From Octopus sinensis (lineage: Eukaryota), in contig NC_043025.1 of NCBI RefSeq assembly GCF_006345805.1, forward strand, positions 15,438,001 to 15,502,000: a DNA stretch of 64,000 bases, given 5' to 3'. The notes under the pieces were generated by a model. That model was not told the DNA's origin and did not search any database. It saw nothing but the letters and a program-made list of their open reading frames with translations. The position numbers and the translations under genes are program-made. Shown here in pieces: positions 1 through 64,000 of the stretch (positions within the stretch are counted from its first letter, which is position 1; each line of letters begins with the position of its first letter).

Positions 1-315
1 TCCACTCACAAGAGTTTGGTTGGCCTGAGGCTATAGTAGAAGATATTTGCCTGAAGTGCCATGCAATGGGACTGAACCCAGAGTCATGTGCTTTGGAAGC
101 AAACTTCTTACCACACAGCCACAACCACAAAAAAATATGTAAAAATACTTTGACCACAAAATCCACTTACAAATAAATAAATCCATCCATCCGTCCATCT
201 GTCCGTTTGTCTGTCTGTCTATCTGTCCATTTCTATCTATCTATCTGTCTGTCTGTCTGTCTCTCTCTCTATCTATCTATCTATCTCTCTATCTATCTAT
301 CTGTCTGTCTGTCTC

Positions 316-346
<31 letters not shown>

Positions 347-758
347 ATCTATCCTTCCATCTATTTATCTGTCTGTCTGTCTCTCTCTCTCTCTCTATCA
401 CTCTCTCTACCCCTCTCTCCTGTTGACATAAGAAATTTATAAACTTTTGAGAGATCATCATTTCTTGTTTTGGAATAGTGGATCTTGAAACACACACATA
501 AAGCTACAAGTGAAACATGCAAAATATATTGGGCTGGAAAACCCATTTTTGATAGAAAAACTTAAAGGCTGCCCTCAACTTGTTTACCAAAGAATTTTCC
601 AACCTAATATTTTCCTGTTATTATTTATAGCTTTTGGTGTTGTTCCTAAACACATTATTTCCAAAGTATATCTGTGTGCGTGTGCACATATATATTTGTA
701 TGTTTGTGGTGCTGTGTTTATATGTGTGTGTGTATATATATATAGTGGAAGAAATAGC

Positions 759-935
759 TAAATTCTTTGGCTGCTATTTCTAAAAGTTCAGTATGTGGTA
801 AAGCAAATTTTTTTGCTGAACCCTAATTATATAAAGTAATGTTTAAGTTTACCATAAATGGTCCTTTTAACATACTGAACACTGCTTGGTAAAATTATTA
901 ATTACTAATTAATTAATTAATTTTACCCTTTATTA
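759..935 (+). repeat. (TA)n-flanked hairpin-family element, half copy; near-identical reverse copy at 30861-31072, fuller copies at 33001-33250 and 50987-51240
   Basis: Shared gctgctatttctaaaagttcagtatgtggtaaagcaaa...ttaattttaccctttattattattg. Confidence 0.75.
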
Positions 936-950
936 TTATTGATATATATG

Positions 951-983
<33 letters not shown>

Positions 984-1109
984 TCCTGTTTTATGTGTGT
1001 GTGTACTTAGATATATTTGCATATGTGTACCTATCTGCATCATGTGTGTATGTGTGTAATGTTCTCAGGGTGTAGGTCTCCAAACTGAACCTGTTTAATA
1101 TCCTTACAG

Positions 1110-1419
1110 AATTCCTCAAGGTCTTCAGGGCCCAGTTCCGAGAAGCGGTCACGCACCTCTGCAAGATTGTCGTCCAACAGCCACCATGACTACCAGCTAG
1201 TGTCCAGCACTGCTGGTAACCCCACCTACACATCTGGCCAGACATCAGTGCGGAACGGGCGTGGCCCAGCATCAGCAAACACACAACGCCGGTGCCATGA
1301 GTGTGACATTTGGAAGAAGATGACAACAGAGACAGTGAGTCGGTTGGCGACGAAGGAGGCTGACTGCGAGATGCACGTCAACCGCATCCTACAGCTGGAA
1401 CAACAACTGAAGGAATCAG
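1110..1419 (+). CDS. BEN-domain coiled-coil protein, first coding exon visible in window (gene is 5'-incomplete)
   Basis: Acceptor tccttacag|AAT at 1110 and donor TCAG|gtgagt after 1419. Open frame NSSRSSGPSSEKRSR...DCEMHVNRILQLEQQLKES, ends phase 1. Confidence 0.85.
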
Positions 1420-1466
1420 GTGAGTGGGAGGGGACAAAGCCATTCCACTTGTGACCATCACATATA

Positions 1467-3087
1467 TGGCTGCTATTTCTACCAGGTCTAGCTACCATGT
1501 AGAGGTCTTCCTCATTGGCTCATACATACATATATACATACATAAGAGAGTAGGGTGTGATTTGAGGGAGATTTGGCTGCTATTTCTACCAGGTCTAGCT
1601 ACCATGTAGAGGTCTCCCTCATTGGCTCATACATACATATATACATACATAAGAGAGTAGGGTGTGATTTGAGGGAGATTTGGCTGCTATTTCTAGCAGG
1701 TCTAGCTACCATGTAGAGGTCTCCCTCATTGGCTCATACATACATATATACATACATAAGAGAGTAGGGTGTGATTTGAGGGAGATTTGGCTACTATTTC
1801 TAGCAGGTCTAGCTACCATGTAGAGGTCTCCCTCATTGGCTCATACATACATAAGAGAGTAGGGTGTGATTTGAGGGAGATTTGGCTGCTATTTCTACCA
1901 GGTCTAGCTACCATGTAGAGGTCTCCCTCATTGGCTCATACATACATATATACATACATAAGAGAGTAGGGTGTGATTTGAGGGAGATTTGGCTGCTATT
2001 TCTACCAGGTCTAGCTACCATGTAGAGGTCTCCCTCATTGGCTCATACATACATATATACATACATAAGAGAGTAGGGTGTGATTTGAGGGAGATTTGGC
2101 TGCTATTTCTAGCAGGTCTAGCTACCATGTAGAGGTCTCCCTCATTGGCTCATACATACATATATACATACATAAGAGAGTAGGGTGTTGTTTGAGGGAG
2201 ATTTGGCTGCTATTTCTAGCAGGTCTAGCTACCATGTAGAGGTCTCCCTCATTGGCTCATACTTACATATATACATACATAAGAGAGTAGGGTGTGATTT
2301 GAGGGAGATTTGGCTGCTATTTCTAGCAGGTCTAGCTACCATGTAGAGGTCTCCCTCATTGGCTCATACATACATATATACATACATAAGAGAGTAGGGT
2401 GTGATTTGAGGGAGATTTGGCTGCTATTTCTAGCAGGTCTAGCTACCATGTAGAGGTCTCACTCATTGGCTCATACATACATATATATATACATAAGAGA
2501 GTAGGGTGTGATTTGAGGGAGATTTGGCTGCTATTTCTAGCAGGTCTAGCTACCATGTAGAGGTCTCCCTCATTGGCTCATACATACATATATACATACA
2601 TAAGAGAGTAGGGTGTGATTTGAGGGAGATTTGGCTACTATTTCTAGCAGGTCTAGCTACCATGTAGAGGTCTCCCTCATTGGCTCATACATACATATAT
2701 ACATACATAAGAGAGTAGGGTGTGATTTGAGGGAGATTTGGCTGCTATTTCTACCAGGTCTAGCTACCATGTAGAGGTCTCCCTCATTGGCTCATACATA
2801 CATATATACATACATAAGAGAGTAGGGTGTTGTTTGAGGGAGATTTGGCTGTTATTTCTAGCAGGTCTAGCTACCATGTAGAGGTCTCCCTCATTGGCTC
2901 ATACATACATATATACATACATAAGAGAGTAGGGTGTTGTTTGAGGGAGATTTGGCTGTTATTTCTAGCAGGTCTAGCTACCATGTAGAGGTCTCCCTCA
3001 TTGGCTCATACATACATATATACATACATACATAAGAGAGTAGGGTGTGATTTGAGGGAGATTTGGCTGCTATTTCTACCAGGTCTA
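1467..3087 (+). repeat. 107-bp minisatellite, about 15 near-identical units (one unit 12 bp shorter)
   Basis: gctgctatttct recurs at 1469, 1576, 1683 and onward. Intronic in the BEN gene. Confidence 0.97.
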
Positions 3088-3484
3088 ATAAGTTGATCTT
3101 CAATTTTGATGGTGTTTTTGTCTCTAATAAGGGTCTACTCCTGCTCTTTCTGTTGCCCTTTTTCCGTCTCAGAATTGGCAGATGGCTTGAAGGTTAAAAA
3201 CTGGTTGAATTAGGTTCTCAACTCTACAACTGTTGAGGAATATTAAATTGTTCAACAGCACCTTCCTTTATTATCATTATATTGTCATTGGCTGCTATTT
3301 CTATCTTTGTATCTCCACCATCAGCATCATTGTCATCATTATCATCATCAACCTCTACCTCTACCCCACACCACTGCCTTGTATCACTTCAGCCTTCAAA
3401 GCTTCCATTCTTCTTGAAATCTGCCAAAAAAACAAATCATGCTCCACCATTTATTCTTCTTCCTTCTTTTTCTCTAAGACTTAT

Positions 3485-4675
3485 TCACTGTTCACTCTCT
3501 GTTCATTATTCACTCCCCATTCATTGTTCTAATCACTGTTCACTCTCTGTTCATTATTCACTCCCCGTTCATTGTTCTAATCACTGTTCACTCTCTGTTC
3601 ATTATTCACTCCCCATTCATTGTTCTAATCACTGTTCACTCTCTGTTCATTATTCACTCCCCGTTCATTGTTCGAATCACTGTTCACTCTCTGTTCATTA
3701 TTCACTCCCCGTTCATTGTTCGAATCACTGTTCACTCTCTGTTCATTGTTCTATTCACTGTTCCCCCCTGTACATTATTCTGTCCTCTGTTCACTTCCTG
3801 TGCCTGATTCTATTCTCTGTTCACTGTTCACCCCTGTGCCTAATCTGTTCACTGTTCACGTCATGTGCCTTATTCTGTTCACTGTTCACCCCTGTACATT
3901 ATTCTGTTCACTGTTCACCCCTGTGCCTTATTCTGCCCTCTGTTCACCCCCTGTGCCTTATTCTGCCCTCTGTTCACCCCCTGTGCCTTATTCTGTCCTC
4001 TGTTCACCCCCTGTGCCTTATTCTGCCCTCTGTTCACCCCCTGTGCCTTATTCTGTCCTCTGTTCACCCCCTGTGCCTTATTCTGTCCTCTGTTCACCCC
4101 CTGTGCCTTATTCTGCCCTCTGTTCACCCCCTGTGCCTTATTCTGCCCTCTGTTCACCCCCTGTGCCTTATTCTGCCCTCTGTTCACCCCCTGTGCCTTA
4201 TTCTGCCCTCTGTTCACCCCCTGTGCCTTATTCTGTCCTCTGTTCACCCCCTGTGCCTTATTCTGCCCTCTGTTCACCCCCTGTGCCTTATTCTGCCCTC
4301 TGTTCACCCCCTGTGCCTTATTCTGCCCTCTGTTCACCCCCTGTGCCTTATTCTGCCCTCTGTTCACCCCCTGTGCCTTATTCTGCCCTCTGTGCCTTAT
4401 TCTGCCCTCTGTTCACCCCCTGTGCCTTATTCTGTCCTCTGTTCACCCCCTGTGCCTTATTCTGTCCTCTGTTCACCCCCTGTGCCTTATTCTGTCCTCT
4501 GTTCACCCCCTGTGCCTTATTCTGCCCTCTGTTCACCCCCTTTACCTTATTCTGTCCTCTGTTCCACCCCTGTGCCTTATTCTGCCCTCTGTTAACCCCC
4601 TGTGCCTTATTCTGCCCTCTGTTCACCCCCCTGTGCCTTATTCTGCCCTCTGTTCACCCCCCTGTGCCTTATTCT
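3485..4675 (+). repeat. Composite minisatellite: about 5.5 x 48 bp, transitional units, then about 25 x 30 bp
   Basis: 48-mer tcactgttcactctctgttcattattcactccccattcattgttctaa; 30-mer ctgttcaccccctgtgccttattctgccct. Confidence 0.95.
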
Positions 4676-5308
4676 GCTTGCTGTTCCAACAGTTTTGGTT
4701 GCTTTTTTCTGATGACTTCTAGTGTACCCAACCGCTGTATACAGTAAGTTCATTATATATCTCACCTGTATTCACACCTGCTTCCACTGTTCCTTGAGGG
4801 GATGTCCTGATACATCTCCACCACCATCTCTCTCTCTCTCTCCATCCCTTTCTCACTAAATCTCTCTTTCTCTCCTTCTCCAACCCAGCGTATCTTTCTA
4901 TCTCTTCTACAGCTAGACTCCCATCTCTGTCCCTCTGTTATTCTTTTAATCTCTCATCAACTGGCACACGACCCTCAATCCTCCTCTCCCCCTCGAGGGG
5001 GACTGTGTCTTGTCTTGCAAGGGACATGGTGACCCTACTGGTGCTGGTGCTATGCACGCTATTAAGAGGTTGGCATTAGGAAGAGCATCCAGCTTTGAAA
5101 GCAACAGAGCTGGGCACAGCCCTCTTGCTTTGCAGTTCATCATACCATCCAACCCATGCCAACGGACATTAAGTAATCATCACCACTATCATCATCATCA
5201 TCACCATCATCTTTGTCGTCATCATCATCACTATCATCATCATCATTGTTTGTAATATATTAATTTTTATTGGTTATGTGTTTTTTTTTTGGTTTATTTT
5301 GTTTGTAG

Positions 5309-5578
5309 CGTCGCAGGTGTCATCGTTGACGGAGGCGGTGCACACTCGGTCGAGCGACTGCCAACAGTACATGCAGCGGATCAAACAGCTGGAGCAGCAA
5401 CTGCTGCACCTGCTGCAGCAAGACAATCCACAGCAGAATCAACAGAAAATACTGCAACAGATACAGCACCAAGTGCAGCAGCAACAACAACAACAACAAC
5501 AACAGCAGCAGCAACAGCAACAACACAACTCCCTGTTACGCCAGACTGCACCTGATGTCACCATTGCAAGTCACTCAG
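5309..5578 (+). CDS. BEN-domain protein exon (coiled coil + polyQ)
   Basis: Acceptor gtttgtag|CG completes G+CG=Ala from the previous exon. Encodes SQVSSLTEAVHTRSSDCQQYMQRIKQLEQQL...polyQ...ASHS. Donor CAG|gtgcga is weaker, phase 1. Confidence 0.8.
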
Positions 5579-5806
5579 GTGCGAAATCTGCTTTCGGATC
5601 TCCGGTCCGATTAATCCCTTTTCTTACCAAATTTTTATCGAAATGCTTTGCCTTTTGTTTCATTAATTCAGAATAATAATAATAATAATAATAATGAAAT
5701 TATTGTATACAGTGCTCAGGTGCACCACAACTTGTCAAAAAGTGTGTATAAAGTATATGCAGTAATGTAGAAATGTCTGGAAAGCGAACAGTGTATGAGT
5801 CAGGTA

Positions 5807-6320
5807 CATGCTTGCTTGTGTGTATGGAGGGGAGAAAGATCAGGTGTAGTGTTGGCGAATCTCTCAGGAAGCATGGAAGTTTTGAAGGATGCAGTGCTCC
5901 GACAACCAACAACTGATGCCGGCAGTTTGTTCCATGCTTCAGCGTGTGTATGGAGGGGAGAAAGATCAGGTGTAGTGTTGGCGAATCTCTCAGGAAGCAT
6001 GGAAGTTTTGAAGGATGCAGTGCTCCGACAACCAACAACTGATGCCGGCAGTTTGTTCCATGCTTCAGCGTGTGTATGGAGGGGAGAAAGATCAGGTGTA
6101 GTGTTGGCGAATCTCTCAGGAAGCATGGAAGTTTTGAAGGATGCAGTGCTCCGACAACCAACAACTGATGCCGGCAGTTTGTTCCATGCTTCAGCGTGTG
6201 TATGGAGGGGAGAAAGATCAGGTGTAGTGTTGGCGAATCTCTCAGGAAGCATGGAAGTTTTGAAGGATGCAGTGCTCCGACAACTAACAACTGATGCCAG
6301 AGTTTGTTCCTTGCTTCAGC
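5807..6320 (+). repeat. 126-bp tandem repeat x4
   Basis: Unit starts at about 5807, 5933, 6059 and 6185; inner units identical. Confidence 0.95.
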
Positions 6321-6467
6321 AATTCTTAGCGTGAAAAAATGTTTCCTAAAGTCATGGGAGCTGTGCTGTTTTCTGACTTTGTAAATATGTCCACGGGTGT
6401 TAGACGGGTGGTGTTTGAAAAGGTGCTCAGAGTTATTATTTGTAAGATGAAGAAACTGCTAATTGGT

Positions 6468-6815
6468 AGTATGGCTGTTGGGTAGGAAGCTTGGTTTCAG
6501 GTTTAGTTTCTCTGTGTGGCACTTTGGGCCGACCAAAGCCTTGTGGGTGGATTTGGTAGACAAAAACTGAAAGAAGCCCATGGTATGTGTGTGTTTGTGT
6601 TTGTGCTTGTGTTTGTCCCCCACCACTGCTTGACAACCGGTGTTGGTACATTTATATCCCTGTAACTTAGTGGTTCAGCAAAAAAGACTGATAGAATAAG
6701 AGCCAGGCTTAAAAAAGAAATAAGTCCGGGAATCAATTCACTCGACTAAAAATGCCAGAAAGCGGTGCCCCAGCATGGCCGCAGTCCAGTGACTGAAACA
6801 AGTTGAAAATAAGAA
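6468..6815 (+). mobile_element. SINE family B
   Basis: Colinear with the family B consensus. Confidence 0.78.
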
Positions 6816-7218
6816 ATCAGAGAAAATGCTCAACAGCATTTGTTTTGGCTGTCTATGTTCTGAGTTCAAATCCCACCGAGGTCAACTTTGCCTTTCATCT
6901 TTTTTGAGGTTAATGGAATAAGAACAAGTTGAGCATTTGGGGGTCAATATAATGAAAACCCCCAACTCCTCCAATATTTCAAGCCTTGTACCTATAGTAA
7001 ATTATTATTATTATTATTATTATTATTAAGGTGGTGAGCTAGCAGACTTGTTAGCATGCTGGATGAAAGGGTTAGTGGTATTTTGTCTCTCCTGATGTTC
7101 TGAGTTCAAATTCTGCCAAGCTCGACTTTGCCTTTCACTCTTTCGGGGGCCAAAAAAATTAAGTACTAATCGACTATCGCTCCCCCAAATTTCAGGCCTT
7201 GTGCCTATAGTAGAAAGG

Positions 7219-7264
<46 letters not shown>

Positions 7265-7266
<2 letters not shown>

Positions 7267-7758
7267 GAGTGAGAGAGCAGTGCATGCCATCAAAGTGACA
7301 CTGGGGAAAAAAAAGGCCAGTATACCCACAATGACTACCCGTCTGATAAGGGTACACCAGGCATATGCATCACAACCATATGTGCGCGACATGGTGATCT
7401 CATATCAAGATAAACAGTGCATGACCTTGCAGGTGGGGCCCAGTTAGAATTTTCTTCTGGTTGAGTAACCCATCCTGCTCAAAAGGTTCCCTGAATAAGG
7501 GTTGTTTAAGGATGTTGAACGAAACACCTATGTTTCCAGAGGTGAATTATCCAAACCCCAAAGAATCCCTCTCAACACATGGCTATGATGCTCCCCCACT
7601 ACTTCTCCTCGTGATCAGAGATGCACATATCGTCAGCCACTAAGGGACATGCTCAACTGGTTATGGTCAAACAACTGACAAGCAAATCTGTGGTATTGAG
7701 CTGAATATTTGCTGTAGCCCATCTTTTATACCAAGACAAAACAATGTACATGATAACA
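7265..7758 (-). mobile_element. About 550-bp non-coding element embedded in (TAA)n tracts, truncated copy
   Basis: Colinear with 12419-12972; (ATT)n at both ends. Confidence 0.75.
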
Positions 7759-8071
7759 ATTATTATTATTATTATTATTATTGTTATTATTATTATTATT
7801 AAGGCAGTGAGGTGGCAAACTCGTTAGCATGCTTTGATGAAAGGGTTAGTGGTATTTCGTCCATCCTGACATTTCAAGTTCAAATTCCGCTGAGGTCAAC
7901 TTTGCCTTTCTTCCTTTTGAGGGGTCAATGAATTAGCATGTCGGAGAAAATACTTGTTGGTGTATCATCTGGCTCTTTGTGTTTTGAGTTCAAATCCCAT
8001 CAAGATCAGCTTTGCATTTTATTCTTTCAGGGTTCTCGTTAATAATGCCCTGGACTTGCTGAACAAACTCG

Positions 8072-8489
8072 GGATTTTTTCGGTTTGAACGGCAGTTTTT
8101 TCTAGCAGTGTCATATGAAATTGTCACCCATAATTATGACCCTAGTATCAATCTATTGCATTTCAATCTGATTTAGGGTTAGGGTTATGGGTGGGGGAAG
8201 GGTATCTTTTTTTCTTCACAAATGTAAATAAACCCAATCTGTTTCTTAAACGGGGGACATATTCATACGGCACAGAATGTTTTTTACCTCAATAGACGTC
8301 ATTGATTGGTTGAAATTGCAGAAATTACAGAAAAAAATCAACAAATATCTTACAAACTATAGAATTTTCTCAATAAAGCCGAGAGAAAAAGATGTTTTAT
8401 AAACACATTCTACCAGTATACGAAGTTTAAAAGTGTTTAGTTACGTGGAAATTATTTAAAAAAAACTGCCGTTCAAACTGAAAAGATCC
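8072..8489 (+). mobile_element. MITE (about 410 bp, about 29-bp TIR GGATCTTTTCGGTTTGAACGGCAGTTTTT, 8-bp TSD)
   Basis: Perfect TSD CAAACTCG at 8064-8071 and 8490-8497. Confidence 0.9.
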
Positions 8490-8811
8490 CAAACTCGACT
8501 TTTCTGACTGTCAAGAAAGTCTTATCTTTCAGCCACGGAAGACATATTCTTGCCAGAGTCCAGGAGCTCTTTTCTGGTCTTAAACACGAGGGACCTGGTG
8601 ACATTTAAGATGATTAAAACCTCAGAATCCCAGTGGTTGATGGTTAAGGTGACAAGAGTAGCGTCCCTTCTCATCGCCTGCATCGGATGAGAAGCTGACA
8701 CGTTGAGGGCTGAGAAAGAGAGGGAAGACATTTAGGTTGTTAAGACATTTATGGGTGTTAAAAGTTTTGTTTGCTTTGCTGACACACCTTGCATGGCTGT
8801 GTGTGCATATC

Positions 8812-9146
8812 GGGACCCCCTTCGGTCACGACACTGACCATGGGATTGCACCTAGAAAGTTACCCTCCTAGTCCCAAGTCCGGGCAAGGTTGTTTATGGA
8901 GACCAGCAGTCGCCCATGCATACCGGCCTCCCCTCTCTACGTCACCAGTGTTATCCAAGGGAAAGACAAAGGCCGATACAGCTTGGCACCTGTGACGTCG
9001 CAACTCATTTCTACAGCTGAGTGAACTGGAGCAACGTGAAATAAAGTGCCTTGCTCGAGAACACAACACGCAGCCCGGTCCGGGATTCGAGCTCACAACC
9101 TCACGATCGTAAGCTCGACGATCTAACCACTGAGCCATGCGTCTTC
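8812..9146 (-). mobile_element. SINE family D
   Basis: Reverse complement of the 11165 copy. Confidence 0.85.
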
Positions 9147-9150
9147 ACTG

Positions 9151-9237
<87 letters not shown>

Positions 9238-10999
9238 CTATTATATAAAATCCGTTCTGTCTCAGGCATCCTCCATCCGATTGCTCTCAATTTTGATATG
9301 TAGATACCGATGGTATCAGGGCGTGTATAAGTCTTGAAAAAATTACAAAAATCGATTCCAGATGAGAATGCGATCGATAAAGCCGTGGGAACGTGCATTT
9401 GTAAAATCGTTTTTCTTAGAACAGACAAAAAGTCTATCTTTATTTCTTCTTTTGCTGGTGTCTCAAATTTAAGTTAAATCAGTGTTTCTCAAAGGGGTGG
9501 CCTATGGGACGGTTGGACAAGTTGTTTTGAGAAAATTTGGTCTAAATGTTTGACAACTCAGCACCGTCCATTGGACGTGGGGGGGGGGGGCTTTTGCTCT
9601 TATATATATATATATATATATATATAATAAATTAATAAATAAAACACATGCATTTATACATACATATATGTACGTACCTACCTCTACATGTATATATACA
9701 TGCATATATGGGTACAGGACACCAAAAAAACGTCGAACACAATGAGAAACGAAAACATAAACACAAAACCAAGGAACTGGACATTTTTCTTAAACAACGA
9801 AAAAATAGAGTATAGGACAAATAACACAAGGAAAATTCCCCTTCTTCAGTCGCCATGGTTTCATCGAAGGCGATACGCATCTTCGATTGAAACTTTCCTT
9901 CCCGCGAAAAGCAAATTAAATAAAATTTGAGATCTTTTTGCGGAGGGGTAAAAATGGTAACAGAAACAGGACAGTAACGACAGTACAAAATATAAACAGT
10001 AAAAGACAGGGCAAGGAGAACATATATATGTTTATATAAAATTGCTCCATCTTCACAGATGATTACTCTCCCCTTGCACATCCTCCTCGTCAATATAATT
10101 TCTCACTTTCCATCCATGACCTCTCGAGTGACTTTTCAGTCCCACTGCATGATTTGGAGCATAGGCGACCAACAAAAGTTGTAACTTATTCTACACCTCC
10201 AAATGGTTAGGTTTGACACAAAGCCACAGGACTTTCAGTCGATGGAATGGCAAATAACAGGTGAGGTCACCATAAAGAAACGTCTTATGTTGTTGGATTA
10301 TAGTGATAGACCCTTGTAGAACACGAGTACCACTCTCTAAGTCTCCATGGGTTTTACATCAGCATCTCCCTTTCCAAGAAGGATACTGTGACAACAGCTA
10401 GGAGTCCATCGCTGCTTGTGCTTTTACTCTGTTCCCTGACACCAACCAGAGGTATTTCTGCGTCTCTGTGCTCAGATGGGGTGTCATCACATATGCTAGT
10501 AAGTCTGTAGCTGACACCCTGAGAGGTGCTGCTACTCTGGGTTAGGCTGGGAACAATAGGGGTTCCACATTTTTCAAAAACCCTGAAATTCCCAGATCAG
10601 ACAAACCAGAGACCCACTACCGGATGCATGCCTACACACACACACACACATGTGATGGACTTCATTCAGTTTTTTGTTTACCAGATCTACTCACCATTGT
10701 TTGGTCAGCATGGGGCTAGAGTAGAAAACACTTGCCCAAAGTACCACGTGGTGGGATTGAACCAGCAACCTTGAGGTCATGAAGAAAACTTCTTTCTTTG
10801 TAATTCTTATTCAGATCCAGCTATGAGAACTGTGTCATCAGCATAGAAGTGTTCCCATTGATGGCCAGTCTGAAACCTGTCTGTTGTAGCCTTGGGTGTG
10901 GGGGGGTGTCTACATGGAAGAGGAGGGCAGGGGCTGAGAAATAAATATTTTTTTTGTTTACTTGTGTTTATTAACGACTTGACTTTCTTTCTGTTGCAG

Positions 11000-11091
11000 A
11001 CACATCCCAGTACACCTCTCCGATCACCTATGAGTTTGGTCGGCCCCGTGCGGGGTTCGGCATCAGCAAGACTGTTGTTGACAAATATAAG
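11000..11091 (+). CDS. BEN-domain protein exon
   Basis: Acceptor ctttctgttgcag|AC (G+AC=Asp). DTSQYTSPITYEFGRPRAGFGISKTVVDKYK. Donor AAG|gtaatt, phase 0. Confidence 0.8.
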
Positions 11092-11164
11092 GTAATTTTA
11101 ATTAATATGTAATTAAGACTTTTTTTGTTTTTGTTCTTTTGTTACAAGTTACTCCTTAGATCTG

Positions 11165-11503
11165 TGAAGGCGCATGGCTCAGTGGTTAGAGCATCGAGCT
11201 TATGATCTTGAGGTTGTGAGCTCGAATCCCGGACCGGGCTGCATGTTGTCTTCTTGAGCAAGGCACTTTATTTCACATTGCTCCAGTTCACTCAGCTGGC
11301 AAAAATGAGTTGTGACGTCACAGGTGCCAAGCTGTATCAGCCCCTTTGTCTTTCCCTTGGATAACACTGGTGGCGTGGAGAGGGGAGGACGGTATGCATG
11401 GGCGACTGCTGGCCTTCCATAAAACAACCTTGCCCAGACTTGTGCCTGAGTGGGTAACTTTCTAGGTGCAATCCCACGGTCAGTCATGACCGAAGGGGAT
11501 CTC
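11165..11503 (+). mobile_element. tRNA-head SINE family D
   Basis: GGCGCATGGCTCAGTGGTTAGAGC...GCTCGAATCCC head. Reverse copy at 8812-9146, partial copy at 17345-17585. Confidence 0.85.
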
Positions 11504-12418
11504 AATCAATCTCAATCAACCCCTTAGATCTGGCAGATCTATTAAGAACTAAAAGGGTCCAACTGGTTGGGGGGAGATTTGGCTGCTATTTACGGTGGGT
11601 CTAGCTATCATATAGAGGTTTCCCTCATGGGATGATATAAACATAAAACAGTAAGGTATGATTTGAGGGAGATTTGGCTGCTATTTCTACCAAATAAACA
11701 CCTATATCAATTCTTTGCAGCACTGTCTCTGTCCAACAATATAACCTTAACTGGCCCTTGTCACCCTCTCTCTCTATTCTTAAGGGACAAGACACCCCTA
11801 TTTTAGTCCACTTGATCTGTTATCATCCTGCCTTTTATTCAGACATGGTGTATCTAGGACTACATTATCTAATGTGCTTTCCTTGTTGCTTAGCCCCAGG
11901 TCAGACCTATGATCAAAGACATTCCATTTGTGACCATCCTGTCTTTTATTGAGCCATAATGTCTCTAGGATTACATTATCAAAGAATTCATTTTTTAAAA
12001 AAAAAACATTGAGAGTGATTTAAGGAATACTTGTCAGCTATTTTCAGGGGCCATGTAACGGCTTCCTTTCTGATCAACAGGGGTCCAGTGAAAATGGTCA
12101 GTAATTTTGAATGGTCCTTGTTGGTGTTTATGCTGAGATGGCCATTGTTGGACAAACATGTATGTGGGTATAATTTTATGAGAAGACACACAGCATCCAT
12201 TCACAAACACAGGAAAATTGTTTACTTCACATAGACATCAGTTTGGTTCAGTGACCAGGTTACCGGATGTGTGAGGAAAATTTTGACAGCAGCTCATAAA
12301 TGCTTACCCCTTTGGCATTCAGGTTATTCTGTCAAATGTAATTCTTATTCATACTTGGGAAATTTTCAAAAGGATTTTCAGAGTGAATTATTATTTTTAT
12401 TTTTATTATTATTATTAT

Positions 12419-12972
12419 TGATTGAGAGAGCAGTACATGCATCCAAGTGACACTGGGGTAAAATATACGAAGCCCAATATACCCATCATGACTACCCGTC
12501 TGATAAGGGTACACCAGGCACATGCATCACAACCATATGTGCGCAACATGGTGATCTCATAACAAGATAAACAGCGCATGACCTTGCAGGTGGGGCCCAG
12601 TTAGAATTTTCTTCAGGTTGAGTAGCCCATCCTGCTCAAGATGTCCTTGAATAAGGATTGTTTCAGGGTGTTGAATGAAACACCCATGTTTCCAGAGGTG
12701 AATTATCCAAACCCCAAAGAATCCCTCTCAACACATGGCTATGATGCTCCCCCACTACTTCTGCTCGTGATCAGAGATGCACATCGTCAGCCACTAAGGG
12801 ACATGCTCAACTGGTTAAGATCAAACAACTGACAAGCAAATCTGTGGTATTGAGCAGAATATTTGCTGTAGCCCATCTTTTATACCAAGACAAAACAATG
12901 TACATGATAACACTTCCAATCAGTTAAGATCAGAAGCCATGGGAGCCACTGCCTGGGACTGCATCAGGGCAT
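12419..12972 (-). mobile_element. About 550-bp non-coding element embedded in (TAA)n tracts
   Basis: Second, longer copy, also bounded by ATT repeats. Confidence 0.75.
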
Positions 12973-13194
12973 TACTATTATTATATGCCTGACCTTTGCT
13001 TTGTATTTGTACAAGTTGGCTCCAAGTCTCACCCAGAGACTTCAAGAGACAAGTTGGAAGCTCGAGTTGGTGTTAGGCTTAGGGTGCCATATATTTGGTT
13101 TTGCACAAAGTATTGTTCTAGAGAATGTTTAAGAAACCATAAGTTTGTTTTAAAATTTGAGATTACATAGACAGTATTTTACGTAGGATATGGG

Positions 13195-13470
13195 CAGTTC
13201 CCATGAGTTCCACTGACAACAGGTATTGTTTTAGTCTTGAGGTTCCACATTTTACCAATTTCTGTTTCAAGATCTTTATACTTGCTCAGTTTTTGGTAGG
13301 TTCCAATTCTAATCTTCTTCAGTCTTTGAGACAGCATTTTTATCTGCTGTGCCAAGTGCACCAATTACCAAAGAAATAATTATTGACTTGGTCTTCCAGT
13401 CTCCTCACTTCTTTGGCTAAATTCTGATATTTCTCCATTTTATCAATTTCCTTGACATCAACTTTGCTAT
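13195..13470 (-). mobile_element. Remnants of an R4/Dong-like LINE C-terminal restriction-like endonuclease region (two fragments)
   Basis: KLSKYKDLETEIGKMWNLKTKTIPVV and KMEKYQNLAKEVRRL, adjacent to a (TAA)n tract. Confidence 0.55.
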
Positions 13471-13543
13471 TATTATTATTATTATTATTCTTCCTGTAAC
13501 ATATGATGTGTGTAGCACTTACCTCTTCTCTCCTCTCTGGCAG

Positions 13544-13739
13544 ATGATAGACATCGGTCAAGGTTTGTACGTCCACCCAGATGACCTGGCCGTTGTCCTG
13601 AGCAAAGCTGATGGACAGAAAATGGTTCGTAAGCTGATGAATATTGTATTCAAGAAGGAAGACCTTGAACAAGGGGCTACGCTGTCTCCAACTGGCAAAG
13701 GGAAGCTTCTAGATCAAAGAATTGTGGATGTCATGTTGG
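13544..13739 (+). CDS. BEN-domain protein exon (BEN domain N-terminal part)
   Basis: Acceptor ctctctggcag|ATG phase 0. MIDIGQGLYVHPDDL...KMVRKLMNIVFKKEDLEQGATLSPTGKGKLLDQRIVDVML fits the BEN pattern (R/K-L-x-x-x-F...S/T-x-x-G...LD). Donor G|gtgagt, phase 1. Confidence 0.85.
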
Positions 13740-13864
13740 GTGAGTATATAAACAAGGCAGTGATTGTGGTGTGTGTATAGAACGGGTTGTGTGTGGGTAT
13801 ATATGGATGTGCACGCATATATATGTCACTCTCTCTGGCCAGGTAACCTTGTATTTATATGTAT

Positions 13865-14590
13865 ATCATCATCGTTTAACATCCGTTTTCCACGCTAGCA
13901 CGGGTTGGACGGTTCGACCGGGGTCTGGGAAGCCAGGAGGCTGCACCAGTCTCCAGTCTGATCTGGCAGTGTTTCTCCAGCTGGAAGCCCTTCCTAATGC
14001 CAACCACTCCGTGAGTGTAGTGGGTGCTTTTTACGTGCCACCTGCACAGGTGCCAGGGGAGTCTGGCATCGGCCAAGATCGGTTGGTGCTTTTAACGTAC
14101 CACCGGCACGGAAGCCAGCCAAGGCGGCGCTGGCATCGGCCACGTTCGGATGGTGCTTTTTATGTGCCACCGGCAGAGGTATCACAACTACTATTTCCAT
14201 TGATATTTGTTTCGATGTTCATGTACATGCACTTGACTCAACAGGTCTCCTCAAGCACAGCGAGATGTTCTGGGATCCAAGGTACTTTGAATGGGCAGGG
14301 GCTATGCGGAACTGGTGCCGGAAGCATCCCGGGTCTTTGCAGTCACAGCACATCTCCAGAGATCTCGGTCCTTCGCCATTGCCTCAGTGAGGCCCAACGC
14401 TCTGAGGTCATGCTTGACAACCTCATCCCATGTCTTCCTGGGTCTACCTATCCCCCTGATTCCTTCAACTGTTTGGGAGCGGCACTTCTTCACACATCTC
14501 TCCTCATCCATCCGCAGTACATGACCATACCATCGCAAGCGTCGCTCTTATATAAGGCAGTGAGCTGCACTACTCTTGGCCCTTATGCTT
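13865..14590 (-). mobile_element. 5'-truncated RTE-clade LINE (ORF2 C-terminus + 3' UTR + (GAT)n tail)
   Basis: Translates to RLRWYGHVLRMDEER...GRPRKTWDEVV...DRDLWR, typical of the RTE ORF2 C-terminus. Contiguous with a 3' UTR ending GGATGTTAAACGATGATGAT. Confidence 0.85.
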
Positions 14591-15879
14591 TTTTGCCAAC
14601 ACCCTGCCACTTATATTATGATCTCCGTTCCTCAAGGGTACACCCTGCCACTTTCCACCATCTTCTTTTGCTCAACCGTGCCCTTTATATCCTAATACCC
14701 ATTCCTTGTGAGTATGCCCCATCACTTCACCACCATCTCTCTCCTCCCTCAGCCTGGATAGCCGTCCGTCTCCTCTACAGCAACACACCTGTTTCTGTCC
14801 TCATTCTTGATCACTCTCTCTGGCCAGGTAACCTTGTACCTCCTCACTTTAACCTTTCATCATCTGACCCAAGGTCGCCTATAACCACCCCACTCTCAAA
14901 AGATTCTTTGTCATGCAGGTTACTTGGTGACCCTGTCAGTGCTGGTGCCATGTGAAAAGCACTCAGTCCACACTGTAAAGTGGTTGGCATTTGGAAGGGC
15001 ATCCAGCTCTAAAAACCATGCCAAAACTGATCTCTCCTGTGCTTGAGCCATCTACCAAATCTACTCACAAGAGACTATAGTAGGGATTGAACCTGGAACC
15101 ATGTGATTGGGAAGCAAACTTCTTACCACTCAGCCACACCTTTGCCTTTATGATGTTTGTGCCTGTCAATGTGTTTCTCCCCAACCACTACTTAACCACT
15201 GTTGGTTTGTTTCTGTTCCTATAACTTTTCAGTTTAGCAAGAGATCAATAGAATAAAATACCATCCATAAAAAAAAAATCCTTAAGTATTGGAGTGGATT
15301 TGTTTGATTAAACCATTCAAAGTGGTGCTCCAGCATGGCCTCAGTGCAATGACTGAAACCAGTAAAAGTTGCATGTATGTTTTGTAAAGAATGTAGATAA
15401 ACCTCATTGCCATTTGTGAGTTTTTCCCAGCTTTTCTCTCAAGCCATTTTCATCATGATTGTTTTAATGTCTAATTTACCTATATATATGTATGTATGTA
15501 TGGTGCGGCCTCCTGGCTTGCTAGTCCCTAGTCAAACTGTCCAACCCATGCCAGCATGGAAAACGGACGTTAATTAGCGCCATATAACGAGCTGTTCTCT
15601 TGTTCACCAGCAGAAGTCTTGTGTTGATTAAGCCATAAGTTCTCCAGCTTCCTGGCCCCTCTTGTCCAATCATTTCTTGATATTATCTCTACACTGCCCT
15701 CTCCCCTTCCCAGGCTTCTAGACATGTCATTGTACGTCTCCAGCACATTGAGGAGACTACACCAAAAGTGCCCCACCGGCCAACACACACCTTCTCCACT
15801 CTTGTCCAACCAGCTCGACATTCTCCATTCATTCCGTCCTTTGCCTCTTCATCTATTTTAGCTCCTACGCTTCCTTCCA

Positions 15880-16145
15880 TGACAATGTCTTCCAAACCTC
15901 TTCTTCTTCTTCAAATGTGGCCATAATAGATAAGCTTTCATTTCTTCAGAATGTTCGCTTGTCGTCGTCCACATGTTACAACGACCATCCACTTATCTGA
16001 TAACCCTTGGAAGGGACTCGTAACATTCTCCTATAAACCCACATTTCAAATGCATTGATCATGTTCCCTTCAAATTTCTTTGGACCCCATGCTTCACAAC
16101 CATAAATGTCTGTTGGCCAAACAAGTGTTTGTATCAGCCCTGTTT
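15880..16145 (-). mobile_element. Degraded RTE-clade ORF2 fragment
   Basis: LIQTLVWPTDIYGCEAWG...INAFEMWVYRRML matches the post-RT RTE motif YGCEAW...FEM.CYRRML. Confidence 0.75.
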
Positions 16146-17053
16146 TTTGGGGATGGTTTTGCTTTTCTGGAAATCTGGAAAATACTTTTCAAATACTGCA
16201 GAATGAACCTTTAAGAAAGCTGACCCTTTTAAAGCAAGATGACAAAGGAGTGAGCTACCTAGCATCAGGCTGTATCCAAGAAGTTCCCTAGCCTGTAGCA
16301 GAAGTGTTCAGACCTCGATCCTGCTGGTGGTGTAAAGCACTCATGGTGGGGGCCATGTAAAAGCATCCAGCACACTCTGTAAAGTGGTTGGCATTAATAA
16401 GGACATCCAACCGGAGAAGCCATGCCAAACCAGACTGGACTCTTGGCATCTTGGGTGAGTGTCTTCTACTATAGCCTCGGGCCAACCAAAGCCTTGTGAG
16501 TGGATTTGGTAGACGGAAACTGAAAGAAGCCTGTCGTATATATGTATGTGTGTGTGTCCCCCTAGCATTGCTTGACAACCGATGCTGGTGTGTTTACATC
16601 CCCATTACTTAGCGGTTCGGCAAAAGAGACCAATAGAATAAGTATTGGGCTTACAAAAGAATAAGTCCCGGGGTTGAGTTGCTCGATTAAAGGCAGTGCT
16701 CCAGTCAAATGACTGAAACAAGTAAAAGAGTAAAAGAGTATGAGGTGGTACTGAAAAGCTCCTGGCTTTGGATAAAAGAAAATACAGAAGGCTCACTTAA
16801 TTATGATTTTATTCAGCATATTCCCCTCTTAAATTCACGCACTCATTGCAACGGCCTTTCAGTTTTTCTAAGCCCTGTAAAAGAACTCATGAGGTTGGAC
16901 CTTCAACCAGGAATTTTTCAGCATCCCCTCATATATATATATATGTGTGGTGTATGTATGTACTACTTTCTCTTTTTACATATGTGTATATGTATATTTG
17001 TGTGTGTGCATGTGTATATACACTCTTTGATTCATATTTCGGCTTTTTTGCAG

Positions 17054-17172
17054 CCTGGGTTCTGATGAACCAGTCGACCATGTGGAGTAGAGGAAGTCTG
17101 CGACAGGCAATCAATCGGAAACTCACAAGTTACCGATGTCGGAGTTTAAAGAAGAAACATGAAGCCAACTAA
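17054..17172 (+). CDS. BEN-domain protein terminal coding exon
   Basis: Acceptor ttttttgcag|CC (G+CC=Ala). AWVLMNQSTMWSRGSLRQAINRKLTSYRCRSLKKKHEAN*; RQAINRKL..R resembles the basic C-terminal BEN helix. The five exons total 987 nt = 328 aa + TAA. Confidence 0.85.
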
Positions 17173-18019
17173 CAAATTTCACTGGTAACACCCCGCCACC
17201 CCCAATAGCTTTTTTTTTTTTTGTAAAAAGAACAAAACTTACCACATTTACACACAAACAGCTTAAAATATTTTATTTTTAAATCGGGTCTTTTGTGTTC
17301 TTTTCTTGTTTCCTTTTGATCCTGTTATTTTCTATTAATTCTATACCCAGGTATGTGAAAGCATCTGGCTCAGTGGTTTAGAGCATCCGGCTTACAGTTG
17401 CGATTTCCATCCCTGGATTGACCTGTGTTGTGTTCTTAAGCAAGGCACTTTATTTCACGTTGCTCCAGTTCACTCAGCTGAAGAAATGAGTTGTGATGTC
17501 ACTGGTGCCAAGCTGTATCGGTCCCTTTGCCTTGGATGACATCAGTGGTGTGGAGAAGGGCGGCTGATCTTCCACAAAACAACCACCCCGGTTGGTCAAA
17601 ATAATCATCACTGGCAGATTGGATGATGTCATCACAGAGACTGGTTCCCAGCCAAGTGTTTCTTCATGTTGGGGAACACAATTGTGAGGAGAATGAGGAG
17701 GAGGCTGATCAACCAAAAACTTGTGTGCTGGGACATTGTCCTACTGAAACAAGACCCCTTTCATCAGTTTTCTTGGGCATTTGGTCTTGATAGCCTTTTG
17801 TAACAGCCTCAGCACATTGGCATTTGATGGTTTGGCCCATTTGAAGGTAGTCAATAAGCACAATGTCCTTTGTATCACCTTTCCTATAGATGAAGAGACC
17901 ATGGCCTTCTTTGAGAGCAGGTGAAGAGTGTCTCTGGCTCAAAGTGATGAACCCAACACTCATCCTGGCTTAGGAGACCAGCTGGATCTGCCTCAAAACA
18001 AGTGTCAGATTTTCTGTGA

Positions 18020-18450
18020 TGTACATATATGTGTGTGTATGTATATGTATGTATGTATGTATATATATATATATGTATGTATGTATGTATGTATATATAT
18101 ATGTGTATGTATGTATATATATATGTGTATGTATGTATATATATATGTGTATGTATGTATATATATATGTGTGTATATATGTGTATGTATATATATGTAT
18201 GTATGTATATATGCATATGTCTGTATGTATGTATATATGTATGTATATGTGTATGTATATATGTATGTATATGTGTATGTATATATATATATGTATGTGT
18301 ATATATATATATATGTACATATGTATGCATGTATATGTATATATATATGTATGTATGTATATATATATGTGTATATATATATGTATATATATGTGTATAT
18401 ATATATGTATATATATATGTATATATGTATGTATATATATATATGTATGG
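18020..18450. repeat. (TA/TG/TATG)n compound microsatellite
   Basis: Seen directly. Similar tracts at 9157-9240, 25201-25320, 33250-33598, 51258-51335 and 52677-52790. Confidence 0.95.
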
Positions 18451-21400
18451 ATGGTGTGGCCTCCTGGCTTGCTAGTCCCTAGTCAAACTGTCCAACCCAT
18501 GCCAGCATGGAAAACGGACGTTAAATGTTGATGAAGGAAGGAGTCATGCAAAAACTCGGTTCAGGAGAAGAAACCTTGAAGATGAGATTCCTGGAAACAA
18601 GGGAATACAGATTAACCTCCGACCTGGGAAGCATGTTAACAACAACAACACAGAGCCCAGAAATGAAATGGAATTTTAATATTCAAATATAAATACATAC
18701 ATACATAATTTATATACACTAAAGCATACATACAGTAGGAGTGAAATTAGGTAGACGGAAACTGTGAAGAAGCCCGTCAAGAACTGTACATGGAATTCAA
18801 ACACAGTATTATGTTATAACACGAGTACGATGTCTGTGGGATACTCATCCACTTTTATTATGATTTAACAAAAAGTTCCTTATATAAAGGACTGTAACTG
18901 GAATTGAAAGGTCTGATCTGAAGAATAGAAGTACATATATCTGGTCCTGGTAAAAAGTGACAAAGATCCTTCATACATACATATATATATATATATATTC
19001 AAACAAACACACATAGGTGTATATATTTGAAGGGCTGGTTATGAACACGAAACCAATCAGAAATAAAGGCCTCAAGATGGTGTCATGTGCCAGGAATAAA
19101 TATTGTCAAAATGATTCATGACAAATGGCCAGATGTTTCACTGCTCCACTTATTTGCAAACTCACAGAAGCAATGCATTTGGCTGCCTGTTATAAATTAT
19201 ATATGATAGATAAGATAGGATCCTCTCTCTCTCTCGTCCATCTCAAGATGTTCAGACAAAACAAAGCAAAATTTAAAAATTCAATCACAAAAAGCAACAA
19301 CAAATAACACAAACAACTGCTTGCCTGTTGAGAATGTTGAAGATGTTCGTTTTACATTTCAATTAAAGAATTTAAATCTGAGACTAAGTATTTATAACTA
19401 GTCTCGAACTATGGAGCAAAACTGTTTGGGGAAAAGCAACAGAAATATATATATAGTTAACGATTCCATTAAAGTTAAGATCAACAAAAAAAGACAAACT
19501 CCATCCAGTGAGACACAAATACCAGTTAATGCACAGAGTAGAAAATACAAGCTGCTAATAACTGCTTGCACTGGAAACACAGGTTTGTATAACACACGTC
19601 TCCAAGCAATCTCAGGCTCTGAACACATGATTTGTTCTATTTGTATAACATACGTCTCCAAGCAATCTACAGGCTCTGAGCACATGATTTATTCTATTTG
19701 AAACCAGCACACTGATTTGAATAAAAGAGACCATGTGCTCAGAGCCCGGAGATTGCTTTGAGACAAGATGTGTTATAAAAACCTGCCTCGACCCATGCCT
19801 CCCAGCAAGAAACTATTAGTAACCCATCTTTTTATACAATGCACACCACACTGAATAATATACATCATTATATATATATATATGAATGAAATGGTTATGG
19901 TTGTGTATATAAGAGAATATTTGGAATAAAAGGAAGGAAGGTTAGAATCATTATTTCGTTAATTATTTATACAGGTACAGGATGTCTTGAAATTTTCCAA
20001 GGAAATAAAATGGAACAGAATATTTACATTATTACATCAAAGAATTTTCCCCGTAGCTCTAAGGTTTCTCCCTCAGTTCTACAAGCGCTCAAGCGACACA
20101 AATTTTTAAAGCTCTGACTGGGTTTGGGGTTATTAGTGCAGCAAAGAAGGACCAAAGCTGCAGAAGGGGCCCACTAGGCAGCTTTGGATAAAGGGGTTAT
20201 ACAAATAGTTTGCTGCTATTGGGATGCATATTGGGATCTGATGCTGAAAGACCCCCAAAAAGCTCCTGAGACCCCAGAAATATCACTGATGATGCATCTC
20301 AGAGCATCTTAAAACTCGTGATCCCTGTGCTGGTAGCATGTAAAAAGCACCATCCAAACATGGCCGATGCCAGCACCGCCTTGACTGGCTTCGGTGCTGG
20401 TGGCACGTAAAAAGCACCAACCGATTGTGGTCGCTGCCAGTGCCGCCTTGACAGGCTTCTGTGCCGGTGGCACGTAAAAAGCACCATCCGAACATGGCCG
20501 ATGCCAGCACCGCCTTGACTGGCTTCGGTGCTGGTGGCATGTAAAAGGCACCAACTAATCATGGTCGCTGCCAGCTTCCCCTGGCATGTGTGTCGGTGGC
20601 ATATAAGAAGCACCCACTACACTCACAGAGTGGTTGGCGTTAGGAAGGACATCCAGCTGTAGAAACTCTGCCAGATCAGACTGGAGCCTGGTGCAGCCTC
20701 CTGGCTTCCCAAACCCCAGTCGAACTGTCCAACCCATGCCAGCACGGAAAACGGATGTTAAACGATGATGATAATTCTCAAGAGAGACATTTTTAAATGT
20801 TGTCACGTGAATATTTTATATTTCATTTCCTTTGAAAATTTGAAGACTTCTACCTGTATAATTAATTAATGAAGTAAATAGTCCAGCCTGTATTTCCGAC
20901 TAACCTTATTACCTGTGCGTGTGTGTGTAGCCCCACCCCTCAAGAATGACCAGTGAGTTGCAGTAAAGGAGTCACTGCCGGTCAGAGAGGCTTTCATCCG
21001 AGTTTGGCTGGATGAGGGCCTCCATCCTGACCTGGTGGACAACAACTTGTATTATCCTATCAACATAAATGGCATTGAACAAGAAGACACAGAAGAATCC
21101 CAAACTAAAAATAAATAAATGAGATTACAATAATAATCACACAAAAAAAACCCCCCAAAAAACATTCAATAAAAAAAAGCGGAAGAATAAGAGTTGGGAT
21201 GAAAGAATGAGTTACGAGGATGGAACCACTGGAAGATCAGGAAAAAAAAATAATGCCTTTTGGGGTTAGTTCTTACCCCCTTACTTGCTGGGTTCACATC
21301 CCACTGAGGCCAATGCTGCCTTTTGTCCCTTTAGGGTCAATAAAACACCAGTCAGGTATTGAGGGAGGGGGAAGTGTCATCAGTATTATTGAGCACCCCC

Positions 21401-23989
21401 CCTCCCAAATGCTAGAAATATTATTATTATTCTTCTTCTTCAGGTGGTGAGCTGGCAGAACGGTTAGCACACTGGCTGAAGTGCTTACTGGGATTCGCCT
21501 GCCACTATGTTCTGAGTTCAATTTCTACCAAGGTTGACTTTGCTCTTTTCAACCTTTCAGGGTTGATAAAATAAATACCAGCAAAACACTGGGGTGGAAG
21601 GGCGTTCAATGTAATTGGCTAGTCTCCTCCCCAACAATTTCAGGCCTTGTGCCCTTAGTTGAAAGGATTATGACAGGGAGCTGGCAGAATCATTAGCATT
21701 CAAGGCCAAAATGCTACTCCGAGTATTTTTGGTTGGTCATTTTGCCTTCCTCAACAATAATTTAATACGGACAGCAACACATTCCATCTGGCTGACCACA
21801 GTCCCTGTCTAACCGATGAATGGTATCCAAAAGCAGCCGTGATTTGGGTATCACCTGTCGGCAGGTATGGACTTCAATCTTTGTTTAATCCATCTTTTAT
21901 GTTCCAAGTTCAAATTCCATCGAGGTTGACTTTGCCTTTCATTCTTTTGGGGCTCGATGAAATAAGTACCGGTTGCATACTGGGTTGGTGTAATCAACCA
22001 TACCCCTACCCCGGAATTTCAGGCCTTGTGCCAATAGTAGAAAGGATTACCATTATCATCACCCTTAAAGGCAGAAAACTAACAGACTTGTCAGTGTGTC
22101 AGACAAAATGCCACAAAGGATGTGAAGGTGGACGAAAAATGTTGAGTTCAAATCTCCCCTCTGACCCAGTCAACTTTGACTTTCATCCTTTTGGGGGTCA
22201 ATAGAATAAGTCGAGCTGGTCAAGTACTAGGATCAATGCAATCAACTCGTTCCCTTCCACAAATTTCCAGGCGTTGCACCTTTAGGAAGAAAGGAGATTA
22301 TAATCACTTTGACTTGGTTGAGTACTTTAGTTGTTAGTTTGTGCCCTTTGCAGCAAAGTAATGTGGCTCACACCCCAGACCACATCTCTGTCATTAATAA
22401 GTAGTAGATCTGGAAGGAATCAGCCAAAGTCAGAGAGGGAAGGACCCCCACCAGGCCTGACAATGTCTGAGACAAGCCCTATTTCACAGTAGTGCAAAGG
22501 ACAACCCCACCACCGAGTTGTGGGCACAAAGGCAAGACAAGGCATAGAAGGTTCATCTTTTTTGATTTCGCTCCAGTCATTGGGTTGTGGCCATGCTGGG
22601 GTATCACCGTTAAGAATTTAGTCAAAGAGATCAACACCAGCACATTTTTTTAAGTCTGGTATTTATTTTGTCAATCTCTTTTGCTAAACTGCTAATTCAC
22701 TGGAACACAAACAAACCAACATTGGAGGACAAACACAAACATATACAATGTTTGGTTCCCACCCAGTCTCTGTCTACCAAATTCACTGAGCCCTAGGGAT
22801 ATAATAGAACGCACTTGCCCATGGTTTTCTGCAGTGGAATCGAACTAGAAATCCTGTGGTTGCAAAGCAAGCTTCTTGACCACCCATCCATGCCAGCCTC
22901 TACTTATGTAGTGGAAGTTGAGACTTACCTCTGTTGCTACTCCGAGTATTTTTGCTTGGTTGTCTCACTTTCCTCTACAACCAATTTACTGGAGTCTGGA
23001 ATGGGACACGGATGGCAATGCGTTGCACCTGGCTGACCACGGTAGCCAAAAGCAGCCGTGATTTGGGTATCACCTGTCAGCAGGTTTGGACTTGGTAGCA
23101 AAGCACCTGTAGCAGGTACATCGAGTCATTCCGGTTGGCCACAGTCCCTGTCTAGCTGATCAGTGACACCTGAAACACAGCCATGTAGTTTCTATTGGCA
23201 GCAAAGCACCAATTCCACTTGGCTGGCCACATTTGCTGCCTGGTCAGTGAACAGTACCAGGTGTAAAGAGACGGTAGCAGAGCACCAATTCTTCCAGGCT
23301 GGCCACAATCTCTGTCAATCCAATAGACAGCATTTCAAAACAGTCACGGCTAGGATACCCCCAGCAGACATGTCATGATGACCTGAAGATGGTCAGCATT
23401 CCATGGAATGGAATGGTAGAAGAATAGTGACCAGTTGAAAGAAGCTGATGAAGAAAACTTGCCAAAGAGAAACCAAAGTGAAAAAGGAGTTTATTACAAT
23501 GGAATCGCTCTGAGTTTCTCTGGTTTGGGATCTTTCAGGCGACCTCTGAACATGAAAACTCTGCCACATACATTAAATACTCCCTTTCTTACACCTGTCT
23601 CCACCTATTTATTGCTTTATTAATTAAAAGCCGCAATTAAAATACATCACCCTGCCATACAACCATTAACACCTGATCCCAAATTAAGAGAAAACAAAAG
23701 TGAGGTCCACAAGGTTCCAAAAATTAAGAGCGAAGGAAGGCAGGAGGGAGTACAGTTGATGGAATGGACAAAGTCTGGTGGAGCTGGCATGGTTGGAAGA
23801 GAAGATGTAGGTGACGAAAACGAGGAGACAAACTGATAGGCAGCTCCCTGGGTGCTCCACTAATCCAGCTTAACCCCAAGCCCCACCAACCCATACTTGC
23901 TGCCCCTTCTACTCATGAAATGGACCTTTATGAACGCATTCGGGACTTGCCCCACACACAAAAGACAACTGCCACAACTGGATGGTTTC

Positions 23990-24700
23990 AAATTTTAGCA
24001 CAAAGCCAGCAATTTTAGGGGAAGCAGGTAGGTCGATATCATTGATCTCCCAGTGATCAACTGATACTGATTTTATTGACCCCCTGAAAGGAAGAAAGGC
24101 AAAGTTGACCTGGGTGGAATTTGAACTCGGAATATAAAAACCAAAAGGAATTCTGCTAAACATTTTCACTGGAACATTAACAATTCTGCCAGCTTGCTGC
24201 CTTAATAATAATAATAATCCTTTCTGTTATAGGTAAAAGGCCTGAAATTTTGGGGGAAGGGGATCGGTCGATTACATCGGCCCTGAAAGGATGAAAGGCA
24301 AAGTTGACCCCAGCAGCATTTGAACTCAGAACGTGAAGACAGCCGAGATATTGCTAAGCATTTCACCCAGCTTGCGACCTATGAATAATAACCCTTTCTA
24401 TTCGAAGCAAAAGGGCTGCAATTTTGGGGGAGGGAGTTAGATTATGACATCAACCCCCAGCACATGACTGATATTTAATTCATTGCACCCTGAAAGAATG
24501 AAAGGCAAAGTCCACCTTGGCAGAATATATTTAATAATAATAATGATGACGGTTTCAAATTTTGGCACAAGGCCAGCAATTTCGGGATGGGGTGGGGGAG
24601 GGGAACTCAGTACGTGAAGACTGACTGCTGCTAAGCATTTTGCCCTAAATTTCGGCAGAGGCCCTAACAATTTTGAAGGTGCTCAGCTGGTACTTTATTT
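23990..24700 (-). mobile_element. Cluster of 3-4 degraded family C-like SINE heads separated by (TAA)n
   Basis: Repeated aaggcaaagttgacc...gaatttgaactc motifs. Confidence 0.65.
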
Positions 24701-25196
24701 CATAAACAGCAAAAGAACGAGAGGAAAAGCTGATCTGAGTGGGATTTGAACTCAGAATTTTGGTTGAGAAGATCCAGGAAGAAAGAGCAGAAAACATTTT
24801 GTGCAGCAAGCGGATGGTTTTATAAAATAACAACAACAATAGCAACAAGAACAACATAATGCTTCGTTTCATAAACTGAGAGAGAAGAGATGGGGAGAGA
24901 GAATCCAAAATCATAGGATAAGATTTGAACCCTTACCGCAAAGGACTGTAAAGGGTGCCTTTTAGATACAAAGAAAAGAAAAAAAAAGGAAAAAAAGGAG
25001 ACACCCTCCACCGTACCAGCAACTATAAGTCATAATGATGGTGATGATTATGATGATGATTGTGGTGGTGATGATATTGATGATGATGATGTGTCCACTT
25101 CAGTGCAACTGGGATAGGACACTAGAGATGCTAGGGTTTACTTTGCTGTCTGGAAATTTGTGTCACAGTTGGTCAGCTGCAATGGCTTACTGAGCC

Positions 25197-25250
<54 letters not shown>

Positions 25251-25730
25251 GTGTGTGTATATATGAATATACATATATTCATATATACTCACACCCATGA
25301 ATATATATATACACATATACAAATGTGTGTGTATCCACATATGGCAATCCACGACTGAGAGTAAATGTCTTCATTTCGCTAAGAGAAAGTCAGTGGGGGT
25401 GGGTGGGTGCTGGGAGTCCCAGGGTAGTTCTGTTGATTGGGGTGTCCAGGGTATCTTCTCTTTACACAGTTCATATAGTAGTAGTGGTGGTAGTAGTATT
25501 TCACTGGGCCACTCCCCAGACCATACTGCAGCAACCTTTCACACACACACACACACACACACACATACATATACTCATACCAACATACACCCGTGTCAGA
25601 AATTTATCATATACCGACCCTCCCCCCCAACGCACACGTGTATATATGTCTGTGTGTGTGTATATAGGGGTGTGTCCATGTCCCCATATAGAGAACCCGG
25701 CATCGTCCATCAACGAAGATGTGTTGTTGG

Positions 25731-25832
25731 TTATGATTTCCCATCGACTTCAAAATGTTTGTAAATTGCTGTTACGTAAGCTATCACAGCTTGCCAGTCG
25801 GGACGTTCCATAGCGACCATGTCGTTGATATT
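25731..25832 (-). CDS. SPECC1L: Cytospin-A terminal coding exon (missed by ORF track)
   Basis: ttctctttgcag|[36 protein letters not shown] (TAA at 25733-25731). Total CDS 3369 nt = 1122 aa. Confidence 0.95.
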
Positions 25833-26453
25833 CTGCAAAGAGAAAACAGCATTCATTACACACACACACACACAAATATCGTCCACAGACGAGATCCAGA
25901 CATTCTCCGTAGAGAAGATTCAGGCTTAGACTCCGATGTCTTTACAGGGGATCATTCCACAAGGTAAAGAAATGCAATAAGAGGGGCCAGGTTGAGCAGG
26001 CATACAGGTAATATGTTCTCCTCTTGTAAACAAGACCCCCAAAAACATCTGTTTTATATAAATGAACAAGCTGTTGGTACGTTCACAAAATTCTAATCAA
26101 CAAATTCAAGAAACAAATGAAACTGCGAATAATAATGAATGTGGGTAGGAAAAATTGGATACATCAAGTATATTAAACATAAAAAATTATATTTAATGTA
26201 TTTAATTTGTTTATCCTCATAACTGTGCTCTAATTGAGCTAAGTTCCAATTTATAATTTCAGTGGAGGCAATACCAGCAGAAAACTAGAGGAACATGACC
26301 TATTATCCAGTAGAACATTCAATATATATGTGTGCAATTTCATTGGGCATTAATAAATCAATATAAAGTTCCTGATAACACAGCACGAAAACACACAAGT
26401 ATATGAACTTACAAATATTCAATATTTAAAATACGTTGGCATTATAAATATAT

Positions 26454-26686
26454 GTTTCTTTATTACCCACAAGGGGCTAAACACAGAAGGGATAAACAAG
26501 GACAGACATAGGTATTAAGTTGATTACATCGACCCCAGTGCGTAACTGGTACTTAATTTATCGACCCCAAAAGGATGAAAGGCAAAGTTGACCTCGGCGG
26601 AATTTGAACTCAGAACGTAATGGCAGATGAAATACGGCTACGCATTTCACCCGGCGTGCTAACGTTTCTGCCAGCTCGCCACCTTT
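26454..26686 (-). mobile_element. tRNA-head SINE family C, full length (3' half of the 5S chimera)
   Basis: AAGGTGGCGAGCTGGCAGAAACG...GAGTTCAAATTCCGCC (A/B boxes)...GTTTAGCCCCTTGTGGGTAATAAAGAAA, same as the copies at 45963 and 54512. Confidence 0.88.
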
Positions 26687-26688
26687 TC

Positions 26689-26806
26689 GTTTACAGCACC
26701 AAGGTTTCCCAAGCGGTCACCCATCTAAGCTGTAACTAGGCTTGACTTTGCTTAACTTCAGTGATCGGACGAGAACCGGTGTTTTCAAAGTGATATGGCC
26801 GTAAGC
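26689..26806 (-). pseudogene. 5S rRNA: 5S rRNA copy, full length but diverged (retroposed pseudogene)
   Basis: Minus strand GCTTACGGCCATATCACTTTGAAAACACCGGTTCTCGTCCGATCACTGAAGTTAAGC...GATGGGTGACCGCTTGGGAA...GGTGCTGTAAAC (118 nt) is invertebrate-type 5S. Has substitutions around the internal promoter and no oligo-T terminator. Confidence 0.93.
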
Positions 26807-27924
26807 TATGTTGGCATTATAAATATATAAATAGATATACAAATAGATATAAAATGTCGATATGATATAAAAACTTGTAGTTATTTAAAAATATTCAAAA
26901 ATGCTCGATACAAGGTAATAAAGATTCACAAGTAACAACACAGAGTCCAGTGGAAAATTTGAGACTATACAACATTAACAGGACATACTAATATACGAAA
27001 ATATGTTCCATCTTAAATATTAAATATATATATGTTCATATACTTGTTGGGGGGTCGGTTTTAATACTGTATTATCTGGAACTTTATATGTCCAATGAAA
27101 GTACACATATATATTGAGTATTCTATTCCGCTGGTATTGCCTCCATTGAAATTTTTTTGGGGGTTCAGTCCCACTGCGTGGCACTTTGGGTACGTGTCTT
27201 CTGCTATAGCCCCGAGCCGACCGGAGCTTTGTCATTGAATTCGGTAGGTGGAAGTTACTGCCATGTGTGTATGTGTGCGTATAGCTGCTCAGTGCCTCTC
27301 CAAAAGAGAGAGAGGGATATATGTATATAAATTAGAAAAAAACCCCACCTTTTATCAATTCAAAATGAACAATTAAATTACACCATCTAGAAAATTACAT
27401 ATAATAGAAATATTAAAAATAAAATAACAATAATACACCAAATACATACGTTTTTATTATTATTTTGCAATTTACTTAATCATAGGTATATTATTGTTAT
27501 TTTAATTTTAATATTTCTATTATATGTAATTTTCTAGATTGTGTAATTTAATTGTCCATTTTGAATTGATAAAAGGTGTTTTTTTCTAATATTTTATATA
27601 TATATTATATTTTGTGAAATTTGATTTAGTATTTCTAAATTGAATTTTTCCCTGTAAGTTAGGAATAATATTCCCTCAAATAATAATTATATATATATAT
27701 ACACACACACACATACATACATACACAGAATCCATAGAGGAGATCCAGACATTTTCCATATACAAGGCAGTCGTGCTCAAAAGACACAAACTTAGATTCT
27801 GTCTTTACAAGGGATTGATTCCATGGGGTAAAGAAGAACTATAAGAGGGATCAAATGGAGTCAGTGTAGAGGTAATTATGCAGATAAACAGATATGTTAA
27901 ATATATTAAATTCTGACAAGTAGG

Positions 27925-28325
27925 TTGGTATGGGTCAGCCTCGTCTGGCACCTGTGTCGGTGGCACATAAAAAACACCATCCGAGCGTGGCCGTTCGCCA
28001 GCCTCGTCTGGCACCTGTGTCGGTGGCACATAAAAAACACCATCCGAGCGTGGCCGTCTGCCAGCATCGTCTGGCACCTGTGTCGGTGGCACATAAAAAA
28101 CACCATTCGAGCGTGACCATCTGCCAGCCTCGTCTGGCACCTGTGTCGGTGGCACATAAAATCACCCACTACACTCTCGGAGTGGTTGGCGTTAGGAAGG
28201 GCATCCAGCTGTAGAAACACTGCCAGATCCGACTGGCCTGGTGCAGCCTTCGGGCTCCCCAGACCCCAGTTGAACCGTCCAACCCATGCTAGCATGGAAA
28301 ACGGACGCTAAATGAATGAATGAAT
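27925..28325 (+). mobile_element. RTE 3' UTR copy with an internal 63-bp tandem repeat (about 3.5 units)
   Basis: Unit cagcctcgtctggcacctgtgtcggtggcacataaaaaacaccatccgagcgtggccgttcgc, followed by the RTE tail. Confidence 0.8.
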
Positions 28326-28786
28326 GATATCTAATTTGTTTATCCACATAATTACCTCTATATAAACATATATATGAATCGAACGGCTTTTGTGTGTTTC
28401 TTAAATGGCTTATAAACACCTTCCACGCTGCAATTGTTTTCGTTTCAGCACACGATCTCAGATCAAATTACTTGCTATGTGAGTACATCTTCGTAATATA
28501 TTTATATATATGTATAACTAATGTAGGATAAAATTTTTTTCGAAAAAAAAATTTTTCTCAAAATACCTTTAAACGTTAAATTTATAAATAATTTACAAAA
28601 TAAGGGCAAAAAAAAAATTCTAATGCCAAATATGCCGAAAAAAGACAAAATTGTCAATAACATTATAATTATAATGGTTATTGACAATTTTGTCTTTTTT
28701 CGGCATATTTGGCATTAGAATTTTTTTTTTTTCCCCTTATTTTGTAAGTTATATATATGTATGTATGTGTATATATATATATGTAT

Positions 28787-28836
<50 letters not shown>

Positions 28837-29461
28837 TTTTAAGTTATAGTAAAAACAATTTTTACATTAATCTGATGGGTTACTCTGTACTTTTGTAGAG
28901 GACGAATTTATTATTCTCCTACAAGAACATTGTTGACAGTGATTTCAGAGTTTCGGCCAGTTAAGCCATCATCAGATGATGGCTTAGCTGGTAGAAACTT
29001 CGAAGTCACCGTCAACAGCATTCTTGTTTAGGAATAATACATAAACATTTGTATAAGTGCATGTATGGCTTTGTGGTGAGAAATCTGCTTGCCAAAGATA
29101 TCGTTCCGGGTTCAGTCCCATTACATCAACCAAAGCCTTGTGAAAGAAGGCCATCATTGTGTGCATGTGTGCAAGTGTCTATGTTTACCCAGTGTGGCGT
29201 CCCTTATGTAAAAATACAAAAAATGTAGATCAGTAATTATAAAAACCAGATGGAAATATCTAGTGAGGTGGGTGAGGACTAAAAGCCTTCGTGGCAGTGC
29301 TCCAGCTTGGCCACAGTTCACTGACTGAAATCAATAAAAGAGAGTATAGAAGTGCATTGTGTTAAGGTATTGAGTCCAGTGTCTCAGAGAAGAAGAACAA
29401 CATTGTGAAGACGTAGAGGAGGTGGGTGAGAGTTTGAAGGTAGAGAGTTGCAGATACTCAC

Positions 29462-29521
29462 AAGATTTGATGTAATCCCAACAGACTCGGCCGCAGCAAA
29501 GGACAACGTGAAGTTTCTCCG
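29462..29521 (-). CDS. SPECC1L: Cytospin-A CH-domain exon (missed by ORF track)
   Basis: tctatctttcag|CGG...CTT|gtgagt. RRNFTLSFAAAESVGITSNL, 60 nt, phase 0/0. Confidence 0.95.
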
Positions 29522-30567
29522 CTGAAAGATAGAAATTGCTTTTAGAATTGAATACATCCATCCACCTCATCATCATTTAATGTTCATTTTCCATACTGGC
29601 AGGGGTCAGACTCACGATACCAGAGGGCGGACACTCTCCTATCCTGATGTAATCTCCAGGGATACAGGCATCCAGCAACAGGACCTCTGTAATGCTATAG
29701 TAAATTCCATTGTCTCGACCACGGTTGAACAATGATGATGATGAAGCTCCAGTCTGATCTTGGCTTCGTTTCTATGACTGGATGCCCTTCCTAGTGCCAA
29801 CCACTCTAAAAGTGTAGTGGGTGCCTCTAATGTGTGAGTGGCACGAGTGCCTCTTACATGTCACCAGTACTGACCATCGCAAGAACTTAGGAACTTTGAG
29901 GGAGATGAATTAAATTGTGACTGTTTCGACAATGGAGACTGAAATTTAAGATTTTTGATGAGAAACAAAAATTATTCTTATTGTAAAGAAAAAAATATTG
30001 TTATTAAGAATGTGTGTGTGTGAAAATTGTGAACTGTATACAAGTGGTGTCACCTGTTTCCAATCAGTGAAAACATGTCAGGTCTTGAGTGAAGATCATC
30101 TTGAGGGTTGGCAACAGAAAGGGGCCAACTGTCAGTAGAAAACCTGCCCCATGTAAACATGGTAAAATGGGCATAAAAAACAATGATGACGATAACGATG
30201 TACACACACATGTAGATATCGTAGCCATAGCTCTGGGTCCAGTCTCACTGTGTGCCACCTTGAGCAAGTATCTTCTACAATAACCGTGGGCCAACCAAAG
30301 CCTTGGGAGTGGATTTGGTAGAAGGAAACTGAAAGAAGCTTCCGTGTCTGTGTGTATAATGTATAGTAAATGCACAGATGAACTTTGGAAAACAGGCACA
30401 GAAGGTCCCTGACTTCTCGTCTGTTATCAGTCAGGAGGTCAAATGTAATTTCGTGCTGTGCTTAATCCTCTGGCCGATAACTCATGACCTTCTGTCTGTC
30501 TGTGTGTCCATTAATGCGATGCTACACACCCTTAATTTTATTTACAGTAAGTTGTTTATATGTGTGT

Positions 30568-30751
30568 ATCATCATCATCGTTTAACGTCCGCTTTCCATG
30601 CTGGCATGGGTTGGACGGTTCGACGGGTCTGGGAAGCCAGGACGCTGCATCAGGATCCAGTCTGATTTGGCAGTGTTTCTACAGCTGGATGCCCTTCCTA
30701 ACGCCAACCACTCCGTGAGTGTAGTGGGTGCTTTTTACGTGCCAGGGGAGT
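30568..30751 (-). mobile_element. RTE-LINE 3' end (3' half of the U6 chimera)
   Basis: Same 3' UTR and (GAT)n tail as the 13865 element. Other tail copies near 20290-20775, 27925-28325, 32180-32470, 45295-45480, 49850-49950, 60530-60700 and 63728-64000. Confidence 0.85.
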
Positions 30752-30801
30752 AAAAAGATGGAACGCTTCACGAATTTGCGTGTCATCCTTGTGTAGGGGC
30801 C

Positions 30802-30834
<33 letters not shown>

Positions 30835-30847
30835 AATATGTACTGCC
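30752..30847 (-). pseudogene. U6: U6 snRNA copy lacking about 11 nt at the 5' end
   Basis: Minus strand GGCAGTACATATTCTAAAATTGGAACGATACAGAGAAGATTAGCATGGCCCCTACACAAGGATGACACGCAAATTCGTGAAGCGTTCCATCTTTTT. ACAGAGA box and AGC intact; two G>A changes in the ISL region. Confidence 0.95.
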
Positions 30848-31797
30848 TGTATATATATATATATATATAACAATAATAATAAAGGGTAAAATTAATTAAC
30901 TAATTAGTAATTAATAATTTTACCAAGCAGTGTTCAGTATGTAAAAGGACCATTTACGGTAAACTTAAACATTACTTTATATAATTAGGGTTCAGCAAAA
31001 AAATTTGCTTTACCACATACTGAACTTTTAGAAATAGCAGCCAAAGAATTTAGCTATTTAGCTATATATATATACATATATATGTAATGAAAACGAATCG
31101 TGAATAGGAAGGGGGATCCCCTTCTCTCCCTTCCTACAACCTATATCCATTGTCATGGAACCTCATCCCCAAAAAACAAAAACAATGTTCTCCTCTTGTA
31201 AACAAGACCCCCAAAAACATCTGTTTTATATAAATGAACAAGCTGTTGGTACGTTCACAAAATTCTAATCAACAAATTCGAGAAACAAATGAAAGTGCGA
31301 ATAATAATGAATGGATAAAAAGATTTTTTCCCAAAAATTCTGGCTACATTTTTTTCTCAATATTCAAGTGTTAAGTGTGGTTAAGTACACCACACTTAAC
31401 ACTCCATACATCAGTTCCTACCCTGAATAAAATAGATTTATAGCAACATTTTCTTTTTGTGGCAAAATATGCACCTAATTCAATAAAATTATGAAGGTTA
31501 CTCTGATTATTAAGCATAAAATACAAAATATTAAAATTTTTGTAGATTAGGTAGGCATAATTCACTCCTGCTTTTCAATCTCAGTATTTAAGCTACATGT
31601 AGCACTGCTGTAGTACACATGCTGTGTACACTCCTACAACATTTTCTTTACACACTATAAAGGCAAAACTAAATCTGCCATCAACTCAGTCACACGTCTG
31701 TGTTTTGCTTATTTTTGTGTGTTTTACTACATAAAGGTCACCAACTGCCTACCTTGAGTAATTACTGATGGCACGTGACTGGCATATGTCTACATAT

Positions 31798-32145
31798 AGG
31801 TGCAGGTGTGACTGTGGGGTAAGAAGCTTGCTTCCTAACCACATAGTTCCAGCTCAGTCTCACTGTGTTGTACCTTGGGCTGACCAAGGCCTCGTGAATG
31901 GATCTGACAGATGGAAACTGAAAAGAAGCCCGTTGTATGTGTGTGTATTTTTGTCCCCACTACCATTGCTTAACAACTGGTGGTGGGGACAATGACTTAG
32001 TGGTTCAGCAAAAGAGACCAATGGAATAAGAGCCAGCTTAAAAAGAAAAGATAAGTAATAAGGATCGATTTGTTCAACTGAACATTCTTCAATGTGGTGC
32101 CCCAGCATGGCCACAGTCTTAATGACTGAAACAAGATAAAAGAAT
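31798..32145 (+). mobile_element. SINE family B
   Basis: Colinear with the family B consensus. Confidence 0.78.
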
Positions 32146-32616
32146 AATTAAACACAAAACATTTGCAGCAACAATTCATCATCATCGTCTAACGTCCATT
32201 TTCTGCGCTAGCATGGGTTGGATGGTTCGACCAGGGTCTGGGAAGCCAGGAGGCTGCACCAGGCTCCAATCTGATCTGGTAGTGTTTCTACACCTGGATG
32301 CCCTTCCTTATGCCAACCACTCCGCGAGTGTAGTGGGTGCTTTTTACGTGCCACTGGCACAGATGCCAGGGGAGTCTGACATCGGCCACGTTCGGATGAT
32401 GCTTTTTACGTGCCACTGGCATTGGCCACGTTCGGATGGTGCTTTTTATGTGCCACCGCCACAGGTATCACAACTACTATTTCCATTGATATATCTATTT
32501 CGATAATTGAAGATTTGAAAATAATCCCCCCCCCCCGCGCCTAAATTGTTCTTACAAGACACACAGACACAGAGAAGAGAGAAAGATGATCAAGAGAAGC
32601 AAAGTGGTGAGGTTAC

Positions 32617-32733
32617 CTTGTCTTCTGAGGTCAGTTCATCATAAGGCATCTTTTCAGGAAGGTAACTATGTATAAGGGCACAGAATGCCAGTCCATCATT
32701 CCAGCTGCTGCTGAAGTTGGTGATGTCAACACC
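32617..32733 (-). CDS. SPECC1L: Cytospin-A CH-domain exon
   Basis: ctcctccgcag|GGT...AAG|gtaacc. [39 protein letters not shown], 117 nt, phase 0/0. Confidence 0.96.
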
Positions 32734-33251
32734 CTGCGGAGGAGAGAGAGAGAGATGCAGACAAATGCTAACTCGCCAGATTGACACATAGGAATACATA
32801 CATGAAGAGAGACAAGGAGACAGTCAACAGAGATGATGGATTGCTGGCCACTGAACCTTTTTTTATTTCTGAGTTCCTTTCTAACAAAGAGCGTAGGCTC
32901 GAAATGTAAAAGACTTTCTCACTTCCCAAGCTGTTTGTTGTTTGCACACCCGTCTTCATCTTATGTTATTTTGTAAATTCTCACTCTATATATATATATA
33001 TTTTATAATTAGGGTTCAGCAAAGATTTGCTTTACCACATACCGAAGTTTAGAAATAGCAGCCAGAGAACCTTAGCTATTTCCTCTACTATCAGTATGTG
33101 GAAAAGCAAATCTTTGCTGAACCCTGAACCCTAATTATAAAATATTACTTAAGTTTACCGAGAAATAGTCCCTTCTCATGGTGAACTCTACTTGGTGAAA
33201 TTATTGATTACTAGGTAATTAATTAATTTTACCCTTTGTTATTATTGATTT

Positions 33252-33284
<33 letters not shown>

Positions 33285-33291
33285 TATATAT

Positions 33292-33331
<40 letters not shown>

Positions 33332-33376
33332 TATATATATATATATAACATATATATATATATATATACACATATA

Positions 33377-33485
<109 letters not shown>

Positions 33486-33516
33486 ATATATATACATATA
33501 TATAATATATATATAT

Positions 33517-33576
<60 letters not shown>

Positions 33577-33598
33577 GTGTGTGTGTGTGTGTGTGTGT

Positions 33599-33910
33599 GG
33601 AGGCGCAATGGCCTAGTGGTTAGGGCAGCGGACTCGCGGTCGTAGGATCGCGGTTTCGATTCCCAGACCGGGTGTTGTGAGTGTTTATTGAGCGAAAACA
33701 CCTAAAGCTCCACGAGGCTCCGGCAGGGGGTGGTGGCGATCCCTGCTGTACTCTTTCGTCACAACTTTCTCTCACTCTTTCTTCTGTTGGCCTGCTCGCT
33801 TAGCCAGCGGGGTGGTGTCATTTGAAGGCTAAAACAATGCGAAGCGCATTGTGACCAGCGATGTGTAGCAACATCTGATGTCCTGGTCGGTCACGGTGAT
33901 CATGGTGATA
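33599..33910 (+). mobile_element. tRNA-head SINE family A
   Basis: GGCGCAATGGCCTAGTGGTTAGG (A-box)...GGTTTCGATTCCC (B-box). Preceded by a TA/TG microsatellite, as are the copies at 53629 and 59142. Confidence 0.85.
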
Positions 33911-34627
33911 TATATATATATATACATACACACATATAGATACAGATAGACAGATAGGGAAATAGATAGACTAATAGAGCAGTGGTTCCCAACTTATGTT
34001 ATGCACCGCACCCCTAAAAACTTTTAATGTGTTCTTGCACCCCTTAAAGTAATAACTTATATAAGAATAAAGGTGCCCAGGGCAATTGCCCTCTTTGCCC
34101 CCCCCCTCTAAATCCAGCCCTGGTTGGGAAACCCTACAATAGAGAGAGACAGACAGATGTATAAGAGTACGTGTAGATAAAAAGATAGATAGACAGAGAG
34201 ATAAAGAGAGAAAAGTAAGTAGATATAGAGTTACAGGTATATAGGAAAACAGGAATATATATATATATAGAGAGAGAGACTTAGTTGGAGACTGGGTTAA
34301 AGTTACCTCCCTTTACGCATTTTCTCTCATGTTCAAGTGTGGACCGATAATACAGTAAAATGGGCCACTCCATAAATCCCCTACAACAGTACAATAGACT
34401 GGTCCGCAACCTCCCTAGAGACACAACAGTACAAAAAAGCTATCCACATGCACACCTGCACCAAAGTACAACAGACCACACCATACACCCCTACAACAAA
34501 CAACAGATTAGTCCAAACCCCTACAATAGTTATAATAGACCAGTCCACCCCACCCCAACAACAGTAGAATAGACCAGTCCATGCTCCCACCAAAATACCC
34601 CACAGGAGATAAGACCACACACAGCCT

Positions 34628-35033
34628 GGATCTTTTCCGTTTGAACGGCAGTTTTTCTAGCAGTGTCATGAAATTGTCACCCATAATTATGACCCTAGTA
34701 TTGATCTATTGCATTTCAATCTGTTTTAGGGTTAGGGTTAGGGGGAAGGGTATCTTTTTTCTTCACAAATGTAAATAAACTCAATCTGTTTCTTAAACGA
34801 GGAACATATTCATACGGCACAATGTTTTTTTTACCTCAATAGACGTCATTGATTGGTTGAAATTGCAGAAATTGAAGAAAAAAACAACAATTATCTTACA
34901 AACTATAGAATTTTCTCAATAAAGCCAAGAGAAAAGATGTTTTATAAACACATTCTACCAGTATACGAAGTTTTAAAGGGTTTAGTTAGATGGAAATTAT
35001 TTTAAAAAACTGCCAGTCAAACCGAAAAGATTC
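34628..35033 (+). mobile_element. Same MITE family
   Basis: TIRs present; TSD CACAGCCT/CACAGCCC. Confidence 0.88.
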
Positions 35034-35230
35034 CACAGCCCTTACAGCAGTATAATAAACTACCTCCTACACACCCCTCCTACATCACAATGGACCAGTT
35101 CACACCCACCTATTACAGTACAAAAGACCAAATCCACACAGTACAATAAACCAAGCTACACAAACCCCTTACCATGGTACCCTAGACACACACACACACC
35201 CTATCCCAGTGCAACGTAATGGTGTCTTAC

Positions 35231-35357
35231 ATTATAGCTGAGCGTCTTCTGTTGGCACCATTTGAGTAAGGCATTCCGCTTGGATCCTCCCATTTGTCTG
35301 GCAAGTCCTACCAAAGGGTCTTTAGCTGCTGCCTCTTTACGTTCCAATTCTGTACAG
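35231..35357 (-). CDS. SPECC1L: Cytospin-A exon (start of CH domain)
   Basis: ccgttgcag|C TGT ACA...AAT|gtaaga. [27 protein letters not shown] closely matches human SPECC1[28 protein letters not shown] (recalled). Confidence 0.95.
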
Positions 35358-36732
35358 CTGCAACGGAGAAAGAAGAAATAAAAACATAACAAAACCAACA
35401 CCATCACTGTACCTTTTTTTTAATGTCATCATCATCATCTACAACAAAACAGATTAGTCCAAACCCCTACAATAGTTATAATAGACCAGTCCACCCCACC
35501 CCAACAACAGTACAATAGACCAGTTCATGCTCCCACCAAAAAACCCCACAGGAGATAAGTCCACACACAGCCCGGATCTTTTCCGTTTGACCGGCAGTTT
35601 TTTCTAGCGGTGTCATGAAATTGTCACCCATAATTATGACCCCAGTATCGATCTATTGCATGGTTCAATGGTTAGAGCATGGGGCCCTCAATTGCGAGGT
35701 TTCACTGGTACTTAATTTATCGACCACAAAAGGATGAAAGGCAAAGTCGACCTCAGCAGAATTTGAACTCAGAACATAGCGATCGGCAATTATATGCAAT
35801 AAGATGCATACTCTTCTCATTCTTTGAAGAAAAAAAATTCTCTACAGAAAAGAAGGACGTGCTTAGAAACGATTATCTGCCCCCATGGGGAACAATTCCC
35901 TTTTTTTTTTGTTCTCTGCCTTTATCCCAGAATATACAGCTTCCAAACCTGAGTTACAGATTAAGTGTCCTACCTGTTTCTCCACCCCTGAGGGAGAACT
36001 CAATCCACCATTAGTGACCCCAGAGGCATGAAAGAAACAAATTGACCTCAGTAGGGCATGAACCCAGACAGACAGCCCCCCCCCACCACCATTTCCTCTA
36101 ATTAACAATCAGTCTGTGGCAAAAAAATATCATGATAATTATTTTTATCTGAGACAAAAGTATGTGTGTCATTGAACAGGTAATTAGTGTAATTATTAAT
36201 TAACAGTTCATTTTAAGTAATGAGCCTTTTGTGAGTGTATTAATTATTTTTGTCAGCTGGTTGTAAGGTGTGTGTATATGTCTGTGTGTTAGCTGGTCAT
36301 AGAATGTCTATGTGTGTACGCATGTGTGAGTGTGTATGCATGTGTTAGCCGACTGTAGAATGTCTTTGTATGAATATATCTACCTATCTATACATGTGTG
36401 TGTGTGTGCGCACATAAGTGAGGAAGTTCCATCTTAGGTGTCCAAGGGTTCTGAGTAAGTACAGTTACCCCCTCAGGGACCAATCCAACTCCCAGGTCAT
36501 CTCTGGTCCCTAGTCCTAGATCCTGTGGCTAACACAGCAGAGAAGTCACAAAAAGGTTAGTCCCTAGACAGATGTCACACAAACCTATCAATGCCCTAAC
36601 TAAGGGTTAAATAGCCCCATGGATCACACAGGCACACCCTGTTATGTGAACCAGTCTGCTACCAAAGGACTAAAAAGGCTCTGGGCAAATAGTGTAGTCT
36701 TGAGACTTAGGCATACAAGCATTGATGCCATA

Positions 36733-37118
36733 AGGAGTGGCTGTGTGGTAAGTAGCTTGCTTACCAACCACGTAGTTCCAGGTTCAGTCCCACTGCGTGG
36801 CACCTTGGGCAAGTGTCTTCTACTATAGTCTCAGGCTGATCAAAGCTTTGCGAGTGGATTTGGTAGACGGAAGCTGAAAGAAGCTCGTTGTATATATATC
36901 TATATGCATTTGTGTGTCTGTGTTTGTCCCCCTAGCATTGCTTGACAACCGATGCTGGTGTATTTATGTCCCCGTTACTTAGCAGTTCGGCAAAAGATAC
37001 CGATAGGATAAGTACTGGGCTTACAAAAGAATAAGTCCCAGTGTCGAGTTGCTCTATTAAAGGCGGTGCTCCAGCATGGCCGCAGTCAAATGACTGAAAC
37101 AAGTAAAAGAGTAAAAGA
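36733..37118 (+). mobile_element. tRNA-head SINE family B (about 390 bp, internal TA/TG microsatellite), full length
   Basis: GGAGTGGCTGTGTGGTAAG...GGTTCAGTCCCACTG head and ...GGTGCTCCAGCATGGCCGCAGTCAAATGACTGAAACAAGTAAAAGA tail. About 20 full or partial copies in the window. Confidence 0.85.
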
Positions 37119-37537
37119 ACAAGTTTCTTATTTAAAAGTTTAATGGGTCCTTGGTACCAGGGTGCTTTGCAGGACTATGGGTTACCAATGGCTGGATTTC
37201 CTACCCAACCAATGACTCTACTCAGAAACTGGGATTACTCCTGTTGTTTGTAAGGTTTGGGAATGCCAGCTCAGAACCGCCTGGCCATGTTGCTCAGTTT
37301 CCCAGGTTAAAGCCTGCTGACCATGTTCTCTCTTCACCGAGGACCAGGCTATTCAACCACATGAGGAGGTATCCCATGGAGATGGAGACTGACTGGGGGT
37401 TCTGCTAAACATCCAGGAATTAGGTGCCAACAAAAAGTGGACACAGCAACGTGCTGCAGCCACACCTGGCCTGATCCCAGACAACTAAAATGCTTCAAAT
37501 AAATCTCTGAACGAGATGTAAACAGTAACCGCTTGAC

Positions 37538-37949
37538 AACGTAAAGTATACTAGCCATCTGATATGGCTAACCACTAAGAGTGGGTGTTACTGTAGCTTT
37601 TAGCCCAAGAGAACATCGTCTCCAGCTGGCTTTACGCACACTTTCTGTGCCCTTATGTGACAGTGACAGTGGTTGCTGGGAAAAACATTAAATAGATATT
37701 CGCAAACAGGTCTCTCCTCATCGAAAACTGGTGATTGCCGTACGTTGACGAGGCAAATTACCTCGAAACTGCAGTCCGTGCGTATCACTTAGGTTTATGA
37801 GAGGGGATGACCTCCCTTTGCAAATATCATAAGAGCACAGAAAGCGTGCCTAAAGCCAGCTGGAAACGATGTTCTCTTGGGGCTAAAAGCTACAGTAACA
37901 CCCACCCTTAGTGGTTAGCCATAATCAGATGGCTAGTATACTTTACGTT
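37538..37949. mobile_element. Fold-back/MITE element with about 102-bp TIRs
   Basis: 37538-37639 is the near-perfect reverse complement of 37846-37949. No clear TSD. Confidence 0.8.
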
Positions 37950-38045
37950 AAAATGCTTCTGACCAAAGGTACAACAACAATGTGCCCTCCTTCCACTGCT
38001 CACCTCTACACAACAACAACAAGAAGATTAAGTAGGATTACTCAC

Positions 38046-41032
38046 CAGATTCCACTATTGCGCCTACTGCTGCTCCGGGACGACAAGATAGACGAGATGG
38101 ACGGTGACACTTTCGAATGTTCAGACTCATTTCGGTTGTTCTGCTGAACCGGTTTCAATTCCTTGCCTTTCTCAAACGTCGTGCCGAGCGGTTGCAGGGG
38201 TGATAGCTTCTCAGCAGCAGGTCGCTTCAAGACAGACCTCAGTGGCAGTTCCGACGACCCCTGGGGTGACAGATCAGTGGGCGTCGACGGGGACTTGGCA
38301 TCAGTGAGGTCACTGTTGGATGGGGACAGGGGGCAGCACACAAGCTCCAATGAGCTGCGACGAGAGCTGTTCTCGCTCGAGTGGATCGATGAGTTGCCAC
38401 TCTTCACTTGATCCTCGATTGACCGGATCAGGTTCTTCACAGACATCGTTTGGTTCTTGCTGTCCATACGTCGGCCTTCTCGCAGCGCAATCAACTCCCG
38501 ATCGACTGAGCTAAGCATTTTACCTTTTAGCTCAGCAGGCGAGAAGATTGGCTTTGATGACCGTTCGTCCCAGGAGCGGAGTTTCACGCTGTCCAGCTCA
38601 TCCTTTGCTTTGCTCAGCTGACTCTGCAACGACTTCAGTTTCTCCCGCATTGACGCATTCTCACAGACCAGCCGTTCCATATCCTCCTGGGTCTCTGTCC
38701 GGAAATCATTAGCAATGACCACTGCCACCTGCAGGTCTTTCTGGAACTGCTTCCATTCCTCGGATTCCTCTTCGTGTCGGTGATGGACGTCATGCAGTTC
38801 TGACTCCACGACCGACTTCTGCCGAAGCAGGTCTTTGATTTCCTGTTGCAGTTCTTGGATCTTTGCATTGCACCTCTTCACATCGTCACGGTAACGGTCA
38901 CAGTCCTGTTCCAGCTGTTCAATGTGGTCCCGCAGTGTTTCCTCTTCCTGCTGAATGTCTACCCGTTCCTTTTGCATTGCGTCTACCTTCAGCTCCAGTT
39001 CAGAGATCCTTGTTTTGGAGTTTGACTTGAGGCCCCTCACCTCTTCCTCACGTGCCATCAGGGTCCCGCGCACTTTTTCCATCTCTCGTTGCAACAGCAA
39101 AATCTCTTCTGTCAGGTTGGTCACCTTCATCTCCATCTCATCCTTCTCCTTCCGAGTGGTCAACAGCAGCTGTTCAAGGTCAGACTTGTTGTCCTGAGCC
39201 AACTGCATTTGCTCCAGCTTTTCGACCTTTGACCGCTCGCATTCCAGCATGGTCTTGTACCGGGTCATCTCAATCCTGTCGTCTGACAGTGACTGCTTCA
39301 TCTCGGAAATCAGTTTCTCCGAGTTCTCTTTCTCTTCGGTCAATGTATCCACCTCACCCTGGAGCAGCTGTGTTTTGTCCCGAAGGGCACTCACAAGTTC
39401 CTGTGCCTCTCGGTTCTCGGTGATGGCCATCTGGAGCTCATTCGAATACTCGTCCTGTTTGCGCAGCATCTCTTCTCGCTCGATCGATGCACTCTTGAGC
39501 AAATCAATCATTTGTTGTTCTCGCTCTGTGCTGTTTATCAGACTGCTGTTGATCAATAATGACTTCAGGTGCTCCAGCTGGGTGCGACAGTGCTCCAGCT
39601 TCTCAGTCTGCGTGCACAGCGACTCAAGCACGACGCCTCGTTCGTCTGCAAGCTTCTCGTTATCCTCAGTCAATTCGTTCACCATGTCCTGGAGATCGCT
39701 AAGTTCCTGCAATGTTGCCTGCAGTTCCTCGTTAGTGCTGTAATGAGTCTCTTCCATCTGAAGGATCCGCTCCGTGAGGCACGCCACCGACACCTCACTC
39801 ATTGCGTCGCTGCTTTTGTTGCTCTGTTTGTCCCAGCCGACATTGTCCAGCGACAGCTCCGAGGGGTGTTCTGGTGTGCCACACAGGTCATCCAACGTCA
39901 AGCCCGGTTCGGACATGGGATAGTCGTAACGCCTCGGACAAGGTTCTCGCAGAGAGTCAAAATTGGATAGATTATCACAACTTATGCTTGACGGCATCAC
40001 TTTGCTAGCAGGTTCACTTTGGTTTGACGATGGTGGACTTGGGGTCTTCTTTGGCATGGAAATTTTCTCAGCATCGGGGAGTTGCTCAATAGAGATACCA
40101 AATTCCTTTAAGCGTTCTTGAAGAACTTTGTTCTGATTCCTAAGCAACTCACATTCCTCTCGAAGATCCTGAGATGGGATTTGTTCTTTAAGATTCCTTA
40201 TCTCGTACTTGTGCCTCTCAATCTCTGCTTTCCGCCCTTCAGTGATCTGGATCAATTCTGAAATGCGGTTTTCCAGGGCCTTTTTCTCACGCTCAAAATT
40301 GGCAAGCAGCTCGGCATTGTACGCCATCACATCAGCCGGTGCCGAAGTCCTCTTACGTACCGTCTTATCTTTGGTCATGCTTTGTGAACTGTGTGCCCGC
40401 TTCATCGAAGAGTGGGTCTTGCCACTGGAGTGTAAACCCGCCGACCCCGTCGTGAAAACGCCTTTGCCAGTTTTATCAATGTTCTGGGTACTCGATGCTT
40501 TGCGGATGGTTGAATTTACACCTGTGGCAGTCCGTCCACCTTTGGTCGTCGTTGACGACGAAGATGTCGTCGTCGTCGTAGCTGCTGTCGTTGACGATGT
40601 GGTGATTGTTGCCGAAGTCCCAGTCGGGGCCGGTTTCGCAAACACCACATTCTTCTCCTTCTCTTTGAGGACATTCTCCTTGTTGCTGCTCGTCTTGCTA
40701 ACGCCGGTCCCACCGCTGTTTACCTTTGGTCTGTCCGGTAACAGAGAAAGCTGCTTCTTCTTCTTCTGCTGTTGGTGGGTGGTGAGGTTTTCGTGGCTTT
40801 TGCTCAGATATTGTTTACTGAGTGGGGCACCCATTATTTTTCTTGAGGACGGTGTGGATGTAGAGATGGTGCTAAGTCCGGAGTTCTCAGATTTCGATCG
40901 CATCGGTGCCACCGTTTCGGTGGCTGTCGTCATTGTCGTGGTGGTGGTGGTGGTACTGTTGCTGCTGACTACAAACATCTTGGAGGGCCCTTTCTCTTGC
41001 TTCTTCATGGTAAGAACCTTCTGGCCAACTTT
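38046..41032 (-). CDS. SPECC1L: Cytospin-A (SPECC1L-like) large exon: Ser/Thr-rich N-terminus and long coiled coil; likely start ATG at 41008
   Basis: 988-aa ORF with YNAELLANFEREKKALE... and EWKQFQKDLQVAVVIANDF, characteristic of cytospins. Acceptor ttttacag|AAAG at 41032. Donor ATCTG|gtgagt at 38046, phase 2, matches the next exon. Confidence 0.93.
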
Positions 41033-41132
41033 CTGTAAAAAAAAAAGAAAAAAAAAGACAAGTTATTAAACAATACCAAAAACAAAAGGACAAACTAAAA
41101 AAAAAAGGGATGCTGGAAATAGTAACGACCCC

Positions 41133-41351
41133 TTAAACCTTTAGCATTTAAACCGGCCAAAAGTATTCTGCCTGTTTTATGTCCAAACTGGCCAGATTTG
41201 GTCTCTCACACCAACCCCACAATATCACTTTAAAAATTAACAGCTTCCTCATCAAAATCTCATAAATACAAGATAATGTAAGATTAGTTCAAACCAATGT
41301 GGATAAAAAAGGATTAGTTTTGGCAGAATAGTGCGAACACTAAAGGGTTAA
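41133..41351. mobile_element. Possible piggyBac-type MITE (TTAA-flanked)
   Basis: TTAA-ACCTTTAGCATT ... AACACTAAAGGG-TTAA. Short imperfect TIRs. Confidence 0.4.
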
Positions 41352-41430
41352 ATGACGAAATGGTTGCATGATGGCATGTGCCAAATGGGAACTGGGCTGG
41401 AATAACTGTATCCACATAACTACATCCACA

Positions 41431-41649
41431 CCAGAAGGTTCTTACCATGAAGAAGCAAGAGAAAGGGCCCTCCAAGATGTTTGTAGTCAGCAGCAACAGT
41501 ACCACCACCACCACCACCACCACGACAATGACGACAGCCACCGAAACGGTGGCACCGATGCGATCGAAATCTGAGAACTCTGGACTTAGCACCATCTCTA
41601 CATTCACACCGTCCTCAAGAAAAATAATGGGTGCCCCACTCAGTAAACA
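41431..41649 (+). repeat. Inverted partial duplication of cytospin exon 5' end (copy of 40812-41024)
   Basis: 219 bp, reverse complement of 213 exon nt. Two substitutions and two extra ACC triplets. Confidence 0.97.
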
Positions 41650-42182
41650 TAAAGAACTTCTTTCAGTTTCCGTCTACCAAATCCATTTACAAGGCTTTGT
41701 TGGCCTGGGGCTAAGTAGAAGACACCATGACCAAGGTGCTGAGCACTGAGATGGAACTTGAAACCTTGTGGTTGGGAAGTAAACTTCTTACGACATGGCC
41801 ATGCCCTACACCTACACACACATATCCTATATGCATGTACCTGTCTGGCTTCTCCTACTGTATTTCTGTATTACACACACACACACACACATACAGGGTG
41901 CAGTGAATAAATTTGTCTAAATTACGCAAAAATGAAAATAAGACTGACATTTCATTCTAACAGATATATTTACCAAAATTACACAAAAATATCTTCAAAG
42001 AGTAAATTTATTCAACCACAATCCCTAGATGACCTTGGAATCTCCTCCAACTCTTCTTGATGGTCTCCTTGTTTAAGTTGGTGAATGCTGCCATAATCCT
42101 TGCCTTCAGTTCATCTTTGGTGTTACAAGGAGTTTTGTTGGTCTCTCACTCAACTGTGCCCTACACATAATAAGGAAGGGAG

Positions 42183-42584
42183 GGATCTTTTCGGTTTGAC
42201 TGGCAGTTTTTTAAAATAATTTCCACGTAACTAAACACTTTTAAACTTCGTATTCTGGTAGAATGTGTTTATAAAACATCTTTTTCTCTTGGCTTTGAGA
42301 AAATTCTATAGTTTCTAAGATATTTGTTGTTTTTTTTCTTCACTTTATGCAATTTCAACCAATCAATGACATCTATTGAGGTAAAAAACATTCTGTGCCG
42401 TATGAATATGTCCCTCGTTTAAGAAACAGATTGGGTTTATTTACATTTCTGAAGAAAAAAGATACCCCCCCCCCTAACCCTAAAACAGATCGAAATGCAA
42501 TAGATCGATACTAGGGTCATATTTATGGGTGACAATTTCATATGACACCGCTAGAAAAAACTGCCGTTCAAACCGAAAAGATCC
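42183..42584 (-). mobile_element. Same MITE family, opposite orientation
   Basis: TIRs present; TSD GAAGGGAG/GAAGGGGG. Confidence 0.88.
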
Positions 42585-45500
42585 GAAGGGGGTTGCAGTC
42601 AGGGGAGTAAGGTGCCTAGATGTTAAGGGTGTTGTGGTTACAGAAATTGACTGACAGCCATGCTGCAGAGTCCTGTTACCAGACATAGGGTCTTGCAGCA
42701 GCCACCCTCTTGACCCAGGGCAGCACCACCTCCTTCAGGTACTTGATGTAGGCATAACATCACCATCACTAGTGATCACTCCAAACACCATGATGCTGAC
42801 TGGATGTTTGATTTTTATCACTCTTGGTACATGTTTTGGGGACACAGCAAGTCCTTAGATTGACACCCAAACACTCTGAAAATGTCTGTATTGGAGCTTT
42901 CAAAGCGAATACCAAGCAGTACATTATGTTGTTTCCAAATTTCTGACAGACTGAATTGTGCCATGGCACTGTTTTTGTCACAGACGGTGCCCAACTGACA
43001 CTACTATACTGTGTAGCTGACAAAATCAAGAACAAACGATGCACAGGGGCGAAATTAAAAATATAAAATGGCAACAATTTACCCATCGCACCCCACATGT
43101 ATGTATGTGTGTGTGTATATATATATAAAGTTAATCCAAACAAGAAAACAAAAACAAAAAACAACAACGCAAGGACGTGGAACAAATAAAGTATTATTGG
43201 ACGCTCAGGAAAGAAGGAGGGTTTGACGTTTTGAGCGGAGCTCTTCGTCGGAAACATAGGAGAAGGAAAGATCCAGAGAAGGGAAGACGGGAAAAAAAAT
43301 CGCTAGTGATACAGACGAGGTCACATATTAATATATACGACAGGCTTCTTTCAGTTTCTGTCTACCAAATCCACTCACAAGTGTTTGGTCGGCCTGAGGC
43401 TATTGTAGAAGACACTTGCCCAAGGTGCCACACAGTGGGAATGAACCCAGAACCATGTGGTTGGTAAGCAAGCTACTTACCACACAGCCACGCCTGTAAT
43501 GACAATATTATAACACACTACAATACATGGGTCCACTCTAAGGGGACACGAACTATAGGGATGATGATGATGATAGCCGTACAACAGCCACACAAACACA
43601 CCATCAAACTCAACAAGACCTGACTCACTGAACAGATTGAGCAAGGACATTTGGGACATCGATGGTGGTGGAGGTAGTGGTGACAGTAGTGATGGTGTGG
43701 TGGAGGTAGTGGCTGTGGTACTATGGGAATGGTAGCTGCAGTATGGGTGGTACAGTGACAGCAGTGATGTGGTGTAGTAGTAGTAGTTGTAGCAGTGCTA
43801 GTTGAAATCCTATCACACAAGTGTCTCCAAAGGTGAAGGTGGTGGTGCAAAAGTGTCTTCGAGATCCGAGGCAGTGGAGCACCCACCAATGGTGAAGAGT
43901 GCAAAAAAATCACAAGAGAGTGGACAACAACCTGCCTCCACCCTCTCTTTCTTATACCCCCCCCCCGTATTTCCTCCTCCTCCTCCTCTCCTATATTTTA
44001 ACTGCTACCCCACCCCCTATTCTCTCTGTATCTATCTTCATTTCTGTATCCCTCTATACACTAACTCTCCCTCTTTCCCTGTCCATCTCTCTCTATTTCT
44101 CTGCATCTGTCTGTGTGTCTCTCACTGTCTCTCAGTTTCCGATGGAGGAAAAACAGTAGTTAAGGGTGAGTGGGGGGGGGGAGAGAGAGAGAGAGAGAAG
44201 AAAGAGAGAGAGAGAGAGAGATGGTGATGATGTGTCCTTTTTATAGGTTATTACTGGATTATATAAACTGCACATGTGGGAAAGTGTGTGTGTGTGTGTT
44301 TGTATACACACACACACAAACACACAAGTGTGCATAAGTTTGTATACACACATACTTGTATATACACACACACACACAAGTAAGCTGGACAATAATTACT
44401 TCACTGGTACTCAACCACCACCACCACCACCACCACCACCACCACCATACAGTAACACAAAGCTGAACCATAATTAGCATCTTGGAAAATTAATATTGTC
44501 TGGGGGGAACTGGTGGGGGGGGGGAGAAATGAGAGGGGGAGAGAAGGAGAGAGAGAGAGAAAGGTAAGTGAAAATAAGATGAGGAAGAAAGCAGAATGAA
44601 GGGAAAAAGATTTGAAGATAACCCCTCCCCTGCTCCCCAACACACTATTAATAGCAAGAAGTGTGTGTGTGTTGTGGGGGTTCCTCTGAAAGTGGGGGAT
44701 AGGTAATAAACAGTCCTTCAACTAAGACAATGTAAAACAAGAAGAAAAGAAAAAACTGGAAGCAGAATGGGGGACAAAGCATCTGCTGAGGGGAGTGAGG
44801 CAACTGGTGTCTCCGTTTTGGTCTCACTGTTTATAATGACTAATTTAGAGCAGACCTTGTCTATCCTACCACTGAATGGAATGGCATATCATTAATGCTC
44901 CCCTGGGTCTTGGGGGGGGGGCAGATTTTTAATCAAATAGAAGCAAATTTTGCTCAGTGTTTAACTGTCCAAATTTCTTAATCTATTCCACTGGACATGT
45001 TTGTCCACCTTTTAGCGCCCTCTATGTTCAGTTTTTATGGAAACTACTGAAGAAAGTGAGGCCTTTTAAAATGAAAGTATTTTGCACATTGGTACAGCAT
45101 CAGTCATTAGACTGTGGCCATGCTGGGGCAACACCTTGAAGAATATTTTGGTGAATGAATTAACCCCAGTTCTTACGTTTTTTGAAAGCCTAATTATTAT
45201 TCCGTTGGTCTCTTTTACCAAACTGCAAAGCTACAAGGACATAAACACACCGAAAGGTGTGTTTATGTGGCAGGGGACAAAGACACACATATCATCATTT
45301 AACATTCATTTTCCATGCTGGCATGGGTTAGATGGTTTGACTGGAACCAGAAAGCCAGAGAGCCACCATCAACTTCTACTGTCTGATCTGGCATGGTTTC
45401 TATGGCCGGATGCCCTTCCGAACACCAACCACTTCACAGAGTGGCACTGGGTGTCATTTACATGCTACCAGCACGGTACCTTTTGTGTCTCAGAGAGGCT

Positions 45501-45962
45501 TCTTTCAGTTTCTGTTTACCAAATCCAAACACTAGATTTTGGTCAGTCTGTGACTTATAACAAAAGAGACTTGTCCAAGGTTTCACACAATGGGACTGAA
45601 CCTGGAACCATGTGGTTGGGAAGCAAGCTTCTTGCCTCACCGCCACCCCGATGCCTATTCACTAACATAATCTCCTTCTTCTACACGTAAGACATTCGAG
45701 TGGACTTGTGCCTTCTCTTTTAAATGACTAAAGAAGATGAAGACTTCTAGAATGAAATTCTATTGGACCTTGCTACAAACATCAATCGTGTTTTCTGCTC
45801 CCCGATAACACAACCACCTCCTCATACACAAAAGACATAAGTAGGGACTGACCTGGGGTTAAACAACATGGAAGGGCATGATGTTGCTCTTGATGCACTA
45901 TTTCTGAATAAAAGACAGGGTGGTCATAGCTGGAACATCTTTGATTACTTGTGGCTGTGATA

Positions 45963-46200
45963 TAAGGCGGCGAGCTGGCAGAATTGTTAGCATGCCGGGC
46001 GAAATGCTTTGTGGTATTTCATCCCTCGCTGCGTTCTAAGTTCAAATTCCGCCGGGGGTCGACTTTGCCTTTCATCCTTTAGGGGTCTATAAATTAAGTA
46101 CCAGTGACACACTGGGGTCGATATAATCGACTTAATTCGTTTGTCTGTTCTCGTTTGTCCCCTCTGTGTTTAGCCCCTTGTGGGTAGTAAAGAAATAGGT
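45963..46200 (+). mobile_element. tRNA-head SINE family C, full length
   Basis: A-box TGGCAGAATTG, B-box GTTCAAATTCC and the shared tail. Degraded copies near 7027, 7800, 21440, 21860, 22075, 35705 and 63570. Confidence 0.85.
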
Positions 46201-46529
46201 ATCAACCTAAAGAAACTGTGTGATTTATCCTAGAAAATATTCCCTTATCTGGGGCTGGTGGGGTTTCATTGGGACTTTTTGAGTTGGAATCCCACCAGAA
46301 GCGTCAACTTCACCTTTCCTCTTTTTCAGGGTCAATAAGATCCAGAACTAGCAAAATATTTGGGTTGTTAACATCAACCACTCACCTCCTCCCTCTGAAG
46401 TAAAGACCAAACACACAGCGTGCGTGTACATTTAATTGGCCAAATATGCCCATCCCCACCAACTAGAACAATGTTTCAACAAACGATTTCATATCAGAAA
46501 TCTTGCAAAACAAATGTGTGTGTGTGTGT

Positions 46530-46902
46530 AGGTGTGCAGGCATAGCTGTGTGGTAAGAAGCTTGCTCCCCAACTACAGAGTTCGGGGTTCAATCCCACTG
46601 TGTGGCACCTTGGGAAAGTGTTTCTACTATGGCCTTGGGCCAACCAAAACCTTACGAGTGGATTTGGTAGATGGAAACTGAAAGAAACCCATGGTATGTA
46701 TGTGTGTGTGTGTGTCTCCCCATCATTGCTTGGCAACCGGTGTTGGTGTGTTTACAGCCATGTACCTTAGTGGTCGGTAAACAAGGTTGACAGAATAAGT
46801 ACTAGGTTTATAAAATAAGTCCTGGGGTTGATTTGCACAACTAAAACCCTTCAAGGTGGTGCTCCAGCATGGCTGCAGTCAAATGACTGAAACAAGAGTA
46901 AA
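46530..46902 (+). mobile_element. SINE family B
   Basis: Colinear with the family B consensus. Confidence 0.8.
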
Positions 46903-48054
46903 AATAGTATAGACACACACACACACAATAGGCTTCCACACAGTTTCTTTCCATCTACCAAATTGGTCATTGGTCAGTTTCGGTCTATTAGTAGAAGACT
47001 TTTAAGCAAAGTGCTGCTGGCCAGGACTTGAACCTGAAACCACACGGTTGCAAAGCAGAGCTTCTTAGCCACACAGCCAGGCTGAAGATATTGTCTCCAC
47101 CACCACCACTGCCTCCTCACCCCATCCCCTGCCACCACTGTACCCTATCATTATACCCTCCAGTTATACAGGGTAGCAGCAGTAGCAGTGGTAGTAGTAG
47201 TAGCAGTGGTAGTAGTAGCTGTTGAACATATTTGGAAAGGAGGAAACTTAATGGAAGTTTAACAACCACCTGGGGTGGTGGAAGTAAGGGTAGTGATGAT
47301 GGTGGTTTTGGTGGTGTATATGATGGTTTGTGGCTTAAAATAGGTCATCACCAATTTGGTTGTAAGGAGAGAGTGGGGGGGATGAGAGGGGGCGGGGGCG
47401 AGGGGGTGGAAGGGTAGAGGGGGGGTTACCCCTCTGTCAACTTTATGCAAACAAACTTTACATATTTTTTTCTTTGGTGACCCAGCAGCAGCAGATCTTG
47501 ACTAGACATGGCTTGCAAGGCTAAGGGTGGCTGGCAGTGAGGGGTGGTGATGGTGGGTGGGGTGGGGGCAGTTTTGTGAATATAATGGTCATAGCGGTGA
47601 TGGTGATGGTGGCAGGGGGCCCTCAGCTTAGTGGTGGTGGTGGTGTTTATAGTTTTAATAGTTGTGGTGACCAGGAGACAATCTTGTTAGCATGGTGGTG
47701 GTGGTGGTGGTGGTAAAATGGAGTTCCTTGTGGAGGGGGTAGCTGCAAGTGAGAGGAGAGCTTGGTTGCTAAAAAAAAAAAAATTACTAATACTACTACT
47801 ACTACAAACACAAACCACAAAACTGAAAGAAAGCATTGACTGCTAGAAACAGCAAGCAAATCTCCCTCACAAGTACACACATGTATGAACATGAGCAAGT
47901 GATGTATCTAAATTATTTGACATGCTAGAAATAGCAACTTAATCTTTCTTAAAGACCTGTCAAAAACTGAAGGACACATTGAGTGGAAGCTTTGGGTGCA
48001 GTGTGCAGAAATAAGATGGAATGTCTTTGATCAGGTGTTTTGGATCGAGAGTGC

Positions 48055-48430
48055 CCGGGGCTAAACAACAACATTAGATAATGTAGTCCTAGATACACAA
48101 TGCCAAAATAAAAGACAGGATGGTCCCAGCTGGAACATCTTTAAACATGTCTGCTGGACCAGGGCAGCCCTGGTGCTAAAGAACAACAGAAACAAGGAAG
48201 GACACGTTAGATAATGTACTCCTAGATACACTATGATGGTCACAGTTGGAACATTTCTGACCATAAGTTCACTTGATATGCAGTGACCTGGTGTTAAACA
48301 ACAACAACACATTAGATAATGTAGTCCTAGATACACTATGTCTGAATAAAAGACAGGGTGGTCAAAGGTGGAACATCTTTGATTATAGGTCTGCTGGATC
48401 AAGACTGGCCTAGGGCTAAACAACAAGAGC
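48055..48430 (+). repeat. Diverged tandem units of about 120 bp (ctaaacaacaac...ttagataatgtagtcctagatacac...); related reverse copy at 11810-11980
   Basis: Three recurring ttagataatgta[g/c]tcctagatacac motifs. Confidence 0.65.
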
Positions 48431-48600
48431 ATAATTGTTTATAAAGACCAAACCCGTTCCCAATCATTGTTTTATGTCCACTCATCTATGCTGGCATGGG
48501 TTAGATGGATCCTCTCCCACATAGCACCCTCACTGCTTGCGTTCCCTCCTCATCTCCGTCCCTCTACATCTTGCAATCAGCTTTCATCATTTCTGCCCAT

Positions 48601-48998
48601 AGGTACAGGTGTGGCTGTGTGGTAAGAAGCTTGCTTCCCAACCACATGGTTCCAGGTTCAGTCCCACTGCATGGCACCTTAGGCAAATGTCTTTTACTAT
48701 AGCCTCAAGCTGACCAAAGACTTGTGAGTGGATTTGGTAGATGGAAACTGAAAGAAGCCCCAGCATGTATATATAACGTGTGTGTGTGTGTGTGTTTGTC
48801 CCCCCCCCTCTTGAAAACTGATATTTATGTGTGTACATCCTCATAACTTAGTGGTTTGGCAAAAGAGACTGATAGAATAAGTACCAGGCATAAAAAAACA
48901 AACAAAACAAGTGCAGGGGTCGATTAATGGGGACTAAAATCTCTTCAAGGTGGTGCCCCAGCATGGTCACTGTCTAAAGCTGAAACATGTAAAAGTTA
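48601..48998 (+). mobile_element. SINE family B
   Basis: Colinear with the family B consensus. Confidence 0.8.
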
Positions 48999-51252
48999 AA
49001 AGATGTCTTCCTTGATGCCCCAATTCACCTGGGACCTTTTTAGCCACCTGTCCTCATCCATACACATTACCTGCCCCGTATCAAAACAACAGAGACCCTC
49101 ATCCCTCTCACTCCCTGTTTTTTGATTTGGTAGACGGAAACACAGCCACAAAACCATGCCAAAGCAGACCTCACCAGTGCTGGGGCCCCCTAAAAACCAC
49201 TAAGTCCACTCTGTAAAGTGGTCGGTGTTGGCCATCCAGCTGCAAGAATCATGCCAAAGCTGACAGTGTGGAGGCGTGTGACTCAGTGGTTAGGGTGTCA
49301 GCACCATGATCGTAAGATTGTGGTTTCGATTCCTGGACCGGGCGACGCGTTGTGTTCTTGAGCAAAACCCTTCATTTCACGTTGCTCCAGTCCACTCAGC
49401 TGGCAAAAATGAGTAACGCTGCGATGGACTGGCGTCCCATCCAGCTGGGGAACACATACGCCACTGAAACCGGGCCCATGAGCCTGGCTAGGCTTTAAAA
49501 GGGCACATTTATTTGGAGGCACATGGCCTAGTGGTTAGAGCAGCAGCCTCACGGTTGTGGGATCGTGGGTTCGAATCTCAGACTGGGCGATGTGTGTGTT
49601 TATGAGCGAAACACCTAAGCTCCACGCGGCTCCAGCTGAAGGTAATGATGAACTTTTGCTGACTCTTTCGCCACAACATTCTCTCACTCTTTCCTCCATC
49701 TTGCAGCTCACCTGCGATGGGGAACCTATACGCCAAAGAAACAGAGAAACCGGCCCTTATGAGCCAAGCATGGCTTGAGAAGGAACAAACAAAGCTGACA
49801 GTGGAGCTTAGCACAGTCCATGGGCTTACCAGCTGAAGAAATCAAGCCAAACCGGACTGGAGCCTGGTGCAGCTTTCCTGCTCATCAGATCCAGTAAAAC
49901 TGTCTAACCCATGCCAGCATGGAAAGCAGACGTAAATGATGATGATGATGATGGCTATTTGCAGCAGAAATCACTGTTATCCCATTTATTGTTGGCAGCA
50001 AAATTTGGTTGGTATGAGGAAAGTGGGTACCTGCCACCGAGGAGGCACATGTTGCAATCCTGGCACCCATTCCAAATGGTCCTTGTCTGCTAGAGATATA
50101 CAGTTGTGCTCTTAGTATCGGACATCTACATGAGAGAACCTTCCAAGTTGTTTTACAGGGCTGGGAAAAACTGAAAGACCACCGCAACAAGTGTTGGATC
50201 TGAGAGGTGAATAATGGTGAATAAAATCATAATTAACTGATCCTTCCTGTATTTTCTTTTAGCTAAAGCCAGAAACTTTTCAGCACGTGTGTATGTACAT
50301 GCATGCGTGTGTGTATGTGTGCACACACGCATGTGTGTGTATATATATATATAATTTAAATAATGAGGGAGATAAATTGAATATTAATTTAATTAATATC
50401 AATTTAAAACCAGTAGCCTAGCATACAAAAAATCTGAAAAATCAGAGAAAATTCCAATACATGTGTATATTTGAAGAGCAAAACCACTAGGTGGCACGGC
50501 CGTATGCTAGAAGTAGATCACCTATGATCAAACTACAAAGAAAAGAATGTTCTCTAGAGGAAGATTCGGTGATCTACTTCTAGCATATGGCCAACCACCT
50601 AGTGGTTTTGCTCTTCAAATATACACACACAAACACACATATATGTATGTGTGTGTATCAGTGTTTGTCCGCCTTCCTCCAGTGCTTGACAACCAGTGTT
50701 GGTGTGTTTACACCCTCACATCTTAGCTTAACAAAAAGAGACCGATAGAATAAATACCAGGTTTAAAATAAAAAAAATACTGGGGTCAATTTGCTCAACT
50801 ACAGTTTTTAAAGGCAGTGCCCCAGCATGGCCACACTAATGGCAGAGACAAGTAAAAGAAAAGATACATAAACAGACCGATGTGTGTAGGAGGGTAAATC
50901 TCCTGTTACCCCCACCACAAGGCATCAAGCTGTGTCTGTGTGTCTGAGAGTGTGGTTATGTTTACATATGGTTGTAAATATATATATTAATTATAATAAA
51001 GGGTTAATTGCAACAAGTTGCTCAAAACCACATACTGAAAATATTAGAAATAGCAGCCAAATAGTAGGAGAAATAGTGACCCATTTGGCTGCTATTTCTA
51101 ATATTTTCGGTATGTGGTTTTGAGCAACTTGTTGCAATTAACCCTTTATTATAATTAACATAATCCTTACCAAATATGGTCTTTTCCATACCGATAAATC
51201 TACTAGGTGAAATTTATTAATTTTATTAAATTAATTATATTTCACCCATTTT

Positions 51253-51324
<72 letters not shown>

Positions 51325-51537
51325 TATATATATACTGTGTGTAGGATTGTGTGGGTGTGAGAGAGGGAGGCTAGTCTTAAGCCGATCATACACCAAGGCT
51401 TGAGTTACAGGGTATGTCTGTGCGTACACATATATACCAATACATAGACATACATATAAGTCCTGGGGCTAAAACAACAATAACATCAGCCTATACAGGA
51501 CTTCCATGTTATGTTGGTCTACAAACATTATACATAC

Positions 51538-51588
<51 letters not shown>

Positions 51589-51589
51589 T

Positions 51590-51790
51590 ATATAAACAAG
51601 AAAACACAACAATGCGAGGACGTGGAACACGTAGTATAATATGGACGCTCAGGAAGAAGGGAAGAAGGAGGGTTTAACGTTTCGAGCGGAGCTCTTCGTC
51701 GGAAACATAGGAGAAGGAAAGATCCAGAGAAGGGAAGACAGAGGGAAAAAAAAATCGCCAACGGTACACACGAGGTCACATACACAAACA
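51590..51790 (-). mobile_element. About 200-bp (TA)n-associated repeat carrying a minimal hammerhead-like motif (Penelope pLTR-like); copies at 43130-43330 and 58838-59032
   Basis: Three colinear copies. Motif GUUU-CCGACGA-A-GAGC-UCC-GCUC-GAAA-CGU-U-AAAC at 51706-51672. Confidence 0.6.
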
Positions 51791-52358
51791 TATGCATACA
51801 TACTCGTGTGTGTGTGTATACATACATACACAAACATGTCTATATATTTGCATACATATATACATTCATAAACATATGTATACACACATACATCCAAATA
51901 AAAAAAATATGCATATAATATATATATCACGCACACACACATAGTGAATGACTGCACATGCAATATCAGTCTGTCTATGTAGTATGGTGATAGCTGCTAC
52001 ATGGCAGAAGGACATGTGGAGTATTGAATGTGGGAAGAAACTTTATGTAGTGAGAGAAGAGCAAAAGAATCGTATCCTTTAACATGAGAGCAACTCATGT
52101 GGGATGGACATGTGGGATGGACATGTGGGATGAACATGTGGGATGAACATGTGGTGCACATGTAGAGAGTTAGGGTATCACCTCGGTACTGTTATCAGCT
52201 GATATGTGTTGGGTGGGGAGAGGGATGGAGGGAGGGAGAAACGGTTGTGCTGGAAGAGTCACAAAGAGTCACGGTGACTTAGTAGTGTGAGTCATGGTGT
52301 GTTTGTTGCTGTTTGGTGAAGAGGAAAGCAGAAGGATGGAGGATGAGATCTGGTTATG

Positions 52359-52391
<33 letters not shown>

Positions 52392-52517
52392 AATAAACCA
52401 TGTGGGAGACAGACATGGGGTAATGAAGAATGTGGAAGACAGAGGGTCTGGAGAGAGAGAGAGAGAAACACAGGGTGAGAATATCCGATTTCCTTCTATA
52501 CTGTTAACAAATAGGTG

Positions 52518-52688
52518 CAGGAGTGGCTGTGTGGTAAGCAGCTTGCTAACCAACCACATGGTTCCAGTTTCAGTCCCACTGCGTGGCACTTTGGGCAAAT
52601 GTCTTCTACTATAGCCTCGGGCCGACCAAAGCCTTGTGAGTGGATTTGGTAGGCGGAAACTGAAAGAAGCCCATCGTATATATATATG

Positions 52689-52761
<73 letters not shown>

Positions 52762-52975
52762 GTGTGTGTGTGTGGTGTGTGTGTGTGTGTTTGTCCCCCT
52801 AGCATTGCTTGACAACCGATGCTGGTGTGTTTATGTCCCCGTTACTTAGCGGTTCGGCAAAAGACACCGATAGAATAAGTACTGGGCTTACAAAGAATAA
52901 GTCGATTTGCTCGACTAAAGGCAGTGCTCCAGCATGGCCGCAGTCAAAATGACTGAAACAAGTAAAAAGAAAAAG
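52518..52975 (+). mobile_element. SINE family B, full length
   Basis: Colinear with the 36733 copy, longer internal microsatellite. Confidence 0.85.
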
Positions 52976-53244
52976 AAAGAAAAATAAAAAATTAAGAAAT
53001 CCCACACACACATGCGTATACATATATCCATATAAACAGATACACATATAAATGCACATACATGTACAAGTATATACATACCTATATACACAAATACATA
53101 TATATACTTACCCAGACACATACAATATACGTATACACCCAGACACACACGTATATACACATTGTCGAACATGCAAGGGTGTTGTCCTATAAAACTGTTC
53201 TGCTTTCAGAACGGTGGGACAAAACACATCTTAAAGCCACACCC

Positions 53245-53610
53245 GCAGCCATCATTATCTTTTGTTTCAGTCAGTAGACACTGGCCAGGCTGGGGCACCA
53301 CCATGAAGAACCTTTAGTCAAAATGAATTGACCCCCCACCCCTCAGTATGGGTTTTCTTAAAGCCTGGTACTTATTCTATCAGTCTCTTTTACCAAACTG
53401 CTAGGGATGTAAACACACCAACACTGGTTGTAGAGTGGTGTTGGAGGACAAACACAGACAGACACACAGTTTTCATCTACCAAAATCCACTCAAAGGCTT
53501 TGGTCGGCCCAAGGTTTTAGAAGACATCTAACCAAAGTGCCATGCAGAGGGACTGAACCTAGAACCATGTGGGTGGGAAGCAAACTTCTTACCACACACC
53601 CACTCTTGCA
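53245..53610 (-). mobile_element. SINE family B
   Basis: Reverse complement of the family B consensus. Confidence 0.75.
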
Positions 53611-53628
53611 CATATATATATATATAGT

Positions 53629-53920
53629 GGAGGCGCAATGGCCCAGTGGTTAGGGCAGCAGACTCGCGGTCGTAGGATTGTAGTTTCGATTCCCAGACCG
53701 GGTGTTGTGAGTGTTTATTGAGCGAAAACACCTAAAAGCTCCACGAGGCTCTGGCAGGGGATGGTGGTGATCCCTGCTGTACTCTTTCACCACTCTTTCT
53801 TCTGTTGGCCTGCTCGCTTACCCAGCGGGGTGGCCTCACTTGATGGCTAAATCAATGCGAAGCGCATTGTGACCAGCGATGTGTAGCAACATCTGATAGT
53901 CTGGTCGGTCATGTGATCAA
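53629..53920 (+). mobile_element. SINE family A
   Basis: Colinear with the 33599 copy. Confidence 0.85.
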
Positions 53921-54471
53921 TATATATATATATATATATGTAAACAGAGTTAGCGGTTATAGTAACCGACTAAGGGATAAGATATCCGTATATACTATCG
54001 GTATCAGTTACCTGTATTATACCTGGGCATTGGTGTGCAGGTAACAAGAGGATAAACAAGAGTTTATCAGGAACCAATGCAAATAATTAGAAAGCGGAGA
54101 AAACCACAGATTAACCAACACATCGGTTGGACCAATTATGGGATATTTTTTTCATACAAAGCATCACATAACAAAGCAGGTGACGTAACATATCTTCTGG
54201 CCATTTTCCAGACTATTCCTCTAAGCCAGGTTTTCTTTGCTTTTGTTTATATTGTATGTTCTTGTTTTTCACTCTGATGAAGATCCGGTGCCTTAATGCC
54301 CGATGAAGATGGAGAATTTTATCCTCACATTTATTTATAGACTGCATTTTGGCAATCTGATCAGTAACGGCCGTAATATATGTTACATCACCTATTTTAC
54401 GTCATGCTTTGTATTAAAAGACAAGCCATGGGGTTCAATCGAGGTTAATCTGGTTTTCTCCATTTTCTAAT

Positions 54472-54504
<33 letters not shown>

Positions 54505-54511
54505 TATATAT

Positions 54512-54733
54512 TTCTTTATTACCCACAAGGGGCTAAACACAGTGGGGACAAACAAGGACAACGGATTAAGTCGGTTACATCAACCCCAGTGCGTAACTGG
54601 TACTTAATTTATTGACCCTGAAAGGATGAAAGGCAAAGTCAACCTCGGCGGAATTTGAACCCAGAACGTAACGGCAGACGAAATATGGCTACGTATTTCG
54701 CCCAGCGTGCTAACCTTTCTGCCAGCTCGCCAC
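54512..54733 (-). mobile_element. SINE family C
   Basis: Reverse complement of the family C consensus seen at 45963. Confidence 0.85.
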
Positions 54734-55158
54734 CGTCTGTATATATGTGTGTGTGTGTGTGTATTTGCCACCCCCACCCCATTGCTCAACAACTGATATT
54801 GGTGTGTTTGCATCCTTGTAACTTGGTGGTTTGGCAAAAGCAACTGATAGAATAAATCTTGGGGTTGATTTGTTCAACAAAAGGTGGTGTTCCAGCATGG
54901 CCACAGTCAAAATGACTGAAACAAATGAAAGAAAAAAAAAATATATATATATATATATACACATACATACATACATACACATGACAAGTTTTCTTTCAGT
55001 TTCCATCTGCCAAATCCACTCACAAGGCTTTGCTTGGGCTGAGGCTATAGTAGAAGACACTTGCCCAAGGTGCCACACAGAGGGACTGAACCTGGAACCA
55101 GGTGGTTGGGAAGCTGACTTCTTACTACACAGTCATATCCGTGTACATGCTCGCGCGC

Positions 55159-55194
<36 letters not shown>

Positions 55195-56184
55195 AGGTGT
55201 GTGTGCACATGCATATATAGTACACTTTCATACAATTTCCATTGACAAGGTATTGGCCAGTCCTAATCTGAAGAAAAAAAAAGAAAGAAAATTGCCAAAG
55301 GAGCCATGCAGTAGGATGGAACTCATAACCTTGTGATCTCCTTCTGTGATGAATGACCATGGAATTGCACCTAGAAAGTTACCCTCCGAGGCACAAGTCT
55401 GGACAAGGTTGTTTATGGAAGACCAGCAGTCACCCACGCATACCAGCCCCCTCTCTTCACGCCACCGATGTTATCCAAGGGAAAGGCAAAGGGGCCGATA
55501 CAGCTTGGCACCATGTCATCGCAACTCATTAACGTGTAAGTGGCTGAGTACTCCACAGACACATGTACCCTTAACGTAGTTCTCGGGGAGATTCAGTGTG
55601 ACACAGAATGTGACAAGGCTGGCCCCTTTGAAATACAGGTACAAGAGAAAGAGGAAGAAAGAGGGAGAGAAAGTTGTGGCGAAAGAGTACAGCAGGGTTC
55701 ACGACTACCCCCTGCTGGAACCTTGTGGAGCTTTAGGTGTTTTCGCTCAATAAACACTCACAATGTCCGGTCTGGGAATCGAAACCGTGATCCTATGACC
55801 ACGAGTCCGCTGCCCTAACCACTGGGCCATTGGGCCTCCACTCATAACTACATGGTTGCAAACCTCAAACAAGAATGGAAATAGAGAAACTCAGAGCAAC
55901 AACTAGGCTGAATCTAATATTTCACATAACTCCTCAACTCATTTGCAAATCTTCACACACACACACACACACAGGGATCCTTTCTGGAGTTGCTTGACCT
56001 GCTAGAAACAGTAACCAAAATTTCAAATATGAAGACCTCGGTATACAGAAAAGAAACCAAGAAAAAAAACTGGATGGTCAGAATTAGAATGCCTTTGTTC
56101 ATAGGTCAACAGGATGAGGACTAGCTCAGGGTTAAACAATAGCCAATGCAAAAATCTTTATACAATCATTTGAATTGTTAGGTA

Positions 56185-56615
56185 TAGCAGCAAAATCACC
56201 CTCAAATCACACCCTACTCTCTTATGTATGTATATATGTATGTATGAGCCAATGAGGGAGACCTCTACATGGTAGCTAGACATGGTAGAAATAGCAGCCA
56301 AATCTCCCTCACATCACACCCTACTCTCTTATGTATGTATATATGTAAGTATGAGCCAATGAGGGAGACCTCTACATGGTAGCTAGACCTGGTAGAAATA
56401 ACAGCCAAATCTTCCTCAAACAACACCCTACTCTCTTATGTATGTATGAGCCAATGAGGGAGACCTCTACATGGTAGCTAGACCTGCTAGAAATAGCAGC
56501 CAAATCTCCCTCACATCACACCCTACTCTCTTATGTATGTATTTATGTATGTATGAGTCAATTAGGGAGACTTCTACACCAGATAAAAATAGCAGCCAAA
56601 TCTCTCTCAATTCAC
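56185..56615 (-). repeat. Same 107-bp minisatellite, about 4 units, inverted
   Basis: Reverse complement of the 1467-3087 units. Confidence 0.93.
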
Positions 56616-57382
56616 ACATTGGTTAAAGTTGTATATGGTGAGCTGGTCATGGCTGGAATGCATTTGATTATGTCTTTACAGTCAGTTCTTACTCAGGATT
56701 AAACACAACCACCACCACCACCACCACCACCACCATCACTGCCAACAACATCCCTCCACACTCCCACATCAGAGATTCACTAATTAGGAAGTCGTTATTT
56801 ATAATTAACACCTAATGAGAAGAATGTACCGATGCTAAGGAATGTAAAGCGAGGGTGGTGAAGATGGTGGTGGGGATTGTTGCAAAGGGTATGGCTGATG
56901 GTTGTGATGATGATGATGATGATGAGGGTATTGATGTTAAAGGTGGTGGTGGTGGTGGTAGTAATGGCAGTGGTGGTAATAGTAATAATGGTGGAGGTGA
57001 CGGTGGTGGAAGTGGTTGTTGTGGCAGTGCTGTACTGTTCAGGAGAACAAGTATTTAAAATAGAACAGGGGGGGGGATTTTGTGCTCATCACCACAAGGT
57101 ACTCAGCTAGAAATATCAAAGCATTGTACAGTCTGAAAGTGTGAGAAGGCACATTGAATAATATCTGGGTGGGCATGGTTGGACCACCTTTTGATCATAG
57201 GGTTGCTAGAACAAAGTTGGCCTGGGTCTATAACAACAACACACATTGCCACAGAACCTGCTAGAAACAGCAGCCAAATCTCCCTCACCTCACACAGTCT
57301 TTATTACAGGATACATGAGATCATATAGCCACTCCTTCTCCTCCTCCTCATCATTAGGGGTCAAGCTTCTACTAGATGACCT

Positions 57383-57613
57383 ATTTCTTTACTACCCACA
57401 AGGGGCTAAACACAGAGAGGACAAACAAGGACAGATAAACAGATTAAGTCGATTTTATCGACCTCAGTGCGTAACTGGTATTTATTTAATCGACCCCGAA
57501 AGGATGAAAGGCAAAGTCGACCTCGGCGGAATTTGAACTCAGAATATAGCGGCAGACGAAATACCGCTAAGCATTTCGTCCAGCACGCTAACAATTCTGC
57601 CAGCTCGACACCT
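57383..57613 (-). mobile_element. SINE family C
   Basis: Reverse complement of the family C consensus. Confidence 0.85.
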
Positions 57614-58273
57614 TCTACTAGATGACCCTTGAGGGTCCACTTATCTCTTTCTCCCATGACTTGCTTCAGTTCTTCTCAGGGTCAGCTGTTAAGTTAACTA
57701 ACATATTTCACAAGTCAGCCAATGAGATTACAATCTCACCCAGATGTCCTGACTTGGGGTCACAAATAGGTGCTTCCTTTAATGAGGTGCCACTAACTTG
57801 TGCCCCATTACTCCTCCAGTAAGGTTCCACTGACCTGGACCTCCTTAACTCCTCCAGTGAAGTGCCACTAACCTGTGCCTCATAACTCCTCCAGTAAGGC
57901 TCTACTGACCTGTGCCTGCTTCCTTCTCCAGTAGGGACCAGAGAACTGAACTATTCTTTCTCTGATGGGGCACAGTAACTTTCTAAGAATTTTATTGTGT
58001 AAACTCTGCCGACAGCATGTAGTCCCAGATACGATGGTCGTAGAAGGACTTTGATCCTAAGTCTATTCAATCACAGTTGACCTGGGGCACAATATTTAAA
58101 TTAATAAGGGGTCAACACTGTTATGTTTCATTGCTACATTACGTAGTAGAGAACATGTCTACACTCTTATTAGCCAACACTGTATGTTATGACAAACACA
58201 GACATTACATTATCTCTCATATATATAAAAATATATATATATACACACACACACACAATATGCTGATCTCTGT

Positions 58274-58613
58274 AGGGGGAACCTATGGCAGAGGTAGACC
58301 CAGGAAAACATGGGTCGTGGTACTGAAGTGTTATCTACAGATTTTGGTCTCAAGGAGGCGATGACAAGTGATCGAGACCCTTGGCAATTTGCTATGTTTG
58401 AGAAGACACCAAGCCAAGTGAAACCGTAGTGATGACCAGTACCCATAACACGTAAAAGGGACCCAGTACACTCTGTAGGGTGGTTGGTCTTAGGAAGGGT
58501 ATCAAGCCATAGAAGCCAAGCCCAAACTGGAGCGTGGTACAGCTCTCTGGCTTACAAGTTCCAGTCAAACTATCTAAACCATGCCAGCATGGAAAATGGA
58601 CACTAAATGATGA
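58274..58613 (+). mobile_element. 5'-truncated RTE-clade LINE
   Basis: GRGRPRKTW followed by the same 3' UTR ending GGAAAATGGACACTAAATGATGA. Confidence 0.75.
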
Positions 58614-58789
58614 ATATATGTAGACATGCATGTGGTAAGTAGCTTGCTTACCAACCACATGGTTCTGGGTTCACTCCCACTGCATGGCAAGTGTCTTCTA
58701 CTATAGCTTCGTGCTGACCAAAGCCTTGTAAGTGGATTTGGTAGATGGAAACTGAAAGAAGCCCATTGTGGATGTGTGTGAGTGTATGC

Positions 58790-58842
<53 letters not shown>

Positions 58843-59110
58843 TAATCCAAACAAGAAAACACAAAAATAACACAACTACGCGAGGATGTGGAACACATAT
58901 AGTATTATTGGACACTCAGGAAAGAAGGGAAGAAGGAGGGCTTAATGTTTCGAGCAGAGCTCTTCGTCGGAAACATAGGAGAAGGGAAGACAGAGGAAAA
59001 AAAAATCACCAACGGTACACACGAGGTCACATTTTGAAAGCAATGTATATATGATTGATTGATTGATTCTAGTTTCAGCTCATGAGCTGTGGCCATGCTG
59101 GGGCACCGCC

Positions 59111-59141
<31 letters not shown>

Positions 59142-59142
<1 letters not shown>

Positions 59143-59378
59143 GAGGCGCAATGGCCCAGTAGTCAGGACAGTGGATTTGTGGTTTCAATTCCCAGACCGG
59201 GCGTTGTGAGTGTTTATTGAGCGAAAACACCTAAATCTCCACAAGGCTCCAGCAGGGGGTACAACCTTCTCTCACTCTTTCTTCTGCTGGCCTGCTCGCT
59301 TAGCCAGTGGGGTGGCGTCACTGAAGGCTAAAACAATGCAAAGCGCATTGTGACCAGCGATGTGTAGCAGCATCTGAT
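59142..59378 (+). mobile_element. SINE family A (internal deletions)
   Basis: Colinear with the 33599 copy. Confidence 0.8.
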
Positions 59379-59924
59379 ATACATATATATATATATATAT
59401 GTCTGTGTTTGTTCCCCCACCATCGCTTGATAACCAATGTTGGTGTATTTACGTCCCCCGTCACTTAGCGGTTCGGCAAAAGAAACCGATAAAATAAGTA
59501 CTAGGCTTACAAAGAATAAGTCCTGAGGTCAATTTGTTTGACTGAAGGCGGTGCCCCAGCATGGCCGCAATTCAAACCCCAAAGAAATAGAAGATACACA
59601 CACACACATATATACATGTCAAAAAGGGCCAAAGCATGGAACTGTCATCCCTCGAGTCACTTTGTAATTTCTCTTCCAATTATTAATAAAAATATACAGT
59701 TATGCTCTAAATTCTGATTTCCTGTTTGCATCAGCCAAACCCCTACATGTGTGAACGTGTCTTTATGTCGTGTTAAATGTAAAAACAATTTAACATTGAC
59801 CTGAAAGCTTACTCAATGCCTTTTAGCAGGATGTGCGTTTTATCTTGGTCGAGTTGGTCTCATTCTTCTCTGAGTTTCACTTGTGGGCACACAGGGTTTT
59901 TAGGCAAGTCACAATCGTCTTAAC

Positions 59925-60339
59925 GGATCTTTTCGGTTTGAACGGCAGTTTTTTCTAGCGGTGTCATATGAAATTGTCACCCATAATTATGACCCTAGTA
60001 TCGATCTATTGCATTTCAATCTGTTTTAGCGTTAGGTTTGGGGGAAGGGTATCTTTTTTCCTTCAGAAATGTAAATAAACCCAATCTGTTTCTTAAACGA
60101 GGGACATATTCATACGCACAGAATGTTTTTTTTACCTCAATGGACGTCATTGATTGGTTGAAATTGCAGAAATTGAAGAAAAAAAAACCCCACAAATATC
60201 TTACAAACTATAGAATTTTCTCAATAAAGCCAAGAGAAAAAGATGTTTTATAAACACATTCTACCAGTATACGAAGTTTAAAAGTGTTTAGTTACGTGGA
60301 AATTATTTTAAAAAACTGCCGGTCAAACCGAAAAGATCC
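59925..60339 (+). mobile_element. Same MITE family
   Basis: Perfect TSD GTCTTAAC at 59917-59924 and 60340-60347. Confidence 0.9.
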
Positions 60340-60744
60340 GTCTTAACTTAGCTGAAGACCCCATGCACCTTCAAGTGAAAATTCAGAGAAGAAAGGGACC
60401 GACTCGTCCAAAATAAGATATTCATCTCTATTACAGTATTGAGTGCTCTTTCGTTTGGTAGTCAACACTCCAAAGTGTGTGTGTGTGTGTGTGTGTACAC
60501 CAATCTATCTATGATGTTCATCATCATTTAGCATCCATTTTCCGTATTGGCATGGGTCGGAGAGTTTGACAAGAGTTGGCAAACTGGAGAACCGCACCAG
60601 GCTCCAATTTGGATGCTTTGAAGTGGTTCCTACAGCTGGATGCCGTACAAGTGTTATGACACCACCCTCTCTACAAGGTGCACTGGGTGCATTGTATGTT
60701 GATGACAGCGGCTGCAGCGAGTGTATGCAGAGACTTACAACCTA

Positions 60745-60953
60745 TTTCTTTACTACCCACAAGGGGCTAAACACAGAGAGGACAAACAAATTAAGTCGAT
60801 TACATCGACCCCAGTCCATAACTGGTACTTATTTAACCGAAAGGATGAAAGGCAAAGTCGACCTCGGCGGAATTTGAACTCAGAATGTAGCGGCAGACGA
60901 AATACTGCTAAGTATTTTGCCTGGCGTGCTAATGTGTCAGCCAGCTCACCACT
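60745..60953 (-). mobile_element. SINE family C
   Basis: Reverse complement of the family C consensus, small deletions. Confidence 0.8.
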
Positions 60954-61656
60954 GCCAAAGACTTACAACCTCTTCTCACGTGTGACATAGTTGACTTGAG
61001 AGAGAGATATGAGGGAGGAAAATTGGACCCAGTAAGTGATGAGGTACTTTGACTTCAAATGTCGATTCAAGGATTTGAACTCACAATGTAGTCATAAGGA
61101 AAGGACTGTTTAACCAGAGGGACCTGGTTTTAAACTGAGACTAAATATACGTTTTATTAAATACACAGATATGACCACATTCCTGCATGCGCACGCACGT
61201 GTGTGAGAGAGAGAGTGAGAGGAGGCATAGACACCCACCCATAAATATATATATACACATACACAAATATGCATAGCATGTACACACATGCACACACAAC
61301 ATACACGCCCACACCCTATTAAACAGTTAATGGTAACTGGTTGATTCATAGAGAAAATGCTGTGAGCGAGTGGAGGAGGAAGTGGATACTTGTTGATGAC
61401 AGAGATAACACTTAAGGAAAAGAAACAGAAAACTAGCAGCAGAGGGAAGGCGAAGAGGCCGGGGAGGTCTTTAGGCCCTCACTAACAGGACTGAGCTATA
61501 TATATATACATATGTATATATATATATATCTATGGCTAATTGTAAAATCTCAATGATGACAAAGTTTGTCACAGACCCGTCTGACCCTAAAATGAGAGAC
61601 AGGACATATTTCCTTGACATCCATGCATCATATGATGAGACACATTCTCAATTTAA

Positions 61657-62068
61657 CTCTTTTACTTGTTTCAGTCATTTTGACTGCGGCCATGCTGGAG
61701 CACCACCTTTAGTCGAGCAAATCGACCCCGGGACTTATTCTTTTGTAAGCCCAGTACTTATTCTATTGGTCTCTTTTGCCGAACCGCTAAGTAATGTGGA
61801 CATAAACACACCAGCATCAGTTGTCAAGCAATGCTAGGGGGACAAACACAAACACACAAACACATACATATATATATACATATATACATATACATACATA
61901 TATACGACGGACTTCTTTCAGGTTCTGTCTACCAAATCCACTCACAAGGTTTTATTCGGCCCGAGGCTATAGCAGAAGACACTTGCCCAAGTTGCCATGC
62001 AGTGGGACTGAACCTGGAACCATGTGGTTGGGAAGCAAGCTACTTACCACACAGCCACTCCTACACCT
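61657..62068 (-). mobile_element. SINE family B, full length
   Basis: Reverse complement of the 36733 copy. Confidence 0.85.
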
Positions 62069-64000
62069 ATACTTGTTTACTTTCAATTACAAGAGTCACT
62101 TGGGACTTAGGAAAGGAAAACTTTATTTTACTCAAATTATGAGACAAAAAAAGTTTGAAAACAAGCATGGAATTCTAGGACAAAGTTATTAAAATCCTTT
62201 GGATTGGCAAAAAATCATACAGAAAGCCTTACTATAAAGACATTGTTTTGTATAACAAATTCACCAACATCACCTTAAAGCTACCTCTTGTAAAAGACCT
62301 GCTCAACTCTTGGTCTGTCTTGTCTATCTCAAGAAATACACGGGGCATATTTCCCTGGCATCCATGCACCATACTACACAGTCCTTATTTTTATCTTAAT
62401 CACCAGAGTGACTTGGAACTTATGAAAAGAAAACTTTGTTTTACTCAGAACGTATGAAAACAAGAGATAACAAAATCTCTGCAAACAAGAATGGATGTTT
62501 AGGACAGACTTATGAAAAGGCTTTGGACAGCCAAACGGTGGATGTCACACAGTTTCGCCACCTTGAGCATAATCCTATGAAACCAGAAAATTTAAAACAG
62601 AGGGTTACCTACTTGCAAACAACTGTGGTAACATGTAACATTATTGACCAAGGTTACCGTGGTTTTTTCCGTAGGCTGTTCTTCCCATGGATAAACCTTA
62701 TCTGCTTCCCCTTTTACACTTTACATCATGACATTTCTGTGATACACGATCCCTATTGATCGTTTTTTTCTTCTTTTTTTCTTTCTTTTTCTTTCCCCCC
62801 TTTTTCTCTTTCCCTTTCACGATCCCTTTTGATCGAAAACCTACCCCACCTTTTTCTTTTCTTTTTCTCTCCCAAAAAAGAAAAGCTCTACTTTGTAATC
62901 TGTCCTGTCTGTGTTCAGCCCTGTGTGGCCAATAAAGAAACACATTTTGTATAACAAATTCACCAAAGTCACACTAAAGCTGTCTCTTCTAACAGAACTG
63001 CTTATCCCTTTGGCCTGTCTTGTGTGTCACATAGGATACTCGGGACATATTTCCCTCGCACCCATGCAACATATAAGATAGACATTGCCAATTTTTTATT
63101 TTAATCCCCAGAGTAACTTGGGACTTATGAAAAGAAAGCTTTATCTTAAGTGAGAACATGTGGAAGAATGAAGCATGGATGTAGAGGAGAGACTTGTGAA
63201 AATGCTTTGGACAGGCATGGCGTTAATGCCACAGAATGAGCCACCATGAAGACACATTTTGTATTACATAAATTCAAAGTCACACCAAAAACTGTCTCTT
63301 CTAACAGAACTGCTTAACACTTTCCCTCTCCTGTGGGGTCTGGTGTTTATGGGGCTGAGGATCACAGTATTAGGCAGTATAGTCTGAGATACACTCAGCC
63401 ACAAAAGCTTTCTGGTACAGATCTGCTTGATCAGGGCTGACCGAGGGCTAAACAACAACACCGGAGATGAAATGAAAATATGCAGATGAAGGGTGTGTAC
63501 GATGACAATGACGTTAATAACGATCTCATTGACGAGGAATTTGCCATCTCAGACAACAAAATTTCCAACGACGCTCCCCTCCACCCGAGTACTTGATTGG
63601 GGCTCTATTTTATTGACCTTGAAAGGATGAAAGGCAAAGGTGACCTTGGTTGGAATTGAGCTCAGAACAAAAAGAGCCGGAAGGAGTGCCACAAATCACT
63701 TTGACATGTCAACAATTCTGCCAGCTCACATCATCATTATCATTGTTTAACGTCTGCTTTCCATGCTAGCATGGGTTGGATAATTTTGAGGATTGGTGAA
63801 CCAGATGGCTGCACCAGGCTCCAATCTTGATCTGGCAGAGTTTCTACAGCTGGATGCCCTTCCTAATGCCAACCACTCCGAGAGTGTAGTGGGTGCTTTT
63901 ACGTGCCACCGGCACGGGCGTCAGTCAGGCGGTACTGGCAACGACCTCGCTCGAATCTTTTTACACGTGCCAGTGAAGCGACGTTGGTAACGATCACGCT

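What the first reader, a model, noticed from the sequence alone, without database searches (positions are those of the whole stretch)
40812..41649. Inverted intronic copy of the cytospin start-codon region would form a ~213-bp pre-mRNA duplex that loops out the 3' splice site
41431-41649 is an inverted copy of exon sequence 41024-40812 with 2 substitutions and a 6-nt indel (seen). In the minus-strand pre-mRNA the intron arm comes first. It is followed by a 406-nt loop holding the polypyrimidine tract and AG (acceptor at 41032), then the exon arm, which starts 8 nt into the exon and covers the AUG and about 65 codons. Established: long intron-exon duplexes are ADAR editing-complementary sequences, and coleoid cephalopods recode mRNA heavily by A-to-I editing. 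Inference: a recently born ECS built from the gene's own exon could cause clustered recoding (K2/K3/K6 to R or E, Thr-run ACC to GCC=Ala), AUG-to-IUG start loss, or altered use of this splice site.
Basis: partly seen in the sequence, partly recalled or inferred. Interest (0 to 1): 0.8.

Follow-up and report, generated by a model that had tools for sequence, protein, structure and literature searches.

The report
Young exon-copy hairpin in octopus cytospin
In Octopus sinensis, a DNA-copying slip recently pasted a 219-base backwards copy of the start of a cytospin-A coding exon into the intron just upstream, so the primary transcript can fold into a ~211-bp hairpin that is a textbook RNA-editing target; whether it is actually edited is untested.

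Summary
The inverted repeat is real as assembled. Window 41431-41649 is the reverse complement of 40812-41024, with 2 substitutions and a 6-nt (ACC)2 indel. It is the longest and most perfect inverted repeat in the window.

The window is Octopus sinensis cytospin-A. The acceptor at 41032 is confirmed, but the exon is coding exon 2 of isoform X1. Exon 1 lies 75.8 kb upstream, and ATG 41008 is the start codon only for isoform X2.

O. bimaculoides and a third Octopus species lack the copy at the orthologous site, so it is a young, lineage-specific insertion. Its junctions show 2-3-nt microhomologies, a second 11-nt segment templated from the same exon, and a pre-existing 10-nt inverted match at the target. 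This is the signature of serial microhomology-mediated template switching.

The pre-mRNA is predicted to form about 211 inter-arm base pairs (net gain about -325 kcal/mol), with the 3' splice site in a 406-nt loop. Promiscuous ADAR editing is the most likely consequence: 72 exon-arm adenosines, 55 of them recoding. No RNA data, reads or O. vulgaris DNA could be reached.

Verdict: a real, recently born ECS-like structure whose origin is resolved and whose function is untested and probably non-adaptive.

The parts
40812..41024 (-). Exon arm: the first 213 nt (after 8 nt) of cytospin-A coding exon 2. It covers codons 14-84 of isoform X1, including ATG 41006-41008, which is Met20 of X1 and the initiator of X2.
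41431..41649 (-). Intron arm: a 219-nt inverted copy of the exon arm. It is absent from O. bimaculoides and from the Octopus sp. contig L002. It carries two derived changes (41581, 41604), which give A:C mismatches in the RNA with the A on the intron side, and two extra ACC units that form a 6-nt bulge.
41410..41430 (-). Complex junction filler, read on the minus strand as TGTGGATGTAG + TTA + TGTGGAT. 41420-41430 is a second templated piece, the reverse complement of exon 40853-40863. 41410-41416 repeats its first 7 nt. Microhomologies are GG, and then GAT back to the original template.
41647..41649 (-). Outer junction: a 3-nt microhomology (TGT on the minus strand) shared by the ancestral flank ..TTATGT and the reverse-complemented exon.
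41025..41430 (-). The 406-nt loop of the predicted hairpin. It holds the unique intron, a MITE-like insertion, the polypyrimidine tract (about 41035-41110), the 3' splice site AG (41033-41034) and the first 8 nt of the exon.
41137..41347 (.). A 211-bp MITE-like insertion flanked by a TTAA duplication (41348-41351 and 41133-41136), with imperfect CCCTTTAG.. terminal inverted repeats (piggyBac-type target site). It is absent from both outgroups. It roughly doubles the spacer, from about 190 nt to 406 nt.
41657..41822 (.). A SINE copy next to the outer end of the intron arm. It is present at the orthologous site in O. bimaculoides (92% identity), so it predates the duplication and did not carry it.
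38048..41032 (-). Cytospin-A coding exon 2, about 2985 nt and 996 codons.
41440..41448 (-). A donor-like motif ATG|GTAAGA created in the intron arm. It is the reverse complement of the Kozak region TCTTACCAT. It lies inside the predicted duplex. Its use is untested.

Best explanation
Shown:
- The feature is a young insertion specific to the Octopus sinensis lineage, placed 0.4-0.6 kb from the 3' end of the 75.8-kb first coding intron of cytospin-A.
- It consists of a 219-nt reverse-complement copy of the first part of the next exon, plus an 11-nt second piece and a 7-nt third piece templated from the same exon.

Inferred from junction anatomy:
- It arose in one event by serial, microhomology-mediated template switching. 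This is a replication-based FoSTeS/MMBIR or 'template-switch mutation' type event, or polymerase-theta-like repair.
- The event was probably nucleated by a pre-existing 10-11-nt inverted match between the intron site (ATGTAGAGAT) and the exon (ATCTCTACAT).

Inferred from thermodynamics and ADAR biochemistry:
- In any pre-mRNA that starts upstream, the intron arm is made seconds before the exon arm.
- The two arms zip into a duplex of about 211 bp. Its only imperfections are two A:C mismatches and a 6-nt bulge, and the 3' splice site sits in the loop.
- Such long, near-perfect nuclear dsRNA is the classic substrate for promiscuous ADAR deamination. The expected result is clustered, partial A-to-I editing of both arms.
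- The exon arm has 72 adenosines, and 55 would recode: T>A, K>E/R, M>V, S>G and others.
- A secondary effect on 3' splice-site use is possible.

The structure is most likely a neutral or slightly deleterious by-product, not an adaptation.

The confidence of 0.6 is for the whole chain. The 'real, derived, template-switch insertion' part alone I put at about 0.9. The 'detectably edited in vivo' part I put at about 0.55-0.65.
For: - Repeat and fold. Arms alone fold at -65.6 and -42.7 kcal/mol, co-folded at -433.8, with 211 inter-arm pairs. The O. bimaculoides orthologous stretch folds at -0.215 kcal/mol per nt against -0.616 here.
- Gene, isoforms and acceptor. Exon 1 lies 75.8 kb upstream in the same assembly.
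- Derived state: O. bimaculoides L001 and Logan contig L002 join the two flanks directly.
- The copy shares 4 O. sinensis-specific substitutions with the exon. Both arm differences are derived in the copy, both C>T on the plus strand, one at a CpG.
- Age: 0.94% copy divergence against about 13% intron divergence from O. bimaculoides.
- Junctions: TGT, GG and GAT microhomologies. The 11-nt filler equals the reverse complement of exon 40853-40863 and keeps the ancestral C where the copy now has T. The 10-11-nt inverted match is present in both outgroups.
- Template switching is documented as a source of perfect hairpins (PMC5453318, PMC8794818).
- Coleoid neural tissue recodes heavily through ADAR acting on dsRNA (PMC8382921).
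Against: - There is no RNA evidence of any kind. No octopus transcript fragments of this region exist in the protein or contig collections, and no literature was found.
- No independent assembly or read support for the copy was obtained.
- The copy is 219 nt. The largest TSM-like pattern mentioned in PMC8794818 is 59 bp, so 219 nt is larger than that and the enzymology is uncertain.
- Helicases, fast co-transcriptional splicing or RNA-binding proteins could limit the lifetime of the duplex.
- Lack of conservation argues against a selected function.
Confidence: 0.6

Rival explanations
1. An inert structural variant. The insertion is real, but the duplex has no measurable consequence in vivo. 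It is unwound, outrun by splicing, or edited no more than neighbouring exon sequence. The allele is simply a young neutral polymorphism or fixation.
For: - It is absent from two related species, so no conservation supports function.
- Only 2 substitutions have accumulated since its birth.
- The window holds many other inverted repeats derived from transposable elements, so intronic dsRNA potential is commonplace in this genome.
Against: - A duplex of 211 bp that is about 99% paired, with arms only 406 nt apart, is far beyond the length at which ADARs edit promiscuously (established ADAR biochemistry).
- It is much better than any other inverted repeat in the window.
- Coleoid nervous tissue has very high editing activity (PMC8382921).
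Confidence: 0.25
2. An assembly artefact. The inverted copy was created by a chimeric or palindromic long read, or by mis-assembly, and does not exist in the animal.
For: - Only one assembly (GCA_006345805.1) could be examined.
- No independent contigs carrying the copy were found.
Against: - The copy is a clean insertion between flanks that are collinear with two other species. It is not a fold-back at a contig end.
- The arms differ by two transitions and a microsatellite step, and both transitions are derived in the copy.
- The 11-nt filler keeps the ancestral base that the copy has since lost, which implies real evolutionary time after the event.
- The junctions show biological microhomology signatures.
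Confidence: 0.05
3. A functional regulatory hairpin. In one version, Dicer processes it into endo-siRNAs that target cytospin-A itself, as with hpRNA loci. In another, it acts as a selected splicing switch that masks the exon's 5' end or offers the ATG|GTAAGA donor (41440-41448) to shift isoform usage between X1 and X2.
For: - It is a long, near-perfect hairpin derived from the gene's own exon. This is the architecture of hpRNA and young miRNA loci born by inverted duplication (template-switch births of miRNAs, bioRxiv 10.1101/2023.04.19.537475).
- The duplex begins 8 nt from the 3' splice site.
- A near-consensus donor motif is created in the intron arm.
Against: - No small-RNA or isoform data were available.
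- It is not an independent transcription unit.
- It is not conserved.
- The hairpin is nuclear and intron-borne, where ADAR normally competes with and antagonises Dicer processing.
- Isoforms X1 and X2 both exist in O. bimaculoides, which lacks the copy.
Confidence: 0.07
4. An origin mediated by RNA or a transposable element: a retrocopy of the mRNA 5' end, or a fragment transduced or captured by the adjacent SINE or the MITE.
For: - The outer end of the copy lies 7 nt from a SINE end (41657), and a TTAA-type MITE sits 83 nt from its inner end.
- A 6-nt duplication (TTATGT) flanks the insert.
Against: - The SINE is orthologously present in O. bimaculoides without the copy.
- The MITE is not contiguous with the copy and has its own TTAA duplication.
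- There is no poly(A) tail and no upstream-exon sequence.
- The copy is of the 5' part of a 3-kb exon, not a 3' end.
- The extra 11-nt and 7-nt pieces templated from the same exon, with 2-3-nt microhomologies, fit polymerase template switching and not target-primed reverse transcription (TPRT) or cut-and-paste.
Confidence: 0.03

Closest known systems
Intronic editing-complementary sequences (ECS) pairing with an exon, e.g. vertebrate GRIA2 Q/R and R/G sites and Drosophila syt1 (from established knowledge)
   Same: An intron segment of the same pre-mRNA base-pairs with coding exon sequence next to a splice site. Editing would therefore have to happen before, or be coupled to, splicing.
   Different: - Known ECSs are short (tens of bp), imperfect, conserved and site-selective, and they usually lie in the downstream intron.
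- This one is a 211-bp, roughly 99%-paired duplex in the upstream intron.
- It is species-lineage-specific, and editing at it has not been observed.
Template-switch mutations that create perfect hairpins or de novo miRNA stems (PMC5453318; PMC8794818; bioRxiv 10.1101/2023.04.19.537475)
   Same: - A reverse-complement copy of nearby sequence is created in a single event.
- The ancestral state is seen in outgroups.
- Mismatches accumulate after a phase of perfect pairing.
   Different: - The size differs: 219 nt with a spacer of about 190-406 nt, against typically tens of bases with short loops.
- The junction is multi-segment and closer to FoSTeS/MMBIR complexity.
- The template is a protein-coding exon and the product lies in that gene's own intron.
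hpRNA and endo-siRNA loci, and plant young miRNA genes, born by inverted duplication of their target gene (from established knowledge: Drosophila hpRNAs; the Arabidopsis inverted-duplication model)
   Same: A long hairpin whose arms derive from a protein-coding gene. It is evolutionarily young and has near-perfect pairing.
   Different: - In those loci both arms are usually copies in a separate transcription unit acting in trans.
- Here one arm is the functional exon itself, so the hairpin is in cis within the host pre-mRNA.
- No small RNAs have been shown.
Inverted Alu or SINE pairs in introns and UTRs that are hyper-edited by ADAR (PMC5625713, cited)
   Same: A long intramolecular dsRNA made by two inverted copies a few hundred nt apart, for which promiscuous clustered editing is expected.
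   Different: - The arms are not transposable elements.
- One arm is coding, so hyper-editing would recode a protein rather than fall in non-coding sequence.

Membership tests
ADAR editing-complementary sequence (intron-exon duplex) | An intronic segment complementary to exon sequence in the same transcript, predicted to form dsRNA | tested here: met
   There are 211 inter-arm base pairs and a co-fold energy of -433.8 kcal/mol. Both arms lie in the same pre-mRNA, because coding exon 1 is 75.8 kb upstream.
ADAR editing-complementary sequence (intron-exon duplex) | A-to-I changes (A>G in cDNA versus genomic DNA) observed in the paired exon region | not testable with these tools
   No RNA-seq access. 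No octopus transcript contigs for this region are in the collections. No literature was found.
ADAR editing-complementary sequence (intron-exon duplex) | Editing depends on the intronic arm (deletion or minigene test) | not testable with these tools
   This needs an experiment. The natural comparison, O. sinensis against O. bimaculoides, is available in principle.
ADAR editing-complementary sequence (intron-exon duplex) | Evolutionary conservation of the intronic arm, typical of functional ECSs | tested here: not met
   The arm is absent from O. bimaculoides (L001) and from the Octopus sp. contig L002.
Template-switch / FoSTeS-MMBIR inverted duplication | The new sequence is the reverse complement of a nearby template, and the ancestral state lacking it is seen in outgroups | tested here: met
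Template-switch / FoSTeS-MMBIR inverted duplication | Microhomology at switch points, and more than one templated segment at the junction | tested here: met
   TGT, GG and GAT microhomologies. There are 11-nt and 7-nt extra segments from exon 40853-40863. A pre-existing 10-11-nt inverted match sits at the target site in both outgroups.
Template-switch / FoSTeS-MMBIR inverted duplication | Size in the range described for short-range TSMs (tens of bp) | tested here: not met
   The copy is 219 nt. The largest TSM-like pattern mentioned in PMC8794818 is 59 bp. This fits the larger FoSTeS/MMBIR scale better.
hpRNA / endo-siRNA hairpin locus | A long, near-perfect hairpin derived from a protein-coding gene | tested here: met
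hpRNA / endo-siRNA hairpin locus | Small RNAs of 20-23 nt produced from the stem | not testable with these tools
   No small-RNA data were reachable.
Processed retrocopy / TE transduction | A poly(A) tail, 3'-end-biased copy, upstream-exon sequence or contiguity with the transposable element | tested here: not met
   There is no poly(A). The copy is of the exon's 5' part. The SINE predates it, and the MITE is separate with its own TTAA duplication.
Assembly palindrome artefact | Identical arms forming a fold-back, without collinear flanks on both sides | tested here: not met
   The arms differ at 2 sites and a 6-nt indel, with the changes derived in the copy. Both flanks are collinear with two other species. 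Raw reads were not available, so an artefact is unlikely but not formally excluded.

The most novel reading that the evidence does not exclude
This may be an editing-complementary sequence caught at birth in a coleoid. A single template-switch event copied a coding exon backwards into its own upstream intron. From one generation to the next it would have imposed clustered A-to-I recoding on about 70 N-terminal codons of cytospin-A (K>E/R, T>A, M>V, including the isoform-X2 initiator) in O. sinensis, and perhaps in O. vulgaris, but not in O. bimaculoides. That would be a natural with/without experiment on how new cis structures feed the cephalopod recoding repertoire, and on how exon-intron duplexes next to a 3' splice site affect splicing.
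Probability: 0.4. Interest if true: 0.7.

Novelty: new member of a known kind. Interest (0 to 1): 0.5.

Why it matters
It is still unclear how the thousands of cephalopod recoding sites acquire the dsRNA structures that ADAR needs, and whether new structure automatically yields recoding (the 'non-adaptive by-product' versus 'adaptive' debate). This locus has four useful properties:
- The structure has a datable, mechanistically resolved origin.
- One arm is coding.
- Close relatives retain the empty site.
- The prediction is sharp: a step in A>G frequency exactly at 40812 and 41024, plus editing of two intronic A:C mismatches.

Public neural RNA-seq from O. sinensis or O. vulgaris and from O. 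bimaculoides could test it without new wet work. If nothing happens at a 211-bp perfect duplex, that is also informative about how pre-mRNA context protects exons from ADAR.

On its own, without RNA data, the feature is a small, young structural variant of a familiar mutational class.

Tried and rejected
1. Independent evidence for the copy.
- The 100-aa ORF that reads through the copy into the SINE (41447-41746, plus strand) is not in the 15-billion-protein collection by exact look-up, and has no homologues of 55-175 aa.
- A 307-aa N-terminal query found only non-octopus molluscan fragments.
- So no Logan, ENA or JGI contigs from O. sinensis or O. vulgaris cover the region.

2. O. vulgaris orthologous DNA. 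Isoform X2 of O. sinensis is not on record separately.

3. Literature. No paper links cytospin/SPECC1L to octopus editing. The supplements of PMC8382921 held as text do not list it. The Liscovitch-Brauer 2017 paper could not be retrieved under the PMC id I recalled and was not among the 8 listed results of a title-phrase search.

4. Pfam gave nothing informative for the exon-2 product or the copy ORF. Rfam found nothing in the repeat.

5. The SINE-transduction, MITE-capture and retrocopy origins were rejected on the junction and outgroup evidence.

6. MAFFT mis-aligned the region with its large gaps. The junctions were therefore resolved by BLAST and exact-match scripts.
Full report
**1. Observation**

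The minus-strand sequence of 40500-42000 and the repeat finder show that 41431-41649 is the reverse complement of 40812-41024. The tool splits the repeat into two overlapping pairs (156 nt and 96 nt) because of an indel inside an ACC run.

Pairwise alignment and a base-by-base check give two substitutions: exon 40857 vs copy 41604, and exon 40880 vs copy 41581. The copy also has two extra ACC units. The spacer is 406 nt.

Among all inverted repeats with arms up to 5 kb apart in the 64-kb window, this is the longest and the best matched. The others look like pairs of transposable-element copies at 78-98% identity.

As RNA, the minus strand of 40790-41670 folds at -520 kcal/mol, against -239 +/- 8 for shuffles. 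The arms alone fold at -65.6 and -42.7 kcal/mol but co-fold at -433.8, with 211 inter-arm pairs.

**2. What the locus is**

The 988-codon ORF 38042-41008 is 100% identical to Octopus sinensis cytospin-A, XP_029653050.

The full proteins show that isoform X1 starts MPPKQGSLPQK and continues KVGQKVLTMKKQEK. The second part is exactly the translation from window 41032 onward. The AG at 41033-41034 is therefore a genuine acceptor. It is used in O. sinensis, O. vulgaris and O. bimaculoides models, and in a more distant cephalopod transcript assembled from reads (P0002).

The exon is coding exon 2. ATG 41006-41008 is Met20 of isoform X1, and the initiator only of isoform X2.

Fetching the O. sinensis gene (GCA_006345805.1 CM016887.1) and locating the window in it puts coding exon 1 about 75.8 kb upstream of 41032, outside the window. 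The inverted copy therefore lies 0.4-0.6 kb from the 3' end of a very long intron. It is necessarily transcribed just before the exon arm in isoform X1 pre-mRNA.

The remaining coding exons lie at about 35356-35171, 32733-32617, 29524-29462 and 25832-25734.

**3. Comparative evidence: the copy is derived and young**

The O. bimaculoides locus (L001) aligns collinearly with the window on both sides of the copy, but the copy itself is missing. Window 41795-41647 matches L001 41097-41244. Window 41412-41348 matches L001 41248-41312. Window 41136-38000 matches L001 41309-44491. The intron arm matches only the O. bimaculoides exon, in reverse.

A 3.4-kb genomic contig from another Octopus species (L002, Logan SRR11869390, 91% identity) gives the same result.

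Both outgroups read ..GTTCAT(T/C)ATGTAGAGATA.. where O. sinensis carries the insertion.

A four-way alignment shows three things:
- The copy carries all four substitutions that distinguish the O. sinensis exon arm from both outgroups, so it was templated by the O. sinensis-lineage exon.
- At both arm differences the exon keeps the outgroup base and the copy has T (plus strand), one of them at a CpG. Both changes therefore occurred in the copy after duplication.
- The Thr-coding ACC run varies in length in every sequence.

Copy divergence is 2/213 = 0.94%. Intron divergence from O. bimaculoides around the site is about 13%. The event therefore falls in roughly the last sixth of the O. sinensis branch.

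O. sinensis and O. vulgaris cytospin differ at 3 residues, against 29 for O. bimaculoides. Whether O. vulgaris shares the copy is genuinely open, and I could not obtain its DNA.

**4. How it arose**

Read on the minus strand, the O. sinensis sequence has these parts:
- the left flank, ..AAGTTCTTTATGT;
- segment A, the reverse complement of exon 40812-41024, whose first three bases (TGT) are shared with the flank;
- segment B, TGTGGATGTAG, the reverse complement of exon 40853-40863, entered through a GG microhomology;
- TTA;
- TGTGGAT, the first 7 nt of B again;
- the right flank, ACAGTTATTCC.., re-entered through GAT.

An 11-13-nt filler matching the same 219-nt template by chance has a probability of about 1e-4 (my estimate).

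Segment B carries the ancestral C at the position where the long copy now has T, as expected if the substitution came after the event.

In both outgroups the target site contains ATGTAGAGAT(A). This is a pre-existing 10-11-nt inverted match to the exon's ATCTCTACAT, directly adjacent to the part of the exon that supplied the filler.

These features together are the signature of serial microhomology-mediated template switching. They are inverted orientation, a template only a few hundred bases away, 2-3-nt microhomologies, several templated pieces and a nucleating quasi-palindrome. Candidate processes are replication-based FoSTeS/MMBIR, the 'template-switch mutation' process shown to create perfect hairpins and new miRNA stems (PMC5453318, PMC8794818, bioRxiv 10.1101/2023.04.19.537475), and polymerase-theta-type repair. 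The composition of the junction is shown. The enzyme is inferred.

At 219 nt the event is larger than the largest TSM-like pattern mentioned in PMC8794818 (59 bp).

Alternative origins were rejected:
- The adjacent SINE (41657-41822) is orthologously present in O. bimaculoides without the copy.
- The 211-bp MITE-like element in the spacer (41137-41347) has its own TTAA duplication and is separated from the copy. It has weak relatives elsewhere in the gene.
- There is no poly(A) tail or upstream-exon sequence.

The MITE is also absent from both outgroups. It enlarged the spacer from about 190 to 406 nt. The order of the two events is unknown.

**5. Artefact?**

I could not see reads or a second assembly of this species. 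Searches for independent contigs failed.

Internal evidence nevertheless argues strongly for a real allele:
- It is an insertion between flanks collinear with two other species.
- Its junctions carry microhomology and filler.
- Its arms differ by two transitions that are polarised to the copy.
- The filler preserves the pre-mutation base.

I put the artefact at about 5%.

**6. Most likely consequence**

The following is inferred; none of it was observed. The intron arm emerges from the polymerase 406 nt before the exon arm, and the net stabilisation of pairing is about -325 kcal/mol. In the minimum-energy structure the polypyrimidine tract and AG sit in the loop, and the duplex begins 8 nt into the exon.

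It is established ADAR biochemistry that long, nearly perfect dsRNA is deaminated promiscuously rather than site-selectively. It is also established that A opposite C is a favoured target, and that coleoid neural tissue has exceptionally high recoding activity directed by cis dsRNA structures (PMC8382921).

The exon arm contains 72 adenosines. Of these, 55 would change the amino acid if read as G: 15 T>A, 8 K>E, 8 K>R, 5 M>V, 5 S>G and others. In addition, 55 of the 72 lack the disfavoured 5' G. The two mismatches place A41581 and A41604 of the intron arm opposite C.

My best estimate is that clustered, partial editing of this stretch occurs in carriers, with a possible secondary effect on 3' splice-site kinetics. 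I also judge that the structure is a by-product rather than an adaptation, because nothing suggests selection.

The rivals are an inert variant, an hpRNA-like or splicing-switch function, and an artefact. They are scored in the Rival explanations section.

**7. Comparison with known systems**

It works like an intronic ECS, but it fails the conservation criterion and has no editing evidence, so I do not file it as a functional ECS. It qualifies as a template-switch inverted duplication on every feature tested except size. It shares its architecture with hpRNA and young-miRNA loci born by inverted duplication. It differs in that one arm is the working exon itself.

**8. Verdict**

It is a new member of a known mutational and structural class. 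Its value lies in being a clean, datable natural experiment for ECS birth in a heavily editing lineage. Interest 0.5.

Noticed in passing
window 30752-30856 (-) and 26688-26806 (-): A full-length U6 snRNA (98 bits) and a full-length 5S rRNA (89 bits) match lie inside the 3' introns of cytospin-A, on the same strand as the host gene. U6 lies between the exons at 32617 and 29524, and 5S between the exons at 29462 and 25832. I did not examine whether they are functional genes, retro-pseudogenes or SINE heads.
   Followed up: partly
window 50983-51162: An almost perfect palindrome with 80-nt arms (98% complementary) and a 20-nt spacer, flanked by TTAA on both sides. It lies in the 75.8-kb first coding intron. 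It looks like a palindromic TTAA-target MITE and would also form a hairpin in the cytospin pre-mRNA.
   Followed up: partly
window 27319-27605: An inverted repeat with 121-nt arms at 90% and only 45 nt between them, about 500 bp from the 5S match. Not examined.
   Followed up: no
L003 2001-77813 vs L001 10001-41440: The intron between coding exons 1 and 2 of cytospin-A is about 75.8 kb in O. sinensis but about 31 kb in O. bimaculoides. The O. vulgaris gene range (104 kb) is larger still. This points to large lineage-specific intron expansion, presumably from repeats.
   Followed up: no
window 40930-40965 and orthologous L001 / L002 positions: The threonine run encoded by (ACC)n at the cytospin N-terminus differs in length in every sequence compared: O. 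sinensis exon, its intronic copy, O. bimaculoides and L002. O. bimaculoides also has an extra 12-nt ACAGCCACCCGC insertion (TATR). This is a coding microsatellite evolving quickly.
   Followed up: partly
window 41440-41448 (-): The inverted copy turns the Kozak region TCTTACCAT into ATG|GTAAGA on the transcribed strand. This is a near-consensus 5' splice-site motif 408 nt upstream of the real acceptor, and a possible cryptic donor.
   Followed up: no
L002 245-882: In the Logan contig from SRR11869390, the gene caller starts the cytospin ORF at an internal Met (MKRAHSS..), although the N-terminal exon sequence is present upstream. This suggests a frame disruption or sequencing error in that contig. 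The species of that run is unknown to me.
   Followed up: no
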